A stretch of 50,149 nucleotides of DNA from a virus (IMGVR_UViG_3300037478_000329:1-50149), one strand, 5' to 3'; positions 1 through 50,149 are shown, counted from the stretch's first letter. Made by a program: numbers and translations. Notes: generated from the sequence alone by a model not told the origin.

Positions 1-32
1 TCGGTTGTGCCGACCGATCGCCCGGGCTGGGT

Positions 33-277
33 CTCGCAACGGTACCGCGGAGTGCATGCCGGTGAGGGTCGCCCATGCAATACCTCGCGAGCACGGACTT
101 CGCGGCTCGCAACGGTACCGCGGAGTGCATGCCGGTGAGGGTGCGCCCAGCGACGGTTCCACGTCCGCGGCTCGCAACGGTACCGCGGAGTGCATGCCGG
201 TGAGGGGTCGACGCCTTGGCCATCGCAGGCGACCCCACCCTCTCGCAACGGTACCGCGGAGTGCATGCCGGTGAGGG
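33..277. CRISPR. CRISPR mini-array, part 2 (continues from the window end across the circular junction)
   Basis: Identical 36-bp repeat CTCGCAACGGTACCGCGGAGTGCATGCCGGTGAGGG at 33-68, 106-141, 171-206 and 242-277; unique spacers of 37, 29 and 35 bp. Confidence 0.9.
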
Positions 278-2145
278 TGTTCTCACTAGACTGCGAGACC
301 TTCCCCGTCACCGAACGCGAGCCGGTCCCCCGCCTCGTGTCGGTCGCCGTGGCGCATGCGGGCGGGGCGGAGGTGTACCACCGCGAAGATCCGAACCTCG
401 AAGCGATCGTGCGGCACGTGCTCGCGACCGGGATCATCGGAGCAAATCTCACGTTTGACATCACGGTCCTATTGCGACAGTTCCCCGGCTTGCTCCCCGA
501 CGTCATCGCGGCCGGGGACGCGTTCCGCCTGCATGACGTGATCCTCCGCGACCTGCACATCGACATCGCGCTGGGGGAGAACTCGCCCGATCGGGCGTAC
601 ACGCTCGCCGCCATCGTCGAGCGCCGGTGCTCGCACGTGCTGCCGAAGGCGGACACGTGGCGCCTACGGTACGCGGAACTCGATCGGGTGCCGATCTCGC
701 AGTGGCCCGCGGAGGCGTATCAGTACGCCCGCGACGATGCCGTGTGGACGCTCCGAGCCTTCGAGGCGCAGGAGCCGTTCCGCGACTACATCACGCCCGC
801 GCAGGAGAACGCCCGCTTTGACTTGACGCTGTTCTGCCAAACGCTCCGGGGGATCCACACCGATCAGGCGTGGGTCGAGCGCCTCGACCAGCGCTTCCTG
901 CGAGAACTCGACACGCTCGCGACCTTGTGCATGGCCTCCGGGCTCGCGAAGTACAAGCACAAGAAGAAACGCCCGTCGCCGATCCAATGCTGCACGAAGG
1001 CTGCGCAGGCGATGCTTGCGGACCTCGCCGCGAAGGGGCAGGCTAAGGTGCAGTATACGGACCCGACCGACTCGCACCCGAACGGCCAGGTCTGCTTGTC
1101 GTCGGAGGCGTTGGAGAACGCCGGCTTTACTCCGGGGCGCTACCCTCCGGGGCACGACCTCGCGGGGCAACTGAAGCCGGAGATGCATCCGCTCGAAGCA
1201 TATCGCTTGCTCAAGTCCACGCGCACGCGTCACAGCAAGATCGTTCCCGTGCTCCGGCACCCGATCGTCCGCACGAACTACCGCGCGTGCGTCGACTCGG
1301 GGCGCACCGCGTCGCGCGGGTTCAAAGCGGACGGGCTCTATGGATTCTGGGCGCCGTCGTCCACGAACCTGCAGAACCAGGAGCGGGACGAGTTGATCCG
1401 CGGGTGCTTGATCCCGCCGCCCGGCTGCGAGTTCGTGATCTCCGACTTCGGTATGCTTGAACTCGTGACGCTCGCGCAGGTCGAGCTGGACATATGCGGA
1501 CGCTCCGCGCTCGCGGACGCCTTGAACGCCGGGATCGACGTGCATGCGCAGTTTGGCTGCGATATGATCGGGATCGACCTCGCGGACTACAGCAAAAAAC
1601 AGCACGGGTATGCACGCTCGGGGGGCAAGGCATGGAACTTCGGCAAGCCGGGCGGGATGGGTCAAGCGCGGTTCATCGCGTGGGCTCGCAAAGTGTACGG
1701 GGTCGAGCTCACGCCCGACGAAGAGAAGCGACACACCGCGCGGTGGCACGCACGCTACCCCGAGCACCGCTTGTTCTGGGACTGGGTCCGGACATACGAG
1801 CGGGACGGACGCTACACGATCCGGGTCACCCGCTGTGATCACGTGCGCGGGGGCATGCGCTTCCCGGACGCATGCAATACGAACTTCCAAACGCTCGGGG
1901 CGTACGTCGCGAAGCGGGCGGGTTGGAAGTTGTTCCGCGCCTCGTTCGATCCCGCCTCGCCGCTGTTCGGGACCTACCAGTGGATCTTCGTACACGACGA
2001 GTTCGGGACGGTCTGCCCGATCGGACGCGGGGCGGAGGTCGCGGCAGAGCAGGAGCGTTTGATGATCGAGGCGGCGGGGGAACTCTGCCCCGACGTGCGG
2101 ATCGGAGTCGAGACGGTGATCAGTGATCGGGGGGCGAAGCCTTGA
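271..2145 (+). CDS. polA: Family A DNA polymerase with 3'-5' exonuclease domain
   Basis: ExoI LDCETF, ExoII GANLTFD, ExoIII YARDDA; NLQN; motif A SDFGMLEL, motif B RSGGKAWNFG, motif C VHDE. Start placed at GTG 271 (GGAG at 258-261); alternatives are ATG 265 and GTG 277. Confidence 0.93.
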   Translation: MRVFSLDCETFPVTEREPVPRLVSVAVAHAGGAEVYHREDPNLEAIVRHVLATGIIGANLTFDITVLLRQFPGLLPDVIAAGDAFRLHDVILRDLHIDIALGENSPDRAYTLAAIVERRCSHVLPKADTWRLRYAELDRVPISQWPAEAYQYARDDAVWTLRAFEAQEPFRDYITPAQENARFDLTLFCQTLRGIHTDQAWVERLDQRFLRELDTLATLCMASGLAKYKHKKKRPSPIQCCTKAAQAMLADLAAKGQAKVQYTDPTDSHPNGQVCLSSEALENAGFTPGRYPPGHDLAGQLKPEMHPLEAYRLLKSTRTRHSKIVPVLRHPIVRTNYRACVDSGRTASRGFKADGLYGFWAPSSTNLQNQERDELIRGCLIPPPGCEFVISDFGMLELVTLAQVELDICGRSALADALNAGIDVHAQFGCDMIGIDLADYSKKQHGYARSGGKAWNFGKPGGMGQARFIAWARKVYGVELTPDEEKRHTARWHARYPEHRLFWDWVRTYERDGRYTIRVTRCDHVRGGMRFPDACNTNFQTLGAYVAKRAGWKLFRASFDPASPLFGTYQWIFVHDEFGTVCPIGRGAEVAAEQERLMIEAAGELCPDVRIGVETVISDRGAKP

Positions 2146-2369
2146 ACGAATGGCAAATATACCGGCAGGACTGTGAGCGCGTGCGGGCTCGCCTCGAAGC
2201 GCTCGGACTCACGGGGGCGGACGTGTGGGAACTGGCGGACGCTGCCGCTTCGAGACTCGAACGGCTGCACGCGCTTGCGATCCCGCTTACGCGTGCGGGT
2301 CTGCTCGAAGCGGGTGGCGATCCGCTCGAAGCGCTTGAGGCGGGCATGCTAAAATCGGGGGCAGAATGA
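2142..2369 (+). CDS. hypothetical protein
   Basis: 4-bp overlap with the polA stop and with the next gene; helical composition. Confidence 0.65.
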   Translation: MNEWQIYRQDCERVRARLEALGLTGADVWELADAAASRLERLHALAIPLTRAGLLEAGGDPLEALEAGMLKSGAE

Positions 2370-2674
2370 GACCGTACAAGCTTCCCACGTTGTCCTCGAC
2401 CCCCGTGCAGTTCCTTGCCGCGCAGGCGGAGATCGGCATCATCGCGGTATACAACCCGAACTCGACCACCGCCTACCTCAAAATCTACTTTGGCGAGGAC
2501 GCGCCCGACGTCGAGAACGACACGCCCGATCTTGCGTACGCGTGTCCGCAGGACTTGAGCCAGCACGTTTTGTTCGCCATGGTCCCCGGGCCGTGCTTCG
2601 TCGCGGTCGCGGACGAGGTCGGCGCGGGGGATACCGACCCGACGCTCGCGCTCACGGGGACGTACACTCGATGA
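2366..2674 (+). CDS. hypothetical protein (beta-rich, possibly virion-associated)
   Basis: ATGA overlaps on both sides; beta-strand-like composition. Confidence 0.7.
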   Translation: MRPYKLPTLSSTPVQFLAAQAEIGIIAVYNPNSTTAYLKIYFGEDAPDVENDTPDLAYACPQDLSQHVLFAMVPGPCFVAVADEVGAGDTDPTLALTGTYTR

Positions 2675-4017
2675 ACCGGCGCATGATCGCCGCGATCGCT
2701 GCGGCTTGTCAGGGCCGCCGCGCCCTCTCGCTCATCGACGCCAACGTGGTGTTTCTCGGGAGGTCGGACACGTGGGACGACTACTCGCAGTTGAGTGTCG
2801 ACCAGTCGGCGCGGGGGGTGGACCTGACAGATGCGACGACGTACGGCCACAACGCAGATCCACCGATCGTCACCACGGCATTCACCGTCGACCTGTTGTG
2901 CCTGCTCCAGACGCCGGACGACACCGTCACGGAGCGATTCGCTTTCTGCGTCCGGGCGGGGACTCTCGAATATGCGTGCGGGTTCCGGGACACGTTCACT
3001 CGCTGGCACGCTCACGGGTCGCCCCAAAGCTCGACGCTCATCAACAGTCCTAGCCTTAGCTCTACGCCGCAACGCTACCTTGTGACACTTACGGGCGAGC
3101 CGAACCCCGACACCACCGGCGCGAGCGATGCCCTACTAATCACGCAGCGCGTATGGAACACGGAGACCGAAGAGTACGTGGAGGCATCCGTCGCCGTCGC
3201 CAATCTGGATGAGGCCGACCAGACAACACTGACTGTGGGAGCGCTGAACGTGGGGGGCCAAAACCTGTTCTCCGATGACGCGAACCCCAACCGCATCCGC
3301 CATTGCAGAATCTCCAATGTCGCCCGCTCCCGTGAAGAGCTAGAGGCACTAATCCCGTTGATTACCGCCGGGGAGACCCTGCTGACCGACGGCCTCGTGT
3401 TCGACCCGTCGCTCGACACGTTGCTCGACCCGGTGAGCGGGCTGCAGGGCACCGCGGACGGGACGACGTACGACTCTGATCTTGATGCGCGGCTGTTCAA
3501 CGGCACGACCGACCGGCTGGATTGGGCGAGTCCTCGCGACATCAGCGGAGAGCCGTTCACGTTCGCGGCGTGGGTGCTTATCGACACGCTTTCTGCGAGC
3601 GCGACGATCTTCGACATCCACCAGGACGGATCTCCAGGAGACCGCCTAGACTTCTTCGTTGACACCACGAGCCGCCTGACACTCTCACATGCACGGGCGA
3701 CGCTGTCCCTCTTCAAGCGCACCGAGGCGGCGACCTTCACCTCGTGGGCGCACGTCGTTCTAACGATGGACGGGACGGCCACGGACGAGGGAGTGCACCT
3801 CTACGTTGACGGTGTCGAGCCGGCCATCAACTTTGAGCGAGACGGCTCGGGCGATCCTTCACTGCTGGACGGGGTCTGGTCACTAGGTGGTCGCGTCAGC
3901 GTTGACAACCTGAACGTCGAAGGAGCCATCGCCCGCGAGGTCAAGGCATGGTCCCGCGTGCTCAGCCCGCAAGAGGTCGCGGCGTATTACGCCTCACTCA
4001 CGGCGCCGGACGCATAG
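2671..4017 (+). CDS. LamG/concanavalin A-like lectin-domain protein (possible receptor-binding or virion protein)
   Basis: C-terminal LamG pattern FNGTTDRL..FTFAAWV..WAHVVLT..LYVDG..WSRVLSPQEVAAYY; ATG 2671 overlaps the upstream stop. Confidence 0.8.
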   Translation: MNRRMIAAIAAACQGRRALSLIDANVVFLGRSDTWDDYSQLSVDQSARGVDLTDATTYGHNADPPIVTTAFTVDLLCLLQTPDDTVTERFAFCVRAGTLEYACGFRDTFTRWHAHGSPQSSTLINSPSLSSTPQRYLVTLTGEPNPDTTGASDALLITQRVWNTETEEYVEASVAVANLDEADQTTLTVGALNVGGQNLFSDDANPNRIRHCRISNVARSREELEALIPLITAGETLLTDGLVFDPSLDTLLDPVSGLQGTADGTTYDSDLDARLFNGTTDRLDWASPRDISGEPFTFAAWVLIDTLSASATIFDIHQDGSPGDRLDFFVDTTSRLTLSHARATLSLFKRTEAATFTSWAHVVLTMDGTATDEGVHLYVDGVEPAINFERDGSGDPSLLDGVWSLGGRVSVDNLNVEGAIAREVKAWSRVLSPQEVAAYYASLTAPDA

Positions 4018-4020
4018 CCT

Positions 4021-4188
4021 ATGACCCAGCCCACCAGTCCAATCGGCACGCGCTATCCATGCCCGACCTGCGGTGGATCAGGTGTTGACTCCGACGGCGA
4101 AACCTGCGAACGGTGTATCGGACGCGGGCATGTTTGGACCCGCACCGACGCCGCCCCCGACGGGGCGAGGAAAGAACGGCGCGGATGA
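4021..4188 (+). CDS. 55-aa DnaJ-type zinc-finger microprotein (not in the ORF track)
   Basis: Hand translation MTQPTSPIGTRYPCPTCGGSGVDSDGETCERCIGRGHVW...; two CxxCxGxG motifs; its TGA overlaps the next ATG. Confidence 0.75.
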   Translation: MTQPTSPIGTRYPCPTCGGSGVDSDGETCERCIGRGHVWTRTDAAPDGARKERRG

Positions 4189-4838
4189 CAGCACTCAAGA
4201 AAACGAGCACCGAACCTGCGGAACTCTTCGCGTCCTACCAGGACGCGCTCGCGGCAAGCGACGCCGCCTTGACCGACGCGAAGGCGGCCGCGGACCAGTT
4301 GCTCGCCGCGCGCGTGACCACGGACGAGCAGGCGTCCTGGGCGTCGACGGTTGGGCACCAGGTCGCCGCCGTCCGCAAGGCGCTCGAATCGAAGCGGGAC
4401 ACCGCCAAGCGCCCGTGGTATGACGCATACCAGACGATCCAAAAGTCCGCGAAGCCTGCGGTCGACCTGCTCACGCAGATCGAACGACACCTCAAGTCGG
4501 AGATCGGCGCGCACGAATGCCGCAAGGCGGAGCTGCAAGCACTCGCGATGCCGGAGGCCACGAGTCGCGAAGAGATCGCAGCCGCCGCCGCCATCATGTC
4601 GCCCGCCCCCGAAGGCGTGCAGGTCCGCGAGCGGTGGATCTGGGAAGCAGCGGACGGCGGACACACGAACCTCGACCGCGCGACGGCACTCCTGCGCGGG
4701 CTCGACATCCCGGACATGTACTGGGTACTTGACAAGCCGGTGATCGATCGGCTCGTGAAAGCACATAAGGGTAATCTTTCCGAAGTCATTCCCGGGTTGC
4801 GCGGCAAGCTCGACCCCACGATCGCGTTCACATCATGA
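4185..4838 (+). CDS. coiled-coil phage protein
   Basis: Long amphipathic helices (RKALESKRDTAKRPWYDAYQTIQ); ATGA-coupled to its neighbours. Confidence 0.7.
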   Translation: MTALKKTSTEPAELFASYQDALAASDAALTDAKAAADQLLAARVTTDEQASWASTVGHQVAAVRKALESKRDTAKRPWYDAYQTIQKSAKPAVDLLTQIERHLKSEIGAHECRKAELQALAMPEATSREEIAAAAAIMSPAPEGVQVRERWIWEAADGGHTNLDRATALLRGLDIPDMYWVLDKPVIDRLVKAHKGNLSEVIPGLRGKLDPTIAFTS

Positions 4839-5128
4839 GCCAAGCAAAAAAGAAAACGATCCCCCGCAAGCGTTTCGCCAAACCGTCGGCCGCGGACCTG
4901 CTTGACAAGCACGCCGCCAAGCTCACCGGACGTACCGGCCCGAAAACGGAGCCGTTCCCCGACGACGTCATCGCGGTGATCGATGAAGCGAACCGGCGCC
5001 GCCTGCAGGGGGAGCGCATCGCGCTGCAGTCGCTCGCCCGCTTGATCGTCGACGAGTTCAAGCTCACCTTTTCAGTCAATCATGTGGCGCTGCGGATCAA
5101 GCAGCATGTAGGACGCACGTCATGGTAA
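4835..5128 (+). CDS. small basic, putative DNA-binding protein
   Basis: Lys/Arg-rich N-terminus and HTH-like C-terminus; operon packing. Confidence 0.65.
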   Translation: MSQAKKKTIPRKRFAKPSAADLLDKHAAKLTGRTGPKTEPFPDDVIAVIDEANRRRLQGERIALQSLARLIVDEFKLTFSVNHVALRIKQHVGRTSW

Positions 5129-6228
5129 GCAAACGCAAGATCGATAGCCTGCTCGCGCGGGCGGCAGCGGACACGGCTGCGGACGACGCGGACGAGCGCG
5201 AGCGCAAGCTGCGGCTCGCGTGCGAAGAAGCAAAGCGGGCGGCGATCCGGCTCGATGCACAGCGACGCATCGCGGAGGCGGAGGCCGCCGAAGCACGCGA
5301 AGCGCTCGCCGCCTCGGTCGGCGCACAGGAGCGCTGGAAACCGCTCAAGGTGCGCCCGCGTGAGAAGTCATCCCGCGTGCACGAGGCGACCGCCGTCCTA
5401 CTCTATTCCGATCTGCACCCCGACGAAACGGTGACCCCGGGGACCGTGTCGGACCTGAACGAGTTCAATCCCGACGTCGCCCGGTTCCGAAACAAGGAAC
5501 TCGCCGCGGCGGCGCGGTGGAACCTCGAAGCGATCCGCGAGCACGAGGGGCGGGCGGGGTATAAAATCCGGGACTTCATCCTGGCCATGCTCGGGGACAT
5601 GATCACGAACACGATCCATCCCGAACTACAAGAGTCGAACTCCATGATGCCCGCGGATGCGCTGGTCTTCGTCGAGCAGCTTTGCTGCGAGCAGATCGAT
5701 TCACTGCTCGCGGACCAGGACGTCGAGCGGATCTTGATCCCGTGCTGCCACGGTAATCACGATCGGATGACGGTGAAGATCCGCCACCAGACGAAGGCGG
5801 GGAACTCACTCGCATGGATCCTGTATCACCATCTTGCGATGCGGTATCGCGACGAACCACGCGTGCAGTTCGACATTGCGCAAGGGAACATGATCTACAC
5901 CGACGTCTATGGACGGGCGATCCGATGGACGCACGGTGATGACGTTCGCTATGCCGGAGGCGTCGGCGGTCTCACGATCCCGATGCGCAAAGCGATCGAC
6001 TCGTGGAACCAGTCGCACGCGGCCTGGCTCACGTGCTGCGGACATTGGCACCAGTTCATCGATCACCGCGACTTTATGGTCAACGGTTCGCTGATCGGTT
6101 ACACCGCGTTCGCGCAGGCTATCAAAGCCCGCTTCGAGCCGGCCAGCCAGGCGTTCTTCATCATCGACAAGGACTACGGCAAGGGTTGGGCTAAGCCGAT
6201 TCAGTTGCAGGGGAAGGGGACCTGGTGA
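5122..6228 (+). CDS. calcineurin-like metallophosphoesterase with N-terminal coiled coil
   Basis: SDLH, GDMI, GNHDR, THGD and GHWH motifs. Confidence 0.88.
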   Translation: MVSKRKIDSLLARAAADTAADDADERERKLRLACEEAKRAAIRLDAQRRIAEAEAAEAREALAASVGAQERWKPLKVRPREKSSRVHEATAVLLYSDLHPDETVTPGTVSDLNEFNPDVARFRNKELAAAARWNLEAIREHEGRAGYKIRDFILAMLGDMITNTIHPELQESNSMMPADALVFVEQLCCEQIDSLLADQDVERILIPCCHGNHDRMTVKIRHQTKAGNSLAWILYHHLAMRYRDEPRVQFDIAQGNMIYTDVYGRAIRWTHGDDVRYAGGVGGLTIPMRKAIDSWNQSHAAWLTCCGHWHQFIDHRDFMVNGSLIGYTAFAQAIKARFEPASQAFFIIDKDYGKGWAKPIQLQGKGTW

Positions 6229-6641
6229 TGAACGTCTACCTATGCGGACGCTACGCGCTCCGCAAGCAGCTCCGCAAGTGTGCGGTCGAACTCGAAGATG
6301 CGGGCCACACCTGCACCTCGACCTGGCTGCACGCGGACGGCTCGCTCGAAGTCGAGGCCAAGCAGGACGTCGCGGACATCTTGCGATCGGACGTGCTGAT
6401 CCAGTTCACCGATGCGGACGTCGAGACCTCGCCGCACCCGCACGCCGCCCGCGGCGGTCGGCATTGGGAGCAAGGCTTCGCCTACGCGCGCGGGTTGTTC
6501 TGCATGATCGTCGGACCGCGGGAGAACATCTTCCATCACCTGCCGGAGATCTCCGTGTCGGACGACTGGCCGCAGGCGCTCGCGTGGGTGAACGAGACGC
6601 AAGCATGGCTCGACCTGTCGGACGAGGACGATGTTGCGTGA
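6225..6641 (+). CDS. nucleoside 2-deoxyribosyltransferase-like protein
   Basis: VYLCGRY..DVADILRSDVLI..GGRHWEQGFAYARG pattern. Confidence 0.75.
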   Translation: MMNVYLCGRYALRKQLRKCAVELEDAGHTCTSTWLHADGSLEVEAKQDVADILRSDVLIQFTDADVETSPHPHAARGGRHWEQGFAYARGLFCMIVGPRENIFHHLPEISVSDDWPQALAWVNETQAWLDLSDEDDVA

Positions 6642-6942
6642 TGCGGATGCCGCAACCCTGCGGCGCTGGGGTAGGAAGATCCGCACGCTCTGCCCGCTCG
6701 ACAAGCCGGTCCGGATCCGCCGGGTGACCGGCCCCGACTGCGGACTGTGTTGGGACTTCCCGGATCATTATCTGATCCACTTGAACCGCGACCTGTGTCG
6801 CCAGGCGACGTGGGACACCTTGATCCATGAATGGTGTCACCTCATGCGAGGTGAGTTCGAGAACGACCCGGAAGGGTTGCACGACGATACATTCTGGATT
6901 TTATACGGCTCGATCTATCGCGCTTGGGATCGTGAGAAGTGA
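6631..6942 (+). CDS. small HExxH zinc metallopeptidase-like protein
   Basis: DTLIHEWCH plus a downstream H (LHDDTFW). Confidence 0.7.
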   Translation: MLRDADAATLRRWGRKIRTLCPLDKPVRIRRVTGPDCGLCWDFPDHYLIHLNRDLCRQATWDTLIHEWCHLMRGEFENDPEGLHDDTFWILYGSIYRAWDREK

Positions 6943-7511
6943 GTAACATCCTGGTCCGCCTCGTGCGGAGAAAGCAAGACATGGCCCCCGATCAACGAAC
7001 CTACGGCGCGCCGATCAAGCCGGCGCATCACGACGCCCCCTGGTGGTACCGCCTCGCGGAGCGCTTCGCCCCCGGACGATGTCGCGAGATCCCCGAAGCG
7101 CAGAACCCCGATCGGATCGTCCTGCGGCAGGTCGCGATCATCAAGCGCTACGTGTACCTGCAACAGTTCGCGAGCGCGGAGGATCCCCGGTACATGCATT
7201 CGCACCAGTGGCACCGGACGATCGCGCTCGGGTTGTGGGGCGCGTACGTCGAGCACCGGATCGCGGGACCTTCGAAGCGTCGGCGAGCGCCGTACTGCTA
7301 CACCATGGACGCGTCGATCGTGCACCACGTGCAGGACGTGACGCCGGGGCATACCTCGATCTTCGTCGGGCTCCGACGTGACGACGATCTCAAGCACTAT
7401 TACGGGACGCCTGCGACGTTTGGCGCCGCGGACGTGAGCCTGGTCGACGGGCCGCAAACCTTCCGGCGACTTTGGACCGATCACATCAAGGTCATGGTAA
7501 AGCGGATATGA
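6939..7511 (+). CDS. cupin-like hypothetical protein
   Basis: HSHQW..GAYVEH..HHV cupin-like metal ligands. Confidence 0.6.
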   Translation: MSNILVRLVRRKQDMAPDQRTYGAPIKPAHHDAPWWYRLAERFAPGRCREIPEAQNPDRIVLRQVAIIKRYVYLQQFASAEDPRYMHSHQWHRTIALGLWGAYVEHRIAGPSKRRRAPYCYTMDASIVHHVQDVTPGHTSIFVGLRRDDDLKHYYGTPATFGAADVSLVDGPQTFRRLWTDHIKVMVKRI

Positions 7512-7843
7512 GTCGCCACATGAACGCCGCGGACTATCACCGCGCAGTGCTCGACCTGGAGCGACCATCGCCGCACGGGCAAGCGATGCACGCGGCACTC
7601 GGGGCCGCGAGTGAGGCGGGGGAGGTCGCGGGGTTGTTCCGCAAGGGTGAAACCGACCCGCTCGACCTGCTCGATGAATACGCGGACGTGCTGTTTTACC
7701 TCGTGCTCGGGCTCGACGCCGCCGGGTTCGACATCTCCGAAGCAATGGCGTGGAACGTCATGAAACTCGAACGCCGGCGCGAGCACGGCAAGGACAAGGC
7801 GGCCGAACGGCTGTTACTGGAGTCGATCTATGGTGAAAAGTGA
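7508..7843 (+). CDS. mazG: MazG-like nucleotide pyrophosphohydrolase
   Basis: ALGAASEAGEV..LLDEYADVLFY..NVMKLERR. Confidence 0.85.
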   Translation: MSRHMNAADYHRAVLDLERPSPHGQAMHAALGAASEAGEVAGLFRKGETDPLDLLDEYADVLFYLVLGLDAAGFDISEAMAWNVMKLERRREHGKDKAAERLLLESIYGEK

Positions 7844-8456
7844 AGCAGAGATCAACGCAGAAAAGGCGGGCAAGCTTGCCCTGGACCTCGTTCCCCCCGA
7901 GTTCGCGGAGGCGGCCGCGGAGGCGTTCGCGTACGGCGAAGGGAAGCACGGCCTGGCGGACAACGGACGCGGCACGTACCGCGTCGCGGGCACCGAACAA
8001 GCGCGCGTGCGGACGCACGTGCAGTCCATGCTGCGGCACCTGAACGCGATCATGGCGGGCGAGCATTACGATCCCGAGTCCGGCCTGCCGCACTGGTCGT
8101 GTTTCTCGGCGCAGGCTGCGATCGTGTTGTCGCTGATCCGCAACCCTCCGGGGGGCAAGCACGACCCCGCGGACGCGCGCTGGATCCCGCCCGCTGGGGC
8201 GGCAGATGGTGAAGACTTGTGGGAAGATGACGACGCGTGGGCGCTCCCCGACGGGTGGGCATGGTCTGCCATGGGAGTGCCGAACGATCGCACTGGCTGG
8301 TGCGCCACCGGCCCGTGCACGATCTGGGGATCGGATGCGCCTTACGGATTGGATCCGTATCATGTGTTTCCGGAAGACCCGCCCGAATCGGATCCCGTCG
8401 CGGAAAGTGTCCGGCTGATCGTGTGCAAGCGCAACGGGGTCGAGCCGATCGCATGA
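7830..8456 (+). CDS. DUF5664 dATP/dGTP diphosphohydrolase-domain protein
   Basis: GKLALDLVPP..AFAYGEGKHG..SMLRHL..DPESGLPHW. Confidence 0.8.
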   Translation: MVKSEAEINAEKAGKLALDLVPPEFAEAAAEAFAYGEGKHGLADNGRGTYRVAGTEQARVRTHVQSMLRHLNAIMAGEHYDPESGLPHWSCFSAQAAIVLSLIRNPPGGKHDPADARWIPPAGAADGEDLWEDDDAWALPDGWAWSAMGVPNDRTGWCATGPCTIWGSDAPYGLDPYHVFPEDPPESDPVAESVRLIVCKRNGVEPIA

Positions 8457-10354
8457 CCACCTACCAGATCGTGCTCGGGGACAACCTCGACACCTTGCGC
8501 CGCCTGCCGGATAACTGCATCGACTCCGTCGTTTGCGATCCTCCGTATGAGCTCGGGTTCATGGGGAAGAAGTGGGATGCCTCCGGTGTCGCGTTCGACG
8601 TCGAGCGATGGGGCGAAGTCCTCCGCGTGCTCAAGCCGGGCGGGCACCTGCTCGCGTTCTCGGGGACGCGGACGTATCACCATATGGTGTGCGCGATAGA
8701 GGACGCGGGGTTCGAGATTCGGGACCAGCTCGGCTGGTTCTACGGGCAGGGAATGCCCAAGAGTCTCGATCTCGCGCGGCAGGTAGATATGTTCCGGTGC
8801 ACGCTGCCGGGTCGACACTGCGACAAGAACTTGCCTGCGAAGCGGCGCCCCGATGATCACCTCTGCCCCCCGCACCCGGACCGCGCTCCGTACGTCGGAC
8901 GTCGCACGGCGCTATCGCCCGCGCAGGAACCGATCGTCCTCGCGCGCAAGCCACTGATCGGCACCGTCGCGGCGAACGTGCTGCAGTACAACACGGGCGG
9001 GATCAACGTCGACGCGTGCAGGCTCGCGACCGCGGACAAGTGGGACCCGGTCGAGACGAACGGCACGCCGTCGATCGCGTTGCGAGGCGGGGCGGATGGT
9101 AGCCTGAACAACCAGCGCAGCGGCTCGCACGAACTCGGCCGCTGGCCCGCGAACGTGCTCCTAGATGAATGGCTGGATCCGGTGCTATGCTTACGGAGCA
9201 ACGCCCCCGTGGCGGTGCAGGAGTTTTATGCCAGTCACGAAGATGTGCGAGGTGTGCGGGTGCCCGATGACGATCCCGCCAAGCCGGATGAGAAGGAAGC
9301 GCTTCTGTTCCCGGGCCTGCTACGCGGCAGCACTGTCGGCCCGCATGCAGGAGTCACACCCCATGCAGGGGCGCAAGCACTCGGAGGATTCCCTGGCCCT
9401 TATGCGAGCGGCGAAGGTAGAGTCCCCGAAGGGGCCAGCGTCACATTCGTGGAAGGGAGGCAAGCACATGAACCGGGGGTATGTGATCGTGGCCCTGTCA
9501 GCGCTGCCTCCGGAGGAACAGATCCTGTTCGCGTCTATGGCGACGCGCAGCAGCCAGAGGTGCATCCCGGAACATCGTCTGGTGATGGCGCGTCACCTGG
9601 GGCGCCCATTGTCCTCGGAGGAGTCGGTGCATCACCGCAACGGGATCAAGAGCGACAACCGGCTCACGAATCTGGAGACACTGGACAACGCAACGCACAA
9701 ACGCGAACACACGGAGATCCTGCGAGAACTCCGTGCTGCGCGGGCCGAGATCGATCGGTTGAAGCATGTGCAAGCGCGATCCCGGAAGCGTGGTACAAGT
9801 ATTTCATAAGGACGGGGTACGCGATCCGCCGCGGCGCCGCGGCGATGCTCGATGAGCAGAGCGGGATCGCGAAGCCCCGTCGACATTTGGACGATTGCCC
9901 GGTCACACACGGTGCGTCGGCCGACTGCGTTGCCGGATACGAATGCCCGTCGGGCTCCGGCGGCGCGTCCCGGTTCTTTTACGTGAGTAAGGCGTCCCGT
10001 GCCGAACGCGAAGCGGGGCTCGACCACCTGCCCCGCCAAAGCGCCGGTGAGCTCACGGGCGGCCGCAAGGAAGGTTCCGCCGGACTCGACAACCCCCGCG
10101 CCGGTGCCGGGAGAACGAGCGCGTCGGGCAGGGCGAACACTCACCCGACCGTGAAGCCGATCGCGCTCATGCGTTGGCTCGTCCGCTTGATCACACCTCC
10201 GGGCGGCGTCGTGCTCGATCCGTACTGTGGCAGTGGCTCGACTGGCTGCGCCGCGGTCCTCGAAGGCTTCGCGTTTTTAGGTTGCGAACTGTCGGAGGAA
10301 TACTGTACGATCGCGACTGCCAGGATCGCTCACGCGATGGCGCAAGCATCATGA
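8453..10354 (+). CDS. N6-adenine/N4-cytosine DNA methyltransferase with a roughly 222-codon insertion
   Basis: IDSVVCDPPY, RVLKPGGHL, EPIVLARKP, GRWPAN, HPTVKP and VLDPYCGSGSTG motifs. Confidence 0.9.
   Translation: MTTYQIVLGDNLDTLRRLPDNCIDSVVCDPPYELGFMGKKWDASGVAFDVERWGEVLRVLKPGGHLLAFSGTRTYHHMVCAIEDAGFEIRDQLGWFYGQGMPKSLDLARQVDMFRCTLPGRHCDKNLPAKRRPDDHLCPPHPDRAPYVGRRTALSPAQEPIVLARKPLIGTVAANVLQYNTGGINVDACRLATADKWDPVETNGTPSIALRGGADGSLNNQRSGSHELGRWPANVLLDEWLDPVLCLRSNAPVAVQEFYASHEDVRGVRVPDDDPAKPDEKEALLFPGLLRGSTVGPHAGVTPHAGAQALGGFPGPYASGEGRVPEGASVTFVEGRQAHEPGVCDRGPVSAASGGTDPVRVYGDAQQPEVHPGTSSGDGASPGAPIVLGGVGASPQRDQERQPAHESGDTGQRNAQTRTHGDPARTPCCAGRDRSVEACASAIPEAWYKYFIRTGYAIRRGAAAMLDEQSGIAKPRRHLDDCPVTHGASADCVAGYECPSGSGGASRFFYVSKASRAEREAGLDHLPRQSAGELTGGRKEGSAGLDNPRAGAGRTSASGRANTHPTVKPIALMRWLVRLITPPGGVVLDPYCGSGSTGCAAVLEGFAFLGCELSEEYCTIATARIAHAMAQAS
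9228..9809 (+). CDS. HNH homing endonuclease (Zn finger + NUMOD3-like + HNH) nested in another frame of the methyltransferase
   Basis: AGGAG at 9219-9223 then ATG 9228; CEVCG..FCSRAC, GRKHSEDS, EHRLVM..VHHRNGIKSDNRLTNLE. Confidence 0.88.
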   Translation: MPVTKMCEVCGCPMTIPPSRMRRKRFCSRACYAAALSARMQESHPMQGRKHSEDSLALMRAAKVESPKGPASHSWKGGKHMNRGYVIVALSALPPEEQILFASMATRSSQRCIPEHRLVMARHLGRPLSSEESVHHRNGIKSDNRLTNLETLDNATHKREHTEILRELRAARAEIDRLKHVQARSRKRGTSIS

Positions 10355-10794
10355 CCCGCGACAACCCCGAGCACCGGATCCACCGTCGCGCCGTCGCCGA
10401 ACTTCGCGCCGCGTTCTGGGATCGCTACGGTATGGAGCGGCGCGCATGTCCGTTTTTTCATTGTCCGAACGAAGGCGATCTCCCGGTGCAGTACCGCAGC
10501 AAGCTTGCGGATCTTGGGTTGTCTCCCGGTGTGTCCGACCTCGTGATCTGCTGGCCAACATCCCCGACCGTCGGAACGTTCGGCGCGGCGCTTGAGATCA
10601 AAGCCCCCAAGGGGCGCCCGAGCGAGACACAACTCGCGTGGCTTGGACACTGGAAGCGCACCGGCTTTGCTACCGCTGTCACGCGGGGGCACGCCGCGAC
10701 CGCGGACCAGCTCGCAACATGGGGATATATCCCCGGCTTCGCGGCGGAGGCTTGGATCGCATGGGCGTCCGTGCGGGATCGGATCGCATTGTGA
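10351..10794 (+). CDS. VRR-NUC / PD-(D/E)XK nuclease
   Basis: FFHCPNEG..GVSDLVI..LEIKAPKGRPSETQLAW. Confidence 0.85.
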   Translation: MTRDNPEHRIHRRAVAELRAAFWDRYGMERRACPFFHCPNEGDLPVQYRSKLADLGLSPGVSDLVICWPTSPTVGTFGAALEIKAPKGRPSETQLAWLGHWKRTGFATAVTRGHAATADQLATWGYIPGFAAEAWIAWASVRDRIAL

Positions 10795-11009
10795 ACGAAC
10801 TCGATTGGATGCGCGTCACGGACGATGAGACCGGGGAGCGGTTCCTACGCTACGTTGCGGACGACAAGGTGCGGGGCGAGATCCGACCCGAGGACTCCGG
10901 CGTGTTCTGGTTCTTCGACCTCGCGACGTCGGGGCATTGGGGACGCGCGGACGATAGCGAAAGTGCAATGGGTCAGATCGATCTGATTCGGGAAGCGATG
11001 GGCGAATGA
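10791..11009 (+). CDS. hypothetical protein
   Basis: GTGA/ATGA overlaps with both neighbours. Confidence 0.65.
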   Translation: MNELDWMRVTDDETGERFLRYVADDKVRGEIRPEDSGVFWFFDLATSGHWGRADDSESAMGQIDLIREAMGE

Positions 11010-11518
11010 CGACGTACAAGGAACGACTCGAAGCGGCGGACGTGCTCGGACACGGGTTCGCCTACACGGAACTCGTGAGCTGGAAAGGGCTCCACCGCAA
11101 GCGCATGCCTCCGCGGTACATGTGGGATCGCATCATCCCCGCCATGCAGTTCGCAAACGCACTGCGGTGGCACATGGTCGCGGCGGGTGCTCGCGGGCTG
11201 AACATCGTGGCAGCGTACCGCCCGATCGGCGGGGCGAAGTATTCGCAGCACAAGTACAATCGGGCGCTCGACCTAGACTTGCTTCGGGGTGACTATCACC
11301 TCGCGACCGAATACTATCGCGTCGCTGCCGGCTTATATGAAAGCGTGCTCGCGGACGGGTTCAGGGCGGGACTCGGGTTCTACTGCGGTCCGACAGCGAC
11401 CGGAGGGATCCGGGTGCACATCGACGTCGGGCGGTCGCGGTCGTCTTCGTGGACGATCTCCGGCGGCAAGCAGTGGTCCCCGAGTCCGTTGCTGCAGCGC
11501 ATCCTTAGCCAAGGATGA
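11006..11518 (+). CDS. peptidase M15 family protein, probable endolysin
   Basis: AYRP..SQHKYNRALDL..VHIDVG zinc-ligand pattern. Confidence 0.82.
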   Translation: MTTYKERLEAADVLGHGFAYTELVSWKGLHRKRMPPRYMWDRIIPAMQFANALRWHMVAAGARGLNIVAAYRPIGGAKYSQHKYNRALDLDLLRGDYHLATEYYRVAAGLYESVLADGFRAGLGFYCGPTATGGIRVHIDVGRSRSSSWTISGGKQWSPSPLLQRILSQG

Positions 11519-11741
11519 TCCGGACGTCGTGCAGCTTCACGAGGTCCCCGCCGCCAAGGTGAACCGTGTTGCGCAGGTAGTGATAGCACCAGCGCTTAGC
11601 GTGTGCGTCCCAAAACAACGTTAGATCCTTGCGGTCGAAGACGTGGACGAACTCGCCTTTGACGGTGGCCATATAGCGCGCCTTGAACTTGGCGAGGATC
11701 GCTTCGCAAAGCGCGTGCGGATCTCGGGGCGGGAGGATCAC
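11505..11741 (-). CDS. hypothetical protein
   Basis: GTG 11741 overlaps the stop of 11738-12151; globular composition. Confidence 0.55.
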   Translation of the reverse strand: MILPPRDPHALCEAILAKFKARYMATVKGEFVHVFDRKDLTLFWDAHAKRWCYHYLRNTVHLGGGDLVKLHDVRIILG

Positions 11742-12151
11742 AGCTTCACCCCCCGGAGGGCAAAGCGCTCCCGCGAGTTCGGGCGCTCGACATACTCGCC
11801 GCTGCGGATCATGATCTTGTCCCCTACCTTTGCCTTCGCGAGTTTCTCCCGCGCCGCGGCGCTGGGCTGATAGGCCGCGGGGTGATCCATTCCAGGGACC
11901 GCGAGGATCACCCGCCCGCTCGGGTTCACCGCTTCGACCGTGGCGCGCACGCGGTGCAGCGGCGTGCTCACGATCTTCGACTCGCCGACTTTCGCCGGCA
12001 CCGGCGGGCCGACTTCGCGGGTAGCAGGAGCGACGCCGCGGAGGCGGTGCACGAGCATGACGATTGGCGCGAGTTGTTCGTCGAGCGCGGCGATCTGCTC
12101 GTCCGTGTAGGAGAGAATCTCTTCGAGGGATGGGAGGGCTGGCGTGTTCAT
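11738..12151 (-). CDS. hypothetical protein
   Basis: ORF divergent from the promoter region at 12.2 kb. Confidence 0.65.
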   Translation of the reverse strand: MNTPALPSLEEILSYTDEQIAALDEQLAPIVMLVHRLRGVAPATREVGPPVPAKVGESKIVSTPLHRVRATVEAVNPSGRVILAVPGMDHPAAYQPSAAAREKLAKAKVGDKIMIRSGEYVERPNSRERFALRGVKL

Positions 12152-12250
12152 ATTCCCGGTCTACCCCTGCCCACCGATCTTTCAAGCCGGGGAAACTCGA
12201 CAAAATCACAACTCCGTGAAAGCCGGCGATTTTTCCGCCGATCTTTTTTC

Positions 12251-12279
12251 TTGCGTTCACCAGTCCCACCGTTTATGGT
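12251..12279 (+). promoter_or_regulatory. sigma70-type promoter, leaderless start
   Basis: TTGCGT-17 bp-TATGGT, then 6 nt to GTG 12286. Confidence 0.6.
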
Positions 12280-12285
12280 GGCGAC

Positions 12286-12573
12286 GTGTATGATCAAAAC
12301 GTAATGGCGGATGCATTCGATGCAGCGTGCGAACTCGCGCGCCTCATGACCGCGCACGTGGACGGCGCGACAACGGACGTGCTCGACGATGCGGACGTGC
12401 TCGTGATCGCCCGCGGCTGGCGGACGGTCCGGCTCGCACCGCTGCGCTCCGGGCGATGGGGCGTGTCGGACGCACGGGCGGGCGCAGGGGAGATCTCGTG
12501 GACGGTCGACGGCGCGGGCGTCTACGATCTCCTGCGCGAAGCGCTCGGGATAAAAAACGCCGCGGTCGCTTGA
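12286..12573 (+). CDS. hypothetical protein
   Basis: ORF immediately after the promoter. Confidence 0.65.
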   Translation: MYDQNVMADAFDAACELARLMTAHVDGATTDVLDDADVLVIARGWRTVRLAPLRSGRWGVSDARAGAGEISWTVDGAGVYDLLREALGIKNAAVA

Positions 12574-12605
12574 CGGCACCAGGATAAACCTGCATGCTTG
12601 TTTTC
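12570..12605 (+). promoter_or_regulatory. promoter/operator, copy 1
   Basis: TTGACG-17 bp-CATGCT-7 nt-ATG; shares ATAAACCTGCATGCTTGTTTTCATGG with the copy at 13876-13911. Confidence 0.75.
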
Positions 12606-13466
12606 ATGGTCGCTCACCCGTTCGTCGCAGCCGGATACCCCGCCCCCTACACCTTCGTGCGCGCGGCCTACCGCGCCCACGTCATCCCCGGAATGGATGG
12701 GGATATCCACAAGCCGGGCGGCACCTGCGACGTGTGCGGGACCTGCTTCAAATACGGCGCGACCTTTCGCGCGGCGGACGGGGTCGAGTTCACGACCGGC
12801 TGCGACTGCGCGGTCAAATCCTTGTGGGACGTCGACCGCGAGGTCGCGGAGCGGGCAAAGGCCTGCAAGCGCGAGATCCTCGCGGAGCGTCGCGCCGAAC
12901 TCCGGGCGGCGGAGCGGGCCCGCCGCGAGGAACTGCACGTCGAGCGGGAGAATGCGGAGCGCGCCGAGTTCGAGTCGTGCGACGTTGCCGCGCTCGCGGT
13001 CATCGCCCACCCGCTCGACTGGGCGGCGGCTAAGGGGCTCTCATGGGCGGACGCGGTTACGTGGCACGCGGAGCGCGGCAACTTCCGCAAGGCGTCCGAG
13101 CTCGCTAGCGAAGGACACGCCCTCCTGCAGGGCGGCGAGTTCGAGGCGGTCCGAGTCCTGCCGACCATCGACGCGGCCGCCTCGAAGCACGTGGGCGCCG
13201 TCAAGCAGCGCTTAACCTTTACCGCCCGAATCCTCGCGATGGTCTGGTTCGACTCCGACTGGGGCGGGGTGTGCTTCGTCAAGATGGTGGACACCGCCGG
13301 GAACCTGCTCGTGTGGAAAACCGGGACCCCGTTCACGGACGAGAACTGCAACCGACTCCCCGTCGGGACCTGGGTCTCGTTCAAGGGGACCGTGAAAGAC
13401 CACGGAACCGACAAATACAACGACGGTGCGCAGTGCACCTACCTCACCAGGTGCAAGCAGATCTAG
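12606..13466 (+). CDS. Zn-binding plus C-terminal OB-fold-like phage protein
   Basis: CDVC..GCDC; C-terminal HVGAVKQRL..LVWKT..FKGTVKDH..TYLTRCK. Confidence 0.7.
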   Translation: MVAHPFVAAGYPAPYTFVRAAYRAHVIPGMDGDIHKPGGTCDVCGTCFKYGATFRAADGVEFTTGCDCAVKSLWDVDREVAERAKACKREILAERRAELRAAERARREELHVERENAERAEFESCDVAALAVIAHPLDWAAAKGLSWADAVTWHAERGNFRKASELASEGHALLQGGEFEAVRVLPTIDAAASKHVGAVKQRLTFTARILAMVWFDSDWGGVCFVKMVDTAGNLLVWKTGTPFTDENCNRLPVGTWVSFKGTVKDHGTDKYNDGAQCTYLTRCKQI

Positions 13467-13486
13467 CCCTGCCCGCTCGACCCGCC

Positions 13487-13518
13487 GCCCCGTACCTCGC
13501 AGGAGGACGGGGCTTTCG
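13487..13518 (+). terminator. conserved bulged hairpin, copy 1
   Basis: GCCCCGTACCTCGCAGGAGGACGGGGC followed by TTTCG, after the stop at 13466. Confidence 0.7.
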
Positions 13519-13522
13519 CGGT

Positions 13523-13699
13523 GTGAGCGACCGATCACCTATATCCCACCTACTCCGGCTAGCCAAGTCCCGCGTGTTCGCAGCGCAGGACGCGGCCGAG
13601 CGCCTGGACGATTACGAGCTCCGCCGCCGGCTGGCACTCGCCCGCGACTGGCTCGAAGCCGCGGACCGCCGCGCGGACGATCTGTTGGGGGACCGATGA
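13523..13699 (+). CDS. hypothetical helical protein
   Basis: GTG 9 nt after the hairpin; its stop overlaps ATG 13696. Confidence 0.55.
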   Translation: MSDRSPISHLLRLAKSRVFAAQDAAERLDDYELRRRLALARDWLEAADRRADDLLGDR

Positions 13700-13893
13700 A
13701 GGCCGGACCAGGTCGGGGGCGGAAAGGTCACGCGGCGGACGCGAAGATCATCCCGGTCTCGTTCCGCGTGTCATACGCGCAGGCGGTAGACCTCGCGCGC
13801 GCGGGCAAGGCGCGGGGCTTGTCGCGGCACCAGGTCGCGGCCGAACTGGTCGCGCACCTGCTCACGAAAAAAGATTTGACGCCGGGTAAATAA
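13696..13893 (+). CDS. ribbon-helix-helix-like DNA-binding protein
   Basis: GRGRK arm, IIPVSFRVS strand, then AVDLARAGKARGLSRHQVAAELV helices. Confidence 0.65.
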   Translation: MKAGPGRGRKGHAADAKIIPVSFRVSYAQAVDLARAGKARGLSRHQVAAELVAHLLTKKDLTPGK

Positions 13894-13911
13894 ACCTGCA
13901 TGCTTGTTTTC
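13876..13911 (+). promoter_or_regulatory. promoter/operator, copy 2
   Basis: TTGACG-17 bp-CATGCT-7 nt-ATG 13912, with an upstream A-tract. Confidence 0.75.
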
Positions 13912-14106
13912 ATGGACAGCGCAACGCTCACCTTCACCTTTACCGCCCACGACTGCCGCACCGCGCGCGAGATCGTCATCCGCGTCGATCAGCCGGACGA
14001 CGGGCGCCCGTACGTCGAACTCTCGGACGAGGCGGCGGAGCGCGCGATCCCCCTCGCTGCGAAGCGCCTGGGCTGCACGGAGGACCAGGTCGAGATCACG
14101 GACTAG
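13912..14106 (+). CDS. hypothetical protein
   Basis: Lies between promoter copy 2 and hairpin copy 2. Confidence 0.65.
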   Translation: MDSATLTFTFTAHDCRTAREIVIRVDQPDDGRPYVELSDEAAERAIPLAAKRLGCTEDQVEITD

Positions 14107-14128
14107 CCGCCCGCCGGCTCGACCGCCA

Positions 14129-14160
14129 GCCCCGTACCTCGCAGGAGGACGGGGCTTTCG
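14129..14160 (+). terminator. conserved bulged hairpin, copy 2
   Basis: Identical 32-mer to 13487-13518. Confidence 0.7.
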
Positions 14161-14164
14161 AGGT

Positions 14165-14443
14165 GTGAATACCTTCACCGACTCACCCACCCTATACGAC
14201 ATGCGCACCGCGGAGATCCTCTCGGACTCCGAGCGCGTCGCCTGGCGCCGCCGCACCGGCGCGTGCGACTTGCCCCCGCCTCCGCCGTTCGGCGGGACGC
14301 TCGACGCGGAGCTCGACGGCATCTGCCCGCTGCGCCACGCGGTCCCGACCGCCATGGTGGACGCCCCGCCGCAGGTGATCGTCACCGCCTACCACGTCAC
14401 CCGGCAGCGGATCGCCGGAGCGATCGCGAGGATCGGCCGATGA
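14165..14443 (+). CDS. hypothetical protein
   Basis: GTG 9 nt after the hairpin (alternative ATG 14201); its stop overlaps the next ATG. Confidence 0.5.
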   Translation: MNTFTDSPTLYDMRTAEILSDSERVAWRRRTGACDLPPPPPFGGTLDAELDGICPLRHAVPTAMVDAPPQVIVTAYHVTRQRIAGAIARIGR

Positions 14444-14598
14444 AAAGTCTCATCGCGATCACCTTGTTCCTGTCTTGCTCCTGGGGCACACCCGCGAGCG
14501 ACTACCGGCCCGCGCGTGCGGGCGTCCGCCAAACCGTCCACGCGCTCACCCACGACGCGTACGATCTTGGACGCCACGAGGTGATGCCGTGGTATTGA
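14440..14598 (+). CDS. small protein with a signal- or lipoprotein-like N-terminus
   Basis: MKSLIAITLFLSC. Confidence 0.5.
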   Translation: MKSLIAITLFLSCSWGTPASDYRPARAGVRQTVHALTHDAYDLGRHEVMPWY

Positions 14599-15227
14599 CC
14601 ATCCGCAAACGCATCTGCGATTCGCTAACGCAGACGAAGTCCGCGCGCGAGACCGCGGCCGAACTCGGGCTGGATTACGACGCCGCGACGGACGCCGTGT
14701 TACACCCGGGCTGGTGCGTCGAAGTCGACGTCGACGAAGACACGACGATCGGGGGGGAAGCTCCGCACGTGCTCGATCCGATCGACGCGCTGCGCGTGCT
14801 CGACGTTCCGATCCGGGCGTGGCGTGACGGTACGACGTGGAACCCCCGCACCCGCTGGCTTGCGGACCGCCGCGCCCGGGAGACCACGTTCACCGCGAAC
14901 CTGGTTCCGGAGCGAGTCCGGCGGCGACGCCCCGCGAGGACGGCGGATGATCTGCGCACGGTCCTGCTTGAGCATGCCACCAAGTTGCATCCGTGCTTGC
15001 CGGATGATGATCTCTGCTTGTGGGAACTGTTCTCGTACGCCGCCTACGGCAACTTCGAGCGGCTGCGCAGGCGCATGCTTGACCACGCGGATCGCATCGA
15101 ACGACATTACGCGTACGACGAGATCGCGGAGGACCTCCGCGACATGATCAACGGGCACGATGCGGACGCGGATCGGGACGTATACGGGAACGACCTACCC
15201 GATCGCGAACCCGACGGAGATCGCTAG
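14595..15227 (+). CDS. hypothetical protein
   Basis: TTG overlaps the upstream TGA; last plus-strand gene before convergence. Confidence 0.6.
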   Translation: MTIRKRICDSLTQTKSARETAAELGLDYDAATDAVLHPGWCVEVDVDEDTTIGGEAPHVLDPIDALRVLDVPIRAWRDGTTWNPRTRWLADRRARETTFTANLVPERVRRRRPARTADDLRTVLLEHATKLHPCLPDDDLCLWELFSYAAYGNFERLRRRMLDHADRIERHYAYDEIAEDLRDMINGHDADADRDVYGNDLPDREPDGDR

Positions 15228-15947
15228 TTCGTCGGGGATCACGGACTCCGCCCAGCACCTGCAGTTGATCGGCTGCCCCGGCAGCCCTTCGGACGGCGGG
15301 CGATCGTAACGGTGCTTTGTCCCGTCGAGCGCTACATGAGCCGCGCGCACGCGGCTATCCCCCTGCGTGCGCCATATGAACTCGCGGACGCCTACCGCCC
15401 GTGCTCGCTCGCTCTGCACCTGCGCGTGCAAGGTCGAGAGCTGGTCTTGCGCGATCACTTTCAAGCGGCCCTCCGCAGTGCCCCACGTCACGGGGATCCC
15501 TTCGCGTAGCCACTTGCGTGTAAGGTCGGCTGGTTTCGTCCCCTTCTCCAGCGCCTTGATAATGTCCATCCGCATGCGTTTCGCGACTTCGTCCCGGACG
15601 CTCGTGATCTTCGAGGTCGCCGTCTTCGTCCACGCGTCGAGCAGTTTTTTTCCGTCGTACGTCTTCGCGTCCATGCGTGCGCCGTCGCGGATGCGCTTGC
15701 GATCACGCCGGTCGAACGGATGCCACGGACGCGACGCGTCCCCCTCCGCACGCGCGCCGATGTCGTGCACGAGTCCACGGATCTTCGCGTCCGACCAGGT
15801 GCGGCGCAGGGACACCCCGAGCGCAGCAGCGGCCGCAGGCGAGGTGATCCCAGGCAGAGCACGTCGGATCGCAAGCAGCATCGGACGGAGCGCCCGCTGT
15901 AGCACCAGGTCATGACGCCCCGCGGGCTTACCGATCCGTGCCGGCAT
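15195..15947 (-). CDS. Mu gpF-like head morphogenesis / minor capsid protein
   Basis: FIWRTQGDSRVRAAHVALDG..PGQPINCRCWA. Confidence 0.88.
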   Translation of the reverse strand: MPARIGKPAGRHDLVLQRALRPMLLAIRRALPGITSPAAAAALGVSLRRTWSDAKIRGLVHDIGARAEGDASRPWHPFDRRDRKRIRDGARMDAKTYDGKKLLDAWTKTATSKITSVRDEVAKRMRMDIIKALEKGTKPADLTRKWLREGIPVTWGTAEGRLKVIAQDQLSTLHAQVQSERARAVGVREFIWRTQGDSRVRAAHVALDGTKHRYDRPPSEGLPGQPINCRCWAESVIPDELAISVGFAIG

Positions 15948-17748
15948 CGTCGTCCTCGGGCGCCTCGTGCGACTTACCAAGTTTTAGAACGTCCGCAAGG
16001 CTCACCGTCTTGCGTGCACCAAATCCCCAGAACGGAAGCGTGCCACGCTCCATCGCAAGCGTAAGCGTGCGCGTGGGGACGCCCAGCTGTTTGGCCGCCG
16101 CCTGCACGCTCACGACGTCGGCGGGCACGGGCGCGGCGGACGGTTGCGCCTCGTCCACCTCCGGACCGCCTGCAGGCGCAGGGGCAGCGTTCACCGGCGG
16201 GGGCGGGATCGGTTGACCCTTGATCCGCGGAACGGCGAGGCCGATCAACCAGGCCGCTTGCTCGGGGGTGAGTTCGCCGGCGTTCATCTTCGAGAGCGTT
16301 TCGGAGATGCCGGAGATCTGCGCGCCGTTCATCGCTTCCTCCGCGACGCTCAACGCTTCCTCCGCGACGCTCAACGCTTCGACCGGTGCAGCCGCGGGCG
16401 CCTCCGCCGCGACCTGCGCCTCGACCTCGCCCGGATTGATCGGCAGGTCGGCGGGGTCCGCCTCCGGCTCGACCTCGAACGCCCCCTGGTTGCCGTCGAC
16501 AAAGCGAGCCTTGCGTACCTCGTCCGCGGTCACGCAGCCATTTAGCATGTAGATCTGATCGGACTCCGCGTTTGTCTTCGCGGTCATGGCTGCAGTTTCC
16601 TCCGACTTCGAATGCAGCGGATTCCAAACGACCGTCCACGAGGTGATCGGCCACCCCTGCCACGCGAAGATCAGTTCGAGGATCCGGTCGAGGACCGGCG
16701 TCGCTTGATCGTCCTGCCACTGCTCGACGCGCGCGAACCAGATCTCCTGCGGCCCCGAGAGTTCGCCCGCGTTCAGTCCCGCGGGGGACTCGTTCATCAA
16801 GATCTCTTTAGGCATCTCCCCGACGGCTGCGAGACGGGCGGCGCAGCGGTCGACGATCTCGAATGCTCCGGCGGTCGTGAGCGTCAAGTTTCCGATCTCG
16901 TCCGCCTGATCCATCGCGAGGAACCCGTGCGAGTCGAGATTCTGCCGGACCTCCGCAAGCCCTTTGCGGATCTTGAGCTTGCCCGCGTCGGAGTTCGCGT
17001 CCTGCCGATAGCCGGTCATCTTGAGATACAGCACGGACGAGATGTAAAGCATGCTCACCGCGTGGCTGATCGCCGCGCCGTCGCGCCCAAGGTCGTCGAA
17101 GATTCGCTCGATGATCGACGGACCCCAGCCGTTCCGGTTGTCTTCTTCGAGGTCCTCGATCGGGATATCGATCGCCGACATAGGGATGCATCGGGAATGG
17201 TGCAGTTTGATCGGCTCGCCGTGCGATGTCGAGATCTGATACTCCAGCACCTTGCCGTAGGTGGACGACATGATCCCGACATCCTGCGCGAGCGGCTGCG
17301 CTCGACGGGCCGGGATCACATTCAACGGGCGCAGCGGGGTGTGCGACGTCACCTGCAGCGGTTGATCAGTCGGCATGCCGTCGATCACCGGGAGCACGAT
17401 CAGCGCCCCCCCGTCGCGGCGCGACCACTTGCCCGCGCGACGTAGCGCCCGCGTGACGCGGAGATCATCGCAGAGTGAATGGAGTTTCCCCTGGTCGATG
17501 TCGACCGGGTTCCCGTCCGCGTCATGCACGTCAGTGAGCGTCCAGCCGCGGCGCAACCCGTCGTCGACCATGCGGTCGACAATCTTCGCGACTAGCGCGT
17601 TTTGCTTGTAGAGTCCCCGGATTACGGCGTCATCGAGCCGGTCCCGCTCGACGAACGTGGTCCCCACGGACTTGTCGCGGATGCTCCCTAGCGACCCGGA
17701 AAGGGTCGCCCAGCCGTCGGTGCGGGGGGCTTGTGTTTCATCGGTCAT
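15928..17748 (-). CDS. portal protein (DUF1073-like) with C-terminal HTH extension
   Basis: LYKQNALVAKIVDRMVDDGLRRGW, LHHSRCI, WGPSIIE, ILMNESPAGLNA; adjacent to gpF. Confidence 0.85.
   Translation of the reverse strand: MTDETQAPRTDGWATLSGSLGSIRDKSVGTTFVERDRLDDAVIRGLYKQNALVAKIVDRMVDDGLRRGWTLTDVHDADGNPVDIDQGKLHSLCDDLRVTRALRRAGKWSRRDGGALIVLPVIDGMPTDQPLQVTSHTPLRPLNVIPARRAQPLAQDVGIMSSTYGKVLEYQISTSHGEPIKLHHSRCIPMSAIDIPIEDLEEDNRNGWGPSIIERIFDDLGRDGAAISHAVSMLYISSVLYLKMTGYRQDANSDAGKLKIRKGLAEVRQNLDSHGFLAMDQADEIGNLTLTTAGAFEIVDRCAARLAAVGEMPKEILMNESPAGLNAGELSGPQEIWFARVEQWQDDQATPVLDRILELIFAWQGWPITSWTVVWNPLHSKSEETAAMTAKTNAESDQIYMLNGCVTADEVRKARFVDGNQGAFEVEPEADPADLPINPGEVEAQVAAEAPAAAPVEALSVAEEALSVAEEAMNGAQISGISETLSKMNAGELTPEQAAWLIGLAVPRIKGQPIPPPPVNAAPAPAGGPEVDEAQPSAAPVPADVVSVQAAAKQLGVPTRTLTLAMERGTLPFWGFGARKTVSLADVLKLGKSHEAPEDDDAGTDR
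16333..16380. repeat. 21-bp tandem duplication in the portal linker (EALSVAE x2)
   Basis: CGCTTCCTCCGCGACGCTCAA twice plus a partial third copy. Confidence 0.85.
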
Positions 17749-17759
17749 CGGGATATCCT
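17731..17759 (+). promoter_or_regulatory. promoter for the counter-oriented protease gene, overlapping the portal start codon
   Basis: TTGTGT-17 bp-TATCCT-6 nt-GTG 17766. Confidence 0.5.
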
Positions 17760-17765
17760 CGGGAC

Positions 17766-18200
17766 GTGACCCGCCTCGCCTTGCTGCTCGTGTTGCTGCC
17801 CGCCTGCTACTCCGGAACGCTGGACGTTTACTCGGCGCAGCCGTGGACGGACGCGCAACGGGACGCGCTCGATGTGACGTCGGCCTTGATCGGCCGCGAG
17901 ATCATGATCGTGGATCGGGAATACGGTGCAGTGTGGATCAAGTGGCGCGATGCCCCTTGGGTGCACCCGAAGCTTGGCCGGATCTCCGGCGCGGCAAGCG
18001 AGCATCAGATCGGCTGCAAGCGTCACTTGCATAGCATTGCGGACGGCTACGTGATCGCTCACGAGATGGGGCACACGTTCGGCCTGGAGCACTCCGACGA
18101 CACTGCGGACATCATGCACGAATCTTGCCGTGGCGAGTTCTTCGGCGAGTTCGAGACGCTCGATCGCCGGCTCGACCGGTTCGATTTGTGCGTGCCGTAG
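17766..18200 (+). CDS. matrixin/metzincin-type zinc metalloprotease lipoprotein
   Basis: Signal peptide with lipobox LPAC; HEMGHTFGLEHS and Met-turn DIM. Confidence 0.82.
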   Translation: MTRLALLLVLLPACYSGTLDVYSAQPWTDAQRDALDVTSALIGREIMIVDREYGAVWIKWRDAPWVHPKLGRISGAASEHQIGCKRHLHSIADGYVIAHEMGHTFGLEHSDDTADIMHESCRGEFFGEFETLDRRLDRFDLCVP

Positions 18201-18205
18201 ATCCA

Positions 18206-19231
18206 TCACGCCACCAGCTCGATGATCTCTCCGGCCGTCCCCGGAGTTGTTGAAGCGGTACCGACAGCACCATCGGCACCCACCGCGGCCTCGACCGTGC
18301 CGGAACCGGACTTGCGGCGGGTCACGAGGAAGATGCACCCACCGCCACCGCCACCGCCTGCGCCCGCAGATCCGCCGCTTGCCGATCCGCCTCGCCCACC
18401 GTTCGCCTGGATCGTGCCTTCGTTTTGCAAGTCGAACGCGATGAGGGCGAGCACGCCTCCGCCCGATCCGCCTCCGCCTCCTGCAGCGCCGACACCTTCG
18501 CTACCACCACCGCCTCCACCGCCTCCGAGGATGCGTGTGAAGCCCGATGGTCCGACGATGTACCCGGGGTGGCTGGTGACGTGATTCCAGCCGCCGTCGG
18601 CCGCGTCCGGATCGGTGGCCGATCCACCGTTGCCGCCGTCGCCTTCGTTACCCTCGCCACCTTCGGACCCGCGACCACCGAGTGCGTTCGTCACAGCACC
18701 GCCGTTCAGCCCGGTGCCGCTGTCGACGCCCGCACCACCGGCACCGGACCCGCCCAGGATCCCGCCAGAGAGCGCAGCCGCAGCGTCACCACCGGTGCCG
18801 GACCCCGGAGAGTCACCGCCGACATTCCCGTTGCGGCGCATGATCCCGCCTTCGTCAATCTGGCAAACATTCCGAACGTGGGGGTAGAACCCTGCGCAGT
18901 CGAGGATCCCGTCGCCTTCGATCGTGAGATTGTCGTAATACATCACGCGCGTGAGCGTCTCGGTGCCGCCGCTGATCACCACGTCGCCGTCCGACCCGTT
19001 GCCATAGATCCCTCGGGCGACGTCCTCGGACGAGTGCGCGAGCCATCGCCGGAAGTTGTCGAGGGTCGCGTTCACGAGTTCGCCTCGAACGCCTACGCCG
19101 GGGACCATGCCCTGGCTGATCTCACCGGCAGTTGGAGGCGTCGCCCCCTTCGTGTCGAAACCGGTCGCCGGTCCGGTGGACCAGGTCGCGTCGGAGGCAA
19201 AGTCAAACAGATCGTCTGTTGGCGCGGTCAT
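18206..19231 (-). CDS. glycine-rich tail fibre / virion protein
   Basis: YGNGSDGDV start of a Gly-rich domain, poly-Gly runs, follows the baseplate genes. Confidence 0.75.
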   Translation of the reverse strand: MTAPTDDLFDFASDATWSTGPATGFDTKGATPPTAGEISQGMVPGVGVRGELVNATLDNFRRWLAHSSEDVARGIYGNGSDGDVVISGGTETLTRVMYYDNLTIEGDGILDCAGFYPHVRNVCQIDEGGIMRRNGNVGGDSPGSGTGGDAAAALSGGILGGSGAGGAGVDSGTGLNGGAVTNALGGRGSEGGEGNEGDGGNGGSATDPDAADGGWNHVTSHPGYIVGPSGFTRILGGGGGGGGSEGVGAAGGGGGSGGGVLALIAFDLQNEGTIQANGGRGGSASGGSAGAGGGGGGGCIFLVTRRKSGSGTVEAAVGADGAVGTASTTPGTAGEIIELVA

Positions 19232-19881
19232 GCGATGGTCCAGGTGATGGGATAGGCGTCGTCAATCGACACCTGGTCAGAGTCGACATTGCCGGGATCG
19301 GTGATCGGCACCTGGTCGGAGTCTACCACGATCGCAGAGCCTGCCGCCTCCGAACCGATCCAGGGAGCGATCGACATCCGGTAGCCGCCCGCTTTCCCGC
19401 GCCGGAGCAGGTTCACCAGGCGCTGGGCGTCGTCCGCGTCCTCGACCACGGCACCGATCCGAAACTGCATCGGATCATACTCCGTATACTCTGGCGCATC
19501 TTCCCCCGTGTACAGGCGCACCGCTTCGAGCAAGACCGGGGTCGTCGGCGCGTTCGAGAGAATCAAGAGCGCTTGGATCTGCAGGAGCGTTCGATAAAGA
19601 TCATCATCCGCCCCCTGCCGGGGAAGAACGAGAAACGTTCCAATTTTGTCGAGGCGGTCCCCCGTCGCGTCTTCGAGATCGAACGCATCCCGCACCGCTT
19701 CGAGGCGCTCGACCAGCAACTCCGTCCGGTCCGCCCCGGGTCCGACCAGCCCGCGCATGACCGGATCGGCGCGCAGGAACCGTAGGATCCGGTCGCGGAA
19801 GATGTTCCCGTATCCGCCCCCGGGCTCGATCGGGTCCACGTCGGGGACGCCGTCGATCTCGTATTCAAGATCCACGCTCAT
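19228..19881 (-). CDS. baseplate wedge protein (DUF2612 / P2 gpI-like)
   Basis: FDLEDATGDRLDKIG..DDDLYRTLL. Confidence 0.75.
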   Translation of the reverse strand: MSVDLEYEIDGVPDVDPIEPGGGYGNIFRDRILRFLRADPVMRGLVGPGADRTELLVERLEAVRDAFDLEDATGDRLDKIGTFLVLPRQGADDDLYRTLLQIQALLILSNAPTTPVLLEAVRLYTGEDAPEYTEYDPMQFRIGAVVEDADDAQRLVNLLRRGKAGGYRMSIAPWIGSEAAGSAIVVDSDQVPITDPGNVDSDQVSIDDAYPITWTIA

Positions 19882-20825
19882 AACGTCACCGCGTTCCCGG
19901 CCGCGTCGAAGCAGACCACCCTAAGGCGGCAGCGCTCGACCTCACCGCTCGCAAGGCGAGGGAACCCGCCGCGCCGTGAAAACGCGAAGTGCGTCCCGCC
20001 TTCGATCGCGGCGATCGATCCGGAATACAGCCGGCCGAACTGCACACCGTCGAACACGACTTCATCCCGCCTGCTCACTTCGAAGTCCGTGAAGATCGTC
20101 ACGACCGCGATCGTCCCGTTGTCAAGGATATCGAACTCGAACGTTGTGTTCGACGCGAGCGCCCCCGGAGCGGGCGACAAGTTCGCGAGCGTCGGCGGGT
20201 CGGTGTCTACGGCTGCCGTATCAGGCCCGCTCTCGAAGCTGGCCGCGATTTCCTCGGACGTGCGAGCAACGCTCGACACTCGGATCTCTCTGATCTCACC
20301 ATCCCACCGGTTAGCGTTTGCCGCGTTCTCCCCGATGATCCACGTAGCAGACGTTCCGCCGCTGGCATTCGTGCCAGACCCATCGCCCGCGTCCTCGCCG
20401 TTGATGTAGAACTGAACATTCCGATCGCCGCCGGACACCGAGCACACGACCGCCAGGTGAGTCATCGCTCCAACCGGAAAGGCATCGTCGCTTGGCAGAT
20501 CGACGTTCGTAGCGCTGGAGCCGTGCTCCCAAAAAAAGCGAACAAGCCCCGTATTCGCTTCGATGTAGATCCAGGCAAGGTAGTTCGTCGCCTCGCTCTC
20601 CGCTCCGCCGACGCCGTACAAAATGATCGAGTGATCATTCGAGGCGTGCAAAGCATCCAACTGTGCCCACACCTCGATCGTAAAATCCCCCACGAGCGCG
20701 GAGTTGACTTCGGTATCGTTGCCGTCGATGTGCAGAGCGCCTTGCCCTGTGGCGCGATCGATGTCGCCCATGCCAGCATCTAGCCGAATCAGGCGAAGCG
20801 TATCCTCGTCTACGGGGAGACTCAC
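19878..20825 (-). CDS. LamG-domain tail/baseplate protein
   Basis: DFTIEVW..THLAVV..FYING..WDGEIREIRVSSVAR. Confidence 0.8.
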   Translation of the reverse strand: MSLPVDEDTLRLIRLDAGMGDIDRATGQGALHIDGNDTEVNSALVGDFTIEVWAQLDALHASNDHSIILYGVGGAESEATNYLAWIYIEANTGLVRFFWEHGSSATNVDLPSDDAFPVGAMTHLAVVCSVSGGDRNVQFYINGEDAGDGSGTNASGGTSATWIIGENAANANRWDGEIREIRVSSVARTSEEIAASFESGPDTAAVDTDPPTLANLSPAPGALASNTTFEFDILDNGTIAVVTIFTDFEVSRRDEVVFDGVQFGRLYSGSIAAIEGGTHFAFSRRGGFPRLASGEVERCRLRVVCFDAAGNAVTL

Positions 20826-20828
20826 GGT

Positions 20829-22049
20829 CTAGTCCTCGCTCCCGCTCACGTCCGCTATGTCGAACGCGGCGCGCTGCCGAATGGTGATCGGGATCTTCGT
20901 CGTCTGCCAAGCCGAACCGTTCAAAGAGATCTCGACCACGGCACGATCGATCCCTTGAATCCCCGACGCATAGATCGCGCCTTCGAGCTTCCAGGGTAGG
21001 ACGTCGTCCCCGACGTTGAATAGTTCTTCCGCCTTCGCGAGCACGAGCGCGCTCACGGTGTCGACCACGCCCACGGGCGCGGACTCTTCGCTGGTGCTGG
21101 TCGTGAGCGTGTGTCTGATATGGACGTCGACCGACGCAACGCGATTGTAGCCGACGGTGATGTTCCGGCCGTTCCCCTCCGCGATCACGACCTCCACCCG
21201 GGTGCCGTCGTCGAGCCCGAACAGCCGGGCGCCGGCCGGCCGGGCGCGGTAGATCGCTTGCGCTATCTCTTCGTCCTCCCCGCCTTCGACCACGGTATTG
21301 ATCGCTCGCGGGGGGATGCCGTCGTCGTCCGTCAAGTCCGTGACGTTATCCCACGCGCGCACGAACGTGACGCCAAGCTCCGTCGCGACGTTCGACTCGA
21401 TCGCAAGCAGCGGGCCTTGCGGCCGACTGAACGCCTCGACCTCCGCACGCGTGATCGCGGCGGCGTCCGCTTCGACGGCAGCGCCCACGACCGGCTGGGA
21501 CTCGGACTCGAACTCCGTCCATGCGCCGCCGATCGAATCGAGGATCGTCCAATCCGTACCCAGCGTGGGGGTGAGATCTCCGGCGTCCTCGGCCTCGACC
21601 TTGATCTCGACCTCGCCGGATCCGTCGAACGTATACGGGCCTTCGACCGTCGCCCATACGGAGCCGACGGCGAGATCGTCCGCATCGATGAACTGGATCC
21701 GGGAACCGTTAGGGATCTCCGCGGTCGGGGTTCCCGTGGCGGTGCCTATCAACTGCGAGTTGATCGCCGGCGTGCGGGTCATCCCGAGCAGGCGCAGCGA
21801 TCGATCGAGGTGCGTCGCCGTAGTGTGCAGCGAGATCGTATCGTAGACGCCCGCGATCACATCCTGCACGAGCGCTTCCCGCTCCGCTTCAATCCGGGTG
21901 AGCTGGGCGATCGTGCCGCGAGCGTCCGCAAGCAGCCGCGCCTTTTGGACGGGCGTCAGTTCGAGCGCTTCGACGTACGCGTCGACGATCTCTTCGTGGA
22001 TCTCTTCGAACGTTTGCAGGCTTAGCCCGGTGCTCGTGAGCTCGATCAT
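20829..22049 (-). CDS. baseplate J-like protein
   Basis: LTSTGL N-terminus, GIPPRAINTVVEGGEDEEIAQAIY. Confidence 0.85.
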   Translation of the reverse strand: MIELTSTGLSLQTFEEIHEEIVDAYVEALELTPVQKARLLADARGTIAQLTRIEAEREALVQDVIAGVYDTISLHTTATHLDRSLRLLGMTRTPAINSQLIGTATGTPTAEIPNGSRIQFIDADDLAVGSVWATVEGPYTFDGSGEVEIKVEAEDAGDLTPTLGTDWTILDSIGGAWTEFESESQPVVGAAVEADAAAITRAEVEAFSRPQGPLLAIESNVATELGVTFVRAWDNVTDLTDDDGIPPRAINTVVEGGEDEEIAQAIYRARPAGARLFGLDDGTRVEVVIAEGNGRNITVGYNRVASVDVHIRHTLTTSTSEESAPVGVVDTVSALVLAKAEELFNVGDDVLPWKLEGAIYASGIQGIDRAVVEISLNGSAWQTTKIPITIRQRAAFDIADVSGSED

Positions 22050-22432
22050 GCTGCCACCTTCCCCGCGACGTCGAACGGCTTACCCCGCACGCGGACTTTG
22101 ACGTCGAGCGTGAGCGTCGGATCGGCGCCCGTCGGTTCGGTCATCGTGAAGTCTTCGATCTCGTCCGCGCCTTCGACGTCCTGCAGCGCGGCGACGTACA
22201 GCCCCGCGATGCCTGCGATCTGCCCTAGCGATCCTAGGACCTGCTCGTGCGGTAGGCCGGCGCTGCGCTGATAGACACACTCCCCGAGCCAGGTCATCAG
22301 CGTATAAATGCAGCGGTCCACGACCGCGAGCGCATAGCCTTCGTCCGTCGACTCATCATGCAGGACCAGGTCCCCGTCTTCGAGGACGACGCCGTATTGC
22401 CCGCTCACGCGTTCGATCTTTGCGTCGTTCAT
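22046..22432 (-). CDS. baseplate wedge / sheath initiator (gp25-like)
   Basis: LMTWLGECVYQRSAGLP; lies between the spike and gpJ genes. Confidence 0.65.
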   Translation of the reverse strand: MNDAKIERVSGQYGVVLEDGDLVLHDESTDEGYALAVVDRCIYTLMTWLGECVYQRSAGLPHEQVLGSLGQIAGIAGLYVAALQDVEGADEIEDFTMTEPTGADPTLTLDVKVRVRGKPFDVAGKVAA

Positions 22433-23130
22433 TGGATCTGCACCTTCGTCGACACGCTCGACGCGAGCGCGGCAAACAGTCCTAGTATAGCCGCCGTGTT
22501 CGCGTTCGCGAGCGCCATCGTGGTCACCGGGTCGGTGGCTTCGGGCACGGCCGTGAGCGTCGCGGATAGCGTCGCGCTTGTGGCAAGTAGCGCCGTGCCC
22601 CGCAACGCGAACTCGACCCCGCCAACCCCGAGCTTGATTAGCGGCGCCTCGATCACTCGTGCAGTTTGTGACGTCGGGGGAACGATCGGATCCGTGTCCG
22701 TATGTAGCCCGGGCTCGAAGAACGCGTCTCCAAGATCGTGTGTCCGGCCGCTCACCGGATCGATCGCGGTCCCCGGGTTGCCTTGTTGCAGCCAGACCGA
22801 CAGCGCCCGATCGGTAAAGGTAACGTGACCCGTGTCCCCGGGGAGTAACGGATCCGTATCGTACGCCAGCCCGCCCATGCTCCGGCGCCACCGCACCGGG
22901 ATCTCCGGGAACACGATCGGGGGGTCGGGGACGTCCTCGTCTTCGACCTTGCGCACCGGCAGGACCTCGCCGCGGACGGTAGCCTTTTGTGTCGCCGGGT
23001 TGTAGGAGATCACCCGCGCAGGCATCGCCACGCGGAGATCCATCTCGATGTTCCGGCGCCACCGCGCGAGCAGAGCGTCGAGCGAGGCGGACACGGCCGC
23101 GCCGTCAACCCGGTCATCGTCGTCGTTCAT
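22429..23130 (-). CDS. baseplate central spike (Gp138 N-terminal family)
   Basis: LRVAMPARVISYN..PGDTGHVTFTDR..RTHDLGDAFFEPG. Confidence 0.85.
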   Translation of the reverse strand: MNDDDDRVDGAAVSASLDALLARWRRNIEMDLRVAMPARVISYNPATQKATVRGEVLPVRKVEDEDVPDPPIVFPEIPVRWRRSMGGLAYDTDPLLPGDTGHVTFTDRALSVWLQQGNPGTAIDPVSGRTHDLGDAFFEPGLHTDTDPIVPPTSQTARVIEAPLIKLGVGGVEFALRGTALLATSATLSATLTAVPEATDPVTTMALANANTAAILGLFAALASSVSTKVQIQ

Positions 23131-24041
23131 AGCATCCGCCTTAGCGCCAGGTCGGCGCTCCACGGACCCGAGCGCGTGTCCCCGGCGAACTCCACGGACT
23201 CGACCCGAAACAACTCAGGCGCGGGGCTGCGGCGGAACGTCGGGTCAACCAGCGAGACCTGCCGGCCGGGGATCAGGTTCGGGTCGAACATTACGGAGTG
23301 TCGCACGACGCCCGCCCCGTCGTCGGACGGCTCCTGCAGCCAAAGCTTGCGCGGCAGGACGATCGCGAGTCCGTCGACCGGCAGGCGGCGCGCGGCCATG
23401 TAGAGCACACCCCCCGCGACCCACCAGCGCGCCTTACAGATCCGGGCCGCTTCGTCGAGCAGGTCCGCGACCTTACTCACCCCTACGCCGGAAAACATCG
23501 TCCCGCTTGCGGCTGCGCCGGCGGCTGCGATCGTCTTGGCCACGCCTTCGTGCTCGACGATCGGATACGGCGCGATCTTTTGGATCGGGTCGCCCGCGTT
23601 CAGGCGCAGGAGCGCGGCGTCGATCATGTTCCGCGCGGTCCAGCCCGCGGTGCTGTAGCTCGTGGAAAGTTCCGCGAGCGCGTCCCCGGCATCGTCGGCG
23701 GTGAGCACGAGCGCGTAGTCCGGGCCGCTCCGCACGTGTCCGAGAATCGAGCGGATGTCACCGGAGAACAACAGCGATAGGATCGACTCGTACCCCGCGG
23801 ACACCTGCAGCGGCGCGCGGCCGAGTTCGTGGAACACGGCGCACAGCAAGCGCTCACGCTCGGGGGCGAGGTTGTAGATCGACACCTCCGCCGTGTCGGC
23901 GGTGCTTGTCAGATCCCGCCGCACACGGAACGCGATGCGAGGTCCCCGGGGCGCGGGCGGGGGGAGATTGATGTCCTGGATCAGCGTGCCCGCGATCGTG
24001 ATCGCAGCGCTCGGACGGAACAAGCGCGGGAACGAGATCAT
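23127..24041 (-). CDS. baseplate hub protein
   Basis: TAEVSIYNL..SAGY..LFSGDI..FAGDTRSGPW. Confidence 0.8.
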   Translation of the reverse strand: MISFPRLFRPSAAITIAGTLIQDINLPPPAPRGPRIAFRVRRDLTSTADTAEVSIYNLAPERERLLCAVFHELGRAPLQVSAGYESILSLLFSGDIRSILGHVRSGPDYALVLTADDAGDALAELSTSYSTAGWTARNMIDAALLRLNAGDPIQKIAPYPIVEHEGVAKTIAAAGAAASGTMFSGVGVSKVADLLDEAARICKARWWVAGGVLYMAARRLPVDGLAIVLPRKLWLQEPSDDGAGVVRHSVMFDPNLIPGRQVSLVDPTFRRSPAPELFRVESVEFAGDTRSGPWSADLALRRML

Positions 24042-24370
24042 GCGGACACCTGCGCGATCGGGCGATACAACAACATCGCCGTGTGATCAGTGTTCGCGAT
24101 CGTGAAGTCCTCGCCGTGCACGAACAACTGCCCGGGCGGCACGCGCGGGTCGTGCTTGTACGGCAGCCAGAGGTCGAGCCCCCGCACGAGGCGGATCGGG
24201 CCGCATATTACGGCGCCGTCGTTTGCGTGCGTCCACAAGCCCCACGCCCCCAGGTACGCGTTCCACTGCGCGAGCAGTCCGACGCGCAGGCCGTCGAGCG
24301 GGACAAACTGCAGCGTCGACCGCTGCGCCACGAGTTGCCGCAAGTTCAAGCGGATTACCTTCCCGGTCAT
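24038..24370 (-). CDS. baseplate plug-like protein
   Basis: QWNAYLGAW..IRLVRGLDL..GQLFV; gene order. Confidence 0.65.
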   Translation of the reverse strand: MTGKVIRLNLRQLVAQRSTLQFVPLDGLRVGLLAQWNAYLGAWGLWTHANDGAVICGPIRLVRGLDLWLPYKHDPRVPPGQLFVHGEDFTIANTDHTAMLLYRPIAQVSA

Positions 24371-24969
24371 GAGAACCCCCCGGGATCGGGCATCGTCGAG
24401 ACCGGCTGCGATCCCATGTTCTGGGTCGCGTCCGCGCCGGCGAGCGCCGCTTCGAGATCGAGTTCTCCGACGATCGACGACGGCGAAACGATCTCGATCT
24501 CTTCGAACTGCAACGACAACTCGACCTTATGCGGGCCGGTGTGCTGCTCAGCGATCGACACGAGCGCGACAGACCCGGCGACCTCCGACGGCATCACCAC
24601 CGCGAGGGGTTCGCCGCGCGCCTGTAACAGGCGAAGCGCCCGCGTCTGCACGAGATCGCGGCGGATGAACGACCCGAGCGTCCCAATCCCGCCGCCGAAC
24701 GCGACCAGCGGGTTGGCGGATAGCGTCCCGTTCACGACCCACTGCCGCGGTTCCTTGATAAAGTTGTCGGCGACGGCGCGCTCGACCGGGTTGCGGGCGA
24801 CCGTGTAGCGCGACGTCGCGGACACGCTGCGCAGCAAGTCGAGGCGCACCCGTCCCGGCAGGTCGATTACCGTCGCTTGCGTGAGCAGGAACGCCTGGAT
24901 CTGCCCCATCGCCGCCACACCAGACGAGGCGAAGATCGCAACGGTTCGAGGTCGGATGAACTGCGGCAC
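24367..24969 (-). CDS. tail tube initiator / Dit-like protein
   Basis: VARNPVE..ADNFIKEP..LQFEEIEIV; follows the tape measure gene. Confidence 0.7.
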   Translation of the reverse strand: MPQFIRPRTVAIFASSGVAAMGQIQAFLLTQATVIDLPGRVRLDLLRSVSATSRYTVARNPVERAVADNFIKEPRQWVVNGTLSANPLVAFGGGIGTLGSFIRRDLVQTRALRLLQARGEPLAVVMPSEVAGSVALVSIAEQHTGPHKVELSLQFEEIEIVSPSSIVGELDLEAALAGADATQNMGSQPVSTMPDPGGFS

Positions 24970-24970
24970 G

Positions 24971-26902
24971 TCACCGGCTCCACTTCACTGCGGCGAGTTT
25001 TGTGGACTTCGCTACCGATCCCTCGAACACGTCGCGGATCGCCTTGCTCACGTGCGACGCGACGTCGGCGGGATCGCCCGCTCCGTTGATCTCCTGGTCG
25101 AGGTCAAAGTGAAAGTTGTTGTTGATTGTCGCGATCAAGGTTTGCGGCTGCGCCCCCATCGCGAGCGAGGACAGTTCCACGTCGGGGACGTCGTTCCCGA
25201 AGATCTCCGACAGCAACGGATCCTTGCCCGCGCGGGCACTGTAGTCCTTGCCGGACGCTGATCCGAGCCGGCTCAAGGCCGCCTGCCGGGCTACGTCCAT
25301 GGTCGAGCCCGATCGAATCGAGGCGCCGCCCGCCTTGATCGCCTCGTTCAGTGCGACATCCCCTACGCCGTCGCGTTCCCCGAGCCTGCGGATCTCTTCC
25401 CCGAACTCGTCGTCGAACTCGAAGTCCTCCGCGTCGAACTCGACCTCGACCTCCGTGCGCGTCCCCTTCGGGCGCTCGGACTTGCGTCGCCCCTTCCCGA
25501 AGTTCTTCGCGAACCCGACCGCGCCGGAAAGATCCTTGCGCCCCTTGCGAGCGTCCACACGCTTGCGCTCCGCGGCGATCTCATTCTTGAGACTCACCAT
25601 GCGCCTGCGATCGTTCTCGTGTTGCGTCTTGCGATTGAACTGTTCGGCGCCCCCGAGCCGGCCCAGGTCGGAGTCGAACTCCGCCATCCGCAGCGCCAGC
25701 TTTTGTTGCCTCGCCTGCAGCCGTCCCTCTTTAGCGCTGCCGACGTTCCGGCTCGCGCCTTCACCTCGCTTGCCTCGACCGCCGAAGTTGTTGTCGAACT
25801 CCAGCGCGTTCGCCTCTTGCTGCGCCGACGCGTAGGAGATCAGCCCCGCGGTCAACGTAGCGATCGCCGTGATCACCAGACCGATCGGGCCAAGCGCACC
25901 GGACATCGCGACCTTGAACCCGAGCACCGCCGCGGTCGCGCCCGTCGGTCCGATCGAGTCGACCAGCTTCGCGGAGTGTCCGACCATCTTCGCGAGCGCG
26001 GGCAGGATCTCAAGGATCACCGGAGCAAGTTGTCGGAGCGAGTTCGAGATCGCTTCGACGAACTCGCGGATCTTCGTGCTCAAAAGTTGCCGGTTCGCGA
26101 CGGTCCAATCTTTGATTTGGGTAGCGACCGCTTGCACGGTGGGGATCAGTTCGATCCCTACGTCGCGCACCAGCGCCTTCAGGGTGCTCTTGACGTCGAG
26201 CATGACGTCCGCGAACTCTTCGGACGCCTTGAGCGCATCGTCGCCCATGACGAGCCCCAGCCGCTCCGCCTCGTCCCCGAGCGCCCGGATCCCTGCCGAC
26301 CCCTGATCAAGCAGCCCCTTGAGCTTGGCGCCGCCTTCGGCCCCGAACAGTTTCATCATGAGCGCCGAACGCTCGGACTGATTGCCGACCCCCTGCAGCG
26401 CATCGGAGATCATCGCGAACTGATCCTCCGCGCCTAGGTTCGCGATGTCCTCGATCTTGATCCCCAGATCCTTGAGACCCTCCGCGACCGGGCCGGTACC
26501 CTTCGTATAGGCATCGTGCATGCCCAAGGTCATCGCCTTGAGCGAGCGCGTGAAGTCCTGCGTGCTACCGCCTGATCGCTCCGTGGCGAAGCGCAAGCGC
26601 TGGACCTCGCGGGCTGCAACCCCGAGCCCCGCGGACGTCTTCGCGATCTCGTCGCCGGTCTTCGCGGCCGAGTCCGCAAGCTTGAACAGGCCTGCGGCTG
26701 CACCGGTCGCCGCACCTGCGACGATCAGGGCGGACGATCGGATCGCTCCGAACCCTTTCTTGATGTCCTCACCGGCTTTCTTCCACTGCTTGGATACGTT
26801 GTCGGCTGCTTCCTTGGCCGCCTTTTCCGCATCCGTCACCGGCTTGGGATCGATCTTCCCGAACGCCAGCCCGAAGATGAACTCTTTGATTGTCTCAGCC
26901 AC
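24971..26902 (-). CDS. tape measure protein
   Basis: Ala-rich helical protein with hydrophobic segments, after the tail chaperones. Confidence 0.85.
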   Translation of the reverse strand: MAETIKEFIFGLAFGKIDPKPVTDAEKAAKEAADNVSKQWKKAGEDIKKGFGAIRSSALIVAGAATGAAAGLFKLADSAAKTGDEIAKTSAGLGVAAREVQRLRFATERSGGSTQDFTRSLKAMTLGMHDAYTKGTGPVAEGLKDLGIKIEDIANLGAEDQFAMISDALQGVGNQSERSALMMKLFGAEGGAKLKGLLDQGSAGIRALGDEAERLGLVMGDDALKASEEFADVMLDVKSTLKALVRDVGIELIPTVQAVATQIKDWTVANRQLLSTKIREFVEAISNSLRQLAPVILEILPALAKMVGHSAKLVDSIGPTGATAAVLGFKVAMSGALGPIGLVITAIATLTAGLISYASAQQEANALEFDNNFGGRGKRGEGASRNVGSAKEGRLQARQQKLALRMAEFDSDLGRLGGAEQFNRKTQHENDRRRMVSLKNEIAAERKRVDARKGRKDLSGAVGFAKNFGKGRRKSERPKGTRTEVEVEFDAEDFEFDDEFGEEIRRLGERDGVGDVALNEAIKAGGASIRSGSTMDVARQAALSRLGSASGKDYSARAGKDPLLSEIFGNDVPDVELSSLAMGAQPQTLIATINNNFHFDLDQEINGAGDPADVASHVSKAIRDVFEGSVAKSTKLAAVKWSR

Positions 26903-27167
26903 GGCGAGGCGATCCTAGCTCCGCGTTCGCGGTCTGGGCGTCACGCCACGATCGCTCGACGCGATCGATCTCCGACAGGTCGAGCGCCTCTTCGAGTGAC
27001 ATGCGTTGCGTGAGTGCTTCGTACATGGCCACGTCGACGCCCCCTTCCGGGCGAATGCTGAGGTTACCGATCAGCGGGTGGACGTTCGCGAACTGGATCC
27101 CTTCGAACTGCCCGTCCGGTTTGGCTCGGGGCACCCACTGCGTTAGCGGGTGCCTAACGTAGGGCCC
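26895..27167 (-). CDS. -1 frame extension of the tail assembly chaperone (gpT-like)
   Basis: Open -1 frame from the slippery G GGC CCT (27167-27161) to a stop overlapping the tape measure start. Confidence 0.6.
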   Translation of the reverse strand, partial: GPYVRHPLTQWVPRAKPDGQFEGIQFANVHPLIGNLSIRPEGGVDVAMYEALTQRMSLEEALDLSEIDRVERSWRDAQTANAELGSPRRG

Positions 27168-27538
27168 CGGAAGTTGTGGGCCAGCGCGAAGATGCAAACT
27201 TTTGCGAGGTGCATGTATTCGCCAGCGAAGTGTTCGTCGAAGTCCGCGAGAACCTCTCCGCCTTCCCCCTTCGCACCCGCGAGTTCGTTCACCTGCATGC
27301 GCGAGAGTAGGTCGCGGCACGTCGCGATCAGCCCGTCGCGCATGGCTCGATCGGCGACCTGCAACAGCGCCTCGATCCCGACCTCGTCCGAGTCCTCGCC
27401 GGTGACCGCGGTCCGCATGAGCGACGCCCCGATCAGCGCCGACACGCGCGGCAGGAGTTCGAGTCCGACGCTTGCCGGGAACTTCCGCGACGTGTAGACG
27501 AGCCCGTCGATCTTGTGTTGCACGGTGCGCGGCTTCAT
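27143..27538 (-). CDS. tail assembly chaperone
   Basis: FDEHFAGEY motif; between the tube and tape measure genes. Confidence 0.75.
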   Translation of the reverse strand: MKPRTVQHKIDGLVYTSRKFPASVGLELLPRVSALIGASLMRTAVTGEDSDEVGIEALLQVADRAMRDGLIATCRDLLSRMQVNELAGAKGEGGEVLADFDEHFAGEYMHLAKVCIFALAHNFRGPTLGTR

Positions 27539-27600
27539 GTCGCAGTCCTTGGACAGCGACGCCGCGAACGTCACAATATCTCGAAGAAGACTCGATGTGT

Positions 27601-28056
27601 TCATGCGAGATCATGCCCCCCAAGGAAGGTTTCGAGCGCGGTGCACTCCCATGTCCACAACCGTGAACCTCGCTCGATCGCGAATGTTGGCATCGGGATC
27701 ATGGTCAGGAAGCAACCGAGCCCGACCACGACCGTGTCACCATTCAGGTCCTTGAGCGTGAGAGCACCGACGACGTCCTCCGTCAATCGGTCCTGCTTTT
27801 GCAGCCGGGATAGTTTCGAGTTCGTCGGACTCGATGCGGAGAGAATCACCGTCACCATGCCGCCGTCGTTCGGGTTCCGGGTGCGGGTGCCGTTGCTGTG
27901 GCCGTCGTTCTCGCGGACCCAGTCCGGGTTGTCGCGCGCGGTGGTCAGGAAGTCGCCCGTAAGCACGCGCCCGTGCAGGATGTCGGTCGCGCCGTACGGC
28001 GTGATCCACGACCCCACGACCTTCTTTGATCGGTATTGCCGGAGTTCACCAGACAT
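27601..28056 (-). CDS. tail tube protein
   Basis: 151 aa directly after the sheath; GMVTVILSASSPTN..LTLKDLNG. Confidence 0.75.
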   Translation of the reverse strand: MSGELRQYRSKKVVGSWITPYGATDILHGRVLTGDFLTTARDNPDWVRENDGHSNGTRTRNPNDGGMVTVILSASSPTNSKLSRLQKQDRLTEDVVGALTLKDLNGDTVVVGLGCFLTMIPMPTFAIERGSRLWTWECTALETFLGGHDLA

Positions 28057-28059
28057 CGC

Positions 28060-29499
28060 TTAGAGCCTCACCTTCACGTTGACGACGGTTTTCGCCAGCG
28101 ACGGTTTGATGTAGACGACCATGGGGACGGTGACCGTGCCGGTCTCGCGTTCTTCGGTCGTGAGATCCTTTGCCTTCGGGACGAAGATCGCCGGCGTTTC
28201 GGTGCCCGCGTAGAGTTCCCCTTCGGGGACCACCTTCCCGATGAAGTGATTCGCCGCGAGTCCGTCCGCCGCAATGCTACGGCCGATCGCGTCGAGCCGG
28301 TTCAAGCCGTCGTCATCCAGCCAGACCGCGTCGGGTTCGCGCAGGTGCATGTTCAGCACCCGTTCCTCCCACTTGGCCAGCATCCAATCGGTGGACGTGG
28401 TGACGCGGATGGGCAGACCTTGCCCGCTCGGACCGTTCGAGGTCCAGCCCGGGGCCGTGAACGCGACGGACTCTTGCCCCGCGCTCGTGATCGTGGTCGC
28501 GAAGTAGTTCGCGTTTGCGTTGCGCAGGACCGCGACCTGGGTCTCGTTCAGCGTCGAGCCTACGATCCCGATCAGTTTCTTGAAGTCCCACGAGAGTTGC
28601 GCGACGTCGAGATCGTTCCCGAAGCATCGGCACATGACCGCCTCCGCGAGCAGCACCGAGTCGTCCGAGTTGTAGAACAGCGGCGCGCGGGTGTACTGCA
28701 GCGCGAACAGTTGCGAGGCGAGGTCACCGTCCGTGACCTCTACCGTGAGCGTGGCACTACCGGGCGCCGAGCTGGTCACGGTCCCGATCAACCCGTCCGC
28801 GATCGCGAACGATACGACGGCGTCCTCAGATTCGATCGAGTCCGGCTGCAGGATGTCTTCGAGGTCGCCCCCGCCCCCCGCCGCCGTGTCGAGCTCCGCG
28901 TCCATCGCCGCCGCAAGATCGTCGTTGGTATCGGGCGTAGTGCTTCGCGCAACCGTCACCGTCACCGGTGAGACCAGGCCGAACCCGGTGAAGATGAGAT
29001 CGTAATCGCCGTCCTCGGGCGTGGCGCCGAACGTCGCATCGAAGGCAAGTCCGTTCGTGTCGTCCACCATGGACGGCTGCCCCGACTGCACCGCAGCTAG
29101 TTTCTTGTTCGACTGCGCCCACGAGGCGATCAGCAAGACTTCGGCCGGATCGCGACTCTCGCAGTTCACCCCGTAGAACGCTCCGGGAGAGATCAGGCGC
29201 GCCGCTTCGGCCGCGTCGCGGTAGCGTCCGAGCCCGCCGCCGCTGTCGACTTTGCCGCTGTAGAACGTCGCGGGTCTAGCGGTCTGTTGCTCGACCATCA
29301 CCGCGTAATCATGCATGGCCGATCCCGACGCGAAGCCTGCGGCGATAACCGCGGCGGATGACGAATATGGACCCTGCAGGACGGAGCCCGCGATCGCGTT
29401 CTCGTTCAGGAAGATCGGGACATTGAAGTCCGCACCCGCGACTCCGCTGGATTCGAGGGACGCGGTCGCGTCGACGTAGAACGTAACAGGGATTCCCAT
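28060..29499 (-). CDS. tail sheath protein (DUF3383-like)
   Basis: WDFKKLIGI..LRNANANYF..TDWM. Confidence 0.82.
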   Translation of the reverse strand: MGIPVTFYVDATASLESSGVAGADFNVPIFLNENAIAGSVLQGPYSSSAAVIAAGFASGSAMHDYAVMVEQQTARPATFYSGKVDSGGGLGRYRDAAEAARLISPGAFYGVNCESRDPAEVLLIASWAQSNKKLAAVQSGQPSMVDDTNGLAFDATFGATPEDGDYDLIFTGFGLVSPVTVTVARSTTPDTNDDLAAAMDAELDTAAGGGGDLEDILQPDSIESEDAVVSFAIADGLIGTVTSSAPGSATLTVEVTDGDLASQLFALQYTRAPLFYNSDDSVLLAEAVMCRCFGNDLDVAQLSWDFKKLIGIVGSTLNETQVAVLRNANANYFATTITSAGQESVAFTAPGWTSNGPSGQGLPIRVTTSTDWMLAKWEERVLNMHLREPDAVWLDDDGLNRLDAIGRSIAADGLAANHFIGKVVPEGELYAGTETPAIFVPKAKDLTTEERETGTVTVPMVVYIKPSLAKTVVNVKVRL

Positions 29500-29506
29500 G
29501 GTGTGA

Positions 29507-30349
29507 TCACTCCAGGTCGACGCCTTGCGACGCCAAGATCGTAGCACCGTCCGCGCGTGCGTCCACGTCCAGGATGGCGCGTTGCATGACGGGCGGACCG
29601 GCTGCGGCTGCGAGCGACACCATTGTCACCTGCAGCGAGACGGCCTCACGTGACGCCCAGACCGGGCCCGCGAGTTCGTCGAGATTGATCGGGTCACCGA
29701 TCGTGACATCGAGTCCGTACGTTTCAAGGATCGCTTGCGGGGCATCCAGCCCCGCGCCGCCCTTGATCGCGGACATGACCGAACACGCGCCGGATCGTAA
29801 GTTGCGATCGGTGCTGTAGATCTGCAGTTCGATCGAGAACGCGTGTTCGTCGGTGACCGCCTGCGCGACGTCCGACGATGCGATCGTCAACGTGAGCGCA
29901 CCCGCGACGCGTAGATTGTAGACGTCCCCGAGCGACGTCGGGGTGATCGTGATCCGGTCGGAGCCATCCTCCGCGAACGTGGCGGCGACGTCGGTCGCTT
30001 CGAGCAGCGCGAGCAGATCGTCGCGGGCTTGCTCGATCGTCTGCCCCGCCTCGACCACGTGCTCGACCTGGATCCCCGACATGCGGACGATCAGGCTTGC
30101 GCCTTCGGTCGCGGCGGTGACGTCCACGTAGGCTAGCGTCGGGAACCGGGCGGGCCCCACGGACTCGTTTCCGTCCCCGGCCGTACGCGGGCCCCCGATT
30201 CTCCGCAGGCGCGCATAGACGGACCCGGCGAGCTCCAGGGGGAGTTCGGTCGGCGCCCACAACACGGGCGTGCTCGCGGGCGTGAGCGCTTCAACCCACG
30301 CCTTGAGCCCCCATGCGAGCCTATCAAGGCGTACAATACTGGTCGTCAC
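29507..30349 (-). CDS. neck / tail terminator protein
   Basis: Position before the sheath gene; SIELQIYS. Confidence 0.6.
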   Translation of the reverse strand: MTTSIVRLDRLAWGLKAWVEALTPASTPVLWAPTELPLELAGSVYARLRRIGGPRTAGDGNESVGPARFPTLAYVDVTAATEGASLIVRMSGIQVEHVVEAGQTIEQARDDLLALLEATDVAATFAEDGSDRITITPTSLGDVYNLRVAGALTLTIASSDVAQAVTDEHAFSIELQIYSTDRNLRSGACSVMSAIKGGAGLDAPQAILETYGLDVTIGDPINLDELAGPVWASREAVSLQVTMVSLAAAAGPPVMQRAILDVDARADGATILASQGVDLE

Positions 30350-30998
30350 GGGGTCTCCACGGTTCGAGGTGCGGGTCGAGTCCGATCGGTACGAAGTACG
30401 TTTGCCCGCCCCAAGTGCGGCCGACTGGGTCCGCGACGATCGACACGGCAATCCCCACGAGGTCCCCGGCCGCGTCGATTGTCGGTCCGCCGGACATGCC
30501 GGGAAGTCCGACCGCGTCCGTCGCCGTGCGGTTCATATCCGGATAGAACCCGGACACGATCCCCTGGGTGATCGCCCATCCGAACATGCGCGGGTGGCCG
30601 GCGATCCAGATCGACTCCCCGATCTGCAGCGGTCGGCATCGGAGCGGGAGCGGGGCGAGCTTGCATCCGGTCACCATGATCAGCGCGATGTCATCGTCGC
30701 GTGATAGGTACGTGTCCCCGATCGTGCACGATTCCCCGGCGTGCGTCAGAACCTCGATCGCCCCGTTCTCCGCAACGTGGCGCGCGGTGAAGATCGTTTG
30801 TTCATCCACCGCGAACCCGGATCCGTGCCCGCCGATCACTCCGACGAATACGGTAGCGGATAGCAAGAGGTCCGCTCGCTCGACGTCCGACAACGGCGCA
30901 GGGGGCGGCGCGTCCGGGTCGGCAACGGGCGGCAGCGGCTGCAGGCATCCGAGCAGCGCGGCGAGCAGGATGACCAGGAGGTTTCGGGTGCGGCTCAT
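30324..30998 (-). CDS. trypsin-like (S1) serine protease lipoprotein
   Basis: Signal peptide with lipobox LLGC; GSGF, TARHV, DDIAL, GMSGGP catalytic triad motifs. Confidence 0.9.
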   Translation of the reverse strand: MSRTRNLLVILLAALLGCLQPLPPVADPDAPPPAPLSDVERADLLLSATVFVGVIGGHGSGFAVDEQTIFTARHVAENGAIEVLTHAGESCTIGDTYLSRDDDIALIMVTGCKLAPLPLRCRPLQIGESIWIAGHPRMFGWAITQGIVSGFYPDMNRTATDAVGLPGMSGGPTIDAAGDLVGIAVSIVADPVGRTWGGQTYFVPIGLDPHLEPWRPRDDQYCTP

Positions 30999-31360
30999 GA
31001 CGTCGACTCCAGCTTCGTGATTAGGACGATCCGCACCCCGCCAATCGTGGCGTAGTCCTGATCGTCCGTGACTTCATACCAGAACCCGTTGCGCTGCAGC
31101 CGGGGCGGGCGCGAGCCTGCCACGCGAGCGAGCGCCGTACCTGCGAGCGGGTAACAAGCCAGCGTCTCGCGCTGCTTGTCCGCGTCCGGCAGTCGGTCAA
31201 GCATCTTCCCGCTTGCAGGGTGGATCGGCATGGTCTCCACGACGTCGGTCGCGGCGCCGTCAATCACCTCGCCGTATCCGTTCGACGTGCTCGCGGCGAA
31301 CGTGCGGACCGTGACCGACTCCGTCAGCAGGACGCCATGCAGGAGATGAACCGGGATCAT
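30995..31360 (-). CDS. head closure / head-tail adaptor
   Basis: IHPASGKMLDRLP..GFWYEV; gene order. Confidence 0.65.
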   Translation of the reverse strand: MIPVHLLHGVLLTESVTVRTFAASTSNGYGEVIDGAATDVVETMPIHPASGKMLDRLPDADKQRETLACYPLAGTALARVAGSRPPRLQRNGFWYEVTDDQDYATIGGVRIVLITKLESTS

Positions 31361-31857
31361 CCCTCGCCCCCCTGCTTGACGATCCGATCGCCCTTCCGGA
31401 TCGCCCACGACACCTGGCTATAGAGTTGGGCGTACTCACCGATCAACGGCTGATCGTGGCCCTTCTTCGCGATCGTGCTCGGGGCGTTCGCCTCCGCCCA
31501 GTCGCGGCTGCGATCGATCGTCTTGCGGGCGGCCGATACGGCGATCTCCCCGACCGCCTGAACCGCCTTGTTCGCGGACGATGCCCGCCCGTCGACGATA
31601 TCGGAGATCGCGGACTTGGCCGCGTCCGCGAACGCATCGCGGTTTTCCTCCATCGTATGCTGCCCCAGCGGCCGAGCCGGCGCGGTGGCAGTCCCGAACT
31701 CTTGAAACGCTGCGATCTTGGCGACGCTCACCTTTGCGCCCGGGTGCTTGGCCTGCCCGCTCGCGCCCTGATATCCGAACGTGACGCGGAGTTCCCCGAG
31801 CCGTTCGAGTTGCTGCATGAGCTTGCCGATCCCGAGATCCTTCGTGTCGAGACTCAT
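31357..31857 (-). CDS. tail completion / neck protein
   Basis: AFQEFGT..PARP..NAPSTIAKKGHDQPLI. Confidence 0.75.
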   Translation of the reverse strand: MSLDTKDLGIGKLMQQLERLGELRVTFGYQGASGQAKHPGAKVSVAKIAAFQEFGTATAPARPLGQHTMEENRDAFADAAKSAISDIVDGRASSANKAVQAVGEIAVSAARKTIDRSRDWAEANAPSTIAKKGHDQPLIGEYAQLYSQVSWAIRKGDRIVKQGGEG

Positions 31858-32192
31858 GCTTTGATCCAGCCCTTCCGCAGGCTGGCGATCATTCGCAGTT
31901 GCTCGTCCGAACTCACCGGCTGCGAGAGCGCGGCCGACAACACGCGATCGGATGCCCACGCGCGGGCGGAATGCTTGCGCTCGACCCGGCGCCAATGATT
32001 CAACCGGGCGCGGCGGAACGCCACGAATCCCTGATCATGGGCGAGCAGGTACACCATCCGCTCCGCTTCGAGCGCGAGTAGGTGCGCGTTGGCTCGCCGC
32101 CATTCGATCCGGTTGACGATCAGCCCGAACATCCCGCGGATCGTCTCGCGATAGATGTCCTCCGCCATCTCGCGGGCAACAGTGCGGATCAT
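31854..32192 (-). CDS. hypothetical protein
   Basis: Overlaps both neighbours by 4 bp. Confidence 0.55.
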   Translation of the reverse strand: MIRTVAREMAEDIYRETIRGMFGLIVNRIEWRRANAHLLALEAERMVYLLAHDQGFVAFRRARLNHWRRVERKHSARAWASDRVLSAALSQPVSSDEQLRMIASLRKGWIKA

Positions 32193-32458
32193 GAGATCCA
32201 CCCCTTCACGAGTTCCCACACGCCCGCCACGAGACCGGCTGCGCCTGCGCCTGCGCCTGCGCCTGCGCCTGCGCCTCGAAGCGCGGCGCCACGACGCTCG
32301 CCCTTCGCCTCCGCCTTCGACAACTCCAGCGCCTGCACGCGATCCGGCAGGTCAACGGACGTTGCCGCGTGCGCGGCGGTCATCTGCTCGACCCGCCGCA
32401 AGCGCTTGTCGATCTCTTCGAGCTTGTCGAGGATCCTCTCGACCGCGGCGGTACTCAT
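32189..32458 (-). CDS. coiled-coil protein with a hydrophobic C-terminus (holin-like?)
   Basis: Heptad N-terminus, (GA)n tract, AGLVAGVWELVKGW. Confidence 0.6.
   Translation of the reverse strand: MSTAAVERILDKLEEIDKRLRRVEQMTAAHAATSVDLPDRVQALELSKAEAKGERRGAALRGAGAGAGAGAGAAGLVAGVWELVKGWIS
32239..32276. repeat. hexanucleotide microsatellite (CTGCGC)6
   Basis: Six perfect copies encoding Gly-Ala on the minus strand. Confidence 0.9.
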
Positions 32459-32814
32459 GCGACCCCCGGGAACGCCACGATGGCGTTGCTGATCTGGAGG
32501 AACTGCCGCCCGTACGGCGTGGTCGCAAGCAGCGGATCGCCCATGGCCGCGGCTGCGGTGGCGAACGAGGCGGATACTGATCCCATGCTCAAGCTTGCCA
32601 CGGACCCCGCCTCACCGCCCGCAATGAACCCGCCCAGTTGTAGGTAATGCGCCGCGAGCATGACGTGCGCGCGGACGGACTTCGCCGCGAACGCGAGTTC
32701 GTGATCGGAGATCATGATCTTCGCGTCCGCCAGCGCGAGCGTCCGCGCGTCGACGTCCACCGCGGAGGCGGCGGCAACTCGCGACGTCAGATCGCTGTCG
32801 GTCGCGTACGCCAC
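32455..32814 (-). CDS. head-tail connector (DUF4054-like)
   Basis: LAAHYL..GSVSASF..TTPYGRQFL. Confidence 0.8.
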   Translation of the reverse strand: MAYATDSDLTSRVAAASAVDVDARTLALADAKIMISDHELAFAAKSVRAHVMLAAHYLQLGGFIAGGEAGSVASLSMGSVSASFATAAAAMGDPLLATTPYGRQFLQISNAIVAFPGVA

Positions 32815-32817
32815 GAC

Positions 32818-33198
32818 TTATCCGCGTGCGCGTAGTTCGGTGATCCGGGTATCGAGCGCGGCGGTGATCGCCGGCCGCGTTTCGCCGTATTCGTTTCGCA
32901 TCCACACCAGGGCAGGCAAGTCGACCGATCGGGCGACGATGCGTTGCGCTTCGTGCTCCATGCCCCAGTATCGTCTCGCGTCATCGGGGCCGCGCATCTC
33001 CGCCAACTCGGCGCAGTGCCGGGCACGCTCCGCAGGAGCGCGGCCGATACCGGGGACGTAGGTGTCTTCCGACAACTCTGGCGGCTGCGCCGGCCGGACA
33101 TCGTCCGCCGGGAGAGCGGGGCGCGACTGATACCCGATGTGGATCATCCGCTGGCTCTCGTTCAGAACCAGCACGAACTTCTCTTTGGGGTTGGCCAT
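32818..33198 (-). CDS. hypothetical head-associated protein
   Basis: Directly after the capsid gene; C-terminal ETRPAITAALDTRITEL. Confidence 0.6.
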   Translation of the reverse strand: MANPKEKFVLVLNESQRMIHIGYQSRPALPADDVRPAQPPELSEDTYVPGIGRAPAERARHCAELAEMRGPDDARRYWGMEHEAQRIVARSVDLPALVWMRNEYGETRPAITAALDTRITELRARG

Positions 33199-33204
33199 GC
33201 ACCC

Positions 33205-33236
33205 CGCAAAGCCCGACCCCTTGCAGGGTACGGGCT
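33205..33236 (-). terminator. conserved hairpin, divergent copy after the capsid gene
   Basis: Minus strand AGCCCGTACCCTGCAAGGGGTCGGGCTTTGCG: same architecture, GCAA loop. Confidence 0.65.
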
Positions 33237-33255
33237 CGGGGCATGGCACGTTATC

Positions 33256-34338
33256 TTAGGTGGTGCCGAACCGCATCACGACAACGGCCTTGGGGATCTG
33301 GCACTTGCAGCCGCCGATCTTCTCATGCGTAATCGTTTCGATCTTCAGATCGGTTTGCTGCGGCGCTTCCTGCGAGAACGGGCGGGCCGACAGGAACGCA
33401 AGCTGGTCCGAGTCATCGGACGGTAGCGCCATCATGAAGTCCCCGGAGATGCCGGAGTCATCCGTGCGGGTCTCGGGGTTCTTCCGGAGGGCAGCACTGC
33501 ACTCGTTCAGGATCTGGAACGACACTTTGCCCTGGCCGGTCTCGTCGCCCGCATAGGCGTGCTTGATCCGGTCCCACAAGGTGACGGTCCCGCTGGCGGT
33601 CGATGCCAAGTAGCGACGCATGCACTCCTGCACCATCGCGAGCGAGAGGAACACTTTCGCGGCGTAGTGCTCGCGAATGGTGTCGGTGGGGATCCGATCG
33701 ATCATCTTCGCCACGTCGGCAAGGATCTCGTCGTCGGTTTTGTTCGCCCACAAGCGCGAGGTCGAGCCCCCGTTCTGCGCGGCAAGGAAGTGGGTCACGT
33801 TGGGGTTGTTGACCAGCCCCTCAAGTTCATGACTCTTCGAGCCGAACAACCAGAACCAGTTCTTCCACGCCTCGTGGGCTTTCTTCGAGAGTTTCCCTTT
33901 GAATGTCTGCAGCGGAACGTTCGCCTTCGCAGCACGCTCCAGGTCGAACACGGTAACATCCCACTTGTGTCCGAACTGTGCGAACTTGCCGTCAAACTGC
34001 CGCATGGTCATCGAGCTCGATGGCGCAAGCGTACCGTCGTCGCCGATCCACGCGCAGGATGCCTGCCCGTCGATCAGGAAGTAGCGCCAACTTTCGTCGG
34101 CCGGATTCGGGCTGGAGTCGATTGGGAGGACCTTCCCGTTCGCCGCGGCGAACTCGGGGTAAGTCGCTTCCATGATCTTCGGGTAGACGTGCCGCAGGCG
34201 CTCCGCCATCACGGGCGCGAGTTGCCAATCGAGACGTCCGGCCTTCGCCTCGGAGTCGAGCACCGCTTCGACCACGCCGGGGCGGGGCACGAGCTTGTAG
34301 GAGTCCAGGCGGGCTTGCTGTTGTGCGGTGAGTTTCAT
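33256..34338 (-). CDS. major capsid protein (DUF2184 family)
   Basis: LFGSKSHELEGLVNNPNV..WANKTDDEILADV..IGG..P. Confidence 0.88.
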   Translation of the reverse strand: MKLTAQQQARLDSYKLVPRPGVVEAVLDSEAKAGRLDWQLAPVMAERLRHVYPKIMEATYPEFAAANGKVLPIDSSPNPADESWRYFLIDGQASCAWIGDDGTLAPSSSMTMRQFDGKFAQFGHKWDVTVFDLERAAKANVPLQTFKGKLSKKAHEAWKNWFWLFGSKSHELEGLVNNPNVTHFLAAQNGGSTSRLWANKTDDEILADVAKMIDRIPTDTIREHYAAKVFLSLAMVQECMRRYLASTASGTVTLWDRIKHAYAGDETGQGKVSFQILNECSAALRKNPETRTDDSGISGDFMMALPSDDSDQLAFLSARPFSQEAPQQTDLKIETITHEKIGGCKCQIPKAVVVMRFGTT

Positions 34339-34350
34339 CGGTCGGTTTCC

Positions 34351-35502
34351 TTATCGGGCGCCCATGTTGATTTTGACCCAGGCGAGTTCACCTGCGGCCG
34401 CGCTCGACTCGAACGAGCAAATTGACGACACGTCGATCGCTTCGACGTCGGCGGATCCGATCGTCACGGTTGCGGCAGGCGCTTCGGTGTCAAGCCCATA
34501 GCCGACGACAAGATCGTCGATCGCGGTGCCGGCATCGGCGACGATCGTCAGGGTCGTGGCGTCTTCGGTGATCGTCAAGCCGATCCCGTTGGCCGCAGGC
34601 GTGGCGCCGCCGACCGCATCAACCAGCGAGTCGAACAGGCCGTCGATCGCATCGGCGACCGCGGTGGTCCCGTCGGTCGGGGTGTACGACGCGTGATAGG
34701 TGACGCCCCGGTGCCGGAGGGTCGCGGTGTACGTCGCCAGGTCCGCGACGAACGCGGAAAGCACGGTGGTCTGCTCGTCGCCATCGGGCGTCGCCCGAAG
34801 TCCGCCAAGGCGACCGGTGCCGGCGCGTCGCATGTACGGGGTATCACCCGGTGCGACCGCGTCCTCGACCTTGAACAGCATACGGCATTGCTCCGCGATG
34901 CTGTAAGTCTTGCCGCGCGCGCACTTGTCCACGCTCGCGGCGGTATCGCCGTCGGTCAGGCGGAAGTGATTCGCGTCGGTCCGGAACAGTACGCCGAGCA
35001 GGTCGGCGACCGTGGTCGAAGCGCCGGGCGCCGCGAACTCGTAATCGGCCGATCCCCGAGCGACGAATCGCCCGAACTCCAGGCCGTCGCCTCCGGCAGC
35101 CTGCACCGAACTCGCGACGGGGTCCGCCGTGGCGGTGCCACCGGTGGCGCTGAACGTATAGGTTCGGTTCGAGTGCTTGGCGCTGAACGTCAGCAACACG
35201 TCGGTGTCGACCTCGCCCGCGAGCGAGAACATGAGCGGGAGCTGGTCGTGGGCTGCGAACGCTGCAAGCGCGTTGGTAAGCAACGTCGCCTCCGTTGCGG
35301 AGCCGGTCGCGGTGAACGAATAGGACTGACCCGTCTCATCGTCCACGACGGTGACCACGAGATCGTCGGTCTCGCCTCCGGCGGTGACGGTGAGCAGCGT
35401 AATCTGGGCGAGCTGCGGCAAGGTGCGCGGTCGCGAGGACCGGGGACCCTGGGTCAAGCCTTCGACCCCGATCTCCGGGAGGACATTGTATTGCGTCTGC
35501 AT
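34351..35502 (-). CDS. capsid cement/decoration protein with inserted domains
   Basis: MQTQY N-terminus, LEFGRFV, C-terminal FESSAAAGELAWVKI; between the protease and capsid genes. Confidence 0.7.
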   Translation of the reverse strand: MQTQYNVLPEIGVEGLTQGPRSSRPRTLPQLAQITLLTVTAGGETDDLVVTVVDDETGQSYSFTATGSATEATLLTNALAAFAAHDQLPLMFSLAGEVDTDVLLTFSAKHSNRTYTFSATGGTATADPVASSVQAAGGDGLEFGRFVARGSADYEFAAPGASTTVADLLGVLFRTDANHFRLTDGDTAASVDKCARGKTYSIAEQCRMLFKVEDAVAPGDTPYMRRAGTGRLGGLRATPDGDEQTTVLSAFVADLATYTATLRHRGVTYHASYTPTDGTTAVADAIDGLFDSLVDAVGGATPAANGIGLTITEDATTLTIVADAGTAIDDLVVGYGLDTEAPAATVTIGSADVEAIDVSSICSFESSAAAGELAWVKINMGAR

Positions 35503-35505
35503 CGA

Positions 35506-36813
35506 TCAGATCTCCACGCCGCACTGTTTGAGGTAGCGAACTTGAGCCTCGACCGCAGGGTCGACGTCGGAGTCCGTTCGAATCGGGGCGCGTTGCTCCC
35601 ACGGGTTCGCGGACTCGACCGGCTTCGCAGCGATCGCCTCCGCGGCGAGTTCAAGCAGGAGGTCGAGCGCGGGGCCGGTCGACGCGTCGGCGCGAGCCTT
35701 TTGCGTCGGCAGGGCGGTCGCCACGATCAGGCGAGCCAGCTCGACGTCGTCGGCGGTATCACAGGCCGCGTCGTCGATTTTGGCTCGCACGGCGAGCCGC
35801 TCCAGTCGAACGCGCTTGCGCACGAGGTTCTTTGCGTCCTGCGATTTCATGGGGGGTTCTTTCTCTTCGTCGTCCGCATCCGCGGCGGGTTCTTCTTCGT
35901 CATCGTCCGCGGGCGGTTCGCCTGCGGCAGCGGGCGGGGGTTGGCCAACACTCACGGCTGGGGGCGGCTGCTCGTCGCCGGCCGAAGCGGGCGGGGCAGC
36001 GGGATCTGGAGCGGGTTCGCCTTCGGGGGCGGGAGCGGGGGCGCTCTGCGCCTTCATCTCGCGCAGTTCCTCGATCGCGGCAGCGACCCAGGTCGGCACC
36101 TCGAACTCGGTTCCGTCGGGGCCGACCAGCTTGGCGCTGGTGACCGGCATGCCGACTTCGTCGGCTCGACGTGCTCGCGCGACCCAGGATGCGATCTCGA
36201 TCGCGGAAAGTTTTAGCTTGCGCACGATCTGGGTATGTACCGCGGATCCGGCCGCGTCAAGTAACGCCCGGACGGCCGGACCGGACCGACCTTGCATCAC
36301 GCTCGCAACATGATTCCCGGACATGTCCCGCTGGATCGCATGATAGGTCTCGCCGTCGACCGTACCGCGTGACACCTCGACCGCGGACCAGAACCCGATC
36401 GAGATCTCGACCTGCCCCGCTTCCATCTTTTTGATCAGCGCCTCATCGAACACTTTGATGCGCGCGCGCATGTACGCCACGCCGTCGATGTCTTCGATCG
36501 TCGGCACCCCGAGCACAAACCCCCGCGAGTGATGCTTCGCGTTCTTTGCGTCGAGCATCTCCGCGGGGTGGTCGTCCGTAAAGATCGCGTTCGCGAACGA
36601 CGGCGCCGCTTTGACAAGTTCGTCGCGCGGGCGCCATTCGAGCCAGGACGTGCGCCCGTCCGAATACTTGAGCAGCCCGTCGCGAGCTAGGTACGCGTCG
36701 ACGACCAGATAGCCTTCGTCCGTGCGAGTCGCGGTGCCGCGGGCGGGCGTCGGCGCCTCGTCCGTGATCGCGACTCGCGTCGTGCACCAGTCGATCCGCC
36801 TCACACGCGCCAT
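35506..36813 (-). CDS. DUF2213 prohead protease/scaffold
   Basis: TDEGYL..TDDHP..EISIG..QRDMSGNHVASVMQGRSG. Confidence 0.88.
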   Translation of the reverse strand: MARVRRIDWCTTRVAITDEAPTPARGTATRTDEGYLVVDAYLARDGLLKYSDGRTSWLEWRPRDELVKAAPSFANAIFTDDHPAEMLDAKNAKHHSRGFVLGVPTIEDIDGVAYMRARIKVFDEALIKKMEAGQVEISIGFWSAVEVSRGTVDGETYHAIQRDMSGNHVASVMQGRSGPAVRALLDAAGSAVHTQIVRKLKLSAIEIASWVARARRADEVGMPVTSAKLVGPDGTEFEVPTWVAAAIEELREMKAQSAPAPAPEGEPAPDPAAPPASAGDEQPPPAVSVGQPPPAAAGEPPADDDEEEPAADADDEEKEPPMKSQDAKNLVRKRVRLERLAVRAKIDDAACDTADDVELARLIVATALPTQKARADASTGPALDLLLELAAEAIAAKPVESANPWEQRAPIRTDSDVDPAVEAQVRYLKQCGVEI

Positions 36814-37193
36814 CGCAGGATCATCCTTCGGGCGGTAGAATGCAGGCGCACAAGGCGGCGCCATTCGAGGCGGCGTTCGCCTGGCAACGTCGCGGGTGCG
36901 AGCACGTCGATCATCGCCGCGCCCCATAGTGGCTCCATCGGGACCGTCTTGCCTGCGAGCTCATGGGTGCAGTCGTTCAAAAACTGGATCTTCCCGTCGC
37001 GCACGAAGATGTGGCAGCGGGTCGACTCGGCGGGGTTCGACATGTTGCACCGGACTAGGATCGACGGGCTCACGGTCGGCCGCACGAAGTCTCCATTGAA
37101 GGTCCACCCCCCGTTGAAGCCGTGAGCACATTTGCAACCGGGGCACCAGAACATATGGGTGCCATCGTTGACCCTGCTGATCACGTCAATCAT
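36801..37193 (-). CDS. DUF6527-like Cys/His protein
   Basis: FWCPGC..H..WTFNGD..PTVSPSIL..CHIFVRDGKIQFLNDCTHELAG. Confidence 0.72.
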   Translation of the reverse strand: MIDVISRVNDGTHMFWCPGCKCAHGFNGGWTFNGDFVRPTVSPSILVRCNMSNPAESTRCHIFVRDGKIQFLNDCTHELAGKTVPMEPLWGAAMIDVLAPATLPGERRLEWRRLVRLHSTARRMILRWRV

Positions 37194-37432
37194 CGGTCCG
37201 TGTCCGTGTCGCCGTCCGTGTCCGCGTACGGAGCGGGCTCCGCGGCGTCGGAGGTCGAGAGCATGCCCAACCCTTGCAGGGTCATCACCGCAGCGGTGAT
37301 CAAGCCTGCGAGCGACCCGAGGATCGTCGCGACCGCCAGCGCGTCGCGCCGGTCCCACTTGCCATCGGACAATGTCGCGATCGCCTCGTGGATCTTGTTC
37401 AGTTCGTCGCGCGTGTTCGGTTCGTCGCCCAT
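37190..37432 (-). CDS. small membrane protein (holin candidate)
   Basis: One long hydrophobic segment ALAVATILGSLAGLITAAVMTL. Confidence 0.6.
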   Translation of the reverse strand: MGDEPNTRDELNKIHEAIATLSDGKWDRRDALAVATILGSLAGLITAAVMTLQGLGMLSTSDAAEPAPYADTDGDTDTDR

Positions 37433-37548
37433 GCGCGGGGTATAGCACAAGGTCCCGGATTGCCCGCCGGGGTCGGGGTCGGCTCCACTTACGATCAGAC
37501 GCTAACGCTCCGATGGGGAACCTCGCGGGCTATGCCCGCATGGATACT

Positions 37549-37579
37549 AACACAAAACCCGGAAAGCCCCTGCCGGGTT
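37549..37579 (-). terminator. Rho-independent terminator
   Basis: AACCCGG/CCGGGTT stem followed by a T-rich tail on the minus strand, just after the stop at 37583. Confidence 0.65.
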
Positions 37580-37582
37580 GCG

Positions 37583-37783
37583 TCATGGGGCGGGTGGGTA
37601 CTTCATGCGTCCGTCTTCGACGGCGTCGGCCAGCTCTCGGAGCTTACGGGCGGTCCTCATGTTCACATTGAAGATGCTCACCCCGTCCAGCGGCCCGCCG
37701 TCGAAGGTCTCGCCCTTGGGCACTTGCCGGGCGTCGTTGGCGAACCCATCGGCAATCCATCGAATCACCTTAGCGGGGGTCAT
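37583..37783 (-). CDS. hypothetical protein
   Basis: GAGG then ATG 37783, overlapping the upstream stop. Confidence 0.55.
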   Translation of the reverse strand: MTPAKVIRWIADGFANDARQVPKGETFDGGPLDGVSIFNVNMRTARKLRELADAVEDGRMKYPPAP

Positions 37784-38019
37784 ATCCTCACTCCCCCGTC
37801 GTAACGCACCGTCGGCTCGATGCCGTCGACTCCGCCGTCGCCCGTGACACTCAGGTGCTTCAGGACCACGACACCGTCTCGGGTGACCAGGGGCGCGGCA
37901 GTGCTTACGGAGCGGCTGCTTGGGTCCGTGCGCCCGGTGATCTCGAAGTTGTGCTTCATACACAACGCGAAGAGCTCTTCGAGGAACGCCGCGAGTTCTG
38001 GGTTCTTGATTCCCTGCAT
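37780..38019 (-). CDS. hypothetical protein
   Basis: Purine-rich RBS region; operon packing. Confidence 0.6.
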   Translation of the reverse strand: MQGIKNPELAAFLEELFALCMKHNFEITGRTDPSSRSVSTAAPLVTRDGVVVLKHLSVTGDGGVDGIEPTVRYDGGVRI

Positions 38020-38025
38020 GTTTCC

Positions 38026-38247
38026 CTACTCCCTGTAGAAGACCCCGTCGACGCGGGGAACCGTAGCACGTCCGCGACGGCTTTCGGGCGGGCAGGCGTC
38101 CCCGTGGTCGACCACCCGCGCGAGCAAGCGCCAGGACTCGACCGCGTCCCCGACCGAACACCGGATGATCTGCGCCGGCGTAGCGCGGCGTAGCAGCGCG
38201 ATGCGGTACGCGTGCAGTTCGAGGCGCCAGGCTGCGAGGATGTCCAC
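38026..38247 (-). CDS. hypothetical protein
   Basis: Fills the gap after terL. Confidence 0.45.
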   Translation of the reverse strand: MDILAAWRLELHAYRIALLRRATPAQIIRCSVGDAVESWRLLARVVDHGDACPPESRRGRATVPRVDGVFYRE

Positions 38248-38256
38248 GCGCGCACG

Positions 38257-39588
38257 TTAGAACAGCGGGCCGACCTTGTCTAGCGCCGCGTCGAGCACGG
38301 CTTGCGTGAGCGCGTCCATGCGGTCGGGGGAAGCTTTCCCCGGATACCACTTGGTAAGCTGCTTCTCCAGGTCCGGGAACACCCCGACATGGTGCACGCG
38401 CCCCGCCTCGTACACGACCCCCGCCGCGTCCGCCCGCTCGATCTTCGACTGCCGCGCCGTGATAGCCTGCACGGGGAACGTTACCCCGCGCGCCTGCATG
38501 CGCGTGTCCAGGACGAACACGCACTGATCCCCACCGTTGTTATCCTCGATCAAGATCCGCACCCCGCACTTGAACCGGTGACGCATGTACATCGCGCGAT
38601 CGATCGCGATGTCAGCCCATACCCCGGGCTGCACGCCCTGGATCGTCGCGTCGTCGAGCACATAAAAGTGCTTGTGCTCGTGCGGGCCCCCGACCCCGAG
38701 CGCGATGATCCCCGTCGCATCGCTGGACTTCTTATCCTTCGCCGCGGGGTCGATGCTGACGATCACCTCGCGGATCTCCAAGTGGTCCGCGATGACTTCG
38801 CGGTGCCGATCGATCACGTCCTGACAAAACGCGGGCCTGGACCCATCGAGCAACTCGCCGTCGAGTTCCTCGCGCGCACTCGACGTGTGCGTGCCCCCAT
38901 GACCGGCTTCGAGCGCGGCGCGGGTGCCGGGGTCCAAGTTGTCGACGTTGTCATAGAAGCGTCCGCGCGTCGTCGTGACAAGGTCCGCGAACTCGGACAC
39001 GAGCATGCGCGACACGTCGCCGCGGCTCCACGGGGTCGAGGTGATCAACCCGTGCGCGCCCGGGTCGGGGGCAAGCGCACGCATCGTGTCGTTGATCACC
39101 TTGAACGAGCCGACGGGGTCTTGCCAAAACGCGAGTTCGTCCGCCCAAAAAAAGTTCCCCGAGAACCCGCGGAACGCCCGGGGCACGTCCCCGCCGTACG
39201 TCCGGATCTCCGCCCCGCTCGGGTGGAAGATCTTCCCGCGCGACGGCCGGTGGTCGAGTTCATATCCCCGCGCCTCCGCGCACCTGATCAACCCGGCCGG
39301 TCCGTGGATCAGGGTCTCGCGCGTATCCGCGATCGTGCGCCCCGCAATGCCTGCGTTTGCTACCGGACCCCAGTCCTCGCAGATGTCGAGCGTGTACTCT
39401 GAAGCGCTCCGGGTCTTGCCCTCGCCCCGCCCCGCCTGCCGGTTCCACCATCGCCTGCAGCCCTTCGGACGCAACTGCGCGGGTCGGGCGAATGCCTGCC
39501 ACGTCCGGAGCATGCCCGCGTATTCGTCCGCCGTGATCGCGCCTGGTGGCGTCACGAGGTCCGCGGGCACGAAGATGGGCGCGCTCAT
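38257..39588 (-). CDS. terL: terminase large subunit
   Basis: Walker A AGRGEGKT, Walker B FFWADE, TSTP, nuclease motifs SIDPA and DRMDAL. Confidence 0.92.
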   Translation of the reverse strand: MSAPIFVPADLVTPPGAITADEYAGMLRTWQAFARPAQLRPKGCRRWWNRQAGRGEGKTRSASEYTLDICEDWGPVANAGIAGRTIADTRETLIHGPAGLIRCAEARGYELDHRPSRGKIFHPSGAEIRTYGGDVPRAFRGFSGNFFWADELAFWQDPVGSFKVINDTMRALAPDPGAHGLITSTPWSRGDVSRMLVSEFADLVTTTRGRFYDNVDNLDPGTRAALEAGHGGTHTSSAREELDGELLDGSRPAFCQDVIDRHREVIADHLEIREVIVSIDPAAKDKKSSDATGIIALGVGGPHEHKHFYVLDDATIQGVQPGVWADIAIDRAMYMRHRFKCGVRILIEDNNGGDQCVFVLDTRMQARGVTFPVQAITARQSKIERADAAGVVYEAGRVHHVGVFPDLEKQLTKWYPGKASPDRMDALTQAVLDAALDKVGPLF

Positions 39589-39806
39589 GTCCTCGACCTC
39601 CGCCGCCGCGGGAGCATGCGAGCGAGCGCGTGCTTCTCCTGCGACGGGATCGCCGCGTACCAACAATCAAAGCAGAGCGGCTGCGCCCAGTCCTCCGTAT
39701 CCGCGAGGATCACGGGATCACCGCACGGGCATCCTAGAATCTCGAACGGGCGCGCCACGCAGATGCACTCACGCCGCCCGCACGTCGGACACGTCCGGCT
39801 GCTCAC
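39585..39806 (-). CDS. Cys-rich zinc-binding small protein
   Basis: CPTC..CIC..CPC..CFDC. Confidence 0.6.
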   Translation of the reverse strand: MSSRTCPTCGRRECICVARPFEILGCPCGDPVILADTEDWAQPLCFDCWYAAIPSQEKHALARMLPRRRRSRT

Positions 39807-40465
39807 AACGCGCCCCCGTACGACTCCAGGTGCGCTGCGAGTTCCTCGACCGGTGCGTTAGGCGCGAGCGTCGCGACCTGCAGGTATAGATCGCGCAAGC
39901 GCTCGTCGCGGGCGCGCTCGTCCGGGTCGGCCGGAGGATCGACCTTGAGCCGTGCGAGCCGCCGGCGTACCAATGCGCCAGTCCATTGCGCGTAGCGGCG
40001 CTGCATTGCGCGTAGGTGCCTTGCGTCGGCCGCCGACAGACCAGCCCCCTGGTCCTCCGCCTGTTCGGGCTCCGCCTCCGCCGCCTTCGAGATCCGGGCG
40101 ACCTCCGACAACGCGCGGATCCGGTCCGCGGGATGCGGGGCGTGTTGCGCGTTCCACATGAGCTCCCCGAGCAGATGCGCTTTGACCGCGCCGCGGTCGT
40201 TGAAGTCGAGCGCCTTCGGGCGCGGTTTCGGGGCTGCGCCAGATGGGGGCGGGGCCGCGGCGTTTGTTCGCATCGCGCGCACGGGAGAGTCCTCGCGCTG
40301 GTGCGCCTCTTCAGCGCGTAGCCGCGTCTTCGCCGCTTTGTACCATCGGGCGAAGGTGCGATAAGGGCACCCGTACGCTCGCGCCGCGGCCTTCGCGTTT
40401 CCCTCGTGCGTGTTCACGAACGCGAGCAGTTCGACGTCGGACGGACGCGGGGGGCGTCCTGGCAT
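39803..40465 (-). CDS. HTH protein, probable terminase small subunit
   Basis: GNAKAAARAYGCPYRTFARWYK HTH; upstream of terL. Confidence 0.65.
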   Translation of the reverse strand: MPGRPPRPSDVELLAFVNTHEGNAKAAARAYGCPYRTFARWYKAAKTRLRAEEAHQREDSPVRAMRTNAAAPPPSGAAPKPRPKALDFNDRGAVKAHLLGELMWNAQHAPHPADRIRALSEVARISKAAEAEPEQAEDQGAGLSAADARHLRAMQRRYAQWTGALVRRRLARLKVDPPADPDERARDERLRDLYLQVATLAPNAPVEELAAHLESYGGAL

Positions 40466-40545
40466 TCGTGTCACGTATTTTGGCACCGCGTGACATTGTG
40501 CCACGCGCATAGCCCGCACGCAAGGCGGGGCGCGCGCCCATACCC

Positions 40546-40577
40546 CGAAAGCCCCGACCTCCTGCGAGGTACGGGGC
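40546..40577 (-). terminator. conserved bulged hairpin, copy 3
   Basis: Minus strand GCCCCGTACCTCGCAGGAGGTCGGGGCTTTCG after the stop at 40600. Confidence 0.7.
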
Positions 40578-40599
40578 GGGGGTCAAGCCGGGGCGGGCT

Positions 40600-41241
40600 T
40601 CACCCGCGGGCCTGGACATGCCTGAGAAGTCCCCGGAGCATGGTGTTTGCCGCCCGAAGGCCGTCGGCGGCTGCGAGGCGCGCGGCGGTGGCCAGGACCG
40701 CCTGCAGGTTGTCGTTCCGGATCGCGCCGCCGTGAACCAGGGCAGCGGCGCGCAGTGCGATCCCAGCGTGCTCCGAGTCAAACCGGAACTCGGGGGAGAC
40801 GCACGTACCACTGCGGCCGAAGGCGAGCAGAGTGGAGAGGGTACCACGCAAGATGTCGACGTCCTGGAGGACCTCGATCGAGGCGCGATCGTCCCGCGGA
40901 CCTTGTAGGACGTACGTGTACAACTCCGCCGGAGCGGCCTGCCGCAGGAGCGCGTTTCGGTCCGCCACCCCGAGTCCGAGCAGGCAACCGAGATACATCG
41001 CAGGGACGCCCCCAGGGCCGTTGTCGCGCCGCGCGTACGACTTTTGCGTATCCAGGTACACGTCATACATGAGCGCATAGAACACGAGGCCGTAACCATC
41101 GCAAGGTTCGAGCCGGAACAAATACGGCGCCGCCGCATAAATGCGGGAGTCACGCGCCGCGCGCTTCTTTGCGCGGTATGCGGTGGCCGCACGGACGGCC
41201 TGGTTTCGGGAACGGATCGGATCGATGGGCGGAGCGCGCAT
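40600..41241 (-). CDS. hypothetical protein
   Basis: Extended -10 TGnTATCGT 6 nt before ATG 41241 (leaderless). Confidence 0.6.
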   Translation of the reverse strand: MRAPPIDPIRSRNQAVRAATAYRAKKRAARDSRIYAAAPYLFRLEPCDGYGLVFYALMYDVYLDTQKSYARRDNGPGGVPAMYLGCLLGLGVADRNALLRQAAPAELYTYVLQGPRDDRASIEVLQDVDILRGTLSTLLAFGRSGTCVSPEFRFDSEHAGIALRAAALVHGGAIRNDNLQAVLATAARLAAADGLRAANTMLRGLLRHVQARG

Positions 41242-41254
41242 GCCCAGACGATAA

Positions 41255-41450
41255 CACAAAAAAACTGTTCACGGTGTGCTTTTTAGCTGTAAAAAATGCC
41301 GGATCAGAAGATCGGAAAGTCCCCTTTTAGGCATGATCATATCCGTCCGTGAAATGTAGATCCCTTACAATCTAAAAGGTGTGATGTTCACTCCAAAGCA
41401 ATGGTTCTATCCGATCATCCGATCACTTTTTAAGTACAGTGCAAAATAAA
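41255..41450. other. AT-rich non-coding region, candidate replication origin / regulatory region
   Basis: The most conspicuous AT-rich intergenic stretch; clustered GATC and TCCGATC repeats; next to the primase-helicase gene. Confidence 0.45.
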
Positions 41451-41481
41451 AACGCCCCAGGCTATTAACCCGGGGCGTAAA
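41443..41481 (-). terminator. Rho-independent terminator after the primase-helicase gene
   Basis: Minus strand ACGCCCCGGG-loop-CCTGGGGCGT followed by TTTTATTTT. Confidence 0.75.
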
Positions 41482-41495
41482 TCGAGCGACGCGAT

Positions 41496-43715
41496 TTAGA
41501 GTCCGCAATAATCCACATACCACGCGATTAGCGCTTTACTCACCCTGTGGATCCGCGTGCGCTTCGCGCCCACCAGGATCTGCTCAAGCGCGAGCCCCGC
41601 AAGCGCGAGTCCCACCGATCGTGCCGATGCGCTCCTGGGGCGGTCCTCGCCCCACTGTGTGTAGAGCCCCTGCGCCCGCACGAGGACGTGTTCGCCGTCG
41701 TCCGCGAGCCATGGACCCAGGGCAGCGGTACCGGCTGTAAAGTCCACCTCCGACGCCGGGCGGGCCCCCCGTTCGAGTTCCTCCGCGATGCGCACGATCA
41801 AGTCCCCGCGGAGCCCGGAGGACACCCGCGCGAACTCCATCAACTCCACGTCCCCCGCCGGGCACCAGAACCGCTCGGACCGCTTGAAGCCCTTGGACAT
41901 GAGCCATAGGACATGGCGTGGTATACCGTCCCCTTCGACCAGCGCGTCCATGTCCACGCCGTGGCGCTCCCACCAGTATTGCGCCGACTCCGCCACGGGG
42001 ATGTGTAGGAGCCGGTCGCCGAACGCGGACAGCGATTCGTCGTTCAGCTCGTACGAAACCGCGCCCGATACGAGTGCCCGGACGTCGTTCGTCGCGACGG
42101 CGTACCGCATCGTCCCCTCGACCGTGCTCACGTCCATGTGCTTGCGTTCGAGCGCCTGCTTGCGGTCGGACACCGCGGCCCGTAGAAACGCCGCCAGCGC
42201 CTCGCCTGCTTCGCTCGCGCCGGCGTCGTCATCGGCCACCGCGAGTCGCGCGCCGGTCATGGCGCTATTGAACCGCTTGCCCAAGACATTGCGCATCGCG
42301 ACGTGTCCGTCTCGCCACAAGCGCCCGACCCCGTTGAGCAAAGCCGTCTTCGCGGTGTGCTTTGCCCCCGAGAGCACGAGCGCACGGCATGGACCATCGT
42401 CCCCGAACGACGCGAGCCAGTAGGTGAGGTGCGCGGCGTACTTGCCCCCGATCGCTTCGATCATAATCTCCGCGTCTGCCGACCGCTCGGGGGCGAGTTC
42501 CTTGCGGATCGGCGCGGTGGCGACGTGCATGGTCCCCGTCCGGGGATCGTAGGTGGTCGAGCGCACCGACAGCGACTCGACCACGTCCGCGAGCCGGACT
42601 CCGTGGGACTTGAGTAGCGCGCCGTTGTCGGGGATCTGCGTGCCGTAAAGTGCATTGATTGATTCGAGCGTCGCGGGGGTGAGCGCGTCCCGAGAGATCG
42701 GCCCGTCCCAGAGTTCCCCGACCCGCACAAAATACGACTTGCCCTGGTGCGCGATCAGGGGCAGGGTCCCGACCTCGCACGCGTCCGCACGGTGCTCGCC
42801 AACCCACGTCCACGCGACCCGCCGCAGGGGCTCGCCGATTGCCTCCGCCTCCGCCGACGCCCGCCCGTGCTTCTCTTGCAGCCAGTCCCAATACCGGCGC
42901 AAGGTGTCGTCGTCCGTGAGTTCCGCACCGTCGGCCGCGAGCGCCCGCATGGACGGGGCGAACAACGCGGAGATCGAGTCCTCCGTCGCGTGTGGCCAAG
43001 CCTTGAACAACTCCCCGAGCAGCGTGGTCAAGGTCGGACGGCGCTCGCCGTCCGCCGCGAACACCTGCCCCGCGAGCACGAGGCGAAGCCTGCGAGCAAG
43101 TTCCTGATCTTTGCGCTTCGCGAGCCGGTCGATCAGACGCCCGAGATCGATCCGGGTTGGGTTCGTGATCTCATCCCCGAGCCGTCCGAGCGCTTCCCTC
43201 CATCCGTCCCGAAGCGGGGGCAGCTCCAAGCGTCCTGCAGCCAACGCTATCGCGAGATCGGGGCTCGCGGCATAGGTCGCCCCCGACTTGTGAAGCGCCC
43301 CCGGAGCGACGACATAGCCGCCCGTGCTCTTGACGTCGACGCCGGGTGTGGGGGTTCCGCAGGTCGAGGTCCCGCGATACCAAAGATGGACGCCGCCCCC
43401 GTCGCGACCCGAGAGGGTACGGAACGGCGTGTCGCCGCATATCTGCAGGACCCGCGGGAGCAGGTCGATCACGTCGACGTCGACCACGGTCGCCCCGAGC
43501 GAGCCGGGGAACACGAGCGCGTCATAGTTCGGCCATTGCGCCGCCCAGGCTTGATACTGCTCCGGTGGGTACTTAGGGGACTCGGGGCCGTGCATGGCGG
43601 GCCCGTCACCCTTGTGACCCCATCCCCCGATCGCGGGCAGTTTCGTTGTAGGAGCGCTCGGAATGCAGTTTCCACCCACGCGCGCCCATGGCCAGGCGTC
43701 CACGAGGAACGTCAA
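41496..43715 (-). CDS. bifunctional primase-polymerase (Prim-Pol) fused to an SF3/D5-like helicase
   Basis: VVDVD, GGVHLWY, DVKSTGGYVVAPGALH; LVLSGAKHTAKT, LAVADD, VATN. Confidence 0.85.
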   Translation of the reverse strand: MTFLVDAWPWARVGGNCIPSAPTTKLPAIGGWGHKGDGPAMHGPESPKYPPEQYQAWAAQWPNYDALVFPGSLGATVVDVDVIDLLPRVLQICGDTPFRTLSGRDGGGVHLWYRGTSTCGTPTPGVDVKSTGGYVVAPGALHKSGATYAASPDLAIALAAGRLELPPLRDGWREALGRLGDEITNPTRIDLGRLIDRLAKRKDQELARRLRLVLAGQVFAADGERRPTLTTLLGELFKAWPHATEDSISALFAPSMRALAADGAELTDDDTLRRYWDWLQEKHGRASAEAEAIGEPLRRVAWTWVGEHRADACEVGTLPLIAHQGKSYFVRVGELWDGPISRDALTPATLESINALYGTQIPDNGALLKSHGVRLADVVESLSVRSTTYDPRTGTMHVATAPIRKELAPERSADAEIMIEAIGGKYAAHLTYWLASFGDDGPCRALVLSGAKHTAKTALLNGVGRLWRDGHVAMRNVLGKRFNSAMTGARLAVADDDAGASEAGEALAAFLRAAVSDRKQALERKHMDVSTVEGTMRYAVATNDVRALVSGAVSYELNDESLSAFGDRLLHIPVAESAQYWWERHGVDMDALVEGDGIPRHVLWLMSKGFKRSERFWCPAGDVELMEFARVSSGLRGDLIVRIAEELERGARPASEVDFTAGTAALGPWLADDGEHVLVRAQGLYTQWGEDRPRSASARSVGLALAGLALEQILVGAKRTRIHRVSKALIAWYVDYCGL

Positions 43716-43786
43716 AACACACCTAGAATCGATCGCATCGCGTGAACCTTACGCGCGGAAGGTCGCGTGTGCCAAGCAGAATCCGC

Positions 43787-43816
43787 TTGCGCCTGGCCGG
43801 CCGGGGGGCGTAAGGT
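43787..43816 (+). promoter_or_regulatory. sigma70-type promoter, leaderless start
   Basis: TTGCGC-18 bp-TAAGGT-7 nt-ATG 43824. Confidence 0.55.
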
Positions 43817-43823
43817 GTGGGGG

Positions 43824-44339
43824 ATGATAGCACTCAAGGTCGGGCAAAAGTGGAAGATGGGCGACGGTCGGGTCGTACAAATCAGCAAGATCGGGCTGTA
43901 CGGGATCTGGATCCAGGCCGTGGGGGGCGGCAGCGCGTACCTGTATCAGGCGCAGGAGTTCACCGATAGCCGCGCGGCGACGCTGCTCGCGGACGCTCCG
44001 GACGCGAAGGCGGTCAAGCACGGCGCCTCGCTCGTGGACGCGTCGATCAACGCCTACGCCCGCAAGTACGCGGACGCGTCCACGAGCGAGGCGCTGGCGG
44101 CGTTTCTCCGGAGCGCGGAACAACTGATCGAGTCCGGGCGCATCGACTCGAACGGGGTCGCGTTCCCCGTCGGCACGATCGTCGACGTGCTCGACCCTTG
44201 GCGGCGAGAGGTCGTGTGCTTCCGCGGGAAGGTGATCCATTACGGGGCTTACGGCTCATACGACATCCGCGACGAACGCAAAGCCATGCACGAGGTCAAC
44301 GTCCGGAACCTCCGCGCGGTCCCGAAGGATCAGTTATGA
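43824..44339 (+). CDS. hypothetical protein (SH3-like segments)
   Basis: LKVGQKW..GRVVQI and FPVGTIVDV..GKVI..YDI. Confidence 0.65.
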   Translation: MIALKVGQKWKMGDGRVVQISKIGLYGIWIQAVGGGSAYLYQAQEFTDSRAATLLADAPDAKAVKHGASLVDASINAYARKYADASTSEALAAFLRSAEQLIESGRIDSNGVAFPVGTIVDVLDPWRREVVCFRGKVIHYGAYGSYDIRDERKAMHEVNVRNLRAVPKDQL

Positions 44340-44545
44340 TCGGGCTCCTGCTCGTCTTCGCCGTGTTCGCGCTCGGGTGCGGGTTCACAGCCGTTCTCGT
44401 CGTGCTCGACGATCAGGTGCGCTACAACGCGAAGGCGCGCGCGATCGAGGCGGACGCGGAGCGGGACCGCGAACTCGGGGTATGGAACGGGACGAAGGCG
44501 TTACCCGCGACGCGCTTCCATTGCGTCACGAGGCGCGAGCCTTGA
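44336..44545 (+). CDS. small membrane protein
   Basis: MIGLLLVFAVFALGCGFTAVLVVL. Confidence 0.6.
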   Translation: MIGLLLVFAVFALGCGFTAVLVVLDDQVRYNAKARAIEADAERDRELGVWNGTKALPATRFHCVTRREP

Positions 44546-44712
44546 CCCGCGCCCAGTTCATCCGATGGGCGCGAGATCATGGGTTTGAGTGTCCCGAAGA
44601 TGAAGCGCGCGCCTTGATCAAAGCTTGGCGTGCGCTATGGCCCACGCCTGAGCACCAGGCATGGCTCGCACACGCGAATGCTCGCGCGCTGAAACGAGGG
44701 GATCGTGGGTAA
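44542..44712 (+). CDS. 56-aa protein resembling the PolA fingers helices
   Basis: AQFIRWARDHGFECPEDEARALIKAWRALWP resembles ARFIAWARKVYGVELTPDEEKRHTARWHARYP of the phage's own polymerase. Confidence 0.55.
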   Translation: MTRAQFIRWARDHGFECPEDEARALIKAWRALWPTPEHQAWLAHANARALKRGDRG

Positions 44713-45553
44713 GCGATGCCTGCACCAGTGGACGGGCGACCCGGTGACCTGCCGCGTGTGCGGGAAGCGGGCGCACGCGAGCCCGTCGCAGATTGAAACA
44801 TGGGGGCGCGTGCAGCTTGAGAAGTCGGACGACGGGACGCTGGTCCCGCGCCGCGTCGGGTGCCGCCGCAAGTGGAAGTTTCAACGGCTCCGGGGGAAGC
44901 AAGGCTCGACGCCGGCCGCGGAGTTCGGGCACCAGTGCCACTTGAACCTTGAGAACTACATGCGCCACGGCACGTGGACGCCGGAGATCGCGAAGTCGCC
45001 CGAAGGCAAATGTCTCGCCGCAGGTCTCGCGTACTTCCCCCCGCCGCGCGTCGGACTCGCGGAGACGGAGATCTACGAAGAGATCGGGGGCGTGTTGTGG
45101 ATGATGCAAGCCGACGCGGTCTCGCAGTGGATCCCCGGCGTGTCGATCCTCGTGCAGGACCTCAAGACCACGGGCGACCTCAAGTGGCAAAAGACCCCCG
45201 AACAACTCGCGGACGATCCGCAGCGCATCGCCTACGCGGCCTGGGCGGCGTCACACGTCGACGTGCGATCGGTGACGGCGGAATGGGTCTACTGCCGACG
45301 CAAGCCTCCGAAGGCGAGCACGACGCGTTACGAAGAGTCGGTCGAGGACACGCGCAAGCGCTTGGACATCCTGATCGAGGAAACCGTCCGCCCCATGCTC
45401 GCCGCGAACTGCTTGCCGCTCGAAGCGTTCCCCCGGGATGGACTGCAGACCGGCGAGTGCGAGCGGTACTCTCGGGACGGCTGCGAGTTCAAAGCGGAGT
45501 GTCACGCGGGGATCAATCCTCTTGACTTACTCGCCCATCGTCTCGTAAGTTGA
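44705..45553 (+). CDS. Cas4-like / RecB-family PD-(D/E)XK exonuclease with Fe-S cysteines
   Basis: SPSQI..CRRKW, GHQCH, QAD, QDLKT, DPQRIAYA, C-terminal CERY..GCEFKAEC. Confidence 0.85.
   Translation: MGKRCLHQWTGDPVTCRVCGKRAHASPSQIETWGRVQLEKSDDGTLVPRRVGCRRKWKFQRLRGKQGSTPAAEFGHQCHLNLENYMRHGTWTPEIAKSPEGKCLAAGLAYFPPPRVGLAETEIYEEIGGVLWMMQADAVSQWIPGVSILVQDLKTTGDLKWQKTPEQLADDPQRIAYAAWAASHVDVRSVTAEWVYCRRKPPKASTTRYEESVEDTRKRLDILIEETVRPMLAANCLPLEAFPRDGLQTGECERYSRDGCEFKAECHAGINPLDLLAHRLVS
45522..45551 (+). promoter_or_regulatory. sigma70-type promoter
   Basis: TTGACT-18 bp-TAAGTT, upstream of a GGAG RBS and ATG 45605. Confidence 0.5.
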
Positions 45554-45604
45554 CCACGCCAGGGCCTGGCCGTCGCCGGCCCGCACTAAAACCGGAGAAA
45601 GCCG

Positions 45605-46069
45605 ATGCCAGATCTGATGTCCTTCCTTGGCGCCCAGCCTGCGCCTACCCCTGCGCCCGTAGCAACCCCCACGCTGCCGCCCGCGCTGCAGCAATGGGTC
45701 GATGCCCATCCGCCCGAACAACGCGAGCAGGCGACTGCAGCGGCGCAGGAGCACCTGCGAGCGAATCCCTCGCTCGCGGTCGAGGTCGTGCAAGCGAACC
45801 CGACGCCCGCACCTCCGGTCGCCATGCCCGCCGCCCCCGGTCCGGTCATCGAAACGACCGTGGTCGAGACAACGCCCGCGCAGCCGATCGTAACGGTGGA
45901 CCTGGCCAAGGTCGATCCGCAACCAAAAACGGAGCCCGCATCGCCGAAGCGCGGGCGAGGTCGGCCGGCCAAAGGCGCCGCGCAAACCTTACTTGAAGCC
46001 TGCGCCGCAGGCGGACAAACCCCCGACGCCGCGAGGGAATATCTCGCGCTCCTGGAGTCGAACTCATGA
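45605..46069 (+). CDS. Pro/Ala-rich protein with AT-hook-like motif
   Basis: GGAG RBS; KRGRGRP. Confidence 0.65.
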   Translation: MPDLMSFLGAQPAPTPAPVATPTLPPALQQWVDAHPPEQREQATAAAQEHLRANPSLAVEVVQANPTPAPPVAMPAAPGPVIETTVVETTPAQPIVTVDLAKVDPQPKTEPASPKRGRGRPAKGAAQTLLEACAAGGQTPDAAREYLALLESNS

Positions 46070-46374
46070 GAACGCCACAAGCACACGAAACCTTGCTCGC
46101 CGTCAAGACGGCATCGCTCACGCTGCAGGAAGCGCTGGTCGATCGTCAGAACGCGGTCGCGGAGGCGGCCCCCGATCTCGCGGCGCTCGAACAGTCCCGC
46201 AAGACGGTCGCCGCGCAACTGCGAGAGATTCGAGGTGAACTGCGAACCAGTCGCAAGCTTGCACGCGAGACGCGGCAGCGCTTCGATTCGAGGATCTCCG
46301 CCGCGCGCATGGACCTCGACCAGGCGAACGTCGCCCGGCGCGCGTACCTGGAGGCTGCGAAGCGCGATGGGTAG
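46066..46374 (+). CDS. coiled-coil hypothetical protein
   Basis: Heptad pattern; ATGA overlap. Confidence 0.6.
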   Translation: MRTPQAHETLLAVKTASLTLQEALVDRQNAVAEAAPDLAALEQSRKTVAAQLREIRGELRTSRKLARETRQRFDSRISAARMDLDQANVARRAYLEAAKRDG

Positions 46375-46579
46375 CCGACCGCGACGGTCGAGGCAAGACA
46401 TGCGGCCGGGGCGAAAGTTTCGGCGGCGCACCTTGCTGCGCACGTACATGCGCGAGAACCCCCGGGTTGACCCGTACAACGGGGAACCGCATGCGATCGT
46501 GTTTCGGCGCTTCAACGTGCGCGAACCCTTCCCCGGGTTCGAGACCTGCACCATCATAGGGACGTGTGTTGGACCCTGA
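46367..46579 (+). CDS. small basic hypothetical protein
   Basis: Fills the gap before the helicase gene. Confidence 0.45.
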   Translation: MGSRPRRSRQDMRPGRKFRRRTLLRTYMRENPRVDPYNGEPHAIVFRRFNVREPFPGFETCTIIGTCVGP

Positions 46580-48212
46580 ACTGGCGCGGGTGCTCGCGCT
46601 CCCGCGACATCGCGAACCGACGCCGGCAGAGATCGAAGCCCTGTCGGCGCACCTCCGCCTTCGCGAGTTCGACGACGACGGGGAGCGCAACGTCCTCCGA
46701 CCACAACAGTTCTCCGCGCTGCGGTCGCTGTATGAGATCGGGGGACTGGTCGCCCCGATGCCGGTCGGCGCAGGCAAGACGCTGATTACACTGCTCGCCG
46801 CGACGCTGCTAGGGTCTCGCGTTCCGGTCTTGCTCCTGCCCGCTTCGCTCAAGTCGAAGACCGTCGACGACTTCGCGGAGTATCGTAAGAACTGGCGCGT
46901 CCGCCTGCCCCACATGCTGTCCTATACGATCATGTCGCACGCATCGCACGAGTTCGAACTCGAACGACTCGCGCCCGATCTCCTGCTCGCGGACGAGTGC
47001 GACACAATCAAGCGCGACAACTCCGTAACACGCCGGCTGCGCCGGTACCGGCTCGCGCACCCCGAATGCGTCTACGCTCCGATGTCCGGGACGCTGCTCG
47101 GAGAGAAGATGATGGAGTATCATCACCTGCTAACCTGGTCGCTGCGCACGGGCGCGCCCGTACCGTTGTCGCCTGCGGAGGCGGAGCGGTGGGCAAGCGC
47201 GATCGATAACGAGGTGACGTCACTGCGCCGCGAAGCGCCGCCGATGATCCCGGGCGGGTTTCACGAATGGATGCGGGCGACGCCCGGGATCGTGAGCGGG
47301 CAGGGGGTCACGTGTGGCGCGTCGATCCGGATCTCGCCGTGGTCCCCCCCGCTGCCGGAGGTGCTCACGCAAACGATCGAGCGCACGATGCACAGCGGGA
47401 TGCGTCCCGACGGCGAGTTGCTCGACGAATGGGGGCTGCCCGACTGCTTGAGCCAACTTGCGCTCGGGTTCTATTACGTGTGGGATCCGATGCCCCCCGA
47501 CTGGTGGCTCCGCCCGCGCCGCGCCTGGTTCGCGTACGTCCGCGCGGTGCTCGACGAACACCTCGAAGGGTTCGACACGCAGGGGCAGATTGAACAAGCC
47601 CTCGATCGGTTCGACCAGATCGCCGGCGGCGACTTCGCGATCTATCCGCACGGTGCACACGCACACCGCGTCGCAACGCGCATGCTCCCCGGTGGATACG
47701 AAGACGCGGCGAAGCTGCTCGCGGCCTGGCGCGCGGTCAAAAAAGCGTTCGTGCCGAACCCGGTCCCCGTGTGGATCGACGACACACCATTGCAGCAGGC
47801 GGTGCAGCACACCGCGGGGAAGGGCGTCCTGGTGTGGACCCCGTACATTGCCGCCGGCGTCCGCCTCGAAGAACTCGGGCTCCCGTATTACCACGCGGAC
47901 CTGAACCCCGAGCATGCGAAGCCGGGGCAGACGATCGCGCTATCCCAAAAGGCGCACCACCGCGGGAAGAACTTGCAAGCCTGGCATCGAAACCTGATCC
48001 TCAAGCCGGCAGCGAAACAAGAGATCCACGAACAACAGATCGGCCGCACGCATCGCAGCAAGCAACTCGCGCCGACGATTTATGTTGAGTTCCTCCAGAC
48101 GATCGAGTATCACCGAGATGTCCTGGCGCGTGTTCTATCAAGCGCTCGCGCAACAACCCGAGCAAGCGGCGTGCCCCACAAGCTGGTCCTCGCCGATTGG
48201 ATCACAGAGTAG
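46566..48212 (+). CDS. SF2 (SNF2-like) DNA helicase
   Basis: LRPQQ, MPVGAGKT, LLADEC, MSGT, GKNLQ, QQIGRTHR. Confidence 0.88.
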   Translation: MLDPELARVLALPRHREPTPAEIEALSAHLRLREFDDDGERNVLRPQQFSALRSLYEIGGLVAPMPVGAGKTLITLLAATLLGSRVPVLLLPASLKSKTVDDFAEYRKNWRVRLPHMLSYTIMSHASHEFELERLAPDLLLADECDTIKRDNSVTRRLRRYRLAHPECVYAPMSGTLLGEKMMEYHHLLTWSLRTGAPVPLSPAEAERWASAIDNEVTSLRREAPPMIPGGFHEWMRATPGIVSGQGVTCGASIRISPWSPPLPEVLTQTIERTMHSGMRPDGELLDEWGLPDCLSQLALGFYYVWDPMPPDWWLRPRRAWFAYVRAVLDEHLEGFDTQGQIEQALDRFDQIAGGDFAIYPHGAHAHRVATRMLPGGYEDAAKLLAAWRAVKKAFVPNPVPVWIDDTPLQQAVQHTAGKGVLVWTPYIAAGVRLEELGLPYYHADLNPEHAKPGQTIALSQKAHHRGKNLQAWHRNLILKPAAKQEIHEQQIGRTHRSKQLAPTIYVEFLQTIEYHRDVLARVLSSARATTRASGVPHKLVLADWITE

Positions 48213-48221
48213 GAAAGCCAA

Positions 48222-49049
48222 ATGTACACACCAGAACAGATTCAAGCCTTGCTTGCGCAGGGATACACGCGAGACCAGATCAACGCCGCGATGGGCGTGC
48301 AGACGCAAGCCGCACCTGCGCCCGCTGCCGCGGCAGCACCCGCGCCACAGGCAAGTCTCGACGCGCTCGCACGAGCGTTGGGCGGGGCCGCTTACGGCAC
48401 AAACGCAGATAGCCGCAGGCTTCCCGACGGCGATCACATCGTCGTGATCGAGGCGATGTCGTACAAAACCGGGCTGCAGTACGGGGACCGGTTCATCTGC
48501 GAGTTCGACCTCGAAGCGTCCTCGAATCCCGAGGCCAGCGGGCGCTACTCGATCGCGGTCGACCCCGCCGACAAGTGGGGATATGGGCCGGACGAGATCA
48601 AGGGGATCATCGCCGCGGCGAACGAGGCGAAGAACCCCGCATCAGCCGTGCGCGCGCGGTGGGAACCGCAGTACCTTTACGACGCGATCGCCCCGGCGCA
48701 GCCGTTGAAGGGCGGACGGCTCCGCGTACGGACGCACACGAAGATCGCGGAGAAGTCCGGCAAGCCGTTCGTCAAGCACGAGAACTGGCGCGCGGCCGGG
48801 AGCGAGTCGATCGAGCCCGCGTCCCTGCCCGCGCTGCCGGCCGCTCCCCAGTCCATGCCGTCGCTGCCCACGCTGCCGCCCATGCCCGCCGCGGCTCCGC
48901 CCGCGGGGTTGCCCCCGCTCGCGCCTCCGGCCGCTCTGCCGCCGCTCGGGGCTCCGCAGGGATTGCCTCCGCTCTCCGGCGCTCCGCAAGGCATCGCGCA
49001 GGGCTGGCCGCCCGGTCTCCCGATGCCGGGGCAGGGGGGTGCGCAGTGA
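48222..49049 (+). CDS. putative ssDNA-binding protein with Pro-rich tail
   Basis: LPDGDHIVVI..FICEFDL..VRTHTKIAEKSGKPFVKHENW OB-like core; replication context. Confidence 0.6.
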   Translation: MYTPEQIQALLAQGYTRDQINAAMGVQTQAAPAPAAAAAPAPQASLDALARALGGAAYGTNADSRRLPDGDHIVVIEAMSYKTGLQYGDRFICEFDLEASSNPEASGRYSIAVDPADKWGYGPDEIKGIIAAANEAKNPASAVRARWEPQYLYDAIAPAQPLKGGRLRVRTHTKIAEKSGKPFVKHENWRAAGSESIEPASLPALPAAPQSMPSLPTLPPMPAAAPPAGLPPLAPPAALPPLGAPQGLPPLSGAPQGIAQGWPPGLPMPGQGGAQ

Positions 49050-49360
49050 CCGATGCAAAAACCCTGGCGGCGATCTTGGACATCGCCGCCGCGCGATGGG
49101 GCGTAGGCACGCCCGATCCGAGCCTTCGCGGACTTACGGAGGGGCAAATGCTGGACCGGATCCGGCGCTTGCTTGGGGCGAACGCGGGTGAAAAACATCG
49201 AGTGACGGCGGAGTTCGGTACCAAGAGCCTATCATTCGACGTCGATGTGAAGCAGGCATATCTCGCACTCGGCCAAGGCGGCTGGGTCCGCGCGGTGGAC
49301 GGCCACGCCTACAACCTGAACAGCGCGACGTTCGTACGCGTAGCAAGTGATCCATCATGA
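49046..49360 (+). CDS. hypothetical protein
   Basis: GTGA/ATGA coupled to its neighbours. Confidence 0.6.
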   Translation: MTDAKTLAAILDIAAARWGVGTPDPSLRGLTEGQMLDRIRRLLGANAGEKHRVTAEFGTKSLSFDVDVKQAYLALGQGGWVRAVDGHAYNLNSATFVRVASDPS

Positions 49361-49524
49361 ACCGGGTTCAAGAGCCGAAGTGGTATCGGCTGCCGTGCGG
49401 GCTGATCGCCCGGGTCGTGCACCCGCGGTCGACCGCGGAGCAACTGCCCGTCTTCGAACCGATCGACGCGAAGCACGATCCGGAGGCGGCGCTCGCACGG
49501 ATCCCGATTCGGGGCGCCTCGTGA
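49357..49524 (+). CDS. 55-aa microprotein, paralogue A (not in the ORF track)
   Basis: MNRVQEPKWYRLPCGLIARVVHP...; ATGA overlap. Confidence 0.65.
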   Translation: MNRVQEPKWYRLPCGLIARVVHPRSTAEQLPVFEPIDAKHDPEAALARIPIRGAS

Positions 49525-49700
49525 GCGGGCGCGTCCGCGAGCCCCGGTGGTACCGCTTGCCGGACGGGCGCATCGGCAAGGTCGTGCACCTGCCAACGAT
49601 GGGCGAGGCGCTCGAAGAGTTCGACCGCTCGCGCGGGCGGGATCGATCGGAGGCATACCCCGAGCGGCGTGTGCCTGCGAAGTTCAAGCACGAAAAGTAA
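49521..49700 (+). CDS. 59-aa microprotein, paralogue B
   Basis: MSGRVREPRWYRLPDGRIGKVVHL...; GTGA overlap. Confidence 0.65.
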   Translation: MSGRVREPRWYRLPDGRIGKVVHLPTMGEALEEFDRSRGRDRSEAYPERRVPAKFKHEK

Positions 49701-49722
49701 GGGCGACCATGCGCGTCCACCA

Positions 49723-49754
49723 GCCCCGTACCTCGCAGGAGGTCGGGGCTTCTG
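49723..49754 (+). terminator. conserved bulged hairpin, copy 4
   Basis: GCCCCGTACCTCGCAGGAGGTCGGGGC followed by TTCTG, after the stop at 49700. Confidence 0.7.
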
Positions 49755-49991
49755 TCGTGTGACCGCCCGCGCCTGGAAGACTGAGATTCTCGTAACGCCC
49801 GAGCAGGCTTACCTAGGATCGGGAAAGGATCGGGGATCGCAAGTACCCCCGGCCATCAGCATATACTCTGCGAAACCGATGCTAGGACAAAACGCACGCA
49901 AGACCAGGGGCAACCAACGCGGGAGGGATCGTGCACACCGACATAGTCACAATACGGCACCGGTGGGAGATCCTTCGGCCGTAGGGTGCCC
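49755..49991 (+). promoter_or_regulatory. putative array leader / polA promoter region
   Basis: Gap with no convincing gene, containing TATACT at 49862-49867; no clear -35. Confidence 0.45.
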
Positions 49992-50149
49992 CTCGCAACG
50001 GTACCGCGGAGTGCATGCCGGTGAGGGGCTGTATCGGTTGTGCCGACCGATCGCCCGGGCTGGGTCTCGCAACGGTACCGCGGAGTGCATGCCGGTGAGG
50101 GTCGCCCATGCAATACCTCGCGAGCACGGACTTCGCGGCTCGCAACGGG
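49992..50149. CRISPR. CRISPR mini-array, part 1
   Basis: Repeats at 49992-50027 and 50066-50101 (= 33-68), 38-bp spacer at 50028-50065, partial repeat at the contig end. Confidence 0.9.
50034..50148 (+). repeat. terminal overlap identical to 1-115 (circular assembly)
   Basis: 115-bp exact match to the window start; only the last base (50149) differs. Confidence 0.92.

Follow-up and report, generated by a model that had tools for sequence, protein, structure and literature searches.

A Cas-less CRISPR array running into the predicted start of a phage DNA polymerase gene

A short CRISPR array in the genome of a tailed phage runs directly into polA, the gene for a family A DNA polymerase. Directly visible at this locus are the junction between the last repeat and polA, the overlap of that repeat with the gene start, an anti-repeat upstream, an open frame that ends in GTGA, the lack of a recognisable effector gene in the phage and one protospacer. 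Our best reading, to which we give a probability of about 0.5, is that of a Cas-less, tracrRNA-dependent, type V-derived cassette at the polA start, whose last repeat supplies the start codon and through which ribosomes read to initiate at GTG271. The window, the whole 50,149-nt stretch of DNA analysed, is the complete genome of a circularly permuted tailed phage, circular and about 50 kb long, with a 115-nt repeat shared by its two ends (terminal overlap). Genes for capsid, portal, terminase, baseplate, primase, methylase, family A polymerase and helicase were identified, and the phage is present in public sediment and soil DNA runs. One of the polA homologues comes from a Deltaproteobacteria MAG. 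No cas genes were found among the 63 phage ORFs scanned, which makes this a virus-borne mini-CRISPR array in the sense of an array in a virus genome without cas genes. The features, in their order across the origin, are:

49721..49758, plus strand: repeated phage hairpin element, with a start codon 10 nt later
49759..50033, on across the origin to TGA 272-274, plus strand: 182-codon open frame from GTG49759, its first 16-18 codons weakly TnpB-like
49850..49885, plus strand: anti-repeat (tracrRNA-like or leader-repeat), 24/36 identical to the reverse complement of the repeat and 27/36 pairable with G-U
49886..49991, plus strand: leader-like stretch of 106 nt with a weak plus-strand fold (z -1.7; -2.3 for 49900-49991)
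49992..50027, plus strand: repeat R1, contiguous with the leader in run X1 at a phage depth of 31.3
50028..50065, plus strand: spacer 1, 38 nt, resembling a gene of the phage itself
33..68, plus strand: repeat R2, the same as the copy at 50066-50101 in the terminal overlap
69..105, plus strand: spacer 2, 37 nt, with a perfect match in a record of run X5
106..141, plus strand: repeat R3, an identical copy
142..170, plus strand: spacer 3, 29 nt, flanked by repeats in runs X1 and X4
171..206, plus strand: repeat R4, with its own ATG, from which a frame of 26 codons runs to the same TGA272
207..241, plus strand: spacer 4, 35 nt, for which no target was found
242..277, plus strand: terminal repeat R5, containing GGAG 258-261, ATG265, GTG271, TGA 272-274 and the G of GTG277
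271..2145, plus strand: family A DNA polymerase with the ExoI DxE motif, starting at GTG271 or GTG277

The polymerase matches PF00476 and phrog_17 and combines the Pol A domain with an ExoI DxE motif near the N-terminus, as family A members do. Residues D9 and E11 of the motif are invariant in 22/22 aligned sequences. The motif is located near the N-terminus in 50 of the 52 homologues examined, where 4-7 residues precede the ExoI Asp in 48/50 and either 4 or 5 in all 21 of the closest. The first-pass annotation had claimed that array and gene meet with zero gap, and repeat 5 does run straight from 242-277 into polA; ATG265 and GTG271 lie inside the repeat, as it also held, and GTG277 overlaps it by its G only. 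All three triplets are in the polA frame and would place 8, 6 and 4 residues, respectively, before the Asp, and the sequence between the repeat end and the Asp contains no start codon. Since homologous N-termini have 4-7 residues there, the polA start should be GTG271 or GTG277, both of which overlap the repeat. Read against the anti-Shine-Dalgarno sequence, GGAG 258-261 precedes ATG265, GTG271 and GTG277 by 3, 9 and 15 nt; the 9-nt spacing proposed earlier is thus reproduced. Initiation at GTG271 is likely, with GTG277 as the alternative. ATG265 is disfavoured by its 3-nt spacing and by an 8-residue N-terminus absent from homologues, and GTG190 was rejected as a repeat-derived extension without a Shine-Dalgarno sequence. 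The truncation that might betray an array inserted into a decaying gene was not seen in the alignment of PolA homologues, in which the N-terminus is intact and the start falls at GTG271 or GTG277. Judged from these alignments, polA encodes an untruncated protein, and the last repeat overlaps the start of the gene.

The repeat-polA junction recurs in contigs of several runs. Contigs entering polA from the repeat occur in four of the six runs examined, at depths of 27 in X1, 3.5 in X2 and 4.4 in X3, and also in soil run X8; in X4 and X5 the repeat-polA junction is not shown. This is the outcome of the read check across the junction proposed in the first-pass annotation, with the qualification that the contigs of X1, X2, X3 and X8 carry 28, 28, 19 and 30 repeat letters, below the 31-letter bridging threshold, and that the window itself may come from one of the sediment runs. 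In an assembly chimera, a spacer acquired from the polA start would have served as the bridge between a host array and the phage. Repeats do stand at both contig ends, and in every contig of the runs examined the repeat side of the junction is shorter than 31 letters. Against this, contigs leading from leader to repeat and from repeat to polA are both at phage depth in X1 (17.8 kb on the leader side at 31.3, 13.3 kb on the polA side at 27), the junction recurs in X2, X3 and X8, the loose ends of X1-X4 offer no alternative sequence ahead of position 278, and the leader contains an anti-repeat. A chimeric join is very unlikely. In X1 the repeat unitig has a depth of 65.8, compared with 27-31 for its flanks, and is extended only by sequences starting with TG, which spacer 3 and polA alone supply. 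The array in X1 therefore appears shorter, with about two repeats (a spacer-3-only form), an estimate weakened by the filtering of the records. Spacers 1 and 4 are without cover in the six runs, whose records are filtered so that absence proves nothing; the order of spacer 4 and repeat 5 thus rests on the window.

The five 36-nt repeats, with starts at 49992, 50066 (=33), 106, 171 and 242, are identical and enclose unique spacers of similar length (38, 37, 29 and 35 nt in order 1-4), as in a CRISPR array. One of the four spacers matches foreign DNA perfectly and another is suggestive. Spacer 2 has a full-length match in run X5, in a record of 151 nt and depth 2 whose flanks are not those of an array, with TTG at the end of the 5' flank. 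On this one example from a depth-2 record, the flank fits a plus-strand guide with a T-rich 5' PAM. Spacer 1 aligns in frame with the phage gene at 7830-8456, with 26/38 identities at 8265-8302, a score reached by 1/200 shuffles for one of four spacers tested. Its target may be the homologue of this gene in a sibling phage, which is suggested by the match to the phage's own gene and parallels the mini-arrays of archaeal viruses as presented in the available text of PMC6858448. No targets were found for spacers 3 and 4, and spacers 2 and 3 gave no matches in IMG/VR. Both strands had been considered as sources of crRNA; the plus strand is the likelier, with leader-like DNA on that side and the TTG at the 5' flank of the protospacer, and the minus-strand alternative loses ground.

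Upstream of the array lies a long anti-repeat, as in tracrRNA-dependent type V systems. Within 300 nt upstream, its score of 24/36 is reached by 1/5000 shuffled repeats; genome-wide, the same score is reached by 35/300 shuffles and is not exceptional. The plus-strand repeat/anti-repeat duplex has a predicted energy of -39.3 kcal/mol, compared with -25.6 ± 3.6 kcal/mol for shuffles (1/1000), and the minus-strand duplex is almost as good (-38.3 kcal/mol; 13/1000 shuffles). A short repeat/anti-repeat pseudoknot is at chance level, the best pairing of 7 bp being equalled by 393/2000 shuffles. The duplex would cover GGAG and most of the GTGA. When folded in cis, the anti-repeat pairs with R1 only (0.56, compared with 0.0 for R2-R5), so masking of R5 would need pairing in trans or loss of the upstream repeats. 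A TATACT at 49862, previously suggested as part of a promoter, falls inside the anti-repeat, and a sigma-70 scan of 49000-50149 finds no promoter; we therefore rejected it as a -10 box. The anti-repeat points to tracrRNA-type, type V-like processing rather than Cas6/Csb2 cleavage, and the cassette likely originated from a tracrRNA-dependent type V system.

The first-pass annotation proposed the other route, in which host Cas6/Csb2-type processing would cut at or near the polA ribosome-binding site and could tie polymerase expression to the activity of the host's CRISPR system. On this class 1 reading, the anti-repeat would be explained by chance or as a hairpin between leader and repeat. Some type I systems likewise combine 36-nt repeats with spacers of 35-38 nt and a TTN-like flank. 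The cis pairing with R1 alone suits this reading, and leader-repeat hairpins occur in other CRISPR types according to the available text of PMC13187072. It is countered by the repeat itself, whose predicted fold does not exceed that of shuffled sequences on the plus strand (z -0.77) or the minus strand (z +0.66); the stable hairpin with a 3' handle of the structured-repeat class 1 subtypes is thus lacking, a result that leaves subtypes with unstructured repeats compatible. In addition, Rfam gave no CRISPR family match (one scan covering R1 and R2), and in the genomes searched the repeat did not turn up in any host array next to class 1 cas genes. Cas6/Csb2 processing thus no longer fits well, and we consider the class 1 explanation quite improbable. 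Type II and type VI assignments were set aside on the variable spacer length.

The position of the cassette suggests how it arrived. A hairpin at 49723, noted earlier as a hint of a shared transcript, exists with a fold z of -4.2, and turns out to be one of four copies of a repeated phage element. The other copies lie near 13488, 14130 and 40576 on the minus strand, and the element is also found in other phages. A GTG or ATG follows 10 nt after the hairpin in 4/4 window copies and 2/4 outside copies. In relatives with 36-55% polA identity the gene order is a Pro-tailed gene, a small ORF and polA, with little between them (7 loci, by eye). One of these relatives' loci, L069, has the same hairpin about 25 nt ahead of the polA ATG, and there the GTG of the hairpin opens a 4-codon ORF whose ATGA overlaps the polA start. 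An array just upstream of polA, which the first-pass annotation had proposed to look for in related phages, is carried by 0/90 relatives' loci, of which 65 extend 450 nt or more upstream and some are redundant. L076, L089, L090, L092 and L118 have tandem-repeat matches, but each of these either follows polA or precedes it by more than 2.5 kb. Even the closest relative read, at 55% identity, is without the array arrangement, which is known from one phage. The cassette corresponds exactly to the DNA between the hairpin's GTG (49759) and GTG277. From these two GTG triplets and the array-free relatives, we infer that the cassette was inserted at a hairpin-linked start that once belonged to polA. 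The earlier statement that the repeat could not be lost was too strong, given the two GTG triplets and the relatives that do without the cassette.

The array had also been described as the 5' UTR of polA, a label that probably does not hold, since the array is traversed by an open frame leading to the polA start. From GTG49759 it passes through the anti-repeat, the leader and four repeat-spacer units, and its stop, TGA 272-274, overlaps GTG271 as GTGA. Such NTGA overlaps occur in 12 of 17 hand-picked adjacent plus-strand gene pairs of this phage, many of the starts being without a Shine-Dalgarno sequence. When cassettes were shuffled with jittered lengths, the upstream frame reached polA in 17/3000 cases, or in 79/3000 if restarts in inner repeats were allowed; this test was designed after the frame had been noticed and is post hoc. 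Three of the four unit lengths equal 2 mod 3, which is not rare (about 11%). Among the possible sub-arrays, 14/16 give coupling or in-frame fusion to polA, including the spacer-3-only form; the single repeat and spacers 1+2 alone fall out of register. The GC3 of the cassette frame is 0.60, compared with 0.83-0.87, and reveals no coding-like bias, as expected if openness alone matters. Every repeat has its own GGAG and start, and polA initiation could be independent of the upstream frame.

No TnpB or Cas12 effector gene is recognisable in the phage, and no RuvC effector lies adjacent to the array; the cassette therefore cannot be filed as type V. PF07282 occurs in 0/5 related phage records. A possible trace of an effector is the stub after GTG49759, which, among 77,674 phage 16-mers scored for likeness to TnpB N-termini, ranks 1 when the profile is redundant and 58 when it is diverse. 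The stub is missed by HMMs, has no Pfam, word-search or Atlas match, and in phmmer yields a sole match to an unrelated repetitive ORF; a deleted effector behind it is a weak lead. The repeat is likewise without matches in IMG/VR, with exact and gapped patterns. A 17-base gapped pattern of it gave 45 single matches in GTDB, none an array of this repeat. One repeat-plus-spacer match in GTDB (L019) was a chance match in an unrelated array. BLAST with pieces of the cassette against three phyla other than Myxococcota (301, 401 and 301 genomes) returned 4, 2 and 1 single weak matches, none of those with the repeat inside an array, and one match (L188) was a host gene. Phage and plasmid collections held nothing credible for the cassette, and a minus-strand translation of the array found no match as a protein query.

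The cassette may instead be a dead relic, with its effector lost, no working guides, a last repeat that serves as a passive start with its own GGAG, and an open frame due to chance. An effector is missing in the phage and none was found elsewhere; no new spacers appear beside the repeat among the loose ends listed, and the shorter-looking array in X1 fits decay by recombination. However, all five repeats are identical, the terminal one included, spacer 2 perfectly matches a co-occurring sequence, and the open frame is rare in shuffles. We regard a relic as somewhat unlikely.

A homing cassette is also conceivable. Repeat 5 and the first ~20 nt of polA would have been the original TnpB-style guide, cleaving the empty site of cassette-free siblings, and the array would have grown from that end; TnpB homing is reviewed in PMC13565253, of which the available text was used. 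The insertion between two GTG triplets at a start codon, the weak TnpB-like stub and the intact terminal repeat speak for it, terminal repeats of type V giving guides in the portions available of PMC6610086 and bioRxiv 2026.04.20.719267. It is opposed by the lack of a tnpB or tnpA gene in the phage and by the flank of the empty site, which would be GTG as against TTG at the spacer 2 protospacer. In the available text of PMC13565253, CGG is reported for the ends of IS607-type elements; the junction ends differently, and no empty allele was seen in the six runs examined. We find this origin distinctly unlikely.

In the reading we prefer, the cassette, consisting of anti-repeat, leader and five-repeat array, would have landed at the former hairpin-linked polA start. 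Ribosomes would cross the array, and polA would start by termination-reinitiation at the GTGA, aided by the GGAG of the repeat. The spacers would act against rival mobile elements through a borrowed effector, supplied by the host or by a co-infecting element. Pairing with the anti-repeat and cutting at the repeats would mask or uncouple the polA start, and the polA message would be cleaved at its start or ahead of it, so that one transcript could give either guides or polymerase. The intact terminal repeat might also yield a guide from the first polA nucleotides, as the available portions of PMC6610086 and bioRxiv 2026.04.20.719267 describe for other terminal repeats. If a T-rich PAM is needed, such a guide would have none in this genome. 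Rather than having evolved to sense host CRISPR, the overlap most likely arose as a side effect of insertion and now contributes to keeping the array. A stronger version, which we consider unlikely, treats the cassette as a translated tracrRNA-CRISPR leader of polA with a restart at the GTGA, where the anti-repeat would switch the RNA to guides, collapse to a single repeat would break the frame and thereby lock in at least one spacer, and the 5' end of polA would guide against cassette-free siblings.

CRISPR arrays are regarded as untranslated and as easily lost through recombination between repeats. If our reading is true, dependence of the polA start on the last repeat and the array frame would be a simple way of retaining a guide cassette, with a built-in conflict between the use of the RNA as mRNA and as pre-crRNA. 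It would be testable from reads alone, by which array lengths survive. The cassette also points to a not yet identified tracrRNA-dependent effector with an unmatched repeat. Its value would be modest if it is a tolerated scar in one phage.

We found no description of a terminal repeat serving as the start of a phage polymerase in the full-text literature, a body that leaves most subscription journals out of scope. The closest counterparts as virus-borne arrays are the mini-arrays of SPV1 and SPV2. In the available text of PMC6858448 these are likewise short, without cas genes, preceded by leader-like DNA and supplied with spacers against mobile elements (here 1/4 shown and one suggestive). They are intergenic there, with 1-2 spacers and host-like repeats, whereas in the phage an anti-repeat accompanies the array, an open frame passes through it, and it provides the predicted start of a replication gene. 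In its RNA parts the cassette resembles compact type V and TranC loci, for which the available text of bioRxiv 2026.03.27.714800 gives repeats of 32-38 bp, with about 5 as the median and an anti-repeat preceding the array. With Cas12f, Cas12n and TranC loci, including that of phage CauTranC9 (bioRxiv 2026.03.27.714800 and PMC11246509, both as available), it shares 36-nt repeats in five copies, an anti-repeat about 100 nt before the array and, at one protospacer, a T-rich 5' flank. The repeat/anti-repeat duplexes of such systems are typically cut by RNase III, according to the available part of PMC11246509. Unlike them, the phage array has no effector ORF (a weak N-terminal stub at most) and no significant short pairing, and it is fused to polA.

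Phage type V arrays without adaptation genes are also known from Cas12r (Lalka; bioRxiv 2026.04.20.719267) and from myxophage Cas12m (bioRxiv 2026.09.14.751636), where, in the parts of these reports at hand, they are used or proposed for conflict between mobile elements, similar to our proposal. In Cas12r the last repeat and downstream sequence form a guide, as proposed here for repeat 5. Both systems encode their effector, in contrast to the phage cassette; Cas12r needs no tracrRNA and none has been recognised for Cas12m, and the available portions of both descriptions make no mention of overlap with a downstream gene start. Extraneous crRNAs show that guides can be made from an intact terminal repeat that has non-spacer sequence behind it (PMC6610086; PMC13187072, as available). 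Natural V-A terminal repeats are mostly mutated (11/14 in the accessible text of PMC6610086), whereas that of the phage is intact and is followed by the start of the polA coding sequence. With IStrons and the IS605/IS607 TnpB elements, as covered in the available text of PMC13565253, the cassette shares an apparent insertion at a gene, the RNA of which could serve one use or the other but not both. The cassette differs from them in having no group I intron (by Rfam), tnpA or tnpB, and in that expression would be rescued by translation and not by splicing. Taken together, the cassette appears to work like a virus-borne mini-array with type V-like RNA parts and is not classed as type V.

The closest relative read (L062, polA identity 55%) carries at the same site before polA, the family A DNA polymerase gene, a stretch of about 300 nt that seems to be non-coding and is in part tRNA-like (L062:170-567). 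ARAGORN detected no tRNA in it, and an Rfam search gave no credible family match. RNA cassettes may be attracted to this site. Two small paralogous ORFs lie in tandem in the window (49357-49524 and 49521-49700; 72% alike over 64 nt), and several relatives have one copy of this small ORF ahead of polA.

A conserved GC hairpin of about 30 nt, with AGG in the loop region, is present in multiple copies within and between phages:
13488, window, GC hairpin
14130, window, GC hairpin
40576, window, minus strand, GC hairpin
49724, window, GC hairpin
L069, L177-L179 and L182, loci in other phage records, GC hairpin
A start codon usually lies 10 nt downstream of the hairpin. Rfam gave no match for the hairpin, which is a candidate terminator or gene-start element.

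An exact 26-nt direct repeat is found in the small-gene region (12584-12609 and 13890-13915), just 5' of ORF starts. A 15.5-kb IMG/VR fragment (L180/L181) matches window 12125-18152 with 100% identity in the portion compared and, judged by its coordinates, ends short of the array.

The replication cluster includes a PD-(D/E)XK nuclease gene (PF12705; 44705-45553), for which the domain scan gave no match to Cas4 families. At 7472-10354, genes for MazG, a dATP/dGTP diphosphohydrolase and an N6/N4 methylase are clustered, possibly forming a nucleotide-pool or base-modification module.
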